From Acidobacteriota bacterium (GTDB taxonomy: Bacteria; Acidobacteriota; CAIWXX01): DNA of 64,000 nucleotides. Positions 1 to 64,000 of this stretch are shown piece by piece (within the stretch, counting starts at the first letter, position 1; every line of letters begins with the position of its first letter). The position numbers and the translations under genes are program-made. The stretch is taken from NCBI GenBank assembly GCA_040755995.1, contig JBFMAF010000036.1:1-64000 (forward strand), in the 5' to 3' direction. Under the pieces are notes generated by a model, which had not been told where the DNA came from, searched no databases, and saw only the letters and a program-made list of their open reading frames with translations.

Positions 1-34
1 AACAAGGGAATCTTTCTGGAAAAGGAGACGCGAA

Positions 35-622
35 ATGGTGATCAGATCGGCACAGAGAGCTTGGGGGATATGCTTCGTGGCGGTAATCGCACTGGCATGC
101 GCCACAATGTCAAGCGCCGCAGACATCCGGCCGTTCCTCAAACTGGGAATCGATACGAACGGCGACATATACAGTGATCTGGATCTCGGATTCGGGAGCC
201 GCCTGACGTACGGTGGCGGCGTGGACTTTGTCATCAACAAACTGATCTCGGTTGGACCGGAGTTCAGGGCGAAGGGGTACACAGCTGACTACTCGCTGGC
301 CGGTGCCGAGTATGAATTCAAGGAGCGAGAGTACGAGTTCCTTGGCAACTTCTCCGTCGCGCCTCAACTGGACGCCTCTATCGCGCCGTACTTCGGAGCG
401 GGAATGGGACTGGTGCATCTCACAGCCGAGTACGACGAGACGATCATCACAGATCCGCCCTATCCCGTCTTCCGGGAATCAGATTCCGCCGACAAGGGCG
501 TCTTCCGGGCATTCGGGGGAGTGAGGTTCACAGAGAATGTGTTCGTCGAATTCGAGGTCAGGCACATCTTCATGGATGATGCAGGGACTGATGCGATCGC
601 AAGTTTCGGCGTGAGATTCTGA
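35..622 (+). CDS. Outer-membrane beta-barrel protein (OmpA/Opa-like small barrel)
   Basis: Signal peptide, amphipathic strands, PYFGAGMG motif, C-terminal GVRF; RBS AAGGAG upstream. Confidence 0.8.
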   Translation: MVIRSAQRAWGICFVAVIALACATMSSAADIRPFLKLGIDTNGDIYSDLDLGFGSRLTYGGGVDFVINKLISVGPEFRAKGYTADYSLAGAEYEFKEREYEFLGNFSVAPQLDASIAPYFGAGMGLVHLTAEYDETIITDPPYPVFRESDSADKGVFRAFGGVRFTENVFVEFEVRHIFMDDAGTDAIASFGVRF

Positions 623-734
623 TTCTTCGGGCTGGCTACAACATCTTCACGGCCGTTGCGGCGTCAGCCTTTGTGCCAGGGCGCCGCAACGGTCGCCTGC
701 CCAGGCGAGGAGTGTTTCCGCACCGCAATCCGGA

Positions 735-865
735 CACGTCAGCCTCGTCCCGCCCAACGTGATCCTGTGCTCCACGCCGCCCGGCACAGGAACCGTCGAT
801 GTGGAAGTGACGAGCAGCGTCACCTCCGCCACCGTCGGGACGTTCACGTACCAGCAGCCTCGACT
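735..865 (+). pseudogene. IPT/TIG-like domain fragment
   Basis: ILCSTPPGTGTVDVEVTS...GTFTY resembles the IPT/TIG C-terminal pattern; no credible start. Confidence 0.45.
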
Positions 866-1109
866 GTCCGTTGAGCATCGTGCGGCAGATCAGAAACAGG
901 CTCGGCATTGCGCACTGGAGTGGCTCTCCACCAGGGCGCGCGCCGCTGCGAAGAGCCGGAGAAGAAGACAGGAGCGCGAAAGGCGGCACTGAGACCGAAC
1001 GCCAGCCGGATCGCTCTCTACCTTGCCCGACAGACCGCTGCGACCACCGGCGATGGCTCGGAAGAACACGTCAATGGCAAGCGCGTCACCGTACATTCAT
1101 GAGCTCACG

Positions 1110-2311
1110 CTACTCATATCGCAGTGCCTCGATCGGATCGAGCAACGCCGCGCGGCGCGCGGGGAAGTAACCGAACACCACCCCGATCAGGGCCGCGAAG
1201 AGGAACGATAGCACGTTGATCTCCGGGTTGAAGAGGAACGGCACCTGGATCACTTGCGCTGCGGCGATCGAGACGGAGTTGGCCACTACTATGCCGATCA
1301 ACCCACCGAACGAGGCGAGGGCGACAGCCTCGATCAGGAACTGAAGCAGGACCTCGTGCTCCAGCGCGCCGATAGCCAGGCGGATGCCGATCTCCCGCGT
1401 ACGCTCGGTCACCGAGACCAGCATGATGTTCATGATCCCGATGCCGCCCACCAGCAGGCTGATCGCCGCCACGGCGCCCAGTAGCATGGTCATGACGCGG
1501 ATCGTGCCTGACAGCGTCTCGGCGATCTGCTTCGTGTCGATGACGGTGAAGTTGTCGTCCTCGTTTTCGGAGATGTTGCGCCGCTCGCGCATCAGGGCGC
1601 TAACGGCCTCAGCCGCCTGCGAAAGTGAGGCGCCATCCTTCACTGACACCTGCAGGCCGGTGACGTCGTCGTTTCCCCTTATGCGGCGTTGCACGGTGCG
1701 GAGGGGCATGACAATCGTGTCGTCCGCGTCCATGCCGAAGCTACCCTTGGCCTGGAGCAGGCCGACGACTTCGCAGGCGAAGCGCTTGATGCGGATCTCG
1801 GCGCCGATCGGGTTCTGCGATCCGAACAGCTCCTTGCGGACGGTCTCGCCGATGACACACACCGCCTTGCCAGCGCGCTCCTCGGCCTCACTGAAGAACC
1901 TCCCCTCGGCGAGGCGCCAGTTGCCGGTGGTGAAGTAGGCCGCCGTGCTGCCCGTCACGGTAGTCGACCAGTTCTCGGCCTCGTAAACGACGGTGACGCT
2001 GGCATTGGTCGCCGGCGCCACGGCTGCGACCGAGGCGATCTGACTGGCGATGGCCTCGGCGTCGTCAACGTCGAAGTTAGGCGCCCCGGCGGAGTCCCGG
2101 CCAGGTCCGAGGCGCTGCCCGGGTCGCACCATCAGGAGGTTGCTGCCGAGGCTTGTGATCTGGTCCTTGACCGACTGCGTGGCGCCGTCGCCCAGTGTCA
2201 CCATGATGATCACGGCGCTCACGCCGATCACTACGCCCAGGATCGTGAGGCACGAACGCAGCACGTTGCGTCGGATGGCCCGCACGGCGAGCAGCAGGCT
2301 GTTCCACAGCA

Positions 2312-2312
<1 letters not shown>
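1110..2312 (-). CDS. MacB-family ABC transporter permease
   Basis: LTILGVVIGVSAV, GGIGIMNIMLVSVTERTREIGIR, DPIEALRYE. Confidence 0.95.
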
Positions 2313-3036
<724 letters not shown>

Positions 3037-3040
<4 letters not shown>

Positions 3041-4374
3041 GACAGTTCTCCGACGCTCTCGGTGATCGTCATCATGCCGGGCCGCAGCTCCCCACCCGTG
3101 ATCTCCGTGAGGCGGCCGTCGGTGCAGCCTACCGTTACCGGCACGGCCACGGGCTGCCCGTCGCGGAGCACCCAGACCTTCTGCGCGCCGCTCTTGTCGT
3201 TGGCTGGCTTCGAGACCGCGCCGGGTGGCCGTGGGAGCAGGTTGGAGACGAGGCTGCCGCTCCGTTTCGACCGGCCGGCAGCCTCCTCCGGGGGCGTGAA
3301 ACGGAGCGATGCGTTGGGGACAAGCAGGACGCCGCTGCGCCTCACGGTTGTGATCTCGGCCGTCGCGGTCATTCCGGGGCGCAGGCTGAGGTCGTCGTTG
3401 TTGACCGTCAGGACTGCCTTGTAGGAGACGACGCCGTCCTTGGTCTGCGAGCCGTACCCGACGCGCGTGATGCTGGCGGGGTAGGTGCGGTTCGGATAGG
3501 CGTCCACGGTGAAAGTCGCCGACTGCCCCTCGCGCACCTGTCCCACGTCGGCCTCATCGACGTCGACCTGCAACTCCATTTGTGAGAGATCCTCCGCCAG
3601 CGTGAAGAGCACGGGCGCCTGGAACGAGGCGGCCACCGTCTGGCCCGGCTCGATCTGGCGTGCCAAGACAATGCCGTCGACAGGCGAACGGATCGAGGCC
3701 TTGGCCATGTTGGTCTCGGCCGAGCTGAGCGAAGCTCGGGCTTGCTCCACGGCTGCCCGGGCGCTGGCTTCCTCGGCGGCAGCACGCGCAGCAGTCGTCT
3801 CGGCCGTCTCCAGATCGGACTTGGACGGCACCATGCCACCAGTCAGTTCGGCCAACCGGCGCAGCCTGGTGAGGTTGGCTTGGGCTTCCTGGAGGCTGGC
3901 CACGGCCTGCAGCACGTGCGCTTCAGCCGATGAAAGGGCGGCCCGCATGTTGACGACGGCGTCCCGAAGTTTCGATATGTCCAGACGCGCCAGGACCTGG
4001 CCGGTCTTCACGCGGTCGTTGTCGTCGACGAGGACCGACTCGATCAAGCCCGAGACTTCACTGCCGACATCGACCTGGTTGGTGGGCTGGAGGTTGCCGG
4101 TGGCAGATACCGTCACGGTCAGGTCGCCGCGTGTCACCTCCTCAGTGTGGAACTGGGGCTCGCCGTTGCGCCTCCCGAGCCGTGCCCCGAGAATCGTGGC
4201 GACGACGGCGACAATCAGGGCCCCCAAAACGAGACGACGTCGGGTGCGCTTCCGACGGCTGCCCTCAGTGCCTTCGGCCACAATCGTGGCCAGAAGCTCA
4301 TCTTGCGGAACGGGTGTGGTCCTTATCTTCCCTACCCCTGCGTCTGCGTGTTCGTCTTCGTTTGCCTGCTGCAT
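3037..4374 (-). CDS. MacA-like efflux periplasmic adaptor
   Basis: N-terminal TM, lipoyl motifs ([18 protein letters not shown]), coiled-coil hairpin, [11 protein letters not shown]. Confidence 0.93.
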
Positions 4375-4434
4375 TCACTATCCCTCCACCTACAAGAGAT
4401 ACGCTGCAAGCCTGTAAGAGTCGGTCTGGCGATC

Positions 4435-4470
4435 GCAAAGTTCCGCAAAGTGATGCAAAGACGGGTAAAG
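4435..4470. promoter_or_regulatory. Four G(C/T)AAAG direct repeats at 10-bp period (CpxR/OmpR-type boxes)
   Basis: GCAAAG at 4435, 4445, 4455 and GTAAAG at 4465, in the divergent intergenic region. Confidence 0.7.
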
Positions 4471-4537
4471 AGAGTAGCGCGAGACCGGTGGGTGGCAGTA
4501 TCATCGCTATGGGAGGTCGCGAACGGAAGGATGCATC

Positions 4538-5224
4538 ATGGTGCGAGCCTTGCTGATCGATGATGATGTCGAGCTGAGCGCAATGCTGCGTGAGTACCTC
4601 CGACAGGAGGGCTTCGAGGCGACGGCGGTGTACGATGGCGAGACGGGGGTCTTGGAGGCACTCTCGGGTCGATACGCCATCGTGGTGCTGGACGTCATGC
4701 TGCCTGGCCTGAACGGGGTGGAGGTGCTGCGCCGGATTCGATCGCGCAGCCGAGTGCCGGTGCTGATGCTGACGGCCAGGGGGGACGATGTCGACCGCAT
4801 CGTCGGGCTCGAACTGGGCGCCGATGACTATGTCCCCAAGCCGTGCACACCCAGAGAACTGGTGGCCCGCCTGCGGGCCATTCTACGGCGTTCCGAGGGC
4901 GGCGATGCACTCGGCCACTGCGGACCGCTCTCGGCGGGCCCGCTCGTGTTGTGGCCGGAGAAGCGGCATGCGGAGTGGGACGGGCACACGATCGAGCTGA
5001 CGAGCACGGAGTTCAACCTGCTGGAGGTACTCGTGCAGAGCGCGGGGAGGGTGGTGACCAAGGCCGAGCTGTCCGAGCAGGGGTTGGGTCGCCCGCTCGC
5101 GCGCTTCGACCGGAGCATCGATGCCCACATCAGCAGCCTGCGCCAGAAGGTCGGCAAGCTCGCCGACGGCCGCTCCTACATCCAGACCGTGCGCGGCCTG
5201 GGCTATCAGTTCATCAAGGAATGA
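4538..5224 (+). CDS. OmpR/CpxR-family response regulator
   Basis: LIDDD, LDVMLP, GADDYVPKP, winged-helix TVRGLGY. Confidence 0.95.
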   Translation: MVRALLIDDDVELSAMLREYLRQEGFEATAVYDGETGVLEALSGRYAIVVLDVMLPGLNGVEVLRRIRSRSRVPVLMLTARGDDVDRIVGLELGADDYVPKPCTPRELVARLRAILRRSEGGDALGHCGPLSAGPLVLWPEKRHAEWDGHTIELTSTEFNLLEVLVQSAGRVVTKAELSEQGLGRPLARFDRSIDAHISSLRQKVGKLADGRSYIQTVRGLGYQFIKE

Positions 5225-6597
5225 ACCAGATGGGCCGGCTGTTCTGGAAGTTCCTGTTCTCCTATTGGGCCGCGCTGTTGCTGGCTGTGCTGGGCGTAGA
5301 GGCGGCCGTCTGGCTATATCAACTGGCCGCGCAAGGCCGGGGTTTCTCGATCGAGGCGGGACCACGCGCTGCCATCATCGTCGGCTCCGCAGCCGCGACT
5401 CTGCGTCATGGCGGCCTCCCCGCACTGCGCGCCCTGATGGAGGATTGGGGCTGCCACGGCAATGTCCTGCTATTCGCGGTCGACGGCCATGGCCGGGACC
5501 TGCTCGGTCGGCCGGTGGACGCAGATGCTCTGGCGCGGGCCCGCATGCTGGTCGAGGCGGGGGAGGAGCCGGAGGTGGCGCGACGTGTGCGTCTGCAGGA
5601 CGGCGAGACGTACCTCTTGTACATCCCGACCGGGGCCGAACCGTGGCAGGAACGTCTACTGTTCCGCGGCAGACCGCCCTCTCCAATTGTGCCCCTGGCC
5701 GCTGCGACGCTCGCCAGCCTGATCTTCGGCGTGTTGCTCGCCTGGTACGTTGCCAGGCCCATCCGCTATTTGCGATCGGCCTTCGCCTCGCTTTCCCAGG
5801 GGCGCCTCGAGACGCGTGTCGCGCCGCTGATGGGCCGACGGCGGGACGAGGTGGCCGACTTGGGACGGGACTTCGACAGAATGGCGCAAAAGCTCCAGAA
5901 CCTCATCGCCGCGCAGCGCTCGCTGCTGCATGAGGTGTCACACGAGCTGCGCTCGCCACTGGCTCGACTTCAGGCGGCCATCGGCCTGGTGCGCCAGAAC
6001 CCGCAGAAGCTCCACAGCTCCCTGGAGCGCATCGAGCAGGAGGCTGAGCGGCTGGACGAGTTGATCGGCGAGCTGCTCACGCTCTCTCGTCTGGATTCGA
6101 GTGTCGACGAGGCCTCGTGCAGGGGCGTCGAGCCCACCGACCTCGTGGACCTGGTCGCCTCAATCGCTGCGGACAGCCACTTCGAGGCGCAGACCGCCGG
6201 TCGCGCCGTGGTCTTCTCTAGTCAAGGCGAGGCAGTGGCGGACGTATGTGCCGGACTGCTGCATCGGGCCGTCGAGAACGTCGTGCGCAACGCCGTCAAG
6301 TACACGCGACCTGGTACGACCGTAGAGGTCAACGCTACCCGCAGTGCGTCCAGCGAGGTGTTCACGGTGAGCGTCGCTGATCGTGGCCCAGGCGTCGAAG
6401 AGGGCGAGCTCAGAGCCATCTTCGAGCCCTTCTATCGCGGCGCCACCGGGCAGCCCGGGCCGGGATTCGGCCTGGGCCTGGCGATCGCTCGCCGCGCCGT
6501 CGAGGTGCACGGCGGACGCGTCCACGCCAGGAACCGCGATGGGGGTGGGCTAGTAATCGAGATGTGCCTGCCGCTCGGGCGGAGAGGGAGTTCCTAG
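5221..6597 (+). CDS. CpxA-like HAMP sensor histidine kinase
   Basis: Start ATG 5221 overlaps the RR stop (ATGA); 2 TM, HAMP, SHELRSPL, NAVKY, DRGPG, GLGL. Confidence 0.93.
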   Translation: MNQMGRLFWKFLFSYWAALLLAVLGVEAAVWLYQLAAQGRGFSIEAGPRAAIIVGSAAATLRHGGLPALRALMEDWGCHGNVLLFAVDGHGRDLLGRPVDADALARARMLVEAGEEPEVARRVRLQDGETYLLYIPTGAEPWQERLLFRGRPPSPIVPLAAATLASLIFGVLLAWYVARPIRYLRSAFASLSQGRLETRVAPLMGRRRDEVADLGRDFDRMAQKLQNLIAAQRSLLHEVSHELRSPLARLQAAIGLVRQNPQKLHSSLERIEQEAERLDELIGELLTLSRLDSSVDEASCRGVEPTDLVDLVASIAADSHFEAQTAGRAVVFSSQGEAVADVCAGLLHRAVENVVRNAVKYTRPGTTVEVNATRSASSEVFTVSVADRGPGVEEGELRAIFEPFYRGATGQPGPGFGLGLAIARRAVEVHGGRVHARNRDGGGLVIEMCLPLGRRGSS

Positions 6598-6612
6598 TAG
6601 GGCGCCGGTCCC

Positions 6613-6692
6613 GACGCGGACGAAACCGTTCACCGTATCACCGTGTCGCCGCGTCTCCGCGCCGCATCCCACGCATCCACGCATCCCGCGTC
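6613..6692. repeat. Octamer repeat patch (CWCCGYGT-like)
   Basis: caccgtat caccgtgt cgccgcgt ctccgcgc at 6631-6662 with complementary gacgcgga upstream. Confidence 0.6.
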
Positions 6693-6730
6693 GCTTGACA
6701 GACTGAGCCACGACATGGAGACTGGGCAGG

Positions 6731-7117
6731 ATGAAGGCATCCCGCATATCCGTCGTCGTGCCGGTTTACAACGAGGCCGGGAACGTCGGGACGTTCGTCG
6801 AGCGGACCGTCGCAGCTCTGGAGAAGATCACTGCGGACTTCGAGATCATCTTCGTGCTGGATGCGGTCGCGAGGAGCATCGAAACATCCAATGGCGTGCC
6901 CGTGCTGGCGGATGCGATCGAAGTCGCGAAGGACGACCTGGTCGGGCGTCTTGTGCAGCGCGTTTTTCAGCGCTTCGGCCGCATCGACGTGCTGGTCAAC
7001 AACGCAGGCGCTCTCGGTTCGGTCGGCTCAATCGAGAGCGCGGACCCTGGCCGGATCACCAGCGTCTTCGACGTCAACGTCATCGGCATCCCGGGCGCAG
7101 TTGGTTGCCGATCGTGA
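6731..7117 (+). pseudogene. Chimera of GT2 glycosyltransferase N-terminus and SDR oxidoreductase internal fragment
   Basis: ISVVVPVYNE...FEIIFVLD then FGRIDVLVNNAG...FDVNVIG; neither domain complete. Confidence 0.75.
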
Positions 7118-7121
7118 TCGT

Positions 7122-8219
7122 TCAGCGGCCGGGAGCGACGCAAGTCCAGGTCTGCGGGTTGCCCGGTTCCCGCTGGACGGCTATGGCTCCCGGCTCGTCA
7201 TACTGCTTGCGGCACGCATCGTCCAGGTCGATGGCCAGCTCGGAGTCGTCGGAGTACACGCACACCCACTTGTCACCATCGAGGCGCACAGCCATTGCAC
7301 CCTCGCCTTTGCAGTATGCGTCCAGGTCGAGGCCGCCCAGAACCCTACCGCCGCCCAGCCCGGGCCATTTCCCCTTGCACTTCTGGAGGTCTTCATCCCT
7401 CGCCCGCGTTTCCGACTCCGCCCAAGAGGGGTCCACACCCAAGCACCAGTTGAAGTGGCTGTCGTAGTCGCCATGCCACCGGGCGCCCGACAATCCGCAG
7501 GCCCTCAATTGGTTCTCCTGGTCCTGCTCGACGGCCCGCCTGGCGTACTGTTCGCACCTTGCCCTGTTGTCGTCACCGCCGGCCGATCCCGTCACGGGGC
7601 GATACACATAGTCGACGTCGATGCAGCTGGTCGTCCACCAGGGCGTTCCAAGGCTCTCAATGTGAATGCGCCACCCCCAGGATGCCTCGGCGTTGTGAAC
7701 CAGGTAGAGAAAAGCCTCTATAGGTCCTCGATACTCCCCCTGTGACTTGAAGTAGTATCGGTCCGACTGCGGCTTTCGGTAGAGAAGGTCGCCCTGGGCC
7801 GAGGAGTACCAGAAGGGATTCGCATTGATGCACCCGTTCTCGTCTCCCTCGATCGAGATGGTGACACTGAACACACGGTCATCTCGCTTTCCCGAGATAC
7901 GACTGATATCCCGGTCGAACTTCCAGTTGAACTGGAACCGCTGGGTCTGCCCCGTGCATTGTTCCTTGCCCAACACCGTCAGCAGTATGTGTCCGCCGAG
8001 CGCATCGGCTTGCAGATCTTCGATGCGGTAGTGTCCCATCGAGGCCCCGTCGCGACCCATGGGATCTAGAGTATTCACCCTGAGCGGGAGGACCAGTTTC
8101 CATGCGGAGTAATCTTCGGAGACCGCTACACTGGGAACACCCATCAGCCCCAGCACCGCGACGGCAGAGATCAGCGAAACATTGAAACGACCACAGATCC
8201 GGTGTACCAGTCCGCTCAT
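7122..8219 (-). CDS. Secreted Cys-rich multidomain hypothetical protein
   Basis: RBS GGAGG before ATG 8219, signal peptide, paired-Cys modules (CEQYA...CG...W...HFNWC; LDAYC...WVC...LDDAC...WTC). Confidence 0.75.
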   Translation of the reverse strand: MSGLVHRICGRFNVSLISAVAVLGLMGVPSVAVSEDYSAWKLVLPLRVNTLDPMGRDGASMGHYRIEDLQADALGGHILLTVLGKEQCTGQTQRFQFNWKFDRDISRISGKRDDRVFSVTISIEGDENGCINANPFWYSSAQGDLLYRKPQSDRYYFKSQGEYRGPIEAFLYLVHNAEASWGWRIHIESLGTPWWTTSCIDVDYVYRPVTGSAGGDDNRARCEQYARRAVEQDQENQLRACGLSGARWHGDYDSHFNWCLGVDPSWAESETRARDEDLQKCKGKWPGLGGGRVLGGLDLDAYCKGEGAMAVRLDGDKWVCVYSDDSELAIDLDDACRKQYDEPGAIAVQREPGNPQTWTCVAPGR

Positions 8220-8361
8220 TTGAACCTCCGCACTATGCGTATCCACAAGACGGCCTCGCCCTCCTGGCCCGAGCAGCAAGACGAGCTCCCACCATACGGG
8301 CGGCCGCCGCTTTGTAGCAACGGGCTGCCTCGCGCCTAGTCCGCTGGTTGTGCACGACGCC

Positions 8362-8390
8362 AATGTAGTCATCGCCCGTGCGAATGTCAA
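8362..8390 (-). promoter_or_regulatory. Sigma70-type promoter
   Basis: TTGACA-17 bp-TACATT on the minus strand. Confidence 0.7.
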
Positions 8391-8399
8391 GATTGGTCA

Positions 8400-8839
8400 G
8401 CAGAGTCCAGCACGCCGCAGAGGTAGTAGAAGGTGCCGCAGATGTTGAGGTAGGAGACGTCCACATGCCAGTGCTCGTGAGGAGCGTCCGGTTGGACGAA
8501 GCCCCGGCCTTTGCGGCTGGTCCCGGGATGCCACCGCCGAAGTACCCCTGCCGACCTAAGCACACGGTAAACAGGGCTCGGGCTGACAGCCACGACATCC
8601 TGGTCGAGCATCATGAAGGTCAGACGCCTGTACCCTTCCTCTGCGTGCAAGAAGAAGTAGTTCAGGATCGCCTCCTTCTCCCAATCCTCAAGCCAAGAGT
8701 CGCGGGGAATCCAACCGTTATGCTCGTTGGCTCTGCCATAACGTTGCTTCCAGGCGTAGAACTTGCCGAAGCCAATGCCCACCCGTTCGACGAGCTTTGA
8801 TTTCATTCCGGTCCTGAGAGTGCGCAGCAGGAGTTCCAC
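8400..8839 (-). mobile_element. IS3-family transposase fragment
   Basis: GYRRLT, VYRVLR, PHEHWHVDVSY...YYLCGVLD (rve core), cut after the second Asp; no terminal repeats seen. Confidence 0.8.
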
Positions 8840-8853
8840 GTGGTATCCGGATC

Positions 8854-9171
8854 TCAGTCATTGGTATTCTGGCGGAGCCGCATCGTAAGGAAATAGGCCG
8901 TGGGGGTGGCCACCAACGAGAGCAGCACAGAGATACAGAGCGCACCGATTACCGCGATGGCCAGCGGCTTTAGCATGTCCGCCCCGGAGCCGATGCCGTA
9001 GGCGAGGGGGAGCATGCCCAGGGCCGCGGCCATGGAGGTCATCAACACGGGCCGCAGCCTGCGCCGCCCCGATCTCACTAGGGCTTCGGTGAGCCCAAGC
9101 CCTTCGGCTCGCACTTGCTTCACGAAATCCAACATCAAGATCCCGTTCTTGGCCACGATGCCGTCTACCAC
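8854..9171 (-). pseudogene. RND efflux permease C-terminal fragment
   Basis: GIVAKNGILMLDF, RLRPVLMTS, PLAIAVIG; only last ~100 aa. Confidence 0.85.
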
Positions 9172-9371
9172 CTAGCAAGACTCCTGGATCCGACCTTCCT
9201 CCGGTTCCAACCCGACCGATGACTTTCACCCCTGTCACTAAGCACGCAACACCAGCACATCTCACGCAGCGCGATCTCGGTTGGCGGATTCACTCCCGGA
9301 ACGGCGCTTGAACTCCCGCCTGTGAGGCTCCGAGCCGTCTGCCGACCTGGATCTTGTCTGTTGCTACTCTC

Positions 9372-9729
9372 CCCCGGACCGTAGACCAGGATCCTGAACG
9401 AGCCTGGTACGATGTTGGGGCGCTGGTAGGGCTGAGTGGCCGTCGGTGCGGGAGCGGCTTCGAAGTCGGCCGCAGCCAGATAGATCCGGCGGGTCTGAGA
9501 ATCGAGTGCCATCGTCCGCGCCGATTTCGCCGTCTCGATCGTCTGCACGACGACGAGCTTATCCGGCGTTTCCTCTCGAGCGATGGTGACGTTGCCCTCG
9601 CCGTTTGAGCTGAATGCCAGGCCGGTCGCTGTGTCGTAGGCATTTCCATCGACCCTCTCACCGATGGGCACGCTCGTGATGACTTTCCCCGTGGCGCTGT
9701 CCATCATGATCATGAGCTTGTTGCTGCAG
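9372..9729 (-). pseudogene. YncE/YVTN beta-propeller C-terminal fragment
   Basis: CSNKLMIMMDSATGKVITSVPIG...FSSNGEG...ARTMALD...VPGSFRILVYG. Confidence 0.7.
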
Positions 9730-9756
9730 TTTCTGCGAGCGGCTATTGATCGACTG

Positions 9757-9954
9757 CTACTTTTTCTGAACCGCTTGGCGGGCGAGATCGTGGAGCATCG
9801 CGCCGGGGCGGGGCGCTGCAGTGAGCGTGGGTCGCTCGGCCAGCTCGATCTCCATGAAGAGCTCCCGGAGATCACGGTAGGCCAGAAAGAGGCTCATGCG
9901 GTCTCCCAGATCTGCGTCACGGTAGGCTTGCACAATGCGGTCGACGAAATCCAT
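9757..9954 (-). CDS. Small hypothetical protein, likely co-transcribed with the hydrolase
   Basis: RBS AGGAGGT, starts 11 bp after hydrolase stop. Confidence 0.6.
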   Translation of the reverse strand: MDFVDRIVQAYRDADLGDRMSLFLAYRDLRELFMEIELAERPTLTAAPRPGAMLHDLARQAVQKK

Positions 9955-9965
9955 AGCGATACCTC

Positions 9966-10913
9966 CTATGTGTGGACGGTCTGTCGAACCTCAGCGAGGC
10001 CCGAGCCCGCCCCTGGGGCGCGGGGCCGTGCGCTGCGCTCTATGAAGGCGACGGATGTCGCGACGACGCCGGGGTCACCCAGGATGCTCCTGTGGCCGAG
10101 CCCGCGGGTTGTATGCAGAGAGAGATGAGCGTGTTCACTGCAAAGCGTTCGAGAGTCCTCGTATGCCACCGTGGGGTCGTCGCGGTCATGGATCACCAGG
10201 GCCGGTGCACACAAGTCCTTGAGTCGAAGGTGAGGATCGTCCTCCCGGAAGCTATAGCCGAAACGCTCTTCGTATGTCGTGATGATGGGTTGGTAGATCG
10301 CCTCTGGAAGGCCATACTGGGCAAACGTGTGATCCAGGAGCGCGCGCAATCGGAGCGACGGAGCCAACAGAACCGCCGGGATGGGCAGTTGCAGGTGGGC
10401 CAGGCTGTTGACCACTGCGGCGGCGCCAAAGGAGTGCGCCACGACTCCGCAAAACGGCCGGCCGGGGTGGCCCGTGAGCAGTGCGCTGACCGCGTCCGTG
10501 AACTCGAAGTAGCTGGCGCTCTTGCCGCGAGATGCGCCGTGGGCCGGCCCGTCCACAGCGACGACGGTGCAACGGGCATCCAAGAGCGGGGCGATGAATG
10601 AGTGCAGTTGAATGCCGCGGCCGTTCCAGCCGTGCAAGAGCATCACAGCCGGACCTCGGCCCCACTGCCACGCGTGGATCTGCGCCTCATGGACCTCTAG
10701 CTGGAAGGTCTGAGCTCGATCCAGCCACTGTCGCTCCGTTGCGTTGGCGTTGTACGCGCGGGGAATGAAGAAACGCTCTTCCACCCGTCGACGGGTCCAG
10801 GCCGGCGCTATGCGCCACATGGCCCTGAACAGAAAGCGGGCAGCCCACTGACGTCCCGTGTGGATACGAACGTTCGTGCTATAATTTGGCGCCTTTGACA
10901 ACGTTGCAATCAT
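9966..10913 (-). CDS. Alpha/beta fold hydrolase
   Basis: LLHGW, DGPAHG, AHSFG nucleophile, HDRDD, GLGH. Confidence 0.92.
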   Translation of the reverse strand: MIATLSKAPNYSTNVRIHTGRQWAARFLFRAMWRIAPAWTRRRVEERFFIPRAYNANATERQWLDRAQTFQLEVHEAQIHAWQWGRGPAVMLLHGWNGRGIQLHSFIAPLLDARCTVVAVDGPAHGASRGKSASYFEFTDAVSALLTGHPGRPFCGVVAHSFGAAAVVNSLAHLQLPIPAVLLAPSLRLRALLDHTFAQYGLPEAIYQPIITTYEERFGYSFREDDPHLRLKDLCAPALVIHDRDDPTVAYEDSRTLCSEHAHLSLHTTRGLGHRSILGDPGVVATSVAFIERSARPRAPGAGSGLAEVRQTVHT

Positions 10914-10956
10914 GGGTCATTCCCTCCTGAAATACGCTGCCGGCGCGCCCAGGCCG

Positions 10957-11538
10957 CTAGCGATAGTTCTTCAACAGCTGATCGAGGGCTGTTCGCTGAC
11001 GCCTCCGCGTCTCCTGGTTGTGAAGCAACTTGTAGTAAAGGTGAAAGCCGAGCAGCAGGGAATAGAGGTCGAATGCGAATTGGTCGCAGTCGACGTCAGG
11101 CCGGAAATCACCGACTTTGATGGCCGATTGGGCCATGCGCCGCAATGAGTCCAGCCAGGACTCCTGCTGGATCAAAAGGGCGTCGCGCACCTTCCCGGGG
11201 CGGTCCTTGAAGTCCGCGCTGGCGGCCACAAATATACAGCCGCCGGCCAGCTGGCCCGTCCAGCGGTTCCAGTTGTCCACCAGGGCCCTGATGCGGTCGA
11301 TCCCGGCCTTTTTCTTCAGCGCGGGGGCCACGACGTTTCTGGAGAAAAGATCAGCCGCGTACTCGAGCAGTTCGATCTGCAGCTTCTCCTTGGATTGAAA
11401 ATGAGCAAACAGCCCGCTCTTGGACATCTCGGCCGCCTTGGCCAGCTCGCCGATGCTCACGGCCTCCAGCCCCAGCCGGCTGGCCATATCCAGGCCAATC
11501 TGGAGAATACCGAGTTTGGTGTCTGTTCCTTTGGTCAC
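10957..11538 (-). CDS. TetR/AcrR-family regulator
   Basis: HTH SIGELAKAAEMSKSGLFAHFQSKE; GGCIF. Confidence 0.93.
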   Translation of the reverse strand: MTKGTDTKLGILQIGLDMASRLGLEAVSIGELAKAAEMSKSGLFAHFQSKEKLQIELLEYAADLFSRNVVAPALKKKAGIDRIRALVDNWNRWTGQLAGGCIFVAASADFKDRPGKVRDALLIQQESWLDSLRRMAQSAIKVGDFRPDVDCDQFAFDLYSLLLGFHLYYKLLHNQETRRRQRTALDQLLKNYR

Positions 11539-11544
11539 ACATCA

Positions 11545-11573
11545 ATAATAGTACGACCGTTCGTGTTTGTCAA
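11545..11573 (-). promoter_or_regulatory. Sigma70 promoter of tetR with a palindromic operator in the spacer
   Basis: TTGACA-17-TATTAT; spacer contains ACGAACGGTCGT. Confidence 0.8.
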
Positions 11574-11719
11574 GTCGCATTCTGCAGACAGGCTGTGCCA
11601 GCTGTCGACTCTTTGCCCCACGCCCCGAGCTCGGCGCCATGGCGCCGTGGCCTCCCCGGGAGGCGGACGATCGCCCGCGCTGGAGCGTCAGCCGCCCCGC
11701 AGCTCCCGGCCCGCGCCCC

Positions 11720-11810
11720 GCCCGTCGCCCGATCATGTTGATGGCACATCGCGGAGCGAAGAAGTTCGCCCCCGAGAACACGCTTCCCGCGATAGAGAAG
11801 GCGATCGTAT
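11720..11810 (+). pseudogene. Glycerophosphodiester phosphodiesterase N-terminal fragment
   Basis: MAHRGAKKFAPENTLPAIEKAI signature, then frame degenerates. Confidence 0.75.
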
Positions 11811-11991
11811 CACAGGCACTCCCAACGACGCCTCCCTGACGTTCGCCAAGGATTCATCCGACAGGCCTGAGTTGTGAGGCGCGTGCCAGCAGACCCTATG
11901 CACAGCCCAGGGTCAGGACGAGGCCGGCCGGTGACCCGTTGCCAGGCTGGGTCGAGATCCACGGGTTTTCCCGCGTTTGCCGCTATTGATC

Positions 11992-14900
11992 CTACTGATC
12001 GGTGATCAGCAGGCGCGCCGTCACCGGACCGCCCGAGGGCGCGTCGTCACTCAAGACGATTGTGCTGCCGATGCCGTAGTTCTCGCTGGCGCTCAGTGTT
12101 ACCGACATCTGGCCCAGCAGGTCATTGTCGTCGCCGAGGTCGGGCTCGTCCTTGTCCCACGCACCGAGCTCGATGTAGAGGTAAGGCCCCAGCCTGTCGC
12201 TCTCGAAGATCGTCTTGTTCAACGTGACTCGGCGGCCGTCGTGGGTGTCCCCGAGGGAAATGGTCTGCATCTCACACGGGGAGATCGATTCGCCAGGCCG
12301 GGCGGGGTCGGGTCTGGGAGCCGGCCGATCGCAGACGCGCGTGAACACTCTTACCTCTCCGTCTCCCCAATCACCGCTCTCCGCCACGTGGACATCCTGG
12401 AGAACGACCTTCACCTTGCGAGTCAGCGGCGGCGTCTTCTGCCGACTCAACCCGAGCTCGACCCGGACGTTCCCCTCTCCGTCGCTGGTCGGTTGAGCGC
12501 TGCTCACGAGACGGTCGAGCTCGGCGCGCTCGATCTCCCGAGTCCACCTTCCCAGCTTCTCGACCTTCTCCGCTTCGGCCTGCGCAAGCATGCTGTCAAT
12601 CAGCTCGCCCGCCGCCTGGATCGCCGCCGCCAGCTCCACCTGCCCGAAGGCGGTGGCTACGAGCGAGCCCAGCTTCGTGAAGAGCGTCGTGAGGTCGCGG
12701 ATGATGGCCGGCATGACGTCGTTGTCCATGCCCGCCAATCCCAGGTAGATCTTGTCCTGGATCTGCGCGGGAAGGAACGCGAATAGAGGTGCGTTCACGC
12801 TGATCGTCGTGCCGCCATTGGCCTCGTACCACGAGTACTCCGAGTCGCTCTGCAGCGGCCACATGAGCCCCTGTGGGCGATCCTTCTCCCTCTTTCCAGG
12901 TTTGGCGCCGGCGACGAAGAACACCTCGTCCAGGCCCCAGGGATCCTCGTCATCGAAGAAGGTCACGCTTCGAATCTCGCCGACGTAGTAGGGCGGTGTC
13001 AGGTCGGCCACCAGGATCTGCTCGTCCCCTCCGAGGTGTGCGGGCGTTCCCGCGACATTCGAGAAGGACAGCTCCGCGAGCATCGCCCGCTGCGCCGCAT
13101 CCATCTGGTCGCTTCCAGCCGGACCCTCCACGTCCACCGTCACATCCGGCTTCCAGCCGCTCGTCTGGTACTCGTAGAACAGTACCTCGCCTCCGGCATC
13201 CGTCGTTCCGCTGCGCACCACGGCCTCGCCCGCGTTCGTCTTCCCATGCACGCTGACCCGGGCCCGCGGCAGCGGCCGATCGGCGTAGATGGCCTGGACG
13301 GTCAGCACCGGCGTCGAGAAGTACTCGAGGTGAAACCGATCGGTGGTGATCCAATGTTCGATCCATCCGGCGCCTCCGGACGTCAGCGGCGGCGGAACGG
13401 CCTCGGCGAGCGACAGGTTCACGAGGTCTCCGGGCGCCACGGCGCTCGTGAGCCCGCTGCGCTCCCGCTTCTCGGAATTGAGCCCGCTCAGGAAGCTCCG
13501 GCACGCAGCGTCGCTCCTGAGCTTGAGGTTGAACCCGGTATGGCCGTTGATCGGCTGGAACGTGTTGGACCTGCGCAGCGACACGATCGGCTTCACGTTG
13601 ATGCAGAACTCGCCGTCCCGGACAACGCTGCCGTCCTGATAGACCCACGATCTGCAACAGGTGCCGCAATCGAGGCATGTGATGGTGCCGAAGAGGGTCG
13701 AGTGCCAGTTGAGCTTCAGCGGCCGTTCGAGCTGAAAGAACGTGAGGTCCAGGATGCTCGCGTCCTGCTTCTGCGTATTGAGCTTCGCGAGCGCGGCTGG
13801 GTCGGCGTCCGCCAGCACACAGCGGAGCTGGCTCGATGTGAACGTCCGCCAGCCGTCGTAGCTGAGCTGCCAGTCGAATCGCCCGCGGCCGCGTTCGAGA
13901 AGGTTCGACGTGTCGGTACCGCGAGGGCCGGGGCCTCCGGAGGCGACTCGATTCAGGATTCCACGGTCGGGCGCCGGTGCCTTCGTCGAAGGATCGATCG
14001 GCATGAACATGAGACGAGCGCTGGTGTGGGAGTTGAAGTTGTAGAGCCCGGAGAGGCCGATCCTGTTGATCCCCGTGCGCCCGAACCCCGTGATGGCCAG
14101 AGCGTCTGCGGGCCAGGTGTAGGCGCAGGGCATAACGCGCTCGGCCAGTATGTCCCCGCGGAGATTGAGGAGGCGCACCCGGAGCTCGGCGGAGGTCCGG
14201 TCGTGCTCTCCCGCGAAGGAGAGGTGCAGCGTGCCGTTCAGCAGTCCGCCTGCGGCGGAGCAGGCAGTCGCCTTCAGCGGCTCGCCGCGCATCGGCAGGG
14301 GCGCCCCTTGAGCATCGAGCACGTCGGCTGCGATCCGCGCGACCTCGCCCGCCTTCGGGCTCCAGCAATAGCTCACATCGAGGTCCACGGCGTTCGCGAG
14401 CCCCGCCGGCTTCAGCCGGACGCTCTTGATGACATCCGCCGGCACCCAAGTCCGCTGCAGCGGCGCACGCACGATGTCCTCCGTCAAGAATAGCTGCAGC
14501 TCGGGCCGCGTCTTTCCGTCCGCGGGATCTTTGGCAGAGTCGTCACCGAGCTTGAGCAGCTCCAGTCGCAGTCTGTCGCTCTCCGCGCTGAACCAGCCCA
14601 CGTGCTTCAGTGTGAGCTCCACCATCCCCTCCGCGCCCTTGGTCCGGTCGATCACGGCGGGCGCGCCGAAGAACCAGGGCAAGCGGCGGCCTTCGGCGTC
14701 GAGGAGCGACATGCGCAGGAGCACGCGTGGGCCGTTCTGCGAGTAGTAGCCGTAGGAAACGGAGACGGTCAATGTGCGCTCGTCGAGGACCAGCCGTCCT
14801 GCGCTGAGAGTGTCTTCCTTCTCCTGCCGCTCTGGAAGCGTGACCTCGACGAGATTGCTGCGCAGCGATTCGCCCTGTGCATCGAATGCCTTCACCGAAT

Positions 14901-15192
14901 ATGTGACGCGCTCGCCGCGCGGTGGGCTCACCTCGGCCTCGTGCACATTCGGACCCGGGCTCACCTCCAGCACATCGCCCCGGTACACCCGGAACCCAGC
15001 CTCGTTGCTCGAGTTGTCGCTCCACTGCAGCTTCACCTTGCCCAGTCGGCAGGAGACAACTTCCAGATCGCTCGGCCGCGTCAGACGTTGAGAGGCACCG
15101 GCCGAGCCGGGGCTGACTCCGGGAGCAGCCCACACGGCGGCTGCGAGCAGGCACGACAGGGCGGAGGGCAGCGCGATCGTGGCGAGTTTCAT
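11992..15192 (-). CDS. Large secreted multidomain protein (FN3-like + three beta-sandwich repeats + acidic C-terminal domains)
   Basis: Signal peptide, LQWSDNSSNEAGFRVYR FN3-like motif, internal repeats, RBS GAGGAG. Confidence 0.8.
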   Translation of the reverse strand: MKLATIALPSALSCLLAAAVWAAPGVSPGSAGASQRLTRPSDLEVVSCRLGKVKLQWSDNSSNEAGFRVYRGDVLEVSPGPNVHEAEVSPPRGERVTYSVKAFDAQGESLRSNLVEVTLPERQEKEDTLSAGRLVLDERTLTVSVSYGYYSQNGPRVLLRMSLLDAEGRRLPWFFGAPAVIDRTKGAEGMVELTLKHVGWFSAESDRLRLELLKLGDDSAKDPADGKTRPELQLFLTEDIVRAPLQRTWVPADVIKSVRLKPAGLANAVDLDVSYCWSPKAGEVARIAADVLDAQGAPLPMRGEPLKATACSAAGGLLNGTLHLSFAGEHDRTSAELRVRLLNLRGDILAERVMPCAYTWPADALAITGFGRTGINRIGLSGLYNFNSHTSARLMFMPIDPSTKAPAPDRGILNRVASGGPGPRGTDTSNLLERGRGRFDWQLSYDGWRTFTSSQLRCVLADADPAALAKLNTQKQDASILDLTFFQLERPLKLNWHSTLFGTITCLDCGTCCRSWVYQDGSVVRDGEFCINVKPIVSLRRSNTFQPINGHTGFNLKLRSDAACRSFLSGLNSEKRERSGLTSAVAPGDLVNLSLAEAVPPPLTSGGAGWIEHWITTDRFHLEYFSTPVLTVQAIYADRPLPRARVSVHGKTNAGEAVVRSGTTDAGGEVLFYEYQTSGWKPDVTVDVEGPAGSDQMDAAQRAMLAELSFSNVAGTPAHLGGDEQILVADLTPPYYVGEIRSVTFFDDEDPWGLDEVFFVAGAKPGKREKDRPQGLMWPLQSDSEYSWYEANGGTTISVNAPLFAFLPAQIQDKIYLGLAGMDNDVMPAIIRDLTTLFTKLGSLVATAFGQVELAAAIQAAGELIDSMLAQAEAEKVEKLGRWTREIERAELDRLVSSAQPTSDGEGNVRVELGLSRQKTPPLTRKVKVVLQDVHVAESGDWGDGEVRVFTRVCDRPAPRPDPARPGESISPCEMQTISLGDTHDGRRVTLNKTIFESDRLGPYLYIELGAWDKDEPDLGDDNDLLGQMSVTLSASENYGIGSTIVLSDDAPSGGPVTARLLITDQ

Positions 15193-15432
15193 GGCGAATT
15201 CTCCTCTGGCCCGGAATGGGCGAATCGGACACTTGACCTGGACGGCATGTCTGGCTTCACCCTAACGCTTGGGCGGTCCCGAGGCAAGGAAAAAACACGA
15301 CACGCTGGCGGTCCTTCTTGCATTCGAGGTCGCCGGAGCCTTCGTGTCCATTGCTCTCAGCCGGACCTGGCAGGACTGCGGCCGGCGGTCGGCGCCGACC
15401 GTGCCGGGCCATCGCCAGTCTGCCCTCCGTCG

Positions 15433-15465
15433 AATCTTGACAAAAGAGTACAGATTGATTAGATT
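15433..15465 (+). promoter_or_regulatory. suf operon sigma70 promoter with overlapping imperfect palindrome
   Basis: TTGACA 15437-15442, 17 bp, TAGATT 15460-15465; AATCT...AGATT dyad. Confidence 0.75.
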
Positions 15466-15502
15466 ATCATAGAGACTGAAGAGGTGAGAGTGAGGAGGCG
15501 CT

Positions 15503-16948
<1,446 letters not shown>

Positions 16949-17057
16949 GGCTGATGTCGGGTCGGGCCAAGGTACGAAGGCCCCGGGAGCCCGGTGGGGC
17001 CCGGAGGTAACTCCCTCCAGGAAGATCGGAATTGTCGGATTCATAAAGGATTCTATC

Positions 17058-17825
17058 ATGCTCGAGATTCGCGACTTGTACGTTTCGGTCGAGTCCGGCG
17101 CGCAGATACTCAATGGAATAGACCTCAAGGTGAGCGCCGGAGAGGTACACGCCATCATGGGTCCAAACGGATCTGGGAAGAGCACGCTGGCCAACGTGCT
17201 CGCCGGCCGGGAGGGCTACACCGTCACCGCAGGCGAAGTCATCTACGATGGGAAGAACCTCCTCGACATGCCCCCCGAGGACCGGGCGCGCGAGGGGCTG
17301 TTTCTGGCGTTCCAGTACCCGGTGGAGATACCCGGTGTGAGCAACACCTACTTCCTTCGCACGGCGCTGAACGAGCTGCGGAAGCACCGGGGCTTGGAGG
17401 AGCTCGATGCGGCGGACTTCTTGGTGCTCGTGAGGGAGAAGACAAGGATCCTCGAAATGGACCAGGACCTGCTCACGCGCCCCGTCAACGTCGGGTTCTC
17501 CGGCGGCGAGAAGAAGCGCAACGAGATATTGCAGATGGCCGTCCTGGAGCCCAGGCTGGCAGTTCTGGATGAGACCGACTCCGGGCTGGATATCGATGCT
17601 TTGAAGATCGTGGCCAACGGCGTCAATCGCTTGCGGTCCGACAAGAACGCGACAATCGTGGTGACGCACCACCAGCGCTTCCTGCACCACATCGTACCCG
17701 ACCAGGTGCACGTATTGGTCGACGGGCGAATAGTGATGTCGGGCGGCAAACAGCTGGCGCTGGAGCTGGAGGAGCGCGGATACGATTGGATCGTTTCCGG
17801 CACCGAGCACCGGGCACATCAATGA
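17058..17825 (+). CDS. sufC: Fe-S cluster assembly ATPase SufC
   Basis: GPNGSGKST, AFQYPVEIPGV, GFSGGEKKRNE, DETDSGLDIDA. Confidence 0.98.
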   Translation: MLEIRDLYVSVESGAQILNGIDLKVSAGEVHAIMGPNGSGKSTLANVLAGREGYTVTAGEVIYDGKNLLDMPPEDRAREGLFLAFQYPVEIPGVSNTYFLRTALNELRKHRGLEELDAADFLVLVREKTRILEMDQDLLTRPVNVGFSGGEKKRNEILQMAVLEPRLAVLDETDSGLDIDALKIVANGVNRLRSDKNATIVVTHHQRFLHHIVPDQVHVLVDGRIVMSGGKQLALELEERGYDWIVSGTEHRAHQ

Positions 17826-19141
17826 CTACCCCGATCGAGACCGCAACCTGGCCGCTCGGCAACTTCGAGCTTCTGGAGAAAAACCTCCGCGCGAAGGTAG
17901 CTTCGCGGGCGCACAAGGTCCGGATGGCGGCCGTCTCCGACCTGAGACGTACGGGCTTTCCTTCGCAGCGGGACGAGGACTGGAAGTATACAAGCGTCGC
18001 CCCGATCCTCGAGAGGCGCTTCGCGCCCGTGCTGGGTCGCGATTCCCGAGGGCTCACCCAAGACGATCTGTTTCCGTTTGTCTTCGACCAACACGACTGG
18101 ATGCGGATGGTGTTCGTGAACGGGCACTGGAGCCCCGAGCTGTCCTCGACCGGTGCCGCAGTCGACGGGATTCGACTTCAGGATCTGGCTCGGGTCCTGG
18201 AGGACGAGTTCGGATCTGTTGAATCCCTGCTGAGCGCGTCCGGCCGCGACGCCTTTGGCCTGCTGAATACCGCGTTTCTGCTCGACGGGGCCTACATCTA
18301 CGTGCCTGACGGCCTGCGCCTGCCGGCTCCGATCCACCTGCTCTTCCTCGCGCGCGGCGAATCGCTGGTGCAGCAGCCGCGCAATCTGGTGGTAGTGGGC
18401 AAGGGCAGCTCGGTGACGATCCTCGAGAGCTACGTCGGAGCGCGGGCGAACGACTACTTCACGAATTCTGTCACCGAGATCATCGCGGCGGAAGGGTCCG
18501 AAGTCGATCACATGAGGATTCAGGAAGACGGCGATTCGGCCTTCCACATCGGCGCGACGCGTGTTCGGCAGGGCATGAACAGCCGCTACAGATCCACATC
18601 GGTTTCGCTCGGCGCGGCTCTCACGCGCAACAATCTCGACGTGACGCTCGATGCCGAGGGGGCGGCGTGCACGCTTAACGGGCTCTATCTGACCGCCGGC
18701 AGCCAACACGTGGACAACCACACCGGCATCGACCACGCCAGCCCCCGCTGCAACAGCCAGCAGCTCTACAAGGGCATCCTGGACGGCAGCTCCCGCGGCG
18801 TATTCAACGGCAAGGTCGTGGTGCGGCAGGACTCGCAGAAGACCGACGCCCATCAGTTGAACAGCAACCTGCTGCTTTCGGACCAGGCCGCCGTCGACAC
18901 CAAGCCTCAGCTCGAGATCTTCGCCGACGACGTCAAGTGCACGCACGGCGCCGCGATCGGCCGGCTCGATTCTGAAGCGATCTACTACCTCCGCACGCGC
19001 GGCCTCGGAGTCGCCAAGGCCCGCGCGGTGCTTACATACGCCTTCGCAAGCGAGGTGATCGAGGGGATCACGGTCGAGCCCATTCGGGAGTACCTCGACC
19101 GAATTCTTCTTGCGCGATTGGAAAGAGGAGGGACCCGATGA
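17822..19141 (+). CDS. sufD: Fe-S cluster assembly protein SufD
   Basis: [30 protein letters not shown]; start probably ATG 17822. Confidence 0.96.
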
Positions 19142-20406
19142 TATCCCGCTGCGCCGTGACCGCCGAGTGTGCGCTCAGAAAGCTGGGGCCGTTCGATGTG
19201 GACAGGGTCAGGGATGATTTCCCGATACTGAAACAGAAGGTGCGCGGCAAGCCGCTCGTCTACCTCGACAACGCCGCAACGAGCCAGAAGCCTCAGTCGG
19301 TCATCGACGCGCTAGTTCGATACTACGCCGCCGAGAATGCCAACATCCATCGCGGCGTTCACTATCTCAGCGAGCACGCTACGCAGGCCTACGAGGGCGC
19401 GCGGTCCAGGGTGCGGGCGTTCCTCAATGCGGCCGAAGACAGCGAGATCATCTTTGTGCGCGGCGCAACCGAGGGAGTAAACCTGGTCGCATGCAGCTTC
19501 GGCCGCGCGCGCATCAAGGCCGGCGACGAGATCGTGGTCTCGGCGATGGAGCACCACTCCAATATCGTCCCGTGGCAGATGTTGTGCGAACAGGCCGGCG
19601 CCTTCCTGAGGGTGATCCCGATGAACGACAACGGCGAGCTGCTGCTCGACGAGTACGAGAAGCTGCTGACTCCCCGCACGAAGCTGGTCGCCGTGACCCA
19701 CGTCTCGAATGCCCTGGGCACGATCAACCCGGTCAAGCGCATCGTCGAAATGGCCCACTCGAGAGGCGTCACTGTGCTTGTGGACGGGGCGCAGGCGGTG
19801 CCGCACATGAAGGTGGACGTCCGCGAGCTGGGCTGTGACTTCTACGTTCTGTCGGGTCACAAGATGTTCGCTCCGACCGGCGTCGGCGTGCTTTACGGCA
19901 AGGCGGATCTGCTCGAATCCATGCCGCCGTTTCACGGGGGCGGCGACATGATCCGGTCGGTGAGCTTCGAAAAGACCACCTACAACGTCATCCCGTACAA
20001 GTTCGAGGCCGGGACGCCGAACATCGCCGGAGGCATCGCGCTCGTTGCCGCGATCGAATACATCGAAAAGATAGGGATACAGAACATCGCGGCCTACGAG
20101 CACGTCCTGCTGGAACAGGGAACACGCGAGCTCGCCGGAATCAAGGGGCTGCGCCTGATTGGGACGGCGCGCGAGAAGGCCGCGGTCCTTTCCTTCGTCA
20201 TGGACGGCGTGCACCCGCACGACATCGGGACCATTCTGGACAGCGAGGGCGTGGCAATCCGCACCGGCCACCACTGCGCGCAGCCCGTCATGACGCGTTT
20301 TGGCGTGCCGGCTACTGCACGCGCCTCGTTCGCGTTCTATAATACGATTGAGGAGATTGACATCCTCGCCAGGGCGATTCACAAAGTCAGGGAGGTCTTC
20401 AAGTAA
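19138..20406 (+). CDS. sufS: Cysteine desulfurase SufS
   Basis: [16 protein letters not shown] (PLP Lys), RTGHHCAQP. Confidence 0.97.
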
Positions 20407-20858
20407 TGTCGGATCTCACCGACCTCTATCAGGAAATCATCCTCGACCACAACAAGCGGCCACGCAACTACGGCAAGCCCGAGGGGGCCAACCGCCTGGC
20501 GGAGGGCCACAATCCCCTGTGCGGCGACCACTTCACCGTCTACCTCAACGTGGAGGACGGCCTCATCCGCGACGTCGGATTCCAGGGATCGGGCTGCGCC
20601 ATATCCAAGGCCTCTTCCTCTCTAATGAGCTCGATCTTGAAAGGGAAGACGGTTGCGGAGGCCGAGGCGCTGTTCGAGAGGTTCCTCGAAATGGTGAAGG
20701 GCCGGCTGCACTCGCCCGACCAGATCGAGAAACTGGGCAAGCTGGCAGCTCTGTCCGGCGTGTGCGACTACCCGGCCCGCGTGAAGTGCGCCACGCTGGC
20801 ATGGCACGCGATGCAGGCGGCTCTTAAGGGCGAAGGCGAGAAGGTCACGACGGAATAG
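20406..20858 (+). CDS. sufU: SufU sulfur-transfer protein
   Basis: LYQEIILDH, NPLCGD, GCAISKAS, RVKCATL. Confidence 0.96.
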   Translation: MSDLTDLYQEIILDHNKRPRNYGKPEGANRLAEGHNPLCGDHFTVYLNVEDGLIRDVGFQGSGCAISKASSSLMSSILKGKTVAEAEALFERFLEMVKGRLHSPDQIEKLGKLAALSGVCDYPARVKCATLAWHAMQAALKGEGEKVTTE

Positions 20859-20898
20859 ACGGGCGGATGCGCCGGCAGGCAGCAGGGGAACAGGCGTC

Positions 20899-21219
20899 AT
20901 GAACGATGGGCAGAAGGGTCCGAAAGAAGAGAAGATTGTGGAGGTCCTGCGGACCTGCTTCGACCCCGAGATCCCGGTGAACATCTACGACATGGGGCTC
21001 GTCTACGAGATCGAGCTCGACGAGACCGGCGGTGTCCTGGTGAGGATGACCCTCACTTCTCCCAACTGCCCGGTCGCCGCGTCGCTGCCGTTCGACATCA
21101 AGCAGAAGATCAAGGAGATCCCGGGCGTCACCTCGGTTCACGTGGATCTGGTGTGGGACCCGCCCTGGAGTCCGGACATGATGACCGAGGCCGCGAAGCT
21201 GGAGCTCGGGATGCTGTAG
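20899..21219 (+). CDS. sufT: DUF59/SufT-like Fe-S assembly protein
   Basis: DPEIPVNIYDMGLVY, MTLTSPNCP, WDPPW. Confidence 0.9.
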   Translation: MNDGQKGPKEEKIVEVLRTCFDPEIPVNIYDMGLVYEIELDETGGVLVRMTLTSPNCPVAASLPFDIKQKIKEIPGVTSVHVDLVWDPPWSPDMMTEAAKLELGML

Positions 21220-21225
21220 CTGAAC

Positions 21226-21308
21226 TATGAAGTGTGAAATTCCGGATCTCAAATCTGAAGTCGAGAATTTCAGATCAATCTGAAATCTGCAATCTGAGGT
21301 CTGAAGTC
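21226..21308. repeat. Degenerate heptamer tandem repeats (AATCTGA-like)
   Basis: aatctga aatctgc aatctga ggtctga agtct between convergent genes. Confidence 0.7.
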
Positions 21309-21761
21309 TCACTCCTTCAGCTCGGCGTGGGGAAACACGTAGGCGAGCGTGCCCTTCTCCTCGATCTCGGTGTCGACCATAGTTGGGTGACGGCGGGTCA
21401 TCTCTCGCATGAGCTCCTCGGCTTGCGAGAGCGGGATGTCCAGGGAAACGACGACATCGTTCAGGTAGAGTCTCCCGCCTTTCGACAGCCCGAGCGACAA
21501 GATCCGCTTGAATGTCTCTTCGAGCTCCAGTTCTCTTCGCCTTGCCGCGGACCGGCGCCAGTAATAGAGCATGAAGCCGCCGAGGCCCCAGGTCACGATC
21601 AACGCGGCGCCGATAAGGATCCAGGCGGCCGACTCGGGCTCACGAGTCAGCGCATAGCCGCCGGCCAGTACGAGTCCCGCGAGGAACAGCAGGGCCGCGC
21701 ATCCCAACTTCACCCCTTCAAGAAAGCTGCCGGTCGTTGTTGGAGACTTCCCTTCCGTCAT
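21309..21761 (-). CDS. Hypothetical membrane protein (2 TM + winged-helix-like C-terminus)
   Basis: Two hydrophobic segments, then LSKGGRLYLNDVVVSLDIPLSQAEELM...YVFP. Confidence 0.65.
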   Translation of the reverse strand: MTEGKSPTTTGSFLEGVKLGCAALLFLAGLVLAGGYALTREPESAAWILIGAALIVTWGLGGFMLYYWRRSAARRRELELEETFKRILSLGLSKGGRLYLNDVVVSLDIPLSQAEELMREMTRRHPTMVDTEIEEKGTLAYVFPHAELKE

Positions 21762-21921
21762 GCAAACCCCTCTCTTGTGCACTACATCCTAGCAGAAGGC
21801 GCCGGTCGCACGGCCGCAGAGCGACCGGCAGCCGGGGATGGACTGGCGCGTGTACGGCACGGCGTCGTGATCCGACAGTCCTCCCCCTCGCATCGGAATC
21901 ACCAGCGGCGTCCGCCCTGCG

Positions 21922-22671
21922 CTATTCGCCTCCGCTGCAGCCGTCGATCACGATCACGGTTCGCGTCCCGGAGTCGCTGGGCGCCGGTTCGCCCTCGTCT
22001 TCCATCGCCTCGGAGCCGGTGCTTGCTGTCCAGGTACCGTTCTGCGTCAGGTAGCCGCACCATGGGTTGAGGTAGAAGTTGGTGAACTTGTACGTGCCGC
22101 GCGCGGACGTTGTGGAGACGAATTGACCTGTGAAAGCGTACGTTGATCCTGTCGAACCGAACTTGTTGTTTGCGATGGTGCCAGGACCGAACGTGGTGAT
22201 TTCGATGGTTCCCGTGCAGCCGCCCACCCTGAAGCCGGTCTTCAGCTTGAAGGTCCTCCACTGGGTCCCCCCGGAGACGACGTCGAACGAGACGGGTTGG
22301 CTCGTGCTGGTCTTGCCTGACCAGTGTCCCGTCTGGGGCGCCCACGTGCAGTAGATCTTGACGAGCGTCGCCGTGTTCACCTTGACCACCAGCACTCCAG
22401 TCGTCGTCTTCGCGACAGCGCGTTGGTTCGCTTTCAGGGTGAGGTTCGTGTTCACCGCCGGCTCTTCGTCTCCCGGTCCCGTGGGTTCGGCGATCCCGGC
22501 GCTGCATTGGATCTTGACCTGCTTCGCGGTGCTGCTCGTGATGGAAAGCACTCCGCCGTCAGGCTTCACCGTGAGCCAATCTCCGGGGTTCATCGTGACG
22601 GTCGTCGCCGCCGAAAGCGGCATGGATGCCGCCAAGACCAGCAGCGGCAGCAGCGATGTCCAACGTTTCAT
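21922..22671 (-). CDS. Secreted hypothetical protein
   Basis: RBS AAGGAGG, MKRWTSLL signal peptide, duplicated ~35-aa N-terminal unit, beta-rich C-terminal domain. Confidence 0.75.
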   Translation of the reverse strand: MKRWTSLLPLLVLAASMPLSAATTVTMNPGDWLTVKPDGGVLSITSSTAKQVKIQCSAGIAEPTGPGDEEPAVNTNLTLKANQRAVAKTTTGVLVVKVNTATLVKIYCTWAPQTGHWSGKTSTSQPVSFDVVSGGTQWRTFKLKTGFRVGGCTGTIEITTFGPGTIANNKFGSTGSTYAFTGQFVSTTSARGTYKFTNFYLNPWCGYLTQNGTWTASTGSEAMEDEGEPAPSDSGTRTVIVIDGCSGGE

Positions 22672-22817
22672 GGCATGCCTCCTTGTGTCCAGCCGATGAT
22701 CGATGATTCGGTGCCGCTCAGCATTGACCTGCTCGGCCTGGACCAGTGTAGTCCTTTTTGACGGGCCCTTCAAGAACGAACGGTTCACTGGATCACCTCG
22801 GCACAGGAGGCAGAGGC

Positions 22818-24803
22818 TCAGTGAGACGCGGAAAAAGGTCGACGTGGGCTCTTGTGGATCAGCCTGAACACGCCTGCGTCTGTGGCAGCGTATACAGCAC
22901 GCGGCGCTGCCTCGCTGACGGCCAGCAGTCTCACATTCATCGCAGCGGATCCTGCGAGCCCGCTGTTGATGGCTCGCCAGGTCGTGCCGGCGTCCGTGCT
23001 CTGATATACACCATGATTGGCGGTCCCGGCATATACGATGTTACTTGCCGTCGGTGATACCAGCACACACGTTACAGACTGCCCTGCCATCACAGCTCTC
23101 CAGCTCTGACCACCATCGGTGCTCTTCCAGAGCTTCCTTGGCAATTGACTTTGCTGGCAAACGTAGAGGGTGTCGGGGCGTGAAGCGTCGAGGGCGACGG
23201 TCCACTCGTAGAGGTAGGCCCCGCCCCCGATCGTGCACTGCCACGCGGAGCCCCCGTCCGTGCTCTTCCAGACGCACCCGCTCCGCGAATTAGCGGCATA
23301 AAGAACCGAGGGCGCGGTCGGGTTGATAATGATACCTTCAATGGAGCCCCACCCCTCGCCGAAGTCGCTGCATTTCCTCCAGCTCTCCCCTCCGTTCGTG
23401 GTCTTGTAGACTTCATCGTTGCCGCCGTACATTGTTTGGGGGCACGTTGGGTCAAACAGCAGCGGAATGAATGCTCTCGAGAAGTGCGTCCAGCTGACAC
23501 CGTCATCCGTGCTCTTGTATGTCCCGACGTCCCAGAGGCCGCTGCCGTAGACCGTCGTCGGCTTGTTGGGATCCACGGCTGCATAGGTGAGCCTGCTGGT
23601 GAGTCCGATGGAGGTGCTCCAAGAGACTCCGCGGTCTGTGGTCTTGAAGAGGCCGCCGTAGCTCCCACCGGCATAGATCGTATCGGCGCGCAAGGGGTCA
23701 ACCGCGAGAGTGGACACGCTGTTCTCACGAATTCCCGTACCAGCCAGGCTCCAGCTCACCCCGGCGTCCGTACTCTTGAAGACCCCCAGTCTTGTCCCGG
23801 CGTAGATTGTCCCCGCGACACAGGGATCAGTCACGATCCGACAGATGAAACCGTCGGGCAGTCCCTTGAGGCGGGCCCAGGTCCTACCGCCGTTCCTGGT
23901 GACGAATGCGCCGAACGCGCCTCCTGCCGCATATACCAGTTGTGGGGAGGTCGGGTCGATGGTCAGATGCCGAACATCCGCCTTTATCAAGCCAGTACCC
24001 GCCTCGCTCCACGTAGTCCCCGCGTCAGTGCTCTTCAATACGCCGCCCTTGAGTGTCCCAAAGTAGCTGGCGTAGACGATATCGTTTCTAGCAGCAGTGA
24101 CGCACAGATCGCTTAGCACCGCCAGGTAGGGCAGTTTCAAATTGCGGCCAGCCCAAGTTGCTCCCCCATTCGTGCTCTTGAACAGCAGGTTGGACCTGAG
24201 TGCCGCATACAACACAGCGGGGGCAACCGGATCGACGGTCAAAGCCAAGACCTGTCGCTCCTCAGGGGTCAGGCCGCCCGTTCTGGACCACGATCGGCCC
24301 CCATCGGTGCTCTTGAGGACCCCCTGTGAATCCGTCCCCGCGTACAGCGTGGTCGAGGTCTCCGTGTCAATCGCGAGGCACTCTACACGCGTAGTATCAT
24401 CGCCCAGTACTTTCTTCCGGCTGCTACCACCATCTATGCTCTTCCATAAGACCCCGAACTCAATGGCATACAGGATATCGGCCACAAGGGGATCAACCAG
24501 CAATGCCTGGGGCGACAGTCGCCGCTGTGCCGCCCTTCTCCACGACGAGGCTCCATCCGTTGTCCGGTACAAATGATAGTTCCCCGTTGCCACATAAAGA
24601 CGAGTGGGTTTGGAGGCGGCGATTGCCATGTCGTCGATGTACCCGCCATCAGGGCCGATATACGACCAGGCCATTGACTGGGAGGATCTACCCTGCGCCT
24701 CGCGTGACACCCCGCCGATGATCGCCAGCAGCACCACCAACAGCGCCCACATTCCGTCCCGCCGATGCAGCGCGTCTATCCTACCGACTGTCGAGCCTTT
24801 CAT
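22818..24803 (-). CDS. Secreted BNR/Asp-box beta-propeller protein (VPS10-like)
   Basis: Many KSTDGGxSW Asp-boxes with DP...LYAG repeats; signal peptide. Confidence 0.9.
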   Translation of the reverse strand: MKGSTVGRIDALHRRDGMWALLVVLLAIIGGVSREAQGRSSQSMAWSYIGPDGGYIDDMAIAASKPTRLYVATGNYHLYRTTDGASSWRRAAQRRLSPQALLVDPLVADILYAIEFGVLWKSIDGGSSRKKVLGDDTTRVECLAIDTETSTTLYAGTDSQGVLKSTDGGRSWSRTGGLTPEERQVLALTVDPVAPAVLYAALRSNLLFKSTNGGATWAGRNLKLPYLAVLSDLCVTAARNDIVYASYFGTLKGGVLKSTDAGTTWSEAGTGLIKADVRHLTIDPTSPQLVYAAGGAFGAFVTRNGGRTWARLKGLPDGFICRIVTDPCVAGTIYAGTRLGVFKSTDAGVSWSLAGTGIRENSVSTLAVDPLRADTIYAGGSYGGLFKTTDRGVSWSTSIGLTSRLTYAAVDPNKPTTVYGSGLWDVGTYKSTDDGVSWTHFSRAFIPLLFDPTCPQTMYGGNDEVYKTTNGGESWRKCSDFGEGWGSIEGIIINPTAPSVLYAANSRSGCVWKSTDGGSAWQCTIGGGAYLYEWTVALDASRPDTLYVCQQSQLPRKLWKSTDGGQSWRAVMAGQSVTCVLVSPTASNIVYAGTANHGVYQSTDAGTTWRAINSGLAGSAAMNVRLLAVSEAAPRAVYAATDAGVFRLIHKSPRRPFSASH

Positions 24804-24962
24804 CCCTGAATCCGCATGGGTGACGCCATCCGTACAACGAAACTATCCCTTGCCTGTCTGCCTGTCAACGTGCCCCGCACAGCGCTCGCCTGCGGCCTGC
24901 AGAAATCCCGCCAGGGACCTGCTAGCATTATATGGGGGCAGGCGAGGCTAGTGTGGTGATGT

Positions 24963-25982
24963 ATGAAGAGGACTCTGAAAGTGGCCCTGATGAGGACCGC
25001 TGTTGTGCTCGCTCTCGCGCTCGTCGTCGTCAGGAAGGAGGCATGGATGAGCCCACCCACCGGGAAGAACCAAGAAGAGCTCAAGACGCGGCTCACGCCG
25101 TTGCAATATCGGGTAACTCAGCAGTGCGGCACCGAGCCGCCGTTCAAGAACGCATACTGGAACAATCACGAGGACGGCATCTACGTGGACGTCGTCTCGG
25201 GCGAACCGCTTTTTTCGTCGAAGGACAAGTTCGACTCGGGCACTGGCTGGCCGAGCTTCACGCAGCCGCTGGAGCAGGAGAACGTTACGACCAAGGAGGA
25301 TCGCAGCCTGCTGATGGAACGTGTGGAGGTGCGATCGAAGCAGGCCGATTCACATCTCGGCCACGTCTTCGACGACGGCCCCGCGCCGACTGGCCAGCGC
25401 TACTGCATCAACTCGGCCTCGCTGCGTTTCATTCCGGTGTCGAAGCTGGTCGAAGAGGGCTACGGCCAGTATCTCTCCCTGTTTGAGACGCCGGGGAAGA
25501 CGCAGGTGGCCACATTCGCGGCTGGCTGCTTCTGGGGGGTTGAGCAGTATTTCTCCAAGTTGCCAGGGGTGGTGCGCACCCGCGTGGGATACACGGGCGG
25601 CACTCTAGAGAACCCGACCTACGAGGACGTCTGCACGGACCGCACCGGACATGCCGAGGCCATCGAGATCGTGTACGATCCCGCCAAGATAAGCTACGAC
25701 CAGCTGCTCGACCATTTCTGGAAGATGCACGACCCGACCACACCCAACCGGCAGGGTCCGGACGTGGGCACGCAGTACCGGTCGGTGGTGTTCTACTACA
25801 GCGAGGAGCAGAGGAAGGCAGCCGAGGCCTTTAAGGACCGGCTGCAGAAGTCAGGCCGTCTTGGCCGCCCCATCGTGACGCAAATCGTGCCTGCTGCCGA
25901 CTTCTACCCGGCCGAGGAGTACCATCAGAAGTACTACGCTAAGCGTGGGGGAGGCTACTGCGCAACTCCGCCGACACGATGA
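24963..25982 (+). CDS. msrAB: Bifunctional methionine sulfoxide reductase, MsrB-MsrA order, N-terminal export/anchor segment
   Basis: [23 protein letters not shown] (MsrB); [14 protein letters not shown] (MsrA). Confidence 0.95.
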
Positions 25983-26030
25983 CGCGGTGACCCCTGACGC
26001 GGAGAGTGGGAGCTCTTCTCCGCGTCCGTC
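25972..26030. repeat. Octamer-repeat hairpin between convergent genes
   Basis: gacgcggaga ... tctccgcgtc inverted pair preceded by gacacgat gacgcggt. Confidence 0.6.
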
Positions 26031-26077
26031 GCCAGACGCTGCGGCTCCCCTTCCTCTGGATGGATGCGCTGTGCCGC

Positions 26078-27892
26078 CTACTCCCATTCTATGGTGCCCG
26101 GGGGCTTGGTGGTCACGTCGAGGGCCGCGCCGCAAACTCCGGGCAGGGCGAGGAGGGCGAGCTGGAGCTCGTGGAGGAGCGGAGCTGGTAACAGGGCGGG
26201 GCGCGCCGTCATCGCTCTTTCCGACAGGACCGGGCGAACGACGACCAGCTCGCGCCCGGCTCCGTCGAGCTCGATCGGGACTAGCACGGTAGGGCACTGC
26301 CAGACGACACGATACAGGCCGTGGCGGCGCAGGCCGTCCATGACGATTGCATCGGCCTCGCGCAGCAGGTCGAGCCTTTCCCGAGTGACTGCCGCAGCGC
26401 GGGGCGCTGCCCGTGCGAAGCCCCTATCAGACAGGTCGACCACGCACCGATTGACGCCCGGGATCTCCTGGTAGATCCGCGCCGCGAGAGCCTCGACCTT
26501 GTCCATCGGCACATCTCCCCACAGCATCACCGGCTGCTCGTATGATCTCAGGTCCGCCTTCACACCGACGGACTTGACTGGGAGGAGCGCGCCGTGAACC
26601 CCGGCGTCGCGCACGAGCCACTCCAGCGCCTCTCTGGCGCCGGGCGCTTCCTGCGGGCCGGTGCCATCCGAGCATAGCAGGCGGATACCCAGGCCGGGCC
26701 CGGGGAATGGGTGGCGCCAGACGAGGGACTCGGGCAGCCCGAGCTGCTCCCCGAGTTCCCTCACTTCCACCTTGTACAGCTCCGCCAGCGGCTCCACCAC
26801 CAGCCCGCGCGCGATCATCTCCTGCAGCTTCGGGATGCGATTGTGGTGGGTCTTGATTACGTCCGCGCGCTTCGTTCCGCCAGTCTCGATCGTGTCGGGG
26901 TAGATCGTCCCCTGGGCCAGGAGGCAGTCGCCGAGATCGAGGTGAGAGGCTGCATCCTCGAATACGGACACGAACTTCTCGCCTATGATCTTGCGCTTCA
27001 CCTCGGGGTCGGTGACTCCTTCTAGCGCCCCCAAGAACCGCCCGCTCGCATCCACGAAGTGCAGGTTCTTGTCCATTCCGCGTCTTTCGAACTCACCGAT
27101 CACCTCGGCACTCTCGTTCTTCCTCATCAGCCCGTTGTCGATGTGAAGCAGGTGGACGCGATCAGGCCCGAGCGCCCTGCCTAGCAGGACTGCGCAGACG
27201 GTCGAATCGACTCCGCCGGACGCAAGCAGGAACACCGGCCGATCCTTCGCCTGCCGCCTGATCCGATCGACCTCCTCCTCGCCGAACGACGCCATGTCCC
27301 AGTCCCGCCGGCAGCCGCAGATGTCGGCGACGAAGTTCTGCAGCATGAGGTCGCCGTGCACCGTATCGTCCACTTCGGGATGGAATTGGAATCCGTAGCG
27401 GCGCAGCGCATCGGATGCGATGGCCGCGTTCGAGTGCGGCGGACCGCCTTCGGCAGTCGACACGCCGATCTCGGCGAATCCCGGCGGCAAGACCGTCACG
27501 GTGTCGCCATGGCTCATCCACACCGTTTCCTGGGGCTGGAGCCCGTTGAAGATCGGGCTGGCGCCCCTGACATGAAGCGTGGCGGGACCGTATTCCCGCT
27601 GCGTGTGTTCGACCTCTCCGCCGTACTGCTTCGCGATCTCCTGATGGCCGAAGCAGAATCCGAGGATCGGAATGGGCAGCTCGTAGATCCGCTTGTCGTA
27701 CCCGCTGTCCTCGTCATAAGCGGAAAGCGACGGACTCCCGGAGAGTATGATCCCCTTGTACCCGGCGAACTTCTCAACCGCGTCCTCCGGTTGAAGTATC
27801 TCTGCCAGCACCCGGAGCCTCCGCACCTTCGTGGCAATGAGATGGGCATACTGCCCCCCGAAGTCCACCACCGCGATCTTGTCGTGAGCCAT
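26078..27892 (-). CDS. guaA: GMP synthase (glutamine-hydrolysing), long form
   Basis: DFGGQYAHLI, GFCFGHQ, QFHPEV, SGGVDS, IKTHHN, RHPFPGPGL, KPPGTIEWE. Confidence 0.96.
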   Translation of the reverse strand: MAHDKIAVVDFGGQYAHLIATKVRRLRVLAEILQPEDAVEKFAGYKGIILSGSPSLSAYDEDSGYDKRIYELPIPILGFCFGHQEIAKQYGGEVEHTQREYGPATLHVRGASPIFNGLQPQETVWMSHGDTVTVLPPGFAEIGVSTAEGGPPHSNAAIASDALRRYGFQFHPEVDDTVHGDLMLQNFVADICGCRRDWDMASFGEEEVDRIRRQAKDRPVFLLASGGVDSTVCAVLLGRALGPDRVHLLHIDNGLMRKNESAEVIGEFERRGMDKNLHFVDASGRFLGALEGVTDPEVKRKIIGEKFVSVFEDAASHLDLGDCLLAQGTIYPDTIETGGTKRADVIKTHHNRIPKLQEMIARGLVVEPLAELYKVEVRELGEQLGLPESLVWRHPFPGPGLGIRLLCSDGTGPQEAPGAREALEWLVRDAGVHGALLPVKSVGVKADLRSYEQPVMLWGDVPMDKVEALAARIYQEIPGVNRCVVDLSDRGFARAAPRAAAVTRERLDLLREADAIVMDGLRRHGLYRVVWQCPTVLVPIELDGAGRELVVVRPVLSERAMTARPALLPAPLLHELQLALLALPGVCGAALDVTTKPPGTIEWE

Positions 27893-27994
27893 GAATACTC
27901 CTCTGCCATGTGGCGGTCCCCTGACTACAACCACCGGGACCGGCGAATCTTAGCACAGGCGCGGCCTCACTCGGAGGGGCACGATCGACCAGGA

Positions 27995-28432
27995 CTACTG
28001 AGCGGCGTCCGGGGCCCTCCATTCGATCAGCCGATCCAGGACCAGCCCGAAGAACCCGTCGGATGCCGACTGGAAGAACCAGCCGAGATGAGAAACGCAG
28101 CCGGTGCAGAAGGCGTAAACCCATGCGTACGAAGGAAACCACGTGTACTCGATGGTCGGCATCCCATGGATCACGCAGCCCTCAGCGGCTGAGAAGCAGC
28201 CGATGTCGAATACGAAGCCAGCCGGGTTTTGAAACGTGTGCTCGTGCGAGCCGCTTACGCTGATGACATGACTGGGCGAAGTGATTGGGATCCCGCACAT
28301 CTTGCAGAGAAACAGATGCTTCTCGTCGCCCATGCCCTCGCGCTCGCGCTTCTCGATGTCAGTGAGAACGACCTGCATGGGCTGGCGGCGCAGCAGTGAC
28401 AGCGACGGCGCCTCGGTATCGGGCAGTTGCAT
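27995..28432 (-). CDS. Cereblon-family (CULT domain) protein
   Basis: CKMC...HTFQNPAG...YTWFPSYAW...CTGC...HLGWFF: Zn ligands and three-Trp cage; start uncertain. Confidence 0.9.
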   Translation of the reverse strand: MQLPDTEAPSLSLLRRQPMQVVLTDIEKREREGMGDEKHLFLCKMCGIPITSPSHVISVSGSHEHTFQNPAGFVFDIGCFSAAEGCVIHGMPTIEYTWFPSYAWVYAFCTGCVSHLGWFFQSASDGFFGLVLDRLIEWRAPDAAQ

Positions 28433-28577
28433 CCGAACGCCCACCTGGAACTCTCTTGTGTTTTCGCTCGCGACCCGTTCATCTGAACTATACTGCCCGG
28501 AGCTCGTATGTTCAACACGTGGCCATACGTTGCAATCTACTGCGATCTCCAGTCCGGCACTCGGAAAGGAGTTGTGA

Positions 28578-29831
28578 ATGATTCCACGCCGTACGTTCTT
28601 GACCCTCAGCGGTCTCTCTTTCGCAGCCACCGGTTTCGTGCGGCGTCTTCTCGCGCAGGAAGCGCCGCAGACGCAGGAGAAGATCGAGAACCTCGTCGCG
28701 GGTGTCAAACCCCTCGAGCGTGACGACTACGCAGCTCGGGCCGAGAAGGCCCGGCGCCTTCTGAGTGACAACAACATGGACGGGCTGTTTCTGATCGGCG
28801 GCACCGACATGCTGTACTTCACCGGGCTGAACATGTGGGTGAGCGAGCGACTGTCGGGTGTAGTGCTCAATCGCAAGCGGAGCCCGATCTGGGTTATCCC
28901 GGCCTTCGAGCTGGAGAGGGAGAAGGAGAGGATCCCGACCGGTGACGAGATACGCACGTGGGAGGAGCATGAGAGCCCATACGCTGTCGTCGCTGGAATC
29001 ATGCGCGACCTTGGAGCGCCTGGCGGGCGGCTTGCTCTGGGACCCGCCGTACGCAGCTTCATGTTCTTCCGCCTCCGGCAGGACGCCGAGAGGCTGGAGC
29101 TCGTCGACGGTTTGCCGGTGACGCAAGGGTGTCGCGCCGTGAAGAGCGAGAAGGAGATCGCATTCATGGACCTGGCCAACAAGATCACCAAGCACGCTTA
29201 CCGCGAGGCGTTCAGTCAGCTGAGGGAGGGGATGAGGCCGGAGGAGCTGGATGGGGCCATCGAGGCCGCGCACAAGCAGATAGGTGTGGACGGCGGCTCG
29301 GGCGCGCAGTTCGCGCAGAGCACTGCATTCCCGCATGGGTCGAAGGTCGAAAGAACTTTGCGCCCGGGAGACGTGATAATGGTGGACGGCGGGTGCGCAG
29401 TCGAGGGATACCACGCGGATGTGACCAGGACTATCGTGTTCGGCGAACCCAAGCCCGCGCAACGCGCACTCTGGGAGATCGTGCGGCGGGCCCAGGTCGC
29501 TGCGTTGAGAGCGGCGCGGCCGGGTGTGCCATGCGACCAGGTGGACGCCGCGGCGCGCAAGGTTATCGATGATGCAGGGTACGGGCCGGGCTACAAGCAC
29601 TTCGCTCACCGCCTGGGCCACGGGATCGGCCTGGATGGCCACGAGTACCCGTACCTGGTGAAGGGCAACTTGTTGAAGCTCGAGCCGGGAATGACGTTCA
29701 GCGACGAGCCCGGGATCTACACGTACGGCGAATACGGAGTCAGAATCGAGGACTGTTTCGTCGTGACGGAGGACGGCGGACGCGTGCTCGGAGGCATGGA
29801 GGCCACGGCAATGGACCGTCCGTTCGAGTAG
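28578..29831 (+). CDS. Tat-exported M24 Xaa-Pro peptidase
   Basis: PRRTFL Tat motif; PHG, DGG, DVTRT, HRLGHGIG..HE, EPGIY, RIED. Confidence 0.93.
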   Translation: MIPRRTFLTLSGLSFAATGFVRRLLAQEAPQTQEKIENLVAGVKPLERDDYAARAEKARRLLSDNNMDGLFLIGGTDMLYFTGLNMWVSERLSGVVLNRKRSPIWVIPAFELEREKERIPTGDEIRTWEEHESPYAVVAGIMRDLGAPGGRLALGPAVRSFMFFRLRQDAERLELVDGLPVTQGCRAVKSEKEIAFMDLANKITKHAYREAFSQLREGMRPEELDGAIEAAHKQIGVDGGSGAQFAQSTAFPHGSKVERTLRPGDVIMVDGGCAVEGYHADVTRTIVFGEPKPAQRALWEIVRRAQVAALRAARPGVPCDQVDAAARKVIDDAGYGPGYKHFAHRLGHGIGLDGHEYPYLVKGNLLKLEPGMTFSDEPGIYTYGEYGVRIEDCFVVTEDGGRVLGGMEATAMDRPFE

Positions 29832-29840
29832 TCTTCTGAC

Positions 29841-30563
29841 TCAACACTTCTCCAGCACGTAGATGACCCAGGGCGCGATCCGCGTCTCGTTGACCCAAGC
29901 GTAGGGCTCGTCCTCTCGCGCGAGCGGTCTGTATACCGCGACCACTTCCAGCCCGGCCCGCTTGTAAGCCTGCCGGTAGTCCTCATCCGAGCAGACGACG
30001 TCTTCCGTGGGCCGCGAGTCATCCAGGTCAGTCACTACTATCCTGACCATGTCCCCGCTTCTTGCGCTTCGGTTCTCCGGGAAATCCCTGGTGGAGAATG
30101 ATGCCCACTCGTGCGTGTAGATCTCCGGAGATGAGACGAGACTGACGAACACTCCGCCATCGGTCAGAACCCTTCGGATTTCCTGAAGAATCCTGATCTT
30201 CTTCTCCATCGTCGGCACGTTGTCGAATGTGAACGCCGAAAGGACGAGGTCGAAGGAACGGCCGTTCAGCTGACCGAGGTCTCCGTCTCCAACGAGGCGG
30301 TAGTCTCCTTGCGGATCGATCTCTCGCGCCCTTGCGAGCATGTCGCTGGCGATATCGACACCGACGGCGTCGAAGCCGCAGCGCGTCAGAAACCGTGTGG
30401 ATCGCCCAGTGCCGCATCCGAAGTCCAGGGCCTTCATACCCCTCGCATGCTTCGAGAGGATCTCGGGCAGGTCCCTGTACGCCAGATAATACGTGCCCGG
30501 GAAATCGAGACGCGCGTACGCATCGGCGCGCCTGGCGTCCTCGTAACAATTCGTGAATTCCAT
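29841..30563 (-). CDS. Class I SAM-dependent methyltransferase
   Basis: LDFGCGTG, GVD, SFDLV; RBS GGAGGT. Confidence 0.9.
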   Translation of the reverse strand: MEFTNCYEDARRADAYARLDFPGTYYLAYRDLPEILSKHARGMKALDFGCGTGRSTRFLTRCGFDAVGVDIASDMLARAREIDPQGDYRLVGDGDLGQLNGRSFDLVLSAFTFDNVPTMEKKIRILQEIRRVLTDGGVFVSLVSSPEIYTHEWASFSTRDFPENRSARSGDMVRIVVTDLDDSRPTEDVVCSDEDYRQAYKRAGLEVVAVYRPLAREDEPYAWVNETRIAPWVIYVLEKC

Positions 30564-30812
30564 GATCACCTCCCGGAACATCGTTCCAAAAGCCATCGTA
30601 GTCTCTTGCATCCAGGGTAAGGCCTGACCGGACCGTCGTCAACGACCAGTTTGTACGATTTCCGAACCAGCCAATTTTCGTCCGGCGAGGGCTCCAGCCC
30701 GCGCGAACTCCTTCGGGACCGAGCGCCAGCGCCCTTTGTCACCTCGCAGATTGCACGCTGCGGCACGATGATTCGAATTGACAACCACCCACTCGACTGC
30801 TATTTGTTGCTG

Positions 30813-31154
30813 ATGCGTCGCAGAGAGTGGTCTGGGATGATGGCAGTGGCTGCCGCGCTCTGTCTGATCTCGCTATTCGTGGACCTCAGCGCGAACGCCG
30901 AGTGCGATCTGCTGCCGATCTCCTCCGGTGCCGCAGGGATTCTGGGCCTCGACCATGCGGATGGCGCGAAGGATCCCTGTGCCGCAAGGTGCGTGCCCGA
31001 TTGCGCATGCTGCACGCCTTCGCTGGTGCCGGGAGGCCACGACCTGGACTGTGAACCCGAGCCCATCACGTCGGCGCTTCTCCATGCAGCAGGCAAACGG
31101 ACGCTGACGGGCGTGCCCCGGATCCCATACCGCCCACCAACTTCGCCTCTCTAG
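30813..31154 (+). CDS. Small Cys-rich exported protein upstream of czc
   Basis: Hydrophobic N-terminus, CxxxCxPDCxCC, C-terminal YRPP; TTGACA at 30778. Confidence 0.6.
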   Translation: MRRREWSGMMAVAAALCLISLFVDLSANAECDLLPISSGAAGILGLDHADGAKDPCAARCVPDCACCTPSLVPGGHDLDCEPEPITSALLHAAGKRTLTGVPRIPYRPPTSPL

Positions 31155-31235
31155 TCCTTCCGTCTCGGGAACCACCCGCATCGCGCTGCGGATGGTCTCA
31201 CCCGGAACTCGCAAGGGAATTGTCTTGGAGGAGTC

Positions 31236-32492
31236 ATGTTGCGTGGGTTTTCTTCGAAACTGTCTATTCTGGCCTCTGTGTTGATCGGAACGTCGACTGG
31301 GCTGTCCGCCGCAGAAGGGCCTTTGAGCATCGAGCAATACGTCGAGATCGTATTGCGATCGCACCCGGTCGTCTCTGCGATCAAGGCGACCGACGAGTCG
31401 GCCGCGGCCGAGCGCAAGGCGGCCCGGCTGATACCTGATCCCGTGATCGAGGTCTCGGGCGCTCGCGGCCGACTTACCGGTGAGGACGGAGCGCGTGGAA
31501 CTGAAGCAAGCTACTCTATCACCCAATCGATACCGTGGCCTCCCTCGTTTGCGGGTGCGATCCGGGCCGCGGATCGCGCGGCGGAGACTCTGCAGGCGGA
31601 GGGCGAGGAGGCGCGGTGGGAGCTGATGATCTCGGCGCGGCGAGCCTTCGCCAGCCTCCTCTACGCCCGAAACCTCGCCGAAATCGCCCGTTCGATCGAA
31701 GTCGACGCACTGTCGCTGAAAAATCTCACGGATCGCCGCGCCGAGCTCGGGGAGTCGCGTGAGGCCGAGAGAATCAGGACCACCGTCGAGTGGCTCCGCA
31801 GGCAGCGCGACGCGCTGGCGGCGGAGCGCCGGGCCGAGACGGCTGAACGGGCACTGCGGATTCTGGCGGTCGAGCCCCTTCCGCACCCACTCGTCATCTC
31901 CGGTGACCTGCCGGGCGGCCCGATACGAGAGGTGAGCGAGTACGTCATGCTCGATCGGCTCATGGCGCAGAACCCGCGACTTCGCGCGGCACGGTCCCAG
32001 GCGGCACAGCAGCAGGCACTTCTCTCGGCCGCACGCCGCGGGCGGGTCAAAGAACTTGATTTCGCTTTCTACAGAACCGAGGAGGTCGACAAGACCTCGA
32101 ACGGTTTCACGATCGGTCTGTCGATCCCGCTCTGGAATGCGAACCGCGGCGAGGTGAGCCGGGCGGCTGCCGCGGCCGCGCTGGCGGAGGCATCCGTGGG
32201 CCGAGCTCAGGTGGAGCTCCAGGCCGAGCTCGAATCCCGCCTGAACGACCTCGAAGTGACGGCGGGCCAAGTGGGGATCCTCCAGACAGAGATTATGCCG
32301 GCGGCGAAAAGGAGCGTCGAACTCGTGCGACTAGCGTACGAAGAGGGCGAAACATCGCTCCTCGACCTGCTCGACGCGCAACGCACGTTTCGCGAAACGC
32401 AGCGCGAAGAGCTCGATGCACGCTTCGCCCTGGGCTTGGCGATCGCAGACATCCAACTGCTGGTCGGCCCAGAGTTCGATCCGTGGAGATAG
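31236..32492 (+). CDS. czcC: TolC-family outer membrane factor (CzcC-like)
   Basis: Signal peptide, LSIPLWNANRG, YEEGETSLLDLLDAQR. Confidence 0.88.
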   Translation: MLRGFSSKLSILASVLIGTSTGLSAAEGPLSIEQYVEIVLRSHPVVSAIKATDESAAAERKAARLIPDPVIEVSGARGRLTGEDGARGTEASYSITQSIPWPPSFAGAIRAADRAAETLQAEGEEARWELMISARRAFASLLYARNLAEIARSIEVDALSLKNLTDRRAELGESREAERIRTTVEWLRRQRDALAAERRAETAERALRILAVEPLPHPLVISGDLPGGPIREVSEYVMLDRLMAQNPRLRAARSQAAQQQALLSAARRGRVKELDFAFYRTEEVDKTSNGFTIGLSIPLWNANRGEVSRAAAAAALAEASVGRAQVELQAELESRLNDLEVTAGQVGILQTEIMPAAKRSVELVRLAYEEGETSLLDLLDAQRTFRETQREELDARFALGLAIADIQLLVGPEFDPWR

Positions 32493-32495
32493 GAA

Positions 32496-33716
32496 ATGAA
32501 AAACAGAACATTCATGCTTCCCGCCGCACTGCTCGTCCTTGCCGTGGCCTGCTCGCGAAGTACGAATCAATCCGAGTCCGGCGAGCCGGTTCCTGAAGCC
32601 GAGGCGGCCGCCGAGGAACAGGCAATACCTGAGAGCGTCCATCTGACGCCCGCCGCCATCTCTGAGGCCGGGATCGGGACGTGGACCGTCAAGCCGGTCG
32701 ACATCGAACACCTCCTCAGCTTGAACGGCAGCGTCGAGCACGACGAGAACAAGCTCCTTCAGGTCAGCGCAAATGTGAGGGGTCGGGCGGTCGCGATGCC
32801 TGTGGACCTGGGGGCTCGGGTCAAGAAAGGGGACGTCCTGGTAACAATCGAAAGCGTCGAGCTTGGCCGCACGCGCGAGGAGTTCATCCGGGAGCTGTCC
32901 GAGCTGCGCGTGGCGAGCCGCGCGTACGAGCGGGCCAGGGCGCTGGTGGAGGCGAAGGCGATCAGCGCGGGCGAGTTCCAGGCGCGCGAGGGCGCCTATC
33001 TGTCGAAGAAGGCCGCGGTCGACGCGGTGGAGCGGACTCTGCACCTCCTGGGAGAGAGTCAGCAGCAGGTGGATCGATTGCGCGCGGACGCCGAATCCGG
33101 CACGCACTCGGTTGCCGGCGCCGCAACGCTCGACCTGCGAGCTCCGTTTGGCGGGCGCGTCATCGATCGCAAGATTGCGCCTGGCGCGCTCTTCGAGGCC
33201 CTCCAGCCTCTGCTCACGCTCGCGGACCTGACGACCGTGTGGGTGTTCATGCAGGCTTACGAGAAGGACCTGGCGCAGCTTCACGAGGGAGTGAACGTCA
33301 CGATTCGCACGGAGGCCTATCCTGAGCAGCCCTTCGAGGGGAAGATCGACTTCCTCAGCAGTGTCGTCGACTCGGCCACCCGAACGGTGAGGATGCGGGC
33401 GACGGTGGCCAATGCGGACGAGATGTTGCGACCGGGCATGTTCGTCAAGGCGCAAGTGAGCGTTCCGGCTTCGCACGCGGGGAAGACGGTCGTGGCCATT
33501 CCCCAGTCCGCGCTCCAGACGCTCGAGGGGCGCAGCGTCGTATTCGTGGAAGCGGAGCCGGGCGTCTTTGTCCGCCGGTTCGTCGAGACCGGCCATAACT
33601 TCGAAAGCCTCACTGAGATATTCTCGGGGGTCAAGACAGGTGAAGTTGTCGTGACCGAGGGCAGCTTCGTATTGAAGTCGGAGTTTGCCAAGGCCTCGCT
33701 CGCAGAGGAGGACTGA
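32496..33716 (+). CDS. czcB: Heavy-metal RND periplasmic adaptor (CzcB-like lipoprotein)
   Basis: LAVAC lipobox, LRAPFGG, LRPGMFV, GSFVLKSE. Confidence 0.9.
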   Translation: MKNRTFMLPAALLVLAVACSRSTNQSESGEPVPEAEAAAEEQAIPESVHLTPAAISEAGIGTWTVKPVDIEHLLSLNGSVEHDENKLLQVSANVRGRAVAMPVDLGARVKKGDVLVTIESVELGRTREEFIRELSELRVASRAYERARALVEAKAISAGEFQAREGAYLSKKAAVDAVERTLHLLGESQQQVDRLRADAESGTHSVAGAATLDLRAPFGGRVIDRKIAPGALFEALQPLLTLADLTTVWVFMQAYEKDLAQLHEGVNVTIRTEAYPEQPFEGKIDFLSSVVDSATRTVRMRATVANADEMLRPGMFVKAQVSVPASHAGKTVVAIPQSALQTLEGRSVVFVEAEPGVFVRRFVETGHNFESLTEIFSGVKTGEVVVTEGSFVLKSEFAKASLAEED

Positions 33717-33717
33717 G

Positions 33718-36700
33718 ATGCTGAGACGTCTCGTCGACTTCAGCCTCGAAAACCGGGCGCTCGTCCTCATCGCTGCGACACTCCTCGTCCTCGGAGGCGG
33801 ATACGCGCTAACCCGGTTGCCCATCGACGCAGTGCCCGACATCACTAACGTGCAGGTCCAGATTCTGACCAAGGCTCCGGCGCTCGGCCCTGTGGAGATG
33901 GAACAGTTCGTGACGTATCCCATCGAGGCGGTCATGAACGGCCTGCCCCGCCTCGTGGAGATCCGTTCAATTTCGCGTTACGGCCTGTCGGCGGTCACCG
34001 TAGTGTTCGAGGACGGTGTGAACGTCTACTTCGCCCGCCAATTGGTGAGCGAGCGTCTGGCGCAGGCTCGGGAGGCCATTCCTGAGGGGCTGGGCAACCC
34101 CGAGATGGGCCCCGTGACCACGGGACTGGGCGACGTCTTCCAGTTCACCGTCGAAGGAGAAGGCGTCTCGGCAATGGAGCGCCGCACGATCCTCGACTGG
34201 ATGATCGCTCCACGCCTCCGCGCCGTCCCGGGCGTGACGGAAGTGAATGCATGGGGCGGCCTGCCGAAGCAGTACCAGGTCGTAGTGGAACCCGCCAAGC
34301 TGATCGCATACGGGCTGTCGCTCAAGGAAGTGTTCGAGGCCGTCGAGAACGGCAGCCGGAACGCCGGCGGCGGTTACATCGAGCACAACCGCGAACAGTA
34401 CATCGTTCGCGGCGAAGGGCTGGTCCAATCCATCGCCGACATCGAGAAGATCGTTCTGAAGGCCGGACCTGACGGCGCACCGGTGACGGTCCGGCATGTG
34501 GCGCAGGTCCGTGAGGGCGCCATGCTTCGGATCGGGGTCGCGACGATCGACGGCCGCGGCGAGACCGTCATCGGCCTCGTTCAGATGCTCGCCGGCGAGA
34601 ACGCGCTGCAAGTCGCCACGCGCGCCCGGCTGGCGGTGGAAGAGCTGCAGCAGTCGCTGCCCAACGGGGTTCGAATCGTGCCCTACTATGACCGCGCCGC
34701 CTTCGTCCGGCGCGTCATCCGAACTGTGGGGATCAATCTCGTCGAGGGGAGTCTCCTCGTGATCGCGGTGCTTCTGCTGTTCCTCGGCAACGTCCGGGCT
34801 GGATTGATCGTTGCCTCCGCCATACCGCTCTCGATGCTCCTCGCGTTCACAGGGATGGTCCAGTCGCGCATCTCGGCAAACCTCATGAGCCTGGGGGCGA
34901 TCGATTTCGGACTGATTGTCGACGGTGCTGTCGTGCTCGTGGAGAATGTGGTTCGGCGCCTGTCGGAGCCGGAGGCGCGCGAGAAGACGGTTCGCCGGCT
35001 CACCGCCGAGGCGGCGCACGAGGTGGTGCGGCCCGTCTCATTCGGAATCGGCATCATCATTCTCGTCTATCTGCCGATCCTGACGTTGGGCGGTATCGAG
35101 GGGAAGATGTTCAAACCCATGGCATGGACGGTGGTGTTCGCTCTCGCCGGGTCGCTGCTCCTCACCATGACGCTCACGCCCGTCCTCGCCTCACTGTTTC
35201 TCAAGAAGACCGGCCGCGAGCACGAACCACGCTTTGTGGAAACGCTGCGCCGTCACTACCTGCGGGCCCTGGACGTCTGTCTGGCATGGCGCCGCACAGT
35301 GATCGCCTGTGCCCTCGCAGTCATCGCCGCAGGAGCGGCCATGGCAACGCAGTTCGGTGGTGAGTTCATCCCACGCCTCGATGAGGGCGACATATCGATC
35401 AGCGCCGTTCGGCCGCCGTCGGTGGCCATCTCGGAGGTCGCCGCGAGCACAGGGCGCATCGAACGGGTGCTCAAGCGGTTCCCGGAGGCGATCACCGTCG
35501 TCAGCCGTTCGGGCAGCCCGGAGCTGGCCACCGACGTTATGGGCATCGAGCTGGGCGACGTCTTCGTCATTTTGAAACCGAAATCCGAATGGAAGACGGC
35601 GCGCACCAAAGGAGAGCTGATCGAGAAGATGAACGAGGCGCTCGAGGAGACCGTGCCGGGAGTCGGGTTCTCATTCACTCAACCGATCGAGATGCGCTTC
35701 AACGAGCTCATCGCGGGTGTGCGTTCCGACGTGGGGATCAAGCTATTCGGCGATGACCTCGATGTGTTGCGCGAGAAAGGCGAAGAGATCTCTCGCGCCG
35801 TCGTGGGCGTGAGAGGAGCGGCGGATGTGAAGCTCGAGCAGACGAGCGGACTGCCGGTCATGCGCGTAAGAGTTGATCGCGATCGATGCGCGCGCTACGC
35901 CATTCCGGTCGGAGACGTGCTTGACGCGGTCGAGGCCGCACGCGCAGGGAAGGTGGCCGGCACCGTGTTCGAGGGGCAGCAGCGCTTCTCACTGGTCGTC
36001 CGGTTCGACGATGATGCAGCGCGTCAGCTCGATTCACTCGCCAACGTGCCGGTGGCCTCGCCGGCCGGCACGAGCATCCCGCTGGGCCAGCTCGCGGAGA
36101 TCACTCTCGCGAGCGGCCCGGCGCAGATCAGCCGCGAGGCGGTCCGGCGAAGGATCGTCGTCGAGACGAATGTCCGCGGCCGCGACGTGGCCTCGTTCGT
36201 GGCCGAGGCGCAGGACCGGATACGCCGGGAAGTTCAGCTTCCCGCCGGCTACTACATCCGCTGGGGCGGCCAGTTCGAACACCTCGAGGCCGCATCACGC
36301 CGCCTCGCCGTCGTCGTGCCGCTCTCGCTCGCCCTGATCTTCGCAATGCTCTACTTCGCGTTCGGATCTCTCACCCCGGCCGCGCTGATCTATCTCAACG
36401 TGCCCTTCGCCGCCGTAGGCGGGGTCGTCGCACTAGCCATCCGAGGGCTCCCCTTCTCGATCTCCGCGGGCGTCGGCTTCATCGCGCTGTTCGGCGTGGC
36501 GGTCCTGAACGGCGTCGTTCTCATGACCCAGGTACGCCAAATCGAGGCGCAAACCGATCTGGGACCGCTCGATGTCCTGCGGCGCGCCTGCGCGATGCGC
36601 ATGCGCCCGGTCCTGATGACGGCGCTCGTGGCCTCGCTTGGCTTCGTCCCGATGGCCATCGCCACCGGCACCGGCGCCGAAATCCAGCGCCCGCTGGCCA

Positions 36701-36786
36701 CGGTCGTCATCGGCGGTCTCGCCACCTCCACCGTCCTGACCCTCTTCATCCTGCCGACGATCTACGGTCTCTTCCGCCACAAGTAG
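33718..36786 (+). CDS. czcA: CusA/CzcA-family heavy-metal efflux RND permease
   Basis: LPIDAVPDITNVQVQ, MSLGAIDFGLIVDGAVV, QPIEMRFNELIAGVRSD. Confidence 0.95.
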   Translation: MLRRLVDFSLENRALVLIAATLLVLGGGYALTRLPIDAVPDITNVQVQILTKAPALGPVEMEQFVTYPIEAVMNGLPRLVEIRSISRYGLSAVTVVFEDGVNVYFARQLVSERLAQAREAIPEGLGNPEMGPVTTGLGDVFQFTVEGEGVSAMERRTILDWMIAPRLRAVPGVTEVNAWGGLPKQYQVVVEPAKLIAYGLSLKEVFEAVENGSRNAGGGYIEHNREQYIVRGEGLVQSIADIEKIVLKAGPDGAPVTVRHVAQVREGAMLRIGVATIDGRGETVIGLVQMLAGENALQVATRARLAVEELQQSLPNGVRIVPYYDRAAFVRRVIRTVGINLVEGSLLVIAVLLLFLGNVRAGLIVASAIPLSMLLAFTGMVQSRISANLMSLGAIDFGLIVDGAVVLVENVVRRLSEPEAREKTVRRLTAEAAHEVVRPVSFGIGIIILVYLPILTLGGIEGKMFKPMAWTVVFALAGSLLLTMTLTPVLASLFLKKTGREHEPRFVETLRRHYLRALDVCLAWRRTVIACALAVIAAGAAMATQFGGEFIPRLDEGDISISAVRPPSVAISEVAASTGRIERVLKRFPEAITVVSRSGSPELATDVMGIELGDVFVILKPKSEWKTARTKGELIEKMNEALEETVPGVGFSFTQPIEMRFNELIAGVRSDVGIKLFGDDLDVLREKGEEISRAVVGVRGAADVKLEQTSGLPVMRVRVDRDRCARYAIPVGDVLDAVEAARAGKVAGTVFEGQQRFSLVVRFDDDAARQLDSLANVPVASPAGTSIPLGQLAEITLASGPAQISREAVRRRIVVETNVRGRDVASFVAEAQDRIRREVQLPAGYYIRWGGQFEHLEAASRRLAVVVPLSLALIFAMLYFAFGSLTPAALIYLNVPFAAVGGVVALAIRGLPFSISAGVGFIALFGVAVLNGVVLMTQVRQIEAQTDLGPLDVLRRACAMRMRPVLMTALVASLGFVPMAIATGTGAEIQRPLATVVIGGLATSTVLTLFILPTIYGLFRHK

Positions 36787-36904
36787 GCGGATCGACAAGG
36801 AGAATTCCGCCGGACGAGAATCTGCTCGACCTCGTGCTCGCGTGTGACCAACCGTTCGAGCTCGACAGCGCTGTCGAGGCGCTCCGACACGCGCGCTGAT
36901 CGCA

Positions 36905-36934
36905 GGTAACATTTGAGGCACCCGGGCATCTTTA
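36905..36934 (+). promoter_or_regulatory. Possible ECF-type autoregulatory promoter
   Basis: GTAAC-16 bp-CATCT upstream of the sigma gene. Confidence 0.4.
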
Positions 36935-36956
36935 TTCGATGAAGGAGGGCGTGAGG

Positions 36957-37345
36957 ATGACGGAAAGAGAGGCGGAGCTTCTGAGAAGGGCCGGCACCGG
37001 GGATTCCGCCGCGTACGGCGAGATCATCAGCAAGTACCAGTATCTGGTCTATGCGCTGGCGTTGCAGGTCACCAGGGATCGTGTGGCGGCCCAGGACATC
37101 GCTCAGGAGGTCTTCATCACGGCCTACGTCGCTCTGAAGGAGCTTCGGTCAGCCGGGGCCTTTCCGTCCTGGTTGCGGACGATAACGCGAAACAGGGCGA
37201 TTGCGTGGCGGAGGCAACAGCGCCGCTTTGTCGCAATCGAGGACGTCGAGAAGCTGCGGCACCTCCCGGCGACCGCACCGGAGTCAACCGCCGACGGGTC
37301 CGAGCTCGATGCGTTCGGCGCCGCCCTGAAGCAGTCGCTCGATGT
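36957..37345 (+). pseudogene. ECF sigma factor, truncated (region 2 present, region 4 missing)
   Basis: GDSAAYGEI, AQDIAQEVF, FPSWLRTITRN; resemblance ends near LKQSLD. Confidence 0.8.
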
Positions 37346-37461
37346 TGTAGTATCCGGTGGGAGTCTGCTGTCCCGCCTTCGCGGCGGCAACAGCATGTCG
37401 GCGCGCGTCGTTCGCCAAGCACCACGCAACGAGCGGTTCGTTCGTCGCGCCGGTGTTCCTG

Positions 37462-37620
37462 CTATGCTGGAACCTGTGCTCTCTCGTGCAGGAACTCAGG
37501 AGCGAAGTCTGCACCGTTCGGCCACGACAGGGTCCGGAACTCCAGATGGGCAGAAAACCGCCGGAAGAAGCTCAGCTCCTCGATTGGATCGAGTATCTCT
37601 CGGTACAACTGGTCACCGAG
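37462..37620 (-). pseudogene. DUF2442-family C-terminal fragment
   Basis: FRTLSWPNGADFAPEFLH signature; N-terminus absent. Confidence 0.7.
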
Positions 37621-37651
37621 ACGGGTCCGTCGCGCCACGCCACGTCCCAAT

Positions 37652-37909
37652 CTAGTCGCGAATCTTCCGCCGCAGGCCGTCGGTAATCTCCTTTACGCGG
37701 GCGCGATGATACTCGTCCAACATCTGCTGCAGGTCCTGATTTTCCTCCGTGTCCACTTCCAATGCAGACACTTTCTTGAGCTCTCCGCCCAGGTAGACTC
37801 TCGTCTCAATCCGGCAGCTCGGTTGTGTAATGAACTCGGTTTGTATTGTGAGTTTCCTCGACCCGACGTCGATCAGGTCCACCCGGCCCATGGGGAGTTT
37901 GAACGGCAT
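37652..37909 (-). CDS. Hypothetical protein
   Basis: RBS AAAGGA; IQTEF...IETRVYLGGELKK; coding-like composition. Confidence 0.6.
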   Translation of the reverse strand: MPFKLPMGRVDLIDVGSRKLTIQTEFITQPSCRIETRVYLGGELKKVSALEVDTEENQDLQQMLDEYHRARVKEITDGLRRKIRD

Positions 37910-38011
37910 GAGTATCCTTTCCGTCTATTCGAGCATCAGTCCGCACTCGTATACTAGCGAGGCGGGGCCTCAGACCGATGAACCATGCCAGGCCGCTTTG
38001 GCCCCGCCTCG

Positions 38012-38046
38012 CGTCGAGAGTCGACAGTCGAGAGTTGGGAGTGACT
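38012..38046. repeat. Short heptamer tandem repeat
   Basis: gtcgaga gtcgaca gtcgaga gttggga. Confidence 0.5.
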
Positions 38047-38203
38047 ACCGTGGGAATTCAGAGCGAATGACGCGACGTGGCAAACTTGACTCAATCGCAA
38101 CATCTTTTTCCCCTGAAGCCCGCTAGCACGTCCTGCTTTCGGCCCACCTCCCCAGCCCCCTTGCCAGTGTGCTTCCTGAAGTCGATACTGCTATCATTGA
38201 TTG

Positions 38204-38680
38204 ATGGCTCATGAGGGATCAGGCGAACCATTCAGCTTGGAGAAGGAGTTCGAGCGCGTGGTCCAAGCGCTCGATAACGCACGGTTGGAATACGCGGTGG
38301 TCGGCGGTCTTGCGGTGGCCATTTGGGGCGCTCCTCGCGCAACCACGCACATCGACCTGCTCGTCAGTCCGGCGGACATCGATGCGATCAGCGGGATCGC
38401 AAGGAGTCTGGGATTTCTCGTTGAGGCGCTGCCGATGAGATTCGCTGATGGAGTCGAGCTTCGACGCTTCAGCAGAATCGAGAGCGAGTACTTGTTGACG
38501 CTCGACCTGCTGCTTCTGAGTCCGAACTTGCAGGAGGCGTGGGAATCCAGGCAGAGGATTCTGACCGAGGCAGGGCCGGTAACGGTGGTTTCCAGAGATG
38601 CGCTTATTCGTATGAAAGCACTTGCCGGGCGTCCTCAGGATCTTGCGGACATAGCGCGCCTGACGGAGCTGGATCGATGA
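38204..38680 (+). CDS. Nucleotidyltransferase-fold protein (AbiEii/DUF6036-like)
   Basis: YAVVGGLAV...PRATTHIDLL; MKALAGRPQDLADI. Confidence 0.85.
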   Translation: MAHEGSGEPFSLEKEFERVVQALDNARLEYAVVGGLAVAIWGAPRATTHIDLLVSPADIDAISGIARSLGFLVEALPMRFADGVELRRFSRIESEYLLTLDLLLLSPNLQEAWESRQRILTEAGPVTVVSRDALIRMKALAGRPQDLADIARLTELDR

Positions 38681-38877
38681 AGCCGGACATGTCGCCTGCC
38701 GCGGTTTCAGCCCGGCTCCGCAAGCTTTCAGAGCTTTCCGATCTTCGAGAAAATGTGCGGCTTTCATCGAAGATCGACATGAGTCCGGCGGCCGTTTCGC
38801 GCCGCCTGCGCAAGATCTCACAGCTAACGTCGCTTTGCCTCCGGCTTGGCCGCCACATCTCGCGTCGCCCGGATTGA
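38677..38877 (+). CDS. 66-aa basic partner protein with internal duplication
   Basis: ATGA overlap with NTase stop; DMSPAAVSxRLRK twice. Confidence 0.75.
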   Translation: MKPDMSPAAVSARLRKLSELSDLRENVRLSSKIDMSPAAVSRRLRKISQLTSLCLRLGRHISRRPD

Positions 38878-39105
38878 ACTGCATTCGGACTACCGCAAGT
38901 CAGAGCACGTCGTTGCGGCGAAGCCGGTTGGAGCAAAGAACGTGCTGACCCTGCAAATGGTGCAGCCTCTGGACAGCACGCGGCGACGCCTGCTCCGCAC
39001 AAAACCGGCTGACCCCGGCCCGGGGCCGCCAGACCGTCCTCCGCAGCACGACGCTGGTTCGTCGGAGGCCGGGAGATGCTATCCTCGGCTGTGTGAATCG
39101 CAATC

Positions 39106-39657
39106 CTAGAAGTAGAATCCCCCCAGAATGAGCCACTGCCAGGGCGTGTCGTCGACCTCGTCTCCGTAGAACACCTTCTGGGCCTGAGCCTGCACGGTGG
39201 CGCCCTTGCCGTCTGGCCGGCCGAAATCGGCGCCGAACACCAGGTGAATGCCGAAATCCCGCTGCCAGTTGTTGTCGATGTCGAAGCCCTCCTGCTCATC
39301 GTACCAGTTCCAGCCCGAGTACAGGCCGCCTCCAAAACCAGCCACCGGGCGGACCCTCTCGCCCGGGCCCTTGTACTTTACGTTGAGCAGCAGATTGAAC
39401 GGCGCGAAGTGCGCCTTGGGCACCGTGTCGAAGCTGTAGTACGCCCACTGTATCTCGAAGCCGAGGCGGACCGGGCTCGTGGATGACAATCGATAGTCCG
39501 AGCCGCCGGAGAGCATCCAGCGATCGGACAGGTCGATGTCCTCGCTCGGGTGTACCTGTAACCCGCCAACAATGAAGGCGTCGCCCGCGCGGACCGGCAG
39601 CGCCAATGCCAGGCAGGCAACGAACAAGACGAACGCTGCGAAGTGAGTCAACCGCAT
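39106..39657 (-). CDS. Outer-membrane beta-barrel protein
   Basis: Signal peptide, RPVAGFGGG, C-terminal GFYF. Confidence 0.8.
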   Translation of the reverse strand: MRLTHFAAFVLFVACLALALPVRAGDAFIVGGLQVHPSEDIDLSDRWMLSGGSDYRLSSTSPVRLGFEIQWAYYSFDTVPKAHFAPFNLLLNVKYKGPGERVRPVAGFGGGLYSGWNWYDEQEGFDIDNNWQRDFGIHLVFGADFGRPDGKGATVQAQAQKVFYGDEVDDTPWQWLILGGFYF

Positions 39658-39860
39658 CTTGTACCCCCCTTTTCTTGATCCCAACTCAATCGTGGGTCCC
39701 AACTCCGCTCCTCGAGCGCGAAGCCCGGTTCTTTCGAGCTGCACTGCCTCTACAATAGGAATATACTACGGCGCCAGGATGGATCGCAATTCCGCCACGC
39801 CGGCTGCGGGATATTCGAGTCCCGCCCAAGATTGTCTGAGCCACCGGTGCGGGCGTGCGG

Positions 39861-42020
39861 CTACTTCGCACCGCCCTTCGAAGCGCACCACTCCTTCCAC
39901 TTGCGCACCCATTCGTCGGGATCGTTGTTGAAGTCGGTGTAGTCGGCGGGCCCCATTGCGTCGCCCGACAGGTGGCGCAGAAGACGGATGGTCTGGTACT
40001 TCATGTCGTTGTCGCCCTTCGCCAGCTTCGCGGCGAGCCGCGGCACGGCGCTTTGGTCTTTCCATTTGTGATCGATGAGGGCGGTCACCAGGTCGACTGC
40101 GACCTGGCTGTCCGCGGTGCTCAGGATGGCATCGAAGTAGCGAGGTGCCTGTGCCCCCGGATCCAGCCCGCTGAGCCCATCGGAAGCCTCCGCTCGCACC
40201 TCCTCGTTCGCGTGCGCCAGCAGCGGCACTAGAAGCGCAACCAGGTCGGCGTCGCTCACGGACTTCTTCAGGCCCCGCACCGCGATCGAAACCTTCACGG
40301 CGTCCGGTTCCTTCAGCGCGGCCTTGAACAGCTCGGCGCTGCCCTCCGGCCATCGCCGCGAGAGCCCGTTCAACGCGATCACCAGCTGGGTTCCCTTCGC
40401 CTGCCGGGCTATGGCTTCGAGCGGCGCCTTGGCGGCAGCCTCCTTCGATGCCGCGAGCACCTGCAGCGCTCGCAGGTTCCCCTGGCGCGCGAGACTCTCT
40501 ATCTGGGGAACCGCCTTGTGCGAGCCGAGCGCGGTCAGCTGATCGACCGCCGCCGTCGTCTCTAGCGGAGCCTCGTTCGATGGCGGCGGGTCCTTCTTCA
40601 GAGCTTCCAACAGGATGTCGGCCGACCTCTCTCCACCCGACTTTCGCAAGCCATCGAGCAGACTCGCCTGCCACTCAGCATGTTTGCCTGAATTGACAAG
40701 CTCGGCAAAGAACTCGAAGTTCTCCGGCCGGCTCTCAGTCACCAGCGCATCCAGCGCGTCCTTGTCACCTCCGCGCGCGAGCTCTCTGAGTTTCCCTTCC
40801 GAGGACGCGGCGCCACATCGGGCCAGGCTCGATAGGATTTCCTGCCGGTCTTCGGTGTCCTTGTTCAGCAGGTCGAGCAGTGTGGAGGCCGCGGCATCGC
40901 CTCCCATGCGCCCGAGCCCGTCGATTGCGCCATCCGCGACCGCGGTGTCGTCGCTGCGCGCGCCCTTCGCCAGGGCGTCGAGTCCCGGCTGGTAGCGGGC
41001 CGCGCCAATGTAGACCGCTGCGAGACGCCTGACGCCGTTCGGGACTGACGAGTCGTCGATAAGCTTGACGGCGTGGTCGCCGAGGCCGGAGGCCGGATGC
41101 TGGATGAGCAGACTGAGTCCTGCCGCCAGCAGGTTGCCTTCGCGCTGCCCCTGCGCCGCGCGTATGACCGCCTCCTGCCCCTGCTTCACGTCGCAGTCGA
41201 AGATCCAGTTGGCCGCCAGAACCCGAGTCACTAGGTTGGTCTCGGGCACCTCGATCAGTCGACGCAGCTCTGCAGCGTCCATGTAGAAGACCTCCAGCCG
41301 CGATGCCGTCCACTCCTTGGCGCCCCCGGTCGGCTTCTGGAAGTAGACCACCATCCGGAACCTCTGCCTGCCGTTGGTCGTGGGGACGATCAGCTCGGGC
41401 AGTGTCAATCTGAGGCTCGAGACGTACTCTTCCTTCACCCACAGCCCCTGCGCCAGCTTCGCGTCGATCGTGCGCTTCTCGCCGGCTTTCAACGACCCGA
41501 ACCCCAGGTCATCCGGCTGAGGATTCTCGACAGACAGCGTCACCATGCCGGACATGCTCCCCCGCCTGTAGGCACTGTTCCCGTTGGTATAGCTGATCTG
41601 GCAGTTGGACAAGGAGTAAGAGTCGGGGAGCTCCGAGGCGGTACGCATGGCCTGCTCGCCCTCGGGTTCCCGCCCGCGCACCACCACGACGCCCTCGTAC
41701 TGGGCGCCCGTCGCGTCCGACTCGATCAAGACCATTTCCTTTCCGAGTGCGAAGGCGAAGCGCGTCTGGTTCAGCAACTCGACGTGCAGGTCCCATTGGT
41801 GATACGTGCTGCTGGACATGCCCCAGCTCTCGCTGGTCTCTCCCGGTACGGCCTTTCCGCTGACGCGGACGCCCTCGACTATCGCCTGCCGTATCTCGGC
41901 CGGAGTTGCGCTCACGACCACGCCGCCCGAGCGCCTCAGCAGCACGACTGCTGCCGCAGCCACCACGACCACCACTGCGACGATCGCCAGGTATGCGAGA
42001 ACACGACGAGTCCCTGCCAT
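39861..42020 (-). CDS. Membrane-anchored HEAT-repeat protein
   Basis: N-terminal TM, repeated L..D....VR..A...L helical units; RBS GAGGAGG. Confidence 0.85.
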   Translation of the reverse strand: MAGTRRVLAYLAIVAVVVVVAAAAVVLLRRSGGVVVSATPAEIRQAIVEGVRVSGKAVPGETSESWGMSSSTYHQWDLHVELLNQTRFAFALGKEMVLIESDATGAQYEGVVVVRGREPEGEQAMRTASELPDSYSLSNCQISYTNGNSAYRRGSMSGMVTLSVENPQPDDLGFGSLKAGEKRTIDAKLAQGLWVKEEYVSSLRLTLPELIVPTTNGRQRFRMVVYFQKPTGGAKEWTASRLEVFYMDAAELRRLIEVPETNLVTRVLAANWIFDCDVKQGQEAVIRAAQGQREGNLLAAGLSLLIQHPASGLGDHAVKLIDDSSVPNGVRRLAAVYIGAARYQPGLDALAKGARSDDTAVADGAIDGLGRMGGDAAASTLLDLLNKDTEDRQEILSSLARCGAASSEGKLRELARGGDKDALDALVTESRPENFEFFAELVNSGKHAEWQASLLDGLRKSGGERSADILLEALKKDPPPSNEAPLETTAAVDQLTALGSHKAVPQIESLARQGNLRALQVLAASKEAAAKAPLEAIARQAKGTQLVIALNGLSRRWPEGSAELFKAALKEPDAVKVSIAVRGLKKSVSDADLVALLVPLLAHANEEVRAEASDGLSGLDPGAQAPRYFDAILSTADSQVAVDLVTALIDHKWKDQSAVPRLAAKLAKGDNDMKYQTIRLLRHLSGDAMGPADYTDFNNDPDEWVRKWKEWCASKGGAK

Positions 42021-42192
42021 GATTGCCTCCTCAAGTTGGAGCCGCAGCTCCGGCTGGCCCTACGAACGTACCAGTGTAGATGCACTTTTTAGCAGCGTCA
42101 AGGCGAGGATCGGCCGGTCGGCCGGTCCCGCCAGAACCATGGGGGTTGAGAAAATTAATTCCTACTCTGGGACTAGAGTTTTGCTTTTTCGT

Positions 42193-42201
42193 TGGTATAA
42201 T
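42193..42201 (+). promoter_or_regulatory. Extended -10 promoter
   Basis: TGgTATAAT in AT-rich region upstream of the kinase. Confidence 0.6.
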
Positions 42202-42268
42202 CCAATCGGCAGGGAAGGGATGAAACCATCGACTCACTCTACCGCGCGGGATCGGAGGCGTCAGGTTG

Positions 42269-44857
42269 ATGTTCCGGGATGAGATATTAGCGGTCCCGAC
42301 TCGGGAAGCGGCTGTCTCGCACGCTCCGAGGGAGAAAGACCCCCGTGTCGGTCGGTACCAGATACTCGAGAAGATCGGCGAAGGGGCGATGGGTGTTGTA
42401 TACCGAGCCCTCGATCCGGCCATCCAGCGCGTGGTCGCGATAAAGATGATGTCGGCGGGCCTCGACGACGATCCGACGATGCGCGAGCGCTTCTTCCGCG
42501 AGGCGCGCTCCGCCGGACAGCTCTCGCACAGAAACATCGTCACGATCTACGAGCTCGGTGAGGAGCAAGGGCGGGCCTATATCGTGATGGAGTTCATCGA
42601 GGGCGAGACTCTCCGCTACAGGCTTGCGCGGCGCCATGCGATGCCGCTGGACGAGAAGCTCCGGATCATGATCGAGGTCTGCATGGGAGTTGCGCACGCG
42701 CACTCGAAGGATGTCATCCATCGCGATCTCAAACCGGACAACATGTTCATCGCCAAGGACGGGTCGGTCAAGCTCCTGGACTTCGGTCTGGCCCGCGGCT
42801 CGACCTCCGACATGACCAAGGCGGGCACCGTGATGGGGACGCCGAGCTACATGTCGCCGGAACAGGTCAAGGGACTGAACGTCGACGGCCGTTCGGACAT
42901 ATTCTCGATGGGAGCCGTCTTCTACGAGCTCCTCGCAGCACGAAAACCCTTCCAGGCGCCCTCTTACGCGGCCACGTTCTACAAGATACTCAACGAGGAG
43001 CCGGAGCCGATAGAGACGGCTGATCCGTCGGTACCCGTGGAGCTGTCGAGGATTGTCGCGCGAGCGCTCAGGAAGTCGCCGGAGGAACGCTACCGGACGA
43101 GCGACGAGCTTCTATCAGCGCTCACGGAGTTCCGGAGAATCCGCCAGGAGGCACTTGCGGAGCAACGGATAGCCTCACGGACAGCCAGTACTTTGACTGC
43201 TGCATCAGCGCGACCGGATGAGCGGCGGGGCGCGGTGGAAGCAAGCCAGCGAGCGGTCGAGCACGTGCAGATGGCAGTGCGGCGGCCAGAGCCGCCCGTG
43301 GAGCCCTGCACGACGGCCGAGTTGGAGCAGGAGGAGGTCACGCGGCCGGGCGCCATCGCGTCCGCGGACTCGCGCGCGGGAGGAAGCGGTCGCGTGGGCA
43401 GCCTCCAGCAGACGCCGAGCCACAGGACGGCCGTCGGGACGGCCGCGAGCATCGACACCGACGCCCTCCGGCCCGCTCAGACGCCGATCCCGAGGACGGT
43501 CCTCGATCCGGACGCCGGGATCGACACCGACGCTCTGCGGCCGCCCCAGCGGCCGGCGCCAACGACACCCATTCCGCGCGATGCGACGGATCGGCCGGCA
43601 GTCAAGAGCAATGAGGATGCCCGGCAAGCACAGAGCATGCCGGGGACCGAGCCGTTGCACCCGCGCTTGCCGCAGAGCCGGCTCGTGTTGATCGCCGCCG
43701 TGCTGCTGGCGCTCGGCGCGGGCGCCCTGGCATTGCTCTTTCTTGCGCCGGAGAAGGCGCCTGCCGGGCCCTCAGCCTCGACGCCCGCACCAGCCGCCGG
43801 CGCCCCCTCCGATGCGATCATCAATCCGCCGTCCACGAGGGCCGTCTCTAACGCAGCGAGCAGCAGTTCATCGCCCGCGGCTCAGACCAAGGCACCAGGT
43901 GGGATGGGTGGGCCAACGGCCCGCGAGGCGAAAGGGTCGCAAGAAGTTGCTGATCGTATTGCGACAGGCAAGCGCGACGCCGCAGCACTGCTCGCTCAGC
44001 GCCGTCATGCCGAGGCCTTCGGCGCCGTCTCGGCAGTCTTGAAGGCGGATCCATCGGACGCGGAGGCCAAAGCTCTCCTTGCGCGCGTGACGGGCGAGCT
44101 CCGTGCATCAGCCGACGCGGCGATGAAGCAGGCGGGCACGGCCCGAGCGCGCGCAGAAGCGGCCGGGGCTGCAGTCGCAGCCGAGGATCTGTTTTCGAGA
44201 TCCAGGGCAGGCGAGGAGCAGGCGCGGCGGTTCTATGACTCGGGCGATTTCGCTCGCGCGGCCGAAACCTACCAGGCCGCAGCCGGTACATATATTCAGG
44301 CGGCAGAGGCTTCGAGCAGAGTGACCAAGCCGGTTGGATCGCCGGGGAAGGGCGCAGTCCCTTCCGAGCATGTCGCGCCCGCGGCGCCGGTACCGCCGCC
44401 GGTGAGATCCGAGTCCCCCCCGATCCCGGCCTCGAATGGCCCGCCCGCGGCGGCGCCGTCTGCGGCACCGCCGGTCGGGCTGAACGCGTCCCAGCCGCAG
44501 CCTTCCCAATCTCCCGCGCTGGACCGCGGCGACGAACGGGAGGAAGTGAACCAGATGCTGCAGCGTTATGCCAGGGCGCTCGAAAGAAAGGACATGGGAC
44601 TTGTCCTGTCAATCTGGCCGACGTTGGGTGCCGCCGAGCAGCGGCGCATTCAGGAAAGCTTCAAGTTCACGAGGGCGCACGACGTGACGATCTCGATTGT
44701 GGCAGCGCAGTTGGATGGTGGCACTGGGACCGTCACGTGCGACAGAGTAGATGAGATCGTCACAACGGACGGGCAGAAGGTTCCGCCCAATCGGAGCCGG
44801 CCCACGTTTGTAGTTCGGAAGACAGCAGATGGATGGACGATTGTCTCGGTTCGATAG
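42269..44857 (+). CDS. Hanks-type membrane Ser/Thr protein kinase
   Basis: GEGAMGVVY, VAIK, HRDLKPDN, DFG, GTPSYMSPE; TM; helical region; NTF2-like C-terminus. Confidence 0.95.
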   Translation: MFRDEILAVPTREAAVSHAPREKDPRVGRYQILEKIGEGAMGVVYRALDPAIQRVVAIKMMSAGLDDDPTMRERFFREARSAGQLSHRNIVTIYELGEEQGRAYIVMEFIEGETLRYRLARRHAMPLDEKLRIMIEVCMGVAHAHSKDVIHRDLKPDNMFIAKDGSVKLLDFGLARGSTSDMTKAGTVMGTPSYMSPEQVKGLNVDGRSDIFSMGAVFYELLAARKPFQAPSYAATFYKILNEEPEPIETADPSVPVELSRIVARALRKSPEERYRTSDELLSALTEFRRIRQEALAEQRIASRTASTLTAASARPDERRGAVEASQRAVEHVQMAVRRPEPPVEPCTTAELEQEEVTRPGAIASADSRAGGSGRVGSLQQTPSHRTAVGTAASIDTDALRPAQTPIPRTVLDPDAGIDTDALRPPQRPAPTTPIPRDATDRPAVKSNEDARQAQSMPGTEPLHPRLPQSRLVLIAAVLLALGAGALALLFLAPEKAPAGPSASTPAPAAGAPSDAIINPPSTRAVSNAASSSSSPAAQTKAPGGMGGPTAREAKGSQEVADRIATGKRDAAALLAQRRHAEAFGAVSAVLKADPSDAEAKALLARVTGELRASADAAMKQAGTARARAEAAGAAVAAEDLFSRSRAGEEQARRFYDSGDFARAAETYQAAAGTYIQAAEASSRVTKPVGSPGKGAVPSEHVAPAAPVPPPVRSESPPIPASNGPPAAAPSAAPPVGLNASQPQPSQSPALDRGDEREEVNQMLQRYARALERKDMGLVLSIWPTLGAAEQRRIQESFKFTRAHDVTISIVAAQLDGGTGTVTCDRVDEIVTTDGQKVPPNRSRPTFVVRKTADGWTIVSVR

Positions 44858-44887
44858 ACCTGTTTTCACGTCCGGGGCAGTTCGGCT

Positions 44888-44952
44888 CGGATGTGACATC
44901 CGCGACTTTCAAGGTTCAACAGTCAGCACGAGGTCCTGGCAGCCGGACCTCG
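44888..44952. promoter_or_regulatory. Palindrome and hairpin upstream of OMP gene
   Basis: CGGATGT-G-ACATCCG 44888-44902; CGAGGTCC/GGACCTCG stem 44929-44952. Confidence 0.4.
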
Positions 44953-44969
44953 CAAGTAGGAGATGAACA

Positions 44970-46271
44970 ATGCTCAGGAAAACCATAGTGCTCTTGCTCG
45001 CCGCCGCCGCTCCCGTCGCGGCCGACGGCTACTCCGGGGACAAGCTCGCGTTCCTGATTCCGGGACTGTACGGTCCTAGTGGGCTGATCGTGGACAGCGA
45101 TGCGCCGCTGCCCAACGGCCAAACGCACAGCGCCCATTTCAACGGTTCGTTCACACTTTCCTTCTCTCAACTCAACGTTGCTCAGGCGAGCCAGCTGGCG
45201 TCAGTGCCCATAGCCTCGCCGGCATCCGGTTTCACCTACGCGTTCGATCCCGGCTCCGGCGTCTTCACTCGCTCGACCAACAGCTTTGGGCCGATAGTTG
45301 CCGACCGCGCAGAGACGATCGGGCGTGGCAAGTTCATGGTGGGATTCAGCTACCAGCGCTTCAGCTTCGACACAATCGAGGGGATGGACCTCGACTCGCT
45401 TCCGGCTGTCTTCACGCATGACGATTACCAGCTCGGAGGCGGCCGGGCCGATATCGTCACGACTGTGAACAACATCAACCTCACCCAGGATCAGTTCACG
45501 ACGGTCTTCGGCTACGGCCTCCTCGACCGGTTCGACGTCTCTCTCGCAGTGCCGGTCGTACGCACAGATCTTGCGGTAACCTCCACGGCGACGATCCAGC
45601 GCGTCGGAACGGGCCAGGAGCGGGAGATTCACTACTTCAGAGACGCCTCCGGCAACCTCGGCGACACCCGCGTGTACACGGATTCCGGCGAGGCGACGGG
45701 CATTGGGGACATGATCCTGCGAATCAAGGGCACGGCCCTGAGGCGAGGATCCTTCGGCCTGGCGCTGGCCGCCGATTTCAGGTTCCCCACGGGCGACGAA
45801 GAAAACCTGCTGGGATCGGGCGCGATGGGCATCAAACCGTACGGCGCAGTCTCGTGGTCGCACGGCCGGTTGTCTCCGCATCTGAACGTAGGCTATGAAT
45901 GGAACGGCGACAGCGTGCTCGCCGGCGACATCCTCTCGGGCACCAAGGGCGATTTCCCAGATCAGTTCCTGTACACCGTCGGCGCGGATGTCGGTGTGAA
46001 CAAGCGCCTGACCCTCGCGTTCGACTTCCTGGGCAACAGGGTGATCGACTCCCCGCGCGCCGTCCCGACGACATTCACGGCGGATAACGGCCAGACTTTC
46101 TCGGATCTACTGTTCGAAAAGGGATCCTTCAATCAGTCGAGCGCCTCGGTGGGCATCAAGGCCAACGCCGGCGCGCGGCTTCTCGTCGATTTTAACATCC
46201 TCTTCAGGCTGGACGACAACGGGCTGCGCGACAGGGCCACGCCGCTGGTCGGGGTGGAGTACAACTTCTGA
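44970..46271 (+). CDS. Outer-membrane beta-barrel protein (phenol-MetA-like transporter)
   Basis: Signal peptide, GIGDMILRIK, FPTGD..LLGSG, C-terminal EYNF. Confidence 0.8.
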   Translation: MLRKTIVLLLAAAAPVAADGYSGDKLAFLIPGLYGPSGLIVDSDAPLPNGQTHSAHFNGSFTLSFSQLNVAQASQLASVPIASPASGFTYAFDPGSGVFTRSTNSFGPIVADRAETIGRGKFMVGFSYQRFSFDTIEGMDLDSLPAVFTHDDYQLGGGRADIVTTVNNINLTQDQFTTVFGYGLLDRFDVSLAVPVVRTDLAVTSTATIQRVGTGQEREIHYFRDASGNLGDTRVYTDSGEATGIGDMILRIKGTALRRGSFGLALAADFRFPTGDEENLLGSGAMGIKPYGAVSWSHGRLSPHLNVGYEWNGDSVLAGDILSGTKGDFPDQFLYTVGADVGVNKRLTLAFDFLGNRVIDSPRAVPTTFTADNGQTFSDLLFEKGSFNQSSASVGIKANAGARLLVDFNILFRLDDNGLRDRATPLVGVEYNF

Positions 46272-46277
46272 GAACGC

Positions 46278-46365
46278 GACGCGGAGGCACAGGGACACGG
46301 AGACGCGGTGAAGGGCCGTTCTTCCGGCTCTCCGCGTCTCCCCCTCACCGCGTCCCTGCATCCCT
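46278..46365. repeat. Inverted octamer arrays forming a hairpin between convergent genes
   Basis: gacgcgga ggcacagg gacacgga gacgcggt ... ctccgcgt ctccccct caccgcgt ccctgcat. Confidence 0.7.
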
Positions 46366-46488
46366 GGTACAAGTCACAGGCTTCCCACGCCAGCCGGAAA
46401 CAGACCGCATCTCGGCGACCGTTCGCATCGATCACAACCTATTGCGGCCGGACACTCCAGCCCGGAAGCGCCATGATGGTGGTGCGGG

Positions 46489-47439
46489 CTACCAGCCGGC
46501 TCCCAGCGCGATCCACGACAACCACTCGCGCGCGGAGCGGCGCTTCAGCGCGGGCATCCGCTTCGCCCAGAGTGATCGGAGCTCCCCGACAACCACATGC
46601 CTGGCCCTCAGCAGCGCCCGAGCCGGCGCCTTTGCGCGGATAGCATTCAGGTACCTGAGCTCATCCAGCACAATGCGCGCCGGACAAGTGAGTGCGGCAC
46701 GGACCGGGAGGTTCTTGACGAAAGTGCGCAGCCGATTCCTCTCGCTGAGAAACCAGAGCAGACCTGGATCGAACGCATCGCTGGTGCCATGCACCTTGTG
46801 GTAGGCGACGGCCTGAGGCATGAGCGTCGAATGCCATCCCTTCAGCCGGGCCCTCCAGCCGACGTCGAGATCCTCGTAGTAGGCGAAGTAGGTGGGGTCG
46901 AAGAGGCCTAGTTCTTCCAGCATGCTCCTGCGGTACACCGCGGCTCCGCTGGACGCAGCGAAAATCGGCGCGGCGTCGACCACACTTTCTGCGGGACGGT
47001 TGCGGAAGAGGCGGCGAGCCGCTCCGCAGGCGCGAAGTCCGAGGCCGCACCCATCGATCATGCCGGGGTTCTGCTCCTGCAGGTTCTTGCCCTGAACCGC
47101 GAAGCAGTGTGGGTCCTTCTCGATTTCCTCGACCAGGCATGAAAGCCAGTTCGGGTCCAACGTGATGTCGTTGTTGACCGTGGCGATCCAGCTTCCCGCG
47201 GCGCGCACGAAGGCGGCGTTGTTTGCCGGACCGAAGCCGGCGTTGCCGGCGAGCTCGATAGCCTGCACATCAGGCAGCTTGCGAAGGAATTCCTGGCTGC
47301 CGTCAGTCGAGCCGTTGTCGACGACGATCAGCTCGAAGTCTCTGAACGACTGTTGCAGCACCGAAGGCAGGTGGAGTTCGAGCAGGTGACGGCCGTTCCA
47401 GTTGACGATGACGACGGTGACCGCGGGGGCTGTTCTCAT
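46489..47439 (-). CDS. Glycosyltransferase family 2
   Basis: VIVNWNG, VVDNGSTDGS, NND, FAYYEDLD. Confidence 0.93.
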   Translation of the reverse strand: MRTAPAVTVVIVNWNGRHLLELHLPSVLQQSFRDFELIVVDNGSTDGSQEFLRKLPDVQAIELAGNAGFGPANNAAFVRAAGSWIATVNNDITLDPNWLSCLVEEIEKDPHCFAVQGKNLQEQNPGMIDGCGLGLRACGAARRLFRNRPAESVVDAAPIFAASSGAAVYRRSMLEELGLFDPTYFAYYEDLDVGWRARLKGWHSTLMPQAVAYHKVHGTSDAFDPGLLWFLSERNRLRTFVKNLPVRAALTCPARIVLDELRYLNAIRAKAPARALLRARHVVVGELRSLWAKRMPALKRRSAREWLSWIALGAGW

Positions 47440-47477
47440 GCAAGGCTTCTCAGCAGAAACGCCGGCTGCTACTCTAT

Positions 47478-47536
47478 ACAGCGCGTCATGGGTTCACAAC
47501 AGATTCAACGAGTCGACCCATTGCATGACGTGCTGT
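47478..47536. repeat. 59-bp element bounded by 13-bp inverted repeats
   Basis: ACAGCGCGTCATG ... CATGACGTGCTGT (12/13). Confidence 0.55.
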
Positions 47537-47638
47537 TTGGACCGCCCTGTGGTCGGGCACAAGCCGCCAGTGCAGGCTGGGCCTGCGAAAGCGAATGTCG
47601 CCGGCAACCCCTGTGGATGGCGCCCCAGCCGCCGCCGG

Positions 47639-48847
47639 TCAGGCACCCTTTTCCTTACCCAACCTGGCCTGGATAAATTCGAACGCCTTGATGACGTCCT
47701 TTACGTCGGACTCTGACCGGCACTGGAAGCTTTGCTTGTCGAGTGGCTCCGTACGGCGTCCGTCTTCGTATTTCCCGATGCCACCATGGCATTCGACCAC
47801 GAGCGCCTCTTCGGATTCGTGGTCGAACAAATTGAGCAGCGATTTGAGAAGAGCAGTCGCGTGTCCCTGGCCGAACTTACAGGCCCGGACATCGAACAGG
47901 AAGGTATTCTCCATCGAGTTCATCAAGGCGACTCCCTTGTCGTTGACCCTCATCAGGATGGAGTACTTCAGACGGTCGTTGATGTAGTCGACCGCTTCGG
48001 GGATCGTCGAATAAGACTTCGTCCTGGTTCCGGTCACGGCCTTCAGATTATTCACGGTCGCCGCATCCATCCCCGTGAAGGCGCTCTTGATGAAGTACAG
48101 AGCCCTTATCGTCTGGTATGCACCATCGCTACTCGCGACCTGGAACGACTCCCGCGAGACCACTCTTCCGCGGTCCTTTCCCGATAGCGATATGCACCAC
48201 TCGCCGTAGACTCTGACCTGAGGCTCGTCGCCCAGATCGTTGAATCCGAATTCAGCCTCTTTGATCTGCACGTCGTATATGTCGTCCGGGGCGTTGATCA
48301 GCATCCTGCCGTTCCGGTCCACCTTCATGATGGCGGAGATCGTCATTATCTCATTGATGAAGTCGATCGCCTCTGTCACGCTCTTGTACCGGCTGGAAGT
48401 AGGGCCGGTGTCGATCTTGGCGTCGTACGTTTCGAAGCCCTTGTCGCGCTCCACGTATGACTTCCTTAGGCGCCTGAAGGCGTCGATCACTTCACGGGCA
48501 TATTTTTCGGACTTGCACAGAAAGGACTGTCTGTGGGAAGTCTCTTCAAGATGACCGCCGTCGTACTGCCCGATGCAATATTCGCAAAAGACCCTCACCC
48601 TGGCATCGTCGTTCAATCCGTTGTAGTTGAAAGATGCCTCTTTGATGTCGAACTTGAACGTATCGTCGGGTGCCTTGATGCTGACAAGCCCGTCCTCGGC
48701 AATCCTCTCGATAGAGGAGCGCGACATTCTGAGGTTGATGTACTCGATGAGGTCGTCGACAGCAGGACTCTGGCCGTACGCGGGATTCATCTGCGAAAGA
48801 GCGATCACAGAGAAGCAGCACAGCAGCTTCTTAAGGTTGGACTTCAT
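47639..48847 (-). CDS. Secreted hypothetical protein with three ~120-aa tandem domains
   Basis: Signal peptide; I(E/D)(Y/F)IN...G...(R/K)(Q/E)SF...I.A repeated three times. Confidence 0.8.
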   Translation of the reverse strand: MKSNLKKLLCCFSVIALSQMNPAYGQSPAVDDLIEYINLRMSRSSIERIAEDGLVSIKAPDDTFKFDIKEASFNYNGLNDDARVRVFCEYCIGQYDGGHLEETSHRQSFLCKSEKYAREVIDAFRRLRKSYVERDKGFETYDAKIDTGPTSSRYKSVTEAIDFINEIMTISAIMKVDRNGRMLINAPDDIYDVQIKEAEFGFNDLGDEPQVRVYGEWCISLSGKDRGRVVSRESFQVASSDGAYQTIRALYFIKSAFTGMDAATVNNLKAVTGTRTKSYSTIPEAVDYINDRLKYSILMRVNDKGVALMNSMENTFLFDVRACKFGQGHATALLKSLLNLFDHESEEALVVECHGGIGKYEDGRRTEPLDKQSFQCRSESDVKDVIKAFEFIQARLGKEKGA

Positions 48848-48959
48848 ATGCCTTTGCCTCCAGTTTCTTCTAGACATCCCTCAGAACCCTATGACGGATT
48901 CTGGCACCGAAATGTTCCGATCACCGCCAGGCTACAGAGCGCACGCGCGTAGTCTAGTT

Positions 48960-49288
48960 CGCGGTTCAGAACACCGATGTACTCGGCCACGAGAACCAGG
49001 CTCCCGACTACGTCACCTGGGTGCAGACCTACCAGCAGTTCTGCACGCACCGGTGTCCGCTGGCGCGAGCTCGCCATCAGGCTTCTTTACGAAGCCGGCG
49101 AGCAGGAGGGCGCCGTTCGGGCAGCTCGCGACGGCGTCGCAGTCCACCTGTCCGGGTCCTATCTCTGGTTCCTGCTCGCGGACATCCTGAACAGGTGCCC
49201 TCAGCTGGCCGCCCCCGGCGAGGCCGAAGCCCACCTGCAGCGATCTCTGTCGCTCAACGCCCGCCTCTTCGACGCGGTCTCGGGTTGA
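48960..49288 (+). pseudogene. TPR-like protein fragment
   Basis: LWFLLADIL...AEAHLQRSLSLNARLFDA; no start, apparent frameshift upstream. Confidence 0.45.
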
Positions 49289-49665
49289 GCGGCCCTTCTC
49301 GTCGTGGCCGATGGCGAGGTCTTCCTCCTGATGTCGGTGCCCGTCGCGCACCTCGACCGGGCCCCGATCGGCCGCATGTCCGTGCAGCTCGATGGCCAGG
49401 AGTTCGTAACCGGCCCCGACGGCAAGGTCCAGGCATTTGCGCAGTAGGGCAGCGAGGAGTGCACGGCACCATGAGTCACACATCCCTAGCCGATGCAATG
49501 AACGATATCGACCTGCCGCAGCTAGAACGCTCACGCGGCGGACAGGCTTAGCGAACCAGGCAGGATGCCGGGAAACGCCAAGCCAGTCGATGTCGTTGCT
49601 GCGTCCTGGCGATGATCTGCTCGTGGAGACTCCGAGATGCGCGTTCCGGCCATTGCCGGTACAGC

Positions 49666-50733
49666 CTACCTTGGGTCTCTCCCGGAAGAGCTCGAGTCGT
49701 CACTCAAGCGATCGTGGATATCGAGAACCTCCTGCCAGTTCTCCGCCAATGCTCTCACGCACTCAGGATCGAGCTGAGTCTGAGCCAGGCGGCGCAGCAC
49801 TTCCAGGGCGCTTTCGGGCTTCAGAGGGTGCTGGTACGGGCGCGGAGATACCTGGGCATCGAACGCGTCTGCTACTGCCACGATACGGGCGCGGATTGGA
49901 ATGGCGTCGCCTTTGAGCCCGTTCGGATAGCCCGAGCCATCGAGTTTCTCGTGGTGACAGAGCGCGATCTCGGCCGCCGCCCGCAGCACCATGGAGTCGC
50001 TGTCTTTCAACATACTGTGTCCAAACACGGTATGCTGCCACATGACCTCCTGCTCATCCTCCGTCAGCGGGCCGGGTTTCAGGAGCACAGAGTCGGGGAT
50101 TGCCACCTTCCCCAGGTCGTGCATCAACGCTGCGTCCGACAGCAATTCCTGCTCCTCCTCCGGCATCCCCATGTTCCGGGCGATGTGCCTGCTGTACTCG
50201 GCAATGCGCATGAGGTGCGAGCTGTTGGCGCAATCCTTGCACCCGGCTGCCCGCGAAAGGCGCACTATGGTCTCCCTTTCCCGCGCCGCAATTTCAGCTA
50301 CGGCCTTCTTGACCTCACCCGTCAGCCACTCGGCGCGTTCGGCGAGTTGAAGCTGTGACCGGCGGAGCAACAGCATGTTCAGGGCTCTTGCGATGAACTC
50401 GACCGGATCGATTGGTTTGGCCAGGAAGTCGTTCGCCCCCAACTGGAACGCCCGGTATCGAAGCTCCCGCTCATCGGTGGAAGTCACTACTATAACTGGG
50501 ATCTCAGCCCTGGATGGGAATCCCTTGAACCGGCTCACGATCTTCAAGCTCTCGGGTTCGAGCGTCAGATTGTCGATGATCACCAGGTCGGGCTCTTGCT
50601 GGGCGCAGTACTCGATCCCTTCGGCCGAAGTCGCAAAGGCGACCGCCGTCACATCACCGAGCCTCCGTACCAGCTCTTCGAGCATCTGAGCGTTGAGTGG
50701 GTTGTCGCCCACAATCATCATCACATCTGCCAT
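49666..50733 (-). CDS. Response regulator with HD-GYP domain (RpfG-like)
   Basis: REC GANDFLAKP; MHDLGK, HHEKLDGSGYP, ADAFDA, RPY. Confidence 0.92.
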   Translation of the reverse strand: MADVMMIVGDNPLNAQMLEELVRRLGDVTAVAFATSAEGIEYCAQQEPDLVIIDNLTLEPESLKIVSRFKGFPSRAEIPVIVVTSTDERELRYRAFQLGANDFLAKPIDPVEFIARALNMLLLRRSQLQLAERAEWLTGEVKKAVAEIAARERETIVRLSRAAGCKDCANSSHLMRIAEYSRHIARNMGMPEEEQELLSDAALMHDLGKVAIPDSVLLKPGPLTEDEQEVMWQHTVFGHSMLKDSDSMVLRAAAEIALCHHEKLDGSGYPNGLKGDAIPIRARIVAVADAFDAQVSPRPYQHPLKPESALEVLRRLAQTQLDPECVRALAENWQEVLDIHDRLSDDSSSSGRDPR

Positions 50734-51021
50734 GTCGATGCTCCTTCGCCGAAAGAGCCGTCGGGAACCTCACATGTCCGCAAGCGCGGGGAACAACTGT
50801 TCGACTTCATGTACGGATCATACGCGGCCGATGTGGTCAGATCAACTACCTGTTTGCGGCAGGGGCGCTTCTCGATCTCGTGAGGGTGGGTGGCCCGCCG
50901 GCTCCGTTCGAAGACCGCTAGCGCTCATCGAACAAGCTGTGCGAGTGGGTGGGCGATGACTTCGAGGGCGGCTCAATCTTGCGGACGATGAGGCGCCAAA
51001 GCCCGGAATCCCAGAGGCTAC

Positions 51022-51580
51022 TCAGAAGTCGAGCCCGTCTGAGGCGAAGCGGTCAGGGGCAGGCTCGACCCCGAACCTTTCTGACAGCACCTTCCGGAGC
51101 TCCGCAGCGACCGCAATCAGCTGGCCCAGGCTCGATGCCATCACGGCCGTGTTCACGAAGGCCAGGGGTTCGACGACCTCGATCCCGATGATGTCATCGC
51201 GTAGTGAGAGGCGGCAGGCCCTTGCCGAATGATCGTTGGCTGCGGTGAGGAATCGGAGGACCGGGAGCGGATCGGCGGCGGGCAGGATCCCGAGCCGCGA
51301 GTAAAACGCCAACTCGCGGCCGTCCTCGACGACGTCGACCCACACCTGCGCTGCATCGGCATGGAGCAACCATACCCCCGAGCTGATCCGGGAGGCGGCT
51401 GCGTCGAATCCGAGGGACTCGATCAGCAGCGACGCAAGCGCTGCGGTCGAACGAAAGCTGACACTCGTCGTTTCTTCACCAAAGCCTAGAATGCATCCGC
51501 AGCCAGTGCACCAACGATCTGTCGGTGCGTGTGGGCGCATGCAGGTCGGACAGGCGTAGGTGGCGTGCGGCAGTGGGTTA
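51022..51580 (-). pseudogene. Zn-ribbon + YbjN/CesT-like domain, probably 5'-truncated
   Basis: In-frame YACPTC-x10-CTGC upstream of the listed ATG, then YbjN-like domain; no RBS. Confidence 0.55.
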
Positions 51581-51860
51581 GTTTCGCGAGCGCATCGCGC
51601 CCTCTGGGGGTGATACGGTACTGCTGCCGCTTGCTGCGCGGTCTGTCAGGGATCATCGTTTCCAGGAGTCCCTCTCACACAAGGCGCGCGACGGCTTTCC
51701 TGAACGCACCAGTTCGAGCGGCATAGCCCAAGGTCTTCAGTAGTTCCGGCGCCGTTCTGACATTCCCCGCGCAAGCTTGCAGCACCGTGCGCTCGATCCC
51801 GGTCATCGGCTCATGGACCTCATGTACCTCATCGATTAGTCCGGCGCTGTGCGGTGACAC
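51580..51860 (-). pseudogene. Fic/RecG-type C-terminal winged-helix fragment with internal stop
   Basis: ELLKTLGY...ARLV*EGLLETMIPDRPRSKRQQYRIT; TGA at 51675-51677. Confidence 0.65.
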
Positions 51861-51990
51861 ATCCACCTCTTGCCCGCGCGTTGGAAGGTGCCCCCCCTTG
51901 TTCGGGGAAATATTTTCCAGCATCTCGCCCTTGTGTCCAGCTCCTGATCTTTCCGGAGCCACAAGCAGATGTGCTAGAATAGAGGGCAGG

Positions 51991-52212
51991 ATGGCTGTGA
52001 TGTCGAATGAGTCCGCTGACCGTGCCGTCCTTCTGGCACGGCTTGAAGAGATAGCCGAGGAGCTGATAGCGATTCGGTCCGCGCTGCTGGTGAGCGAAGA
52101 CGCGGCTCCGCAAGGGGATATCAGCTTCACAGAACAACTTCATGGCTGTATGGGCGAGGAACCGCTGGCCCGCTATGACTACTCGCTTGACTGGCGCCGC
52201 TTCGATAGGTAA
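51991..52212 (+). CDS. Putative antitoxin
   Basis: 73 aa, TGcTAGAAT upstream, TAATG coupling to PIN-like ORF. Confidence 0.55.
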   Translation: MAVMSNESADRAVLLARLEEIAEELIAIRSALLVSEDAAPQGDISFTEQLHGCMGEEPLARYDYSLDWRRFDR

Positions 52213-52295
52213 TGGCTGCCAGTCTGCTTGAGTTCACGGAGCGGGTCATCTATCTCGACACGATGATCCTATACGGCTTCGTTCGGGCCGATGCC
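52212..52295 (+). pseudogene. PIN-domain toxin N-terminal fragment
   Basis: VIYLDTMILY, then runs into the opposite-strand gene. Confidence 0.6.
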
Positions 52296-52454
52296 CTTCT
52301 CGAACACTATCACGCGCTGCTCCTTGCCCGAATCCGCAAGGCTGACCCTCCTCTTCCGGCTCATCTCCTTCATCTCGCGCACGGTTCTCTCGAAGAAGTC
52401 GGATACGTGCCCGCAGTCACACTCGAAGGATGATGGGAAGATCTCTTTCGGCAT
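52269..52454 (-). CDS. Small CDCGH-motif protein, possibly 3'-truncated
   Basis: RBS GAGGA; MPKEIFPSSFECDCGHVSDF. Confidence 0.55.
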   Translation of the reverse strand: MPKEIFPSSFECDCGHVSDFFERTVREMKEMSRKRRVSLADSGKEQRVIVFEKGIGPNEAV

Positions 52455-52566
52455 GCCCTTTTCCTCAGATGTGGGAGGTCGCGGAGCAGGCGAACGGGAA
52501 GCGGCGGCGGGCCCTCTCAAAGCGACGCCGTCCGTGTCAGGGGAACTCCGCGTCTCCGCGTCGGCT

Positions 52567-52600
52567 CCGGCGCGCAGGGTCTTGTCACCCTGCACGCCGG
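52567..52600 (-). terminator. Hairpin just downstream of the glutamate synthase-like gene
   Basis: ccggcgcgcagggt...accctgcacgccgg; no clear U tract. Confidence 0.4.
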
Positions 52601-52610
52601 TGGCCTTTGA

Positions 52611-54200
52611 CTACAGCACGCTCTTCAGAATGGCGTCGCACTCGTCCTTGTCGACGTCCATTACGAACTGGATGCCGCTGATGTCGGCGGCTTCCTTGGT
52701 CAGGCTGGCGATGTCGTCGCGACGGATATGCTCGAGCGAGAACTTGCGGTTGCCGGCCATGAGCTGGCGCAGCCCCTGCGCGAGGCGCTCGTAGTAGGTG
52801 TAGAGGCCGATCGCGCCGCACGGCAGCTTCTCGAACTCCACATCGCCCAGCTCGCGCCTGAGCTCGGCGGCCGTCACGAAGATCTCGTCCTTGGTGCTTC
52901 CGAACCGCTCGACGTAAACCGGCAGCTCGTGCTCCTCCATGGCACGTCCAATGGTCTTCCCGACCATCGCCGCGGCGATCGGTGCGCGCGCCATGCCGAC
53001 CATCTTCACGTACGGTGCGCCCAGCGCGAGACCCTTGAAGATCTGGTCCTCGAACGTGAACCCGCCCGCCACCACCACCGCCGGTACGTGCGCGCCCTTG
53101 TCGGCGATCCGCTTCGTATGCTGATAGAGCAGCGAGTGCAGCTCGACCGGCGGCACGCCCCACTCGTTCATCATCCGCCAGGGGCTCATGCCGGTGCCGC
53201 CTCCAGCGCCGTCCACAGTCAGCATGTCGAGCTTGTACTTCGAGCAGAACGCAACGGCTCGCGCGAGATCCGCCGGGCGGTACGCCCCGGTCTTCAAGAA
53301 GATGTACTTCGCGCCCGCCTTGCGCAGCTCGGCGATCCTCTGCGCGAAGCCCTCCTCCGACACCATCCCGACTCTGGAGTGCCGCTCGAACTCCTTGAAC
53401 ACACCGCGCTCGAACGCCCTGATCGCGACCGGATCGGTCGGATTCGGAAGAACGATGTAGCCGCGCTCGTACAGTATCTGCGCCTTCTTGAGGTTGTTGA
53501 TCTTGACCTCGCCGCCGATGTCCTTCGCCCCCTGGCCCCACTTCAGCTCCACGATCTCGACGCCGAGCTTCTCTATCGCGTACTCCTGCACGCCCAGGCG
53601 CGTGTCCTCGACGTTCGCCTGCACGATGATGGCGCCGTAGCTGTCATGCTGGTGATCCTTGTACAGCTTCACCCGCCGCTTCAGGTCCACCGTGTCGACG
53701 ACACGCCCGTGCTTGAACGTAGCGTCGGGGTCCATGCCGACCACGTTCTCGCCGATCGTCACGCCCGTGCCGGCGATGGCCGACCCCGAGGCGATGCCTT
53801 CCCAGTTGTTCTTCGCGATGTTGGTCGATCCGATGCCGGGGATGATCCAAGGCAGCTTGAACTTGATCCCCTTGTCGTGACCGAGCGCCACCTCGAGATT
53901 CACTTTTGGGAAAATCGCCTTGTCGCTGTCGGCCTCGATCCCGTGCGCGCCGACGGCCGTGCCCATGATGTTGAAGTGCGAGTAGTCGACCGGGTACATC
54001 TTCTCGCCCGCCGTCGTGATGACGCCGAACGGCTGCGGGTAGATCACCTCGTGCCCGCGATAAGCCGACTTGCCGATCTCGCACATGCCGACGCAGCCGT
54101 CGACACAGGTGACGCACATGCCGGATGTCGGGACGATGGACTGTTCGGTACGGTTCTTGGTCAGAGTTGCAGCGGAAGCATTAATTCTCGTCAATGACAT
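52611..54200 (-). CDS. FMN-binding glutamate synthase family protein (stand-alone, no amidotransferase domain)
   Basis: CxxCxxxCxxxC N-terminus, TIGEN, ELKWGQGAK.IGGE, DGAGGGTGMSP, AGG. Confidence 0.9.
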   Translation of the reverse strand: MSLTRINASAATLTKNRTEQSIVPTSGMCVTCVDGCVGMCEIGKSAYRGHEVIYPQPFGVITTAGEKMYPVDYSHFNIMGTAVGAHGIEADSDKAIFPKVNLEVALGHDKGIKFKLPWIIPGIGSTNIAKNNWEGIASGSAIAGTGVTIGENVVGMDPDATFKHGRVVDTVDLKRRVKLYKDHQHDSYGAIIVQANVEDTRLGVQEYAIEKLGVEIVELKWGQGAKDIGGEVKINNLKKAQILYERGYIVLPNPTDPVAIRAFERGVFKEFERHSRVGMVSEEGFAQRIAELRKAGAKYIFLKTGAYRPADLARAVAFCSKYKLDMLTVDGAGGGTGMSPWRMMNEWGVPPVELHSLLYQHTKRIADKGAHVPAVVVAGGFTFEDQIFKGLALGAPYVKMVGMARAPIAAAMVGKTIGRAMEEHELPVYVERFGSTKDEIFVTAAELRRELGDVEFEKLPCGAIGLYTYYERLAQGLRQLMAGNRKFSLEHIRRDDIASLTKEAADISGIQFVMDVDKDECDAILKSVL

Positions 54201-54301
54201 GGTTCTTTACTCCTTTCCTCGCGAGGCCGCAGCCTCGATATGAAGGGCCGCCCCGCGGGCCGCCCGGATGGTTTCTCCAACGGTCTGACGGATACACATG
54301 A

Positions 54302-54979
54302 CTAGTCTTTCTTGATCTCGCACGCGACGCACGGCGACATGAAGCACATCATGTCGTCGAACCCCTCCTTCTCGAGACACGGCGGGCTCAAGTTGGCGCA
54401 GCCGCCGCAGATGGCCTTGTCGGGTTCGGTGTACGTGCAGCGCAGCTGGCAGGCCGGGCAGACGTAGATGCATCCGCCGCACAGGCGGCAGACCTCCGAG
54501 CTGATGTCGAACGGAGTCGTGATGCGCCGGTGGTCGCCGCGCGCGGTGAACCCGATCGCCCCCGCCGCCATCTGCTCCTTGCACATCCGCACGCACAGAC
54601 CGCAGAGAATACAGTCCTCGTGTTCCTGGCGGAATCGTTGCTGGCGTACCTCATGGGCGGAGGCAAGATCCTGGATGATCTTGGATTGCGGGCACGAGGC
54701 CAGCAGCAGCTCCAGGATCATCTTGCGCGCGCGCACGACACGGTTGGATGCAGTGCGCACCACCGCCCCTTCCTCGGCCGGGTACGTGCACGAAGAGACC
54801 AACCTCGCCTTGGCGCCCTGGCCGATCTCGACCACGCACAGGCGACAGGCTCCGTAGGGCGTCAGGCCCTCCATGTGGCACAGGGTGGGGATGGGGAAGC
54901 CGAGGAACCTGGCCGCCTCAAGCAGCGTCGTGCCTTTTTCGACGGATACGGGCAACCCGTTGATCTTGATGTTGATCAC
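54302..54979 (-). CDS. NuoG/HydA N-terminal-like Fe-S subunit
   Basis: PTLC...GACRLC...SC (2Fe-2S); CILCGLCVRMC and CRLCGGCIYVCP; Cys-rich tail. Confidence 0.9.
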   Translation of the reverse strand: MINIKINGLPVSVEKGTTLLEAARFLGFPIPTLCHMEGLTPYGACRLCVVEIGQGAKARLVSSCTYPAEEGAVVRTASNRVVRARKMILELLLASCPQSKIIQDLASAHEVRQQRFRQEHEDCILCGLCVRMCKEQMAAGAIGFTARGDHRRITTPFDISSEVCRLCGGCIYVCPACQLRCTYTEPDKAICGGCANLSPPCLEKEGFDDMMCFMSPCVACEIKKD

Positions 54980-57900
54980 TGGGCACCTCCTGCATGGACA
55001 GTAGTTTCTTCGGGCTGTGGAGCCGGCTTGGTGAAGGCGAGGTCGCAGCGCAGACAGCGCCGCGCCTCACGCGCCGCCTGCTCCAGCGTGAACGCCTTCT
55101 CGACCTCGACGAAGCCGCTCAGCCTCTCGCATGTCGGCAGACGAGGCAGCTCGACGCGCCGCGCGGGTTCGGCGGCCTCGGGCTCGGGAGCGAGCGGTTC
55201 GACGTAGACGCTCGGCCTTCGCAGCTGCTCCGGTTGGGCCAGCACCTCCCGCCGCAGGTAGCGGTCGATCATCACCGCCGCCCTCTTTCCAGCAGCGATG
55301 GCATCCACCACGGTGTTGGGTCCGGTGACCACGTCGCCACCCGCGAACACCCCGGCGCGGTTCGTAAGCAGGGTGTCGGAATCGATCTTCACAGTGCCGC
55401 CTGCGGTGACCTCGATGCGGTTGACGCCGGCCACCGCGATGCAGTCCGTGTCGGAACCCTCGCTGATCGCCACGATCAGCGTATCGACCGGCACGCTGTA
55501 CTCTGTTCCTGGGATCGGCACAGGGCGGCGGCGACCGCTGGCATCGACCTCGCCCAGGCTGTTCTTGATCAGTTCGATCCCAGTGATGCTGCCATCCTTG
55601 GTGAGGATCCTCGTTGGCGCGGTGAGCGTCTTGATCGACACGCCCTCCTGCTCAGCGGCCTCCACCTCCTCGGCGAACGCCGGCATCTCCTTGAGCGTGC
55701 GGCGGTAGTATATCGTCACACTTTCTACGCCCGGCTGCCGCTTGGCGGTGCGCGCCGCGTCCACCGCGGAGTTGCCGCCGCCGACAACGGCCACACGGCC
55801 CCTGGCGAGTTGCTCCCCACGCTGGTTGTGCGCCTTCAGAAAGCTGATCGATGGGATCACACCCTTGGCATCCTCGCCGTCCAGGCCCAGGCGCAGGCTC
55901 TTGTGCGCTCCCAGCGCGACGAATATTGCGCCGTACCCCTTCTCGAACAGCGAGTCGAGGGTGATGTCGCGCCCCAGAGTGCTGTTGCAGACCAGAGTGA
56001 CATTCTCATCCAGAAGCGAGGCAATCTCCTTCCGCATGACCTCACGCGGCAGGCGATAGCCTGGGATAGCCGAGAACATCATGCCGCCCGGCTCGGCGTC
56101 CTGCTCGTAGACGGTGACCTTGTACCCTCTGAGAGACAGGTAGTGAGCCGCCGAAAGACCGGCGGGCCCCGACCCGATCACCGCGACTGGAGGTGACCCT
56201 GGAGGCGCACTGGTGTGGCGCACTGGTTTGAAGCTCATAGGATCGATGTTGTCGGTGATGAAGCGCTTGAGGGCGCGGATTGCGACCGGGTCGCCGCCCG
56301 TGGCCCCGGCCCGGCAGCGCTCCTCGCACGGATGATTGCACACTCGAGCACAGACGGACGGGAACGGGTTGGCTTCACGGATCGCCTGGTACGCCTCCTG
56401 GTACTCTCCGCGGCCAATGTGCGCGACGTATCGCCAGGCCTCGGTGCCCAACGGGCAGGCGGACTGGCAAGGAGCGCCGACCAGGTCGTTGCACACGAAG
56501 GCGTCGCACCGCTTGTGCACGATGTGCCGCTCGTACTCCTTGCGGAAGTAGCGCAGAGTGGAGAGAACCGGGTTCGACGCCGTCTGCCCCAGCCCGCACA
56601 TGCTCGTGTCCTTGACCACCTCAGCCAGCTCCTGCAGCAGCTTCAGCTGCGCCAGGGTCGCCTTGCCCTTGGACACGTCGTCGAGGATCTCCCACATGCG
56701 CTGCGTGCCCTTGCGGCAAGTGAAGCACTTCCCGCAGGACTCATCTTTGAGGAAGTTCATGAAGTACCTGGCGACGTCCACCATGCAGGTGTCTTCGTCC
56801 ATGACGATCATGCCGCCGGAACCCATGATCGAGCCTGCCTGAACCAGCGAATCGAAGTCTATCGGGAGGTCGAACATGGAGGCGGGTATGCAGCCTCCTG
56901 AGGGGCCGCCGGTCTGCACCGCCTTGACCTTGGCTCTTCCTGGTGCACCTCCGCCGATCTCGTGTACCACCTGGCGGATCTTGATCCCGAGGGGAACCTC
57001 GACCAGGCCGGTGTTGCGGATTTTCCCGACGAGCGAGAATATCTTCGTCCCGCTGTTGCCCGGCACGCCCACCTTGACGTACTCGGCCGCACCGTCTCTG
57101 ATGATGACTGGGACGTTGGCGAAGGTTTCCACGTTGTTGATGCAGGTGGGGCACCCGTCGATGCCTTTCTCGATCGGGTATGGCGGCCGCTGCCTGGGCT
57201 CGCCCCGGTAGCCCATCACGGACCTTATCAGGGCCGTCTCCTCTCCGCACACGAAAGCCCCGGCGCCACGCACGATCTCGATGTCGAAGCTGATACTTGT
57301 TCCGAGGATGTTCTCGCCCAGGAGACCATAGTCGTGCGCCTGCCTGAGGGCAATCGTGGTGTGCTTGATCGCAAGCGGGTACTCGCTGCGCACGTAGACG
57401 ATCCCACGGCTGGCGCCGATGGCGATGGCTCCAATGATCATCCCCTCGATGATGGCGTGCGGGTTGCCTTCCAGCAGACTGCGATCCATGTAAGCGCCGG
57501 GGTCACCCTCATCGCAGTTGCATACGATGTACTTCCGGCCCCCGCCGTTTCCAGCCGCACGGGCCAACTGCCACTTCATCCCCGTGAGGAATCCGGCACC
57601 ACCACGCCCGCGCAATCCCGATGCCTTGACCTCTGCCACGATCCACGCCGGATCGATCTTGCTGAGCACCTTCTCAAGCGCGGCGTAGCCGCCCTGGTCG
57701 AAGTAGTTCTCTATGCGTATCGGATCGAGCTGTTGGTTGCTGCCCAGGATCGTCCGCGTCTGGCTCTTGAAGAACGGAATGTCGCTCTGGCAGTGGTACT
57801 TCACCGTGGCGTGCGGCTCCCGGTACAGAAGGTCCTCCTCCACGTAGCCGCCCAACGCAGAGTTGATCACGCGCGGCACGTCCTCCATCTTCAACCTCGG

Positions 57901-58167
57901 ATACAGGTGCTGGCCGGGTTCCACCACGATGAACGGGTCCATCTCGCAGAACCCCTGGCAACCTGTGATCCTGAGCTGGATCTTGTCTTGAAGGTTGTGT
58001 TCCAGGATGTGGCGCTTGATGACCCTCATGATGTCGTTGGAGCCGCTGGCCTGGCCGCCCGTGCCCGCGCACAGCACGAGGGTGGGTCTTGCGGGCCGCG
58101 CGCTCTTCACTTCCTGGACGCGCCTGCGGAAGCTGATGAGTTCGTCAACCGATGTCAGTCTGACCAT
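54976..58167 (-). CDS. NuoF/HydB-like FMN subunit fused to GltD/NfnB-like FAD/NADPH oxidoreductase
   Basis: GLRGRGGAGF, CDEGDPGAYMD, CGEET, GGPSGG, SCGKCxxC; then PCQSACP, CARVC..PCE..C, GSGPAG, GGGNSA, YRR. Confidence 0.93.
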   Translation of the reverse strand: MVRLTSVDELISFRRRVQEVKSARPARPTLVLCAGTGGQASGSNDIMRVIKRHILEHNLQDKIQLRITGCQGFCEMDPFIVVEPGQHLYPRLKMEDVPRVINSALGGYVEEDLLYREPHATVKYHCQSDIPFFKSQTRTILGSNQQLDPIRIENYFDQGGYAALEKVLSKIDPAWIVAEVKASGLRGRGGAGFLTGMKWQLARAAGNGGGRKYIVCNCDEGDPGAYMDRSLLEGNPHAIIEGMIIGAIAIGASRGIVYVRSEYPLAIKHTTIALRQAHDYGLLGENILGTSISFDIEIVRGAGAFVCGEETALIRSVMGYRGEPRQRPPYPIEKGIDGCPTCINNVETFANVPVIIRDGAAEYVKVGVPGNSGTKIFSLVGKIRNTGLVEVPLGIKIRQVVHEIGGGAPGRAKVKAVQTGGPSGGCIPASMFDLPIDFDSLVQAGSIMGSGGMIVMDEDTCMVDVARYFMNFLKDESCGKCFTCRKGTQRMWEILDDVSKGKATLAQLKLLQELAEVVKDTSMCGLGQTASNPVLSTLRYFRKEYERHIVHKRCDAFVCNDLVGAPCQSACPLGTEAWRYVAHIGRGEYQEAYQAIREANPFPSVCARVCNHPCEERCRAGATGGDPVAIRALKRFITDNIDPMSFKPVRHTSAPPGSPPVAVIGSGPAGLSAAHYLSLRGYKVTVYEQDAEPGGMMFSAIPGYRLPREVMRKEIASLLDENVTLVCNSTLGRDITLDSLFEKGYGAIFVALGAHKSLRLGLDGEDAKGVIPSISFLKAHNQRGEQLARGRVAVVGGGNSAVDAARTAKRQPGVESVTIYYRRTLKEMPAFAEEVEAAEQEGVSIKTLTAPTRILTKDGSITGIELIKNSLGEVDASGRRRPVPIPGTEYSVPVDTLIVAISEGSDTDCIAVAGVNRIEVTAGGTVKIDSDTLLTNRAGVFAGGDVVTGPNTVVDAIAAGKRAAVMIDRYLRREVLAQPEQLRRPSVYVEPLAPEPEAAEPARRVELPRLPTCERLSGFVEVEKAFTLEQAAREARRCLRCDLAFTKPAPQPEETTVHAGGAQ

Positions 58168-58179
58168 CTCGAATCTCCA

Positions 58180-59028
58180 TTAGAGCTCAGGGCCGGTGGC
58201 CGTCAGGTCAAGCATGTGGTTCCGGCAACCCCGGCGTGAGCAGAATTGCACAATGCCGCCACCGCGTATGATCATCGGCACCATCGGCGCATCGCACTCG
58301 ACGCAGGGCGGCGCACCGGCGAGCTCGGCGTTGCAGTGGGGGCAGAAGAAGTTGGCCGCCTCGCCCGCAGGAATCTCGTACTCGGTCTCGACGCTGTACG
58401 AGCCGTAGAGGCAGGAGAGCAGCACCCAGCCGCGTCTGTCTCGGAAGGAGACGGTGACCCTGACCCCAGGGAGGCCGTCCACGAGATGGGCCGGGTCCAT
58501 TAAGGTGTGACCACAACGGCCACAGGAAAGATCCACGGGGAAGACACGCCTATCGGTGTGGATGTCGATCTTGTCGAGCCCCTCTCTGGCCTTGTTCAGG
58601 ATGCGAGAGACCGACGTGGCCCCAACATTGGAGAAGTAGTGCCCGTCCACGACAACGATGGGCCCAAGGGCGCAGCCGCCGAGGCAGTTCTGCGTCTCCA
58701 GCGTGAATTCGCGGTCCGCCGTTGTGTCACCGGCCTTCACTCGGAGCTGGCGTTCAAGCTCCTCCGAGACCTTGGGCGCCCCCCGCACGTGGCACGCCGT
58801 TCCCAGACAGCAGGTGACCAGGTGCTTCCCGCGCGGCTTGAGACTGAACGCCCGGAAGAACGTGGCGACTCCATAGACGTCGACCAGCGAGCGGCCCGTC
58901 CTCTCGGCCACCGTCCGCAACGCTTCCGCAGGCAAGTATGAGTACTTCGTCTGAATCTCCTGCAGTATGGCGAGCAGATCGCCCCGCTCCCCGCTGTGCT
59001 TCTCGATAATCCTGGCAATCTCGCTCAT
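58180..59028 (-). CDS. NuoE/HydC-like [2Fe-2S] subunit with Cys-rich C-terminal extension
   Basis: CLGTACHVRG, CLGGCALGP; extension CGRC, CPHC, CVEC, CSRRGC; RBS GGAGG before ATG 59028. Confidence 0.92.
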   Translation of the reverse strand: MSEIARIIEKHSGERGDLLAILQEIQTKYSYLPAEALRTVAERTGRSLVDVYGVATFFRAFSLKPRGKHLVTCCLGTACHVRGAPKVSEELERQLRVKAGDTTADREFTLETQNCLGGCALGPIVVVDGHYFSNVGATSVSRILNKAREGLDKIDIHTDRRVFPVDLSCGRCGHTLMDPAHLVDGLPGVRVTVSFRDRRGWVLLSCLYGSYSVETEYEIPAGEAANFFCPHCNAELAGAPPCVECDAPMVPMIIRGGGIVQFCSRRGCRNHMLDLTATGPEL

Positions 59029-59129
59029 GCTTGCCACCTCCATGATGACGACTGGATGTCCTCAGGGACAGAGATGGGAGCACCTTCCCGGTGCTTCTCT
59101 ATCGCGCTGAGGACGCTTTCCGCTTTCAT
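59025..59129 (-). CDS. 34-aa upstream ORF coupled to the NuoE-like gene
   Basis: GGGAGGAATAA-ATG; MKAESVLSAIEKHREGAPISVPEDIQSSSWRWQA; TGA overlaps the downstream ATG. Confidence 0.5.
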   Translation of the reverse strand: MKAESVLSAIEKHREGAPISVPEDIQSSSWRWQA

Positions 59130-59364
59130 TTATTCCTCCCGGAAGTATGACGTTGTATGGGATCAGACCTCGGACTCAGAGATGTTGGACCCAAGAGCCA
59201 TTCGGCGGCGTTTGTGTGGGATTCGAAATCCGACGTGGACGAACCCAGATATTGGGCGAGATTTTCGCCGGCTCGACATGATGCGGTCGCTTCGGCATCG
59301 CCGCCTAGCATATCAAACATCATCGTCCGGGAAAACCCTGTTCGAGATAGAGATAGGGAATTGT

Positions 59365-59449
59365 GACACGGAGAGGGAAAGACGGAGAATCGGGGAGACG
59401 GAGAAACGGAGAATCGGAGACACGGGGAGGCGGAGAATCGGAGAAACGG
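59365..59449. repeat. Tandem octamer array (~10 units, xxCGGAGA)
   Basis: gacggaga atcgggga gacggaga aacggaga atcggaga cacgggga ggcggaga atcggaga. Confidence 0.85.
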
Positions 59450-59469
59450 CTCTTAACCAGCTCACGCGG

Positions 59470-60312
59470 CTACCAGCGCGGATCCTCCTGGTGGGACAGG
59501 CCATCGAAGAACAGGCGATGAAACATGCGGCTCCGTCCGGTCTCGAGGTCGGCTTCGCGCGCGATACGGAGTCTCGCGTCGAGCAGGCTGTCGGCGGTCG
59601 GCTCGACGCCGGCCTCAGGGTCGAGCCGCTCGAGATTCTCTCCCCGCCGGTCTTTCGGAACGCCGTTTCGGAGGCTCAGGCAGAGATCGCATCGCCCCTT
59701 TGGGTCGGTCAGGCGGCAGAGCCCGTTGAGCGCCCGCTTCATCTCCGAGCGCGCACCTGCCAGTAACTCGGTGGCGACGGAGCCCGATACGTCGACAGCC
59801 TCGGCGCACTCCGCTATGTCCAGCCCGAACAGCTCCTTCATCATCAGAACGGCCTGCGAATGCGGTGGCAGCGTTCGCCCGATGCACGTCAAACAGAACG
59901 CCACGTGTTCGCGAACATCGAATTCGAAACCCGGGTCGGATTTGATTCGCGAAAAACGGCGGGTCGCCTCCGGGTCGGCGATTGCCGCCCGGCTGGCTAT
60001 CTTCTGCGCGTCCACCCTCCAGCGCCTCCGCGTCGAGAGGTACTCGAAGCACAGGCGCGTGGCCAGCTTGAAGAGCCAGACGCGGAGGGCGCGGGGAGGC
60101 GGATCGCGCCGCACACGCTCGGCTACCGACACCAGCACATCCTGCGTGAGATCCTCTCCATCCTCCCAATGACCGACCATCCTGTACAGGTACGCGAGCA
60201 GCGGCGTTCGCCATGGCATGATCAGATCACTGAACGCATCCTCATCACCCTGATGCGCGCGCAGGAAGATGTCTCCGTCCTGTGGAACTGCTGGAAGCGG
60301 ATGAATCGGCAT
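59470..60312 (-). CDS. ECF sigma factor with Cys-containing C-terminal extension
   Basis: GDEDAF, EDLTQD, WLFKLATR, region 4; LCRLTDPKGRCDLC. Confidence 0.85.
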   Translation of the reverse strand: MPIHPLPAVPQDGDIFLRAHQGDEDAFSDLIMPWRTPLLAYLYRMVGHWEDGEDLTQDVLVSVAERVRRDPPPRALRVWLFKLATRLCFEYLSTRRRWRVDAQKIASRAAIADPEATRRFSRIKSDPGFEFDVREHVAFCLTCIGRTLPPHSQAVLMMKELFGLDIAECAEAVDVSGSVATELLAGARSEMKRALNGLCRLTDPKGRCDLCLSLRNGVPKDRRGENLERLDPEAGVEPTADSLLDARLRIAREADLETGRSRMFHRLFFDGLSHQEDPRW

Positions 60313-60453
60313 CTCGAACTCTCCGTGAGCATGATAGCACGTCGCCGATGCCGAGTGGGACCGCGGCGCGGGCGTGCGGGTCTGCCGCCCCATACGCCCC
60401 GATGCGAGAGCACTGCGTCGGGCCGCGGGCGCCGCAAGAATGCCGGTGCCGGC

Positions 60454-60768
60454 TCAGCGGGTGAACTTCACGACGACAGACTTCTCACCCCGCTGCCCTC
60501 GGTCATAGTCAATCCGAGAAACGACGCCTTTCGATGTATATGCCGGTGCAACCGTGGGCTCGGGGCGCATGTCCCTGGGCAGCGGCAGCGTCAGCGTCAC
60601 AGTATCATGGTGCCGTACGCTGCCCTTCAAAGGCAGGCGCACGGCGAGTGCGCTGATATTCGTCGTCCGGCTCATCTCCTCGAACCTATTCCCAGTCGCA
60701 TCGATGCCGATCACTTTGACTGGGAATCCAACATTTACTCGCTTCGCTCTTCGCCGTTCGGCGGCCAT
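60454..60768 (-). CDS. PilZ domain protein
   Basis: ERRRAKR and NISxxA motifs; RBS GAGGAGG. Confidence 0.8.
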   Translation of the reverse strand: MAAERRRAKRVNVGFPVKVIGIDATGNRFEEMSRTTNISALAVRLPLKGSVRHHDTVTLTLPLPRDMRPEPTVAPAYTSKGVVSRIDYDRGQRGEKSVVVKFTR

Positions 60769-60923
60769 TGCTTCCTCCTCGGGTCCCTGAGTGTGCCTGA
60801 TCTCCCGTAGGCTACCCACAGACGTCAAATAATTCCTACACGAAGAGTAGGATATCGCGGCGGGAGATGGATGTCAACCCCCGGCGTCACACACGTCTTC
60901 GGTGCCGATGCGCTGGTCGGTGG

Positions 60924-61994
60924 CTAGTCCCCGATCACCCGGTCCGCTTGTTTCAACAGATCGTCCGGAACGCTGATCCCGAGACTGTTGGCAGCCCTCC
61001 GATTGATGATCAACCTCGACTTGCTCACCTGCGCAAACGGAATGCCGGCGGGTGATTCTCCATTGAGTATCCGGACCGCCACTGCGGCAGCATCACGCCC
61101 GGCCTGCACGTAGTCTCGCGACAGCGTGACTACCGGTCCTTCCGCGGCATGCTTCTCGTCGAACCAGAACAGAGGCAGCCGGCTCTTCTGGGCGGCCTGA
61201 GCGATCGTCGGGAAGGCGGCGTCGGTCAGGTTGGACAGGACCTGGCAGATCGCGCCGACGTTGCGCCCCGCGAGCGAGAGTGCGGCATCGGCTACATCAG
61301 CGGTCGAATTGACGGGTGTCGCGACGACACTGATTCCCGCCTGCTGAGCGTACTCTGTGAGCTTCTCCTTGTTTACCACCGAGTTGATCTCTCCGGGCGC
61401 ATAGAGCGTCCCCACGGTCTTAACGGAGGGCAGGAGTCGCGCCACGATCCGAGCCATCCCTTCGTAGTCGCCCAGTGTGGCGATCCCAGTGACGTTAGGC
61501 AGATGATCGGTGAAGGATTTCCCGGCTCCAGCCGCGATTGGATCTGCGATCACGGTGAAGACGATCGGCGTCTGCTTCACTTTGTTCAGCGCCGCCTGCA
61601 GGGTCGGCGAGGACAGCACCATGAGGAGGTCATAGTCCTTGCCGACAGCGTTGTCGATGATGGAGTTCACGGTGACGACGTCGCCGTTCGCGCTGAAGGA
61701 TTCCACACGGTAGTCGGTCCCGTCCTTGAGCCCCGAGGCCGCCAGCCCTTCGGTGAAGCCTCTCGCCGCATCCTCGCTCATCGGCGAGTCGATATACTGG
61801 ACGAACCCGATGCGCCCGCGGACCGCCTCGCCGCCGTTCTCTTTCCTGCATCCCGGAACCGCCAGGCACGCGAACAGCGCCGCGATCGCCAGCAGCCTGC
61901 CGGCAGCTGCGACCCGCGCGGGGTTGTCTCCTGGCGGCGAAGCTGCAGCCCGCGGTCCGCACAGACGCGTACGGGACGAATTCAGATGGCACAT
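60924..61994 (-). CDS. ABC transporter substrate-binding lipoprotein (ABC_sub_bind type)
   Basis: Lipobox-like Cys, PIVFT..DP..AG, NVTG, RILNGESPAGIP, IN..AA..LGI. Confidence 0.88.
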   Translation of the reverse strand: MCHLNSSRTRLCGPRAAASPPGDNPARVAAAGRLLAIAALFACLAVPGCRKENGGEAVRGRIGFVQYIDSPMSEDAARGFTEGLAASGLKDGTDYRVESFSANGDVVTVNSIIDNAVGKDYDLLMVLSSPTLQAALNKVKQTPIVFTVIADPIAAGAGKSFTDHLPNVTGIATLGDYEGMARIVARLLPSVKTVGTLYAPGEINSVVNKEKLTEYAQQAGISVVATPVNSTADVADAALSLAGRNVGAICQVLSNLTDAAFPTIAQAAQKSRLPLFWFDEKHAAEGPVVTLSRDYVQAGRDAAAVAVRILNGESPAGIPFAQVSKSRLIINRRAANSLGISVPDDLLKQADRVIGD

Positions 61995-62064
61995 GGCAAT
62001 AGCCTCCCTTGAGTAGTCGGTCGAATCAGCGGTTCAACGGGATCAGCCGGTCCACGAGCCAACT

Positions 62065-62412
62065 CTACACCAGCAGCCCCGAGTGGTCGAGAACACGGTC
62101 AGCCCACTTCTTCGCCTGAAAAGAAAGGAGCGTGCGCTGCAGGGGATGGGGCTGGGTCTCGGTCCAGATGCGGCGCCACAACGCCAGCTCAACCTGGATA
62201 TCTACGAGCTCGGCTGCGAGATCGGGATCGGCATCCGCCGCGCTCCACTCGATATAGTACCGGCACTCATCCATCATCTGCAGGGCACTCTCGGCGCCCG
62301 TCTCGCGTCGGGCGCAGGATGCGATTCGCGCGAGCGATGCGGAGAGCCCTCCCAGCCGCCGCGGGAGCGGATCTCTCATGAAGCGTTCACGCATGCGATC
62401 GAGATCCCTCAT
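62065..62412 (-). CDS. Hypothetical helical protein coupled to DUF5674 gene
   Basis: ATGA overlap, RBS GGAGG; RLGGLSASLARI...YIEW. Confidence 0.75.
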   Translation of the reverse strand: MRDLDRMRERFMRDPLPRRLGGLSASLARIASCARRETGAESALQMMDECRYYIEWSAADADPDLAAELVDIQVELALWRRIWTETQPHPLQRTLLSFQAKKWADRVLDHSGLLV

Positions 62413-62750
62413 TGCGCCCCTCCCAGCAGCCGTCTCGCTGTCTGGTCGATCACATCGCGTGTCTGTTGGCTCTGGACCACCGGGCTGCGATTCCCGAGCC
62501 GAGGGCGGATATTGATCAGCGACTCATACTCGACACGCCCATCCGCAGGGTACCAGTTCGCACCCCACAGGTCGTCCTGCTCACTGCCGTCCCCCAGGAG
62601 AATGGATTCGCAATCCGCGTGCATCTCGCCGCCGCCCGCGAGTACGCCTCGACGGATATCGACCACGATCTTGATCATCTGCCGGTGTTCCCCGAGCATC
62701 TCACCGAGCTGGGACGGCGTGGCGCGCTCGTGGAGCAGGTGGATCGGCAT
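62409..62750 (-). CDS. DUF5674-family protein
   Basis: IKIVVDI...GGEMHADCE..LL..GS.Q.DLWGAN...SLINIRP..GNRS. Confidence 0.85.
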   Translation of the reverse strand: MPIHLLHERATPSQLGEMLGEHRQMIKIVVDIRRGVLAGGGEMHADCESILLGDGSEQDDLWGANWYPADGRVEYESLINIRPRLGNRSPVVQSQQTRDVIDQTARRLLGGAQ

Positions 62751-62868
62751 ACTCTGTCTCCAGCCCAGAATAGACCAAGTCGCGATGCATCACAACTGGC
62801 GCCGCGGTTCCGCGAGGACCCCAATCCGCCGGCATTTTCCTTGCGTCTCTCGACATGGACGCGGGCGG

Positions 62869-62911
62869 CGCGCCTGCCCGTCGAACTATGCGCGCAGGCG
62901 CGTTCTATAAT
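62869..62911 (+). promoter_or_regulatory. Promoter with inverted repeat upstream of TA pair
   Basis: CGCGCCTGC-16-GCAGGCGCG followed by TATAAT 62906-62911. Confidence 0.55.
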
Positions 62912-62973
62912 CAAAGCATACATGGGCGTATGAGATCGGCCAGATGGTGCACGATGTGAGGCGGAGGTAGACG

Positions 62974-63246
62974 ATGCCAACTGAGATGTTGACCTTGGCG
63001 ATCCCACCCTCGCTGGCTAAGGAGCTCGACACGGCTAGCCAGGAACTCCTGGTCGAGTTGTTGGAACGGGGGCTGCGAGAAATGAAGATTGATCGTGCCC
63101 TCAATCAATATGCTCGCGGCGGCATGTCATTCGGTGCCGCGGCACACCAGGCGGGTGTCTCGCAGTCGGAACTCGCGCGGCACGCGTACGCGCGGGGAAT
63201 GGAACCTCCCACCAGCATCGAGACTCTGCGAGAAGAGTTGCGTTGA
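62974..63246 (+). CDS. UPF0175-family putative antitoxin
   Basis: Y..G.MSFGAAAHQAGVS HTH; overlaps the PIN gene. Confidence 0.82.
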   Translation: MPTEMLTLAIPPSLAKELDTASQELLVELLERGLREMKIDRALNQYARGGMSFGAAAHQAGVSQSELARHAYARGMEPPTSIETLREELR

Positions 63247-63767
63247 GCGATCCGCCGGTCGCAATCTGCAATTCGGGTCCATTGATTGCTCTCGGGAAGT
63301 TGAACCGCTTGGACCTTCTGGAACCCGTGTTCGGCGAAGTCGAGATCACGCAAGAGGTCTACAGGGAAGTCGTCGAGGAGGGGCAAGCGCTCGGCGCGCC
63401 CGATGCGCTGAGCGTTCGCATGTTTTGGGAGAGCCGAGGGTGGCCCATCATCCAAGTGCCAGAGTCAGTGCTGTCCAAGTACACTCAGCATCCGATCCTC
63501 GGCCCAGGTGAGCGCGAGGTGATTGCTCTCGCGCTCGCCATAAAGAGCCCGTTGGTACTCCTTGATGACGAGGTGGCTCGTTCAGAGGCGCGTCGTTTGA
63601 GATTGGATCTCTGCGGCACGCTTGGAGTTCCGGTGCGCGCATTCCGCGGCCGCTTGCTGTCGTTCGAACAGGTTGCCTTCCTTCTCCAAGAGATAGCTGC
63701 CCGGCCGGACATCTGGATATCAGCGCGGCTCTGCGAGGACGTCCTGAACGAGCTTCGGCGTCCGTAG
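63243..63767 (+). CDS. DUF3368 PIN-domain putative toxin
   Basis: NSGPLIAL, LGPGEREVI, LLDD..AR, GTLG. Confidence 0.88.
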   Translation: MSDPPVAICNSGPLIALGKLNRLDLLEPVFGEVEITQEVYREVVEEGQALGAPDALSVRMFWESRGWPIIQVPESVLSKYTQHPILGPGEREVIALALAIKSPLVLLDDEVARSEARRLRLDLCGTLGVPVRAFRGRLLSFEQVAFLLQEIAARPDIWISARLCEDVLNELRRP

Positions 63768-63774
63768 ACGCGGG

Positions 63775-63816
63775 CCTCAGCCTGCGCATCGTGACTGTGA
63801 CGCGTTCAGCCGGCAT
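63775..63816 (-). pseudogene. Possible ribbon-helix-helix protein N-terminal remnant
   Basis: RBS GGAGGAG, MPAERVTVTM beta-strand pattern, AGTATG/CATACT dyad upstream. Confidence 0.35.
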
Positions 63817-64000
63817 GTCTCCTCCAGTATGATCATGCTCTACAGCATACTCGCTGCGCATGGCAACAGGTGTGGGCCAGGTAGAGACTAGCGCCCAGAC
63901 TGGTCCGAATCTCGAACGCACAGGCGACCCGGCAGGAGCACCTACCTACGGACCCTCTCGCTGAATCCGAACGAGGCCGCGTTTCTGATAAGATTGGACC

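What the first reader, a model, noticed from the sequence alone, without database searches (positions are those of the whole stretch)
52611..59028. Candidate electron-bifurcating glutamate synthase/dehydrogenase: HydABC-type core + GltD module + stand-alone FMN synthase domain
Seen: four tightly spaced co-oriented genes (NuoE-like, NuoF-GltD fusion, NuoG-like, FMN glutamate-synthase family). No hydrogenase H-cluster, molybdopterin or glutamine amidotransferase domain is encoded, and there are no membrane subunits. Known: HydABC-type cores couple NAD(H) and ferredoxin to a catalytic module; GltD supplies NADPH electrons to the GltB FMN domain. The NuoF part has bifurcating-type features (GAYMD, GGPSG, DTC...H..KRC....C extra metal site). 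Inference: a soluble complex with three flavin sites linking NADH/NADPH/possibly ferredoxin to glutamine-independent 2-oxoglutarate amination or glutamate oxidation. I do not know of a biochemical description of this combination.
Basis: partly seen in the sequence, partly recalled or inferred. Interest (0 to 1): 0.8.

Follow-up and report, generated by a model that had tools for sequence, protein, structure and literature searches.

The report
Bfu-type redox complex, glutamate-synthase-like subunit
Four linked genes encode an unstudied iron-sulfur flavoenzyme, widespread in uncultured anaerobic bacteria, that wires the NADH module of electron-bifurcating enzymes to a stripped-down relative of the glutamate synthase active site; it probably makes glutamate from ammonia without spending ATP, but no activity has been measured.

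Summary
The four genes are real, and their order is strongly conserved: 55 of 55 close relatives with enough upstream DNA, across 15 phylum names, and 20 of 22 in a phylum sample. They encode BfuC, BfuB, a short Type 2 BfuA with an extra 8-cysteine tail, and an FMN barrel. The barrel keeps GltB's FMN and probable 2-oxoglutarate residues but lacks the glutaminase, [3Fe-4S] and coupling loop. Neighbours (gdh, glnA, nrpR, amt) point to glutamate/ammonia metabolism.

Main correction: the GltD-like module occupies the place of BfuB's ferredoxin-docking B3/B4 domain. In 25 of 80 relatives B3/B4 is there instead, and the two tails change at least 5 to 9 times on the tree. So this copy fails a defining Bfu feature and probably uses NADPH, not ferredoxin. 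That BfuB architecture is already described in silico for some hydrogenases.

Best reading (0.4): reductive amination of 2-oxoglutarate with free ammonia; substrate in the glutamate family about 0.7. I found no paper on the complex. The scan has reported this operon before on other genomes (63 windows).

The parts
58180..59028 (-). BfuC/NuoE-like subunit, 282 aa: C1 [2Fe-2S] ligands C74, C79, C115, C119, plus a C-terminal domain with 8 conserved Cys of unknown family (probably Zn-binding, inferred)
   Evidence: PF01257 E 9e-44; ligands kept in 69-70 of 70 operon copies, extension in 58 of 70; Atlas gave only unnamed clusters under 0.9
56488..58167 (-). BfuB core (residues 1-560 of the 1063-aa protein): thioredoxin-like B5 domain with three Cys, FMN/NADH domain, B1 [4Fe-4S], B2/Zn site
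   Evidence: Best PDB sequence hits are HydB 7q4v_B, 7t2r_B and WorB 9mqx_B, E under 1e-180; ligand table
54976..56487 (-). GltD/NfnA-like module fused to BfuB in place of B3/B4: two [4Fe-4S] (C567, C571, C606, C610, C614, C618, and C1038/C1041 from the C-terminus, so circularly permuted; inferred), FAD motif GSGPAG, NADP-type motifs GGGNSA and YRR
   Evidence: PF14691 and PF07992; matches the NADP module of NfnA/StnC, 9n5u_A, 9bov_A, 8oh5_C; motif counts in 57 fused copies
54302..54979 (-). Short Type 2 BfuA, 225 aa: A1 [2Fe-2S], A2 and A4 [4Fe-4S], no His-ligated A3, plus a tail with 8 Cys (177-220), probably further metal sites linking to the catalytic subunit (inferred)
   Evidence: Closest solved relative WorA 9mqx_A by profile (E 2e-49) and by fold (Z 17.1, rmsd 4.2, 176 aligned, residues 1-178); tail Cys kept in 79-97 of 97 copies
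52611..54200 (-). FMN (beta/alpha)8-barrel catalytic subunit, 529 aa, distant relative of the GltB synthase domain; N-terminal C29/C32/C36/C40 motif; no [3Fe-4S] Cys, no glutaminase
   Evidence: PF01645; AlphaFold model pLDDT 87.5; fold matches; profile alignment to GltB, probability 95.6; conservation
59025..59129 (-). Uncertain 34-codon ORF with a ribosome-binding-like site, overlapping the bfuC start; weakly like the BfuC N-terminus; may be a remnant
   Evidence: local alignment score 28, reached by 14 of 1000 shuffles

Best explanation
The four proteins form one soluble complex (inferred from synteny). The FMN barrel binds 2-oxoglutarate, which condenses with free ammonia to 2-iminoglutarate; reduced FMN then hands over a hydride to give L-glutamate. 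This is the synthase half-reaction of glutamate synthase, run without a glutaminase (inferred). Electrons arrive through B1-A1-A2-A4, the 8-Cys tail of BfuA and the N-terminal 4-Cys cluster of the barrel (path inferred by analogy with WorABCSL). They enter from NADH at the BfuB FMN and from a second, stronger reductant at the low-potential port. That reductant is NADPH through the fused FAD module in this copy, and reduced ferredoxin through B3/B4 in about a third of relatives. The stronger reductant would let the cell fix ammonium at lower concentrations than an NADH-linked glutamate dehydrogenase can, without the ATP cost of glutamine synthetase. Shown: genes, domains, ligands, synteny, tail swap, neighbours. 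Inferred: complex, substrate, nitrogen donor, direction, coupling. Strict two-donor coupling: about 0.3 for this NADPH-type copy, about 0.65 for B3/B4 copies.
For: Synteny in 55 of 55 and 20 of 22 loci. Barrel residues align to GltB (1EA0 numbering): E151=E886, Q194=Q909, K220=K931, K226=K937, K303=K999, T336=T1030. An RHS motif (R273) matches GltB R957-H-S by motif. K226, R273, E151, Q194 and K303 are unchanged in 85 of 85 operon copies, and RHSR and ExKWGQGAK in 82 of 82 sister-set proteins. That K937, R957 and T1030 bind 2-oxoglutarate is recalled, not from a call. GltS gives the highest identity among the listed Foldseek matches (17% against 11-15%) and the longest structural alignment (350 residues). 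Neighbours: gdh in 9 of 80 and nrpR in 3 of 80 top loci; gdh or glnA in 8 of 29 phylum loci, where about 0.4 genes would be expected (my arithmetic: 94 genes in 85 Mb); core nitrogen genes in 35 of 80 loci of the stand-alone sister clade. No GltB1-type glutaminase was found with one query in 23 of 26 operon genomes. No other strong PF01645 match was found in 21 of 29 genomes with the barrel gene. Thermodynamics with assumed concentrations: the couple falls from -278 mV at 1 mM to -337 mV at 10 uM ammonium, below NADH (-280 mV) but above the NADH/ferredoxin mean (-390 mV).
Against: No activity data. By structure alone the barrel is as close or closer to IPP isomerase type 2 and the hydroxy-acid oxidases (Z 25-27) as to GltS (Z 24.3). 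The profile reaches GltS in the PDB only at E 0.18. hhalign did not itself align R273 to R957, and S859 falls on G124. K220 and the GTG motif were part of my selection filters. All 30 genomes tested have a glutamate-dehydrogenase-family gene, and G000 also has a split GltB, so the role would be redundant. The shortage of other glutamate synthases is modest (8 of 29 against 40 of 80 without the gene), and kin are not independent. 69 of 80 top loci show no core nitrogen gene nearby, and the window's copy has none. With NADH plus NADPH the mean potential (-325 mV) is worse than NADPH alone, so strict coupling gives this copy no obvious gain.
Confidence: 0.4

Rival explanations
1. The electron wiring is as described, but the barrel acts on another substrate: a different 2-oxo/imino acid, an N-alkyl amino acid or a 2-hydroxy acid. 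The nitrogen neighbours would reflect amino-acid metabolism in general.
For: Fold matches to flavocytochrome b2, lactate, glycolate and mandelate oxidases and IDI-2 tie with or exceed GltS. Identity to GltS in the structural alignments is only 16-17%. A divergent stand-alone clade (4 sequences, among them A. noterae and P. acidaminophilum) has changed G229, E231, R273-R276 and M338, so the family can change its site. PF01645 also holds the N-methylglutamate synthase subunit (recalled).
Against: The GltB-type ExKWGQGAK, GGE, RHS and GGGTGxSP motifs are all kept in order. The enriched neighbours are specifically gdh, glnA, nrpR, amt, P-II and gltB pieces.
Confidence: 0.24
2. It is a true glutamate synthase (glutamine + 2-oxoglutarate to 2 glutamate) whose ammonia comes from a glutaminase encoded elsewhere, for example a HisH/HisF pair or another amidotransferase, completing a GS/GOGAT cycle.
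For: glnA lies directly upstream, on the same strand, in 3 of 29 phylum loci. All 27 genomes tested have a glutamine synthetase family gene, and most lack another glutamate synthase. In the sister clade hisF is near in 15 of 80 loci, hisH in 5 of 80 and GltB1-type genes in 3 of 80.
Against: No hisF or hisH in the 109 top and phylum loci, and a GltB1-like hit in only 1 (L051). The loop that couples to the glutaminase in GltB (PPPHHD..E978) is deleted. With glutamine as donor NADH alone would suffice, so a low-potential port would be unnecessary (inference). The printed HisF copies keep normal cyclase motifs.
Confidence: 0.15
3. It runs oxidatively in amino-acid catabolism: glutamate is oxidised at the FMN barrel, and the electrons go to NAD+ and NADP+ (this copy) or to NAD+ alone.
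For: It is often next to gdh genes, some of which may be catabolic. At about 10 uM ammonium the couple (-337 mV) lies near the NADH/NADPH mean (-325 mV). Sigma-54 promoters in 20 of 74 loci and NtrBC-like genes fit an inducible pathway as well as nitrogen control.
Against: For B3/B4 copies, oxidation split to NAD+ and ferredoxin (mean -390 mV) is uphill at all ammonium levels computed. nrpR, amt, P-II and glnA neighbours are marks of assimilation.
Confidence: 0.13
4. The first three genes form a self-contained NADPH:NAD+ transhydrogenase or diaphorase, and the barrel is a co-regulated but separate enzyme fed by a soluble carrier.
For: BfuB::GltD has both nucleotide sites in one chain. The sister clade stands without adjacent bfu genes: 0 of 26 loci with at least 5.2 kb upstream have the set. 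One close copy (L119, 70% identity, 5'-truncated) also lacks them, and L083 has gdh directly before bfuA.
Against: BfuA has no catalytic domain, and its A2/A4 clusters and near-invariant 8-Cys tail lead nowhere without a partner. bfuA directly precedes the barrel gene in 77 of 80 top loci, the other 3 ending at the contig edge. B3/B4 copies have no NADP site.
Confidence: 0.08

Closest known systems
Type 2 Bfu enzymes, above all WorABCSL of Acetomicrobium mobile (PDB 9MQX; PMC9304861, PMC12318220)
   Same: BfuC, BfuB core, short BfuA with A1/A2/A4, a separate catalytic subunit; WorA is the nearest solved BfuA and also has a C-terminal metal motif that couples to the catalytic module
   Different: The catalytic subunit is an FMN barrel, not a tungstopterin enzyme; the tail has 8 Cys and did not align to WorA beyond residue 178; B3/B4 is replaced here; no glutamate-linked member appears in the main text of the Bfu survey (0 hits for 'glutamate')
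Glutamate synthase synthase domain (GltB / Fd-GltS; PDB 1EA0, 6S6S, 1OFD, 7MFM; PF01645)
   Same: FMN barrel with aligned FMN and probable 2-oxoglutarate residues; electrons from NADPH via a GltD-type FAD/2x[4Fe-4S] module, or from ferredoxin
   Different: No glutaminase, central or beta-helix domain; no [3Fe-4S] ligands; no PPPHHD/E978 loop; a new N-terminal 4-Cys motif and a roughly 30-residue insert before RHS; only 16-17% structural identity
Sub-type I BfuB of Hydrogenedentota [FeFe]-hydrogenases (PMC11406978, in silico)
   Same: B3/B4 domain replaced by DPD_II plus an FAD/NAD(P) domain at the BfuB C-terminus
   Different: There BfuA carries an H-cluster; here the partner is a GltB-like barrel. 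That paper proposes a second bifurcating FAD; here the repeated B3/B4 swap suggests that NADP(H) stands in for ferredoxin
Nfn-Bfu / Stn transhydrogenase (PDB 9N5U, 9BOV, 8OH5; PMC7483475, PMC12018979)
   Same: Closely related circularly permuted NADP/FAD module; a B5 site with lost cysteines is tolerated
   Different: In Nfn-Bfu the module sits in BfuA on the mid-potential side and B3/B4 is kept; here it sits on BfuB at the low-potential side, and there is a fourth, catalytic subunit
Putative F420-dependent glutamate synthases FGltS(I/II) of methanogens (PMC3448663)
   Same: A stand-alone 'glutamate synthase' subunit paired with another electron module; an FrhB-like fusion to this barrel family exists (P0240)
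   Different: Also uncharacterised; whether their beta subunit is this family was not tested

Membership tests
Bfu electron-bifurcating family (Schut 2022) | BfuC with C1 [2Fe-2S] | tested here: met
   C74, C79, C115, C119; kept in 69-70 of 70
Bfu electron-bifurcating family (Schut 2022) | BfuB FMN/NADH domain and B1 [4Fe-4S] | tested here: met
   PF01512 and PF10589; C478, C481, C484, C524
Bfu electron-bifurcating family (Schut 2022) | B2 site ligands (3 Cys + His; Thr or Cys) | tested here: met
   C461, H548, C554, C559, T488; kept in both tail types
Bfu electron-bifurcating family (Schut 2022) | B5 site in the N-terminal thioredoxin domain | tested here: inconclusive
   C33, C70, C74 present, the second Cys replaced by Gly; StnB also lacks Cys here and T. 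sibiricus NfnB has Zn there
Bfu electron-bifurcating family (Schut 2022) | C-terminal B3/B4 2x[4Fe-4S] ferredoxin-docking domain | tested here: not met
   Replaced by the GltD-like module in this copy; 0 of 57 fused copies have a C-terminal dicluster motif; present in 25 of 80 relatives
Bfu electron-bifurcating family (Schut 2022) | A202 and M204 near the NADH site | tested here: met
   A225 and M227, 80 of 80
Bfu electron-bifurcating family (Schut 2022) | Conserved Phe (F182 in the paper; F180 of 7t2r_B by my count) | tested here: not met
   L201 here; mostly L or M in relatives
Bfu Type 2 | BfuA with A1, A2, A4 only and no catalytic domain | tested here: met
   225 aa, no HxxxCxxC motif; nearest WorA
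Bfu electron-bifurcating family (Schut 2022) | Tightly coupled NAD(H) and ferredoxin turnover by a purified complex | not testable with these tools
   Needs co-purification and assay
Glutamate synthase (GltB/GltD, Fd-GltS) | PurF-type glutaminase, central and GXGXG domains | tested here: not met
   None in the four proteins; no longer fused form found (weak evidence); GltB1-like hit near only 1 of 109 loci
Glutamate synthase (GltB/GltD, Fd-GltS) | FMN (beta/alpha)8 barrel with E886, Q909, K931, K999 equivalents | tested here: met
Glutamate synthase (GltB/GltD, Fd-GltS) | 2-oxoglutarate ligands K937, R957, T1030 (roles recalled) | tested here: inconclusive
   K226 and T336 aligned; R273 by RHS motif only; S859 falls on G124 next to conserved S125
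Glutamate synthase (GltB/GltD, Fd-GltS) | [3Fe-4S] cysteine triplet after the barrel | tested here: not met
   No Cys at the aligned positions
Glutamate synthase (GltB/GltD, Fd-GltS) | Glutamine-dependent glutamate synthesis | not testable with these tools
   Assay needed
Nfn-Bfu / Stn | NADP/FAD module inside BfuA with B3/B4 kept on BfuB | tested here: not met
   The module is fused to BfuB; BfuA is 225 aa
Sub-type I BfuB (PMC11406978) | DPD_II plus FAD/NAD(P) domain replacing B3/B4 | tested here: met
   PF14691 at 556-641, PF07992 at 661-960; common descent with those hydrogenase subunits was not tested

The most novel reading that the evidence does not exclude
A widespread, overlooked route of ATP-free, high-affinity ammonium assimilation in anaerobes: an electron-confurcating 'glutamate dehydrogenase' built on the glutamate synthase FMN barrel. 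It merges NADH with ferredoxin in B3/B4 copies, and with NADPH in copies like this one. It would be the first Bfu enzyme that makes a C-N bond, and the first whose low-potential branch ends in a pyridine nucleotide.
Probability: 0.22. Interest if true: 0.9.

Novelty: new variant of a known kind. Interest (0 to 1): 0.68.

Why it matters
Ammonium assimilation in bacteria is taught as two routes: low-affinity glutamate dehydrogenase, or ATP-consuming GS/GOGAT. This operon is kept at about 80% protein identity across at least 15 phylum names, and its catalytic family occurs in 138 of 251 sampled genomes of one anaerobic phylum. Its annotation as 'glutamate synthase' cannot be literally right, because the glutaminase and the [3Fe-4S] centre are missing. 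A third route would change how nitrogen metabolism of energy-starved sediment microbes is reconstructed. Whatever the substrate, the natural pairs with a B3/B4 tail or an NADP tail on near-identical cores (for example sister loci L111 and L114) give a ready test of an open question: what the low-potential branch of Bfu enzymes needs in order to bifurcate.

Tried and rejected
Complex prediction of the barrel (with alignment) and BfuA (no alignment): no answer, score 0.00, controls not folded. It is not counted for or against binding. RNA runs: no RNA holder listed.

PDB sequence search with the barrel: nothing significant. No NCBIfam family for it. No longer, fused homologues among 7998 candidates (weak evidence). 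The ESM Atlas gave no named family for the BfuC extension and only PF01645 clusters for the barrel. The fold search of the BfuA model did not cover the tail, so its fold is untested.

My first sigma-54 scan used a wrong spacing and found 0 of 75. The corrected scan found 20 of 74 against 0.86 in shuffles, none in the window's copy. No NrpR box was found upstream in 75 loci, and no sigma-70 promoter or terminator above chance in the window. The second PF01645 hit on C21 is IMP dehydrogenase-like, not a paralogue. PF00310 found nothing in G000 although a GltB1-like region exists on C47, so that model misses this type.

Papers on GltS active-site residues were not held, so ligand roles are recalled. 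Literature searches listed no paper whose title or abstract describes this complex. Subscription journals are mostly not covered. The Bfu survey's supplement was seen only as one 8,449-character file without hits, and its Table S1 may list these loci unnamed.

Rejected: hydrogenase, formate dehydrogenase or complex I module (no catalytic or membrane parts); canonical or archaeal split glutamate synthase; Nfn-Bfu.

Full report
OBSERVATION. Pfam gives a NuoE-type [2Fe-2S] domain, a NuoF-type chain continued by Fer4_20 and Pyr_redox_2, a [2Fe-2S] plus dicluster protein, and a partial Glu_synthase match (279-400, E 1.2e-15). No NCBIfam model reaches its cut-off. The window is contig C36 of a 7.7-Mb genome that is 99.8% complete.

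A CONSERVED UNIT. A protein search returned 8000 of 8000 scored candidates, the 120 listed at 80% identity or more. Of 598 confirmed genome hits, the best 80 were kept; they carry 15 phylum names. All 55 with at least 5.2 kb upstream have bfuC-bfuB-bfuA before the barrel gene. Of the 25 shorter ones, 22 have at least bfuA, 3 end at the contig edge, and L083 has gdh directly before bfuA. To avoid picking only close copies, I sampled the own phylum: 32 of 301 genomes match. I fetched 29 of the 31 other genomes' loci, and 20 of 22 with enough DNA keep the order; the exceptions are a truncated 70% copy and a 43% copy. In another anaerobic phylum 138 of 251 genomes carry the family, mostly at 42-59% identity. 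A sister set at about 50% identity stands without the upstream bfu set (0 of 26 long loci). The two cultured homologues I could read, in Peptoclostridium acidaminophilum and Acetoanaerobium noterae, also lack it. So the barrel family is wide, and the Bfu-linked form is its roughly 65%-plus branch.

THE ELECTRON MODULE. Residues 1-560 of the large subunit are closest to HydB and WorB. B1 ligands, the B2/Zn ligands, A225 and M227 are kept in nearly all of 80 operon copies. The conserved Phe is Leu, and the B5 site often has three Cys. The survey defining the family requires five BfuB clusters (PMC9304861: abstract, section 5 in full, passages of sections 4 and 6). Ferredoxin binds at the B3/B4 domain (PMC12018979, passages). 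Here the GltD-like module begins right after the last B2 ligand, where B3/B4 should be, and none of 57 fused copies has a C-terminal dicluster. It has eight cluster cysteines if the C-terminal RCLRC pair is counted, an FAD motif and NADP-type motifs, and it matches the NADP module of NfnA/StnC. In 25 of 80 near-complete BfuB copies the tail is the ordinary B3/B4 domain (frameshifted L081 left out, window copy counted). On a quick tree of the shared core the tail type needs 9 changes, at least 5 forced by strongly supported branches, and one well-supported sister pair differs. The direction of change is unknown. The module is therefore an exchangeable port for a second electron carrier, not a GltB partner. 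The same BfuB architecture was noted in silico in Hydrogenedentota hydrogenases, and the same paper recalls that a HydB without B3/B4 does not bifurcate (PMC11406978, passages). The third gene is a Type 2 BfuA nearest to WorA. Its tail has eight cysteines, six of them kept in 96-97 of 97 copies and the other two in 93 and 79. WorA uses a C-terminal zinc finger and helix to dock its catalytic module (PMC12318220, passages), so a linking role is plausible.

THE CATALYTIC SUBUNIT. The model (pLDDT 87.5; residues 1-70 weak) is an FMN-type barrel. IDI-2 and hydroxy-acid oxidases score Z 25-27; Azospirillum GltS scores Z 24.3 but aligns the most residues (350, rmsd 3.9). A profile alignment to six GltB-type domains (probability 95.6, E 4.5e-9), numbered through 1EA0, pairs E151/E886, Q194/Q909, K220/K931, K226/K937, K303/K999 and T336/T1030. 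The family's invariant RHS motif echoes GltB R957-H-S after an insert of about 30 residues, but hhalign did not align it. I recall K937, R957 and T1030 as 2-oxoglutarate ligands; the papers were not held. The [3Fe-4S] cysteines and the PPPHHD/E978 loop are gone, and a four-cysteine N-terminal motif is invariant. In GltS the FMN reduces 2-iminoglutarate formed from ammonia and 2-oxoglutarate, fed through the [3Fe-4S] cluster (PMC8097209, passages). This protein keeps the first half of that design and replaces the second.

CONTEXT. Among the top 80 loci: gdh 9, nrpR 3, any core nitrogen gene 11, a PPDK_N-domain protein 8, and a sigma-54 activator 39. A sigma-54 promoter motif lies upstream in 20 of 74 loci against 0.86 in shuffles, though not in the window. 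In the phylum set, gdh or glnA lies inside 8 of 29 fetched loci, where about 0.4 genes are expected by my arithmetic. In the sister set 35 of 80 loci hold nrpR (16), gdh (11), glnA (7), amt (5), P-II (3) or gltB pieces; hisF is in 15 and hisH in 5. These loci are not independent. Another glutamate synthase was found in 8 of 29 genomes with the barrel gene and 40 of 80 without (80 of the 269 negatives were tested). A GltB1-type glutaminase was found in 3 of 26. All tested genomes have GDH-family and GS-family genes, and G000 has a separate split GltB.

MECHANISM. With a recalled E0' of -130 mV and assumed 1 mM 2-oxoglutarate and 100 mM glutamate, the couple is -278 mV at 1 mM and -337 mV at 10 uM ammonium. 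NADH (-280 mV) stalls near 1 mM. NADH plus ferredoxin (mean -390 mV) or NADPH (-370 to -380 mV) pulls much further. This gives a reason to attach a glutaminase-free synthase barrel to a Bfu core, and makes oxidation split to NAD+ and ferredoxin unlikely. For this copy NADPH alone would beat the NADH/NADPH mean, so it may be an uncoupled NADPH-linked enzyme with a transhydrogenase side activity. My odds: ammonia-dependent glutamate synthesis 0.40, other substrate 0.24, GOGAT with a borrowed glutaminase 0.15, glutamate oxidation 0.13, no complex 0.08.

KNOWN AND NEW. It works like a Type 2 Bfu enzyme, but this copy is not a member by the published definition (no B3/B4), while about a third of its relatives meet that feature. 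It is not a glutamate synthase by definition. Ten searches listed no paper describing the complex. I also saw passages of PMC3448663, PMC5736913, PMC7483475 and PMC2725144. The survey's Table S1 was not visible. The scan has noted look-alikes in 63 windows of 62 genomes. What I tested myself: the repeated tail swap, the nitrogen context of the sister clade, the genome-level checks and the 2024 precedent for the fusion. Verdict: real, widespread, uncharacterised; new variant of a known kind; interest 0.68.

Noticed in passing
Upstream of bfuC in L010, L013, L046, L099 and others: A roughly 95-aa gene with two tandem CxxC-x6-C..(W/F)xCEE repeats precedes bfuC in 43 of 74 operon loci. It has no Pfam match in the copies scanned, is missing in the window, and was not found by motif in G000.
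   Followed up: partly
L178-L213 (for example L181:1451-5536, L192:6170-9584): In the stand-alone sister clade, hisF (15 of 80) and hisH (5 of 80) copies sit beside the barrel gene and nrpR; they could supply ammonia or simply share nitrogen control.
   Followed up: partly
P0240 (800 aa): Fusion of an FrhB-like F420 module to a distant member of the barrel family: a possible F420-linked version.
   Followed up: partly
L097:7868-11903 (Acetoanaerobium noterae): A divergent barrel (altered GGE and RHSR motifs) lies in an operon with two small NifX/NifB-like genes and two ferredoxin-bearing P-loop ATPases (read by eye); perhaps another substrate.
   Followed up: no
L029:12438-21576: A second bfuC / bfuB::GltD pair, followed by an 882-aa NuoG-like gene and a GltD-like gene, so the fused BfuB also serves other catalytic partners.
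   Followed up: no
L091:6425-12188 (G000 C47): A two-gene glutamate synthase: an 849-aa protein with a duplicated FMN-domain match, and an amidotransferase-GXGXG fusion, behind an ANTAR response regulator.
   Followed up: partly
L092:5370-9948, L093, L094 (G000 C42, C29, C26): Three more Bfu-type clusters with B3/B4 tails in this genome. One follows 2-oxoacid:ferredoxin oxidoreductase genes and precedes a ferritin-like gene (read by eye); one is near an [FeFe]-hydrogenase domain.
   Followed up: no
L013, L018, L026, L041, L050, L081, L084; L159, L160, L188: Large proteins with a PPDK_N domain, some with a receiver domain, recur beside gdh and the operon (8 of 80 and 9 of 80 loci); perhaps regulators of glutamate enzymes.
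   Followed up: no
L202, L206, L191, L208: Some loci carry two tandem paralogues of the barrel gene, and L208 has a B3/B4-type bfu trio on the opposite strand next to one.
   Followed up: no
window 59470-60393 and 49666-50733: An ECF-type sigma factor lies just upstream of the operon and an HD-GYP response regulator downstream; neither recurs in related loci.
   Followed up: partly
window 62409-63767: Several short genes (a DUF-like 113-aa ORF, a 90-aa ORF and a 174-aa PIN-like ORF) that look by eye like toxin-antitoxin or nucleotidyltransferase neighbours; not scanned.
   Followed up: no
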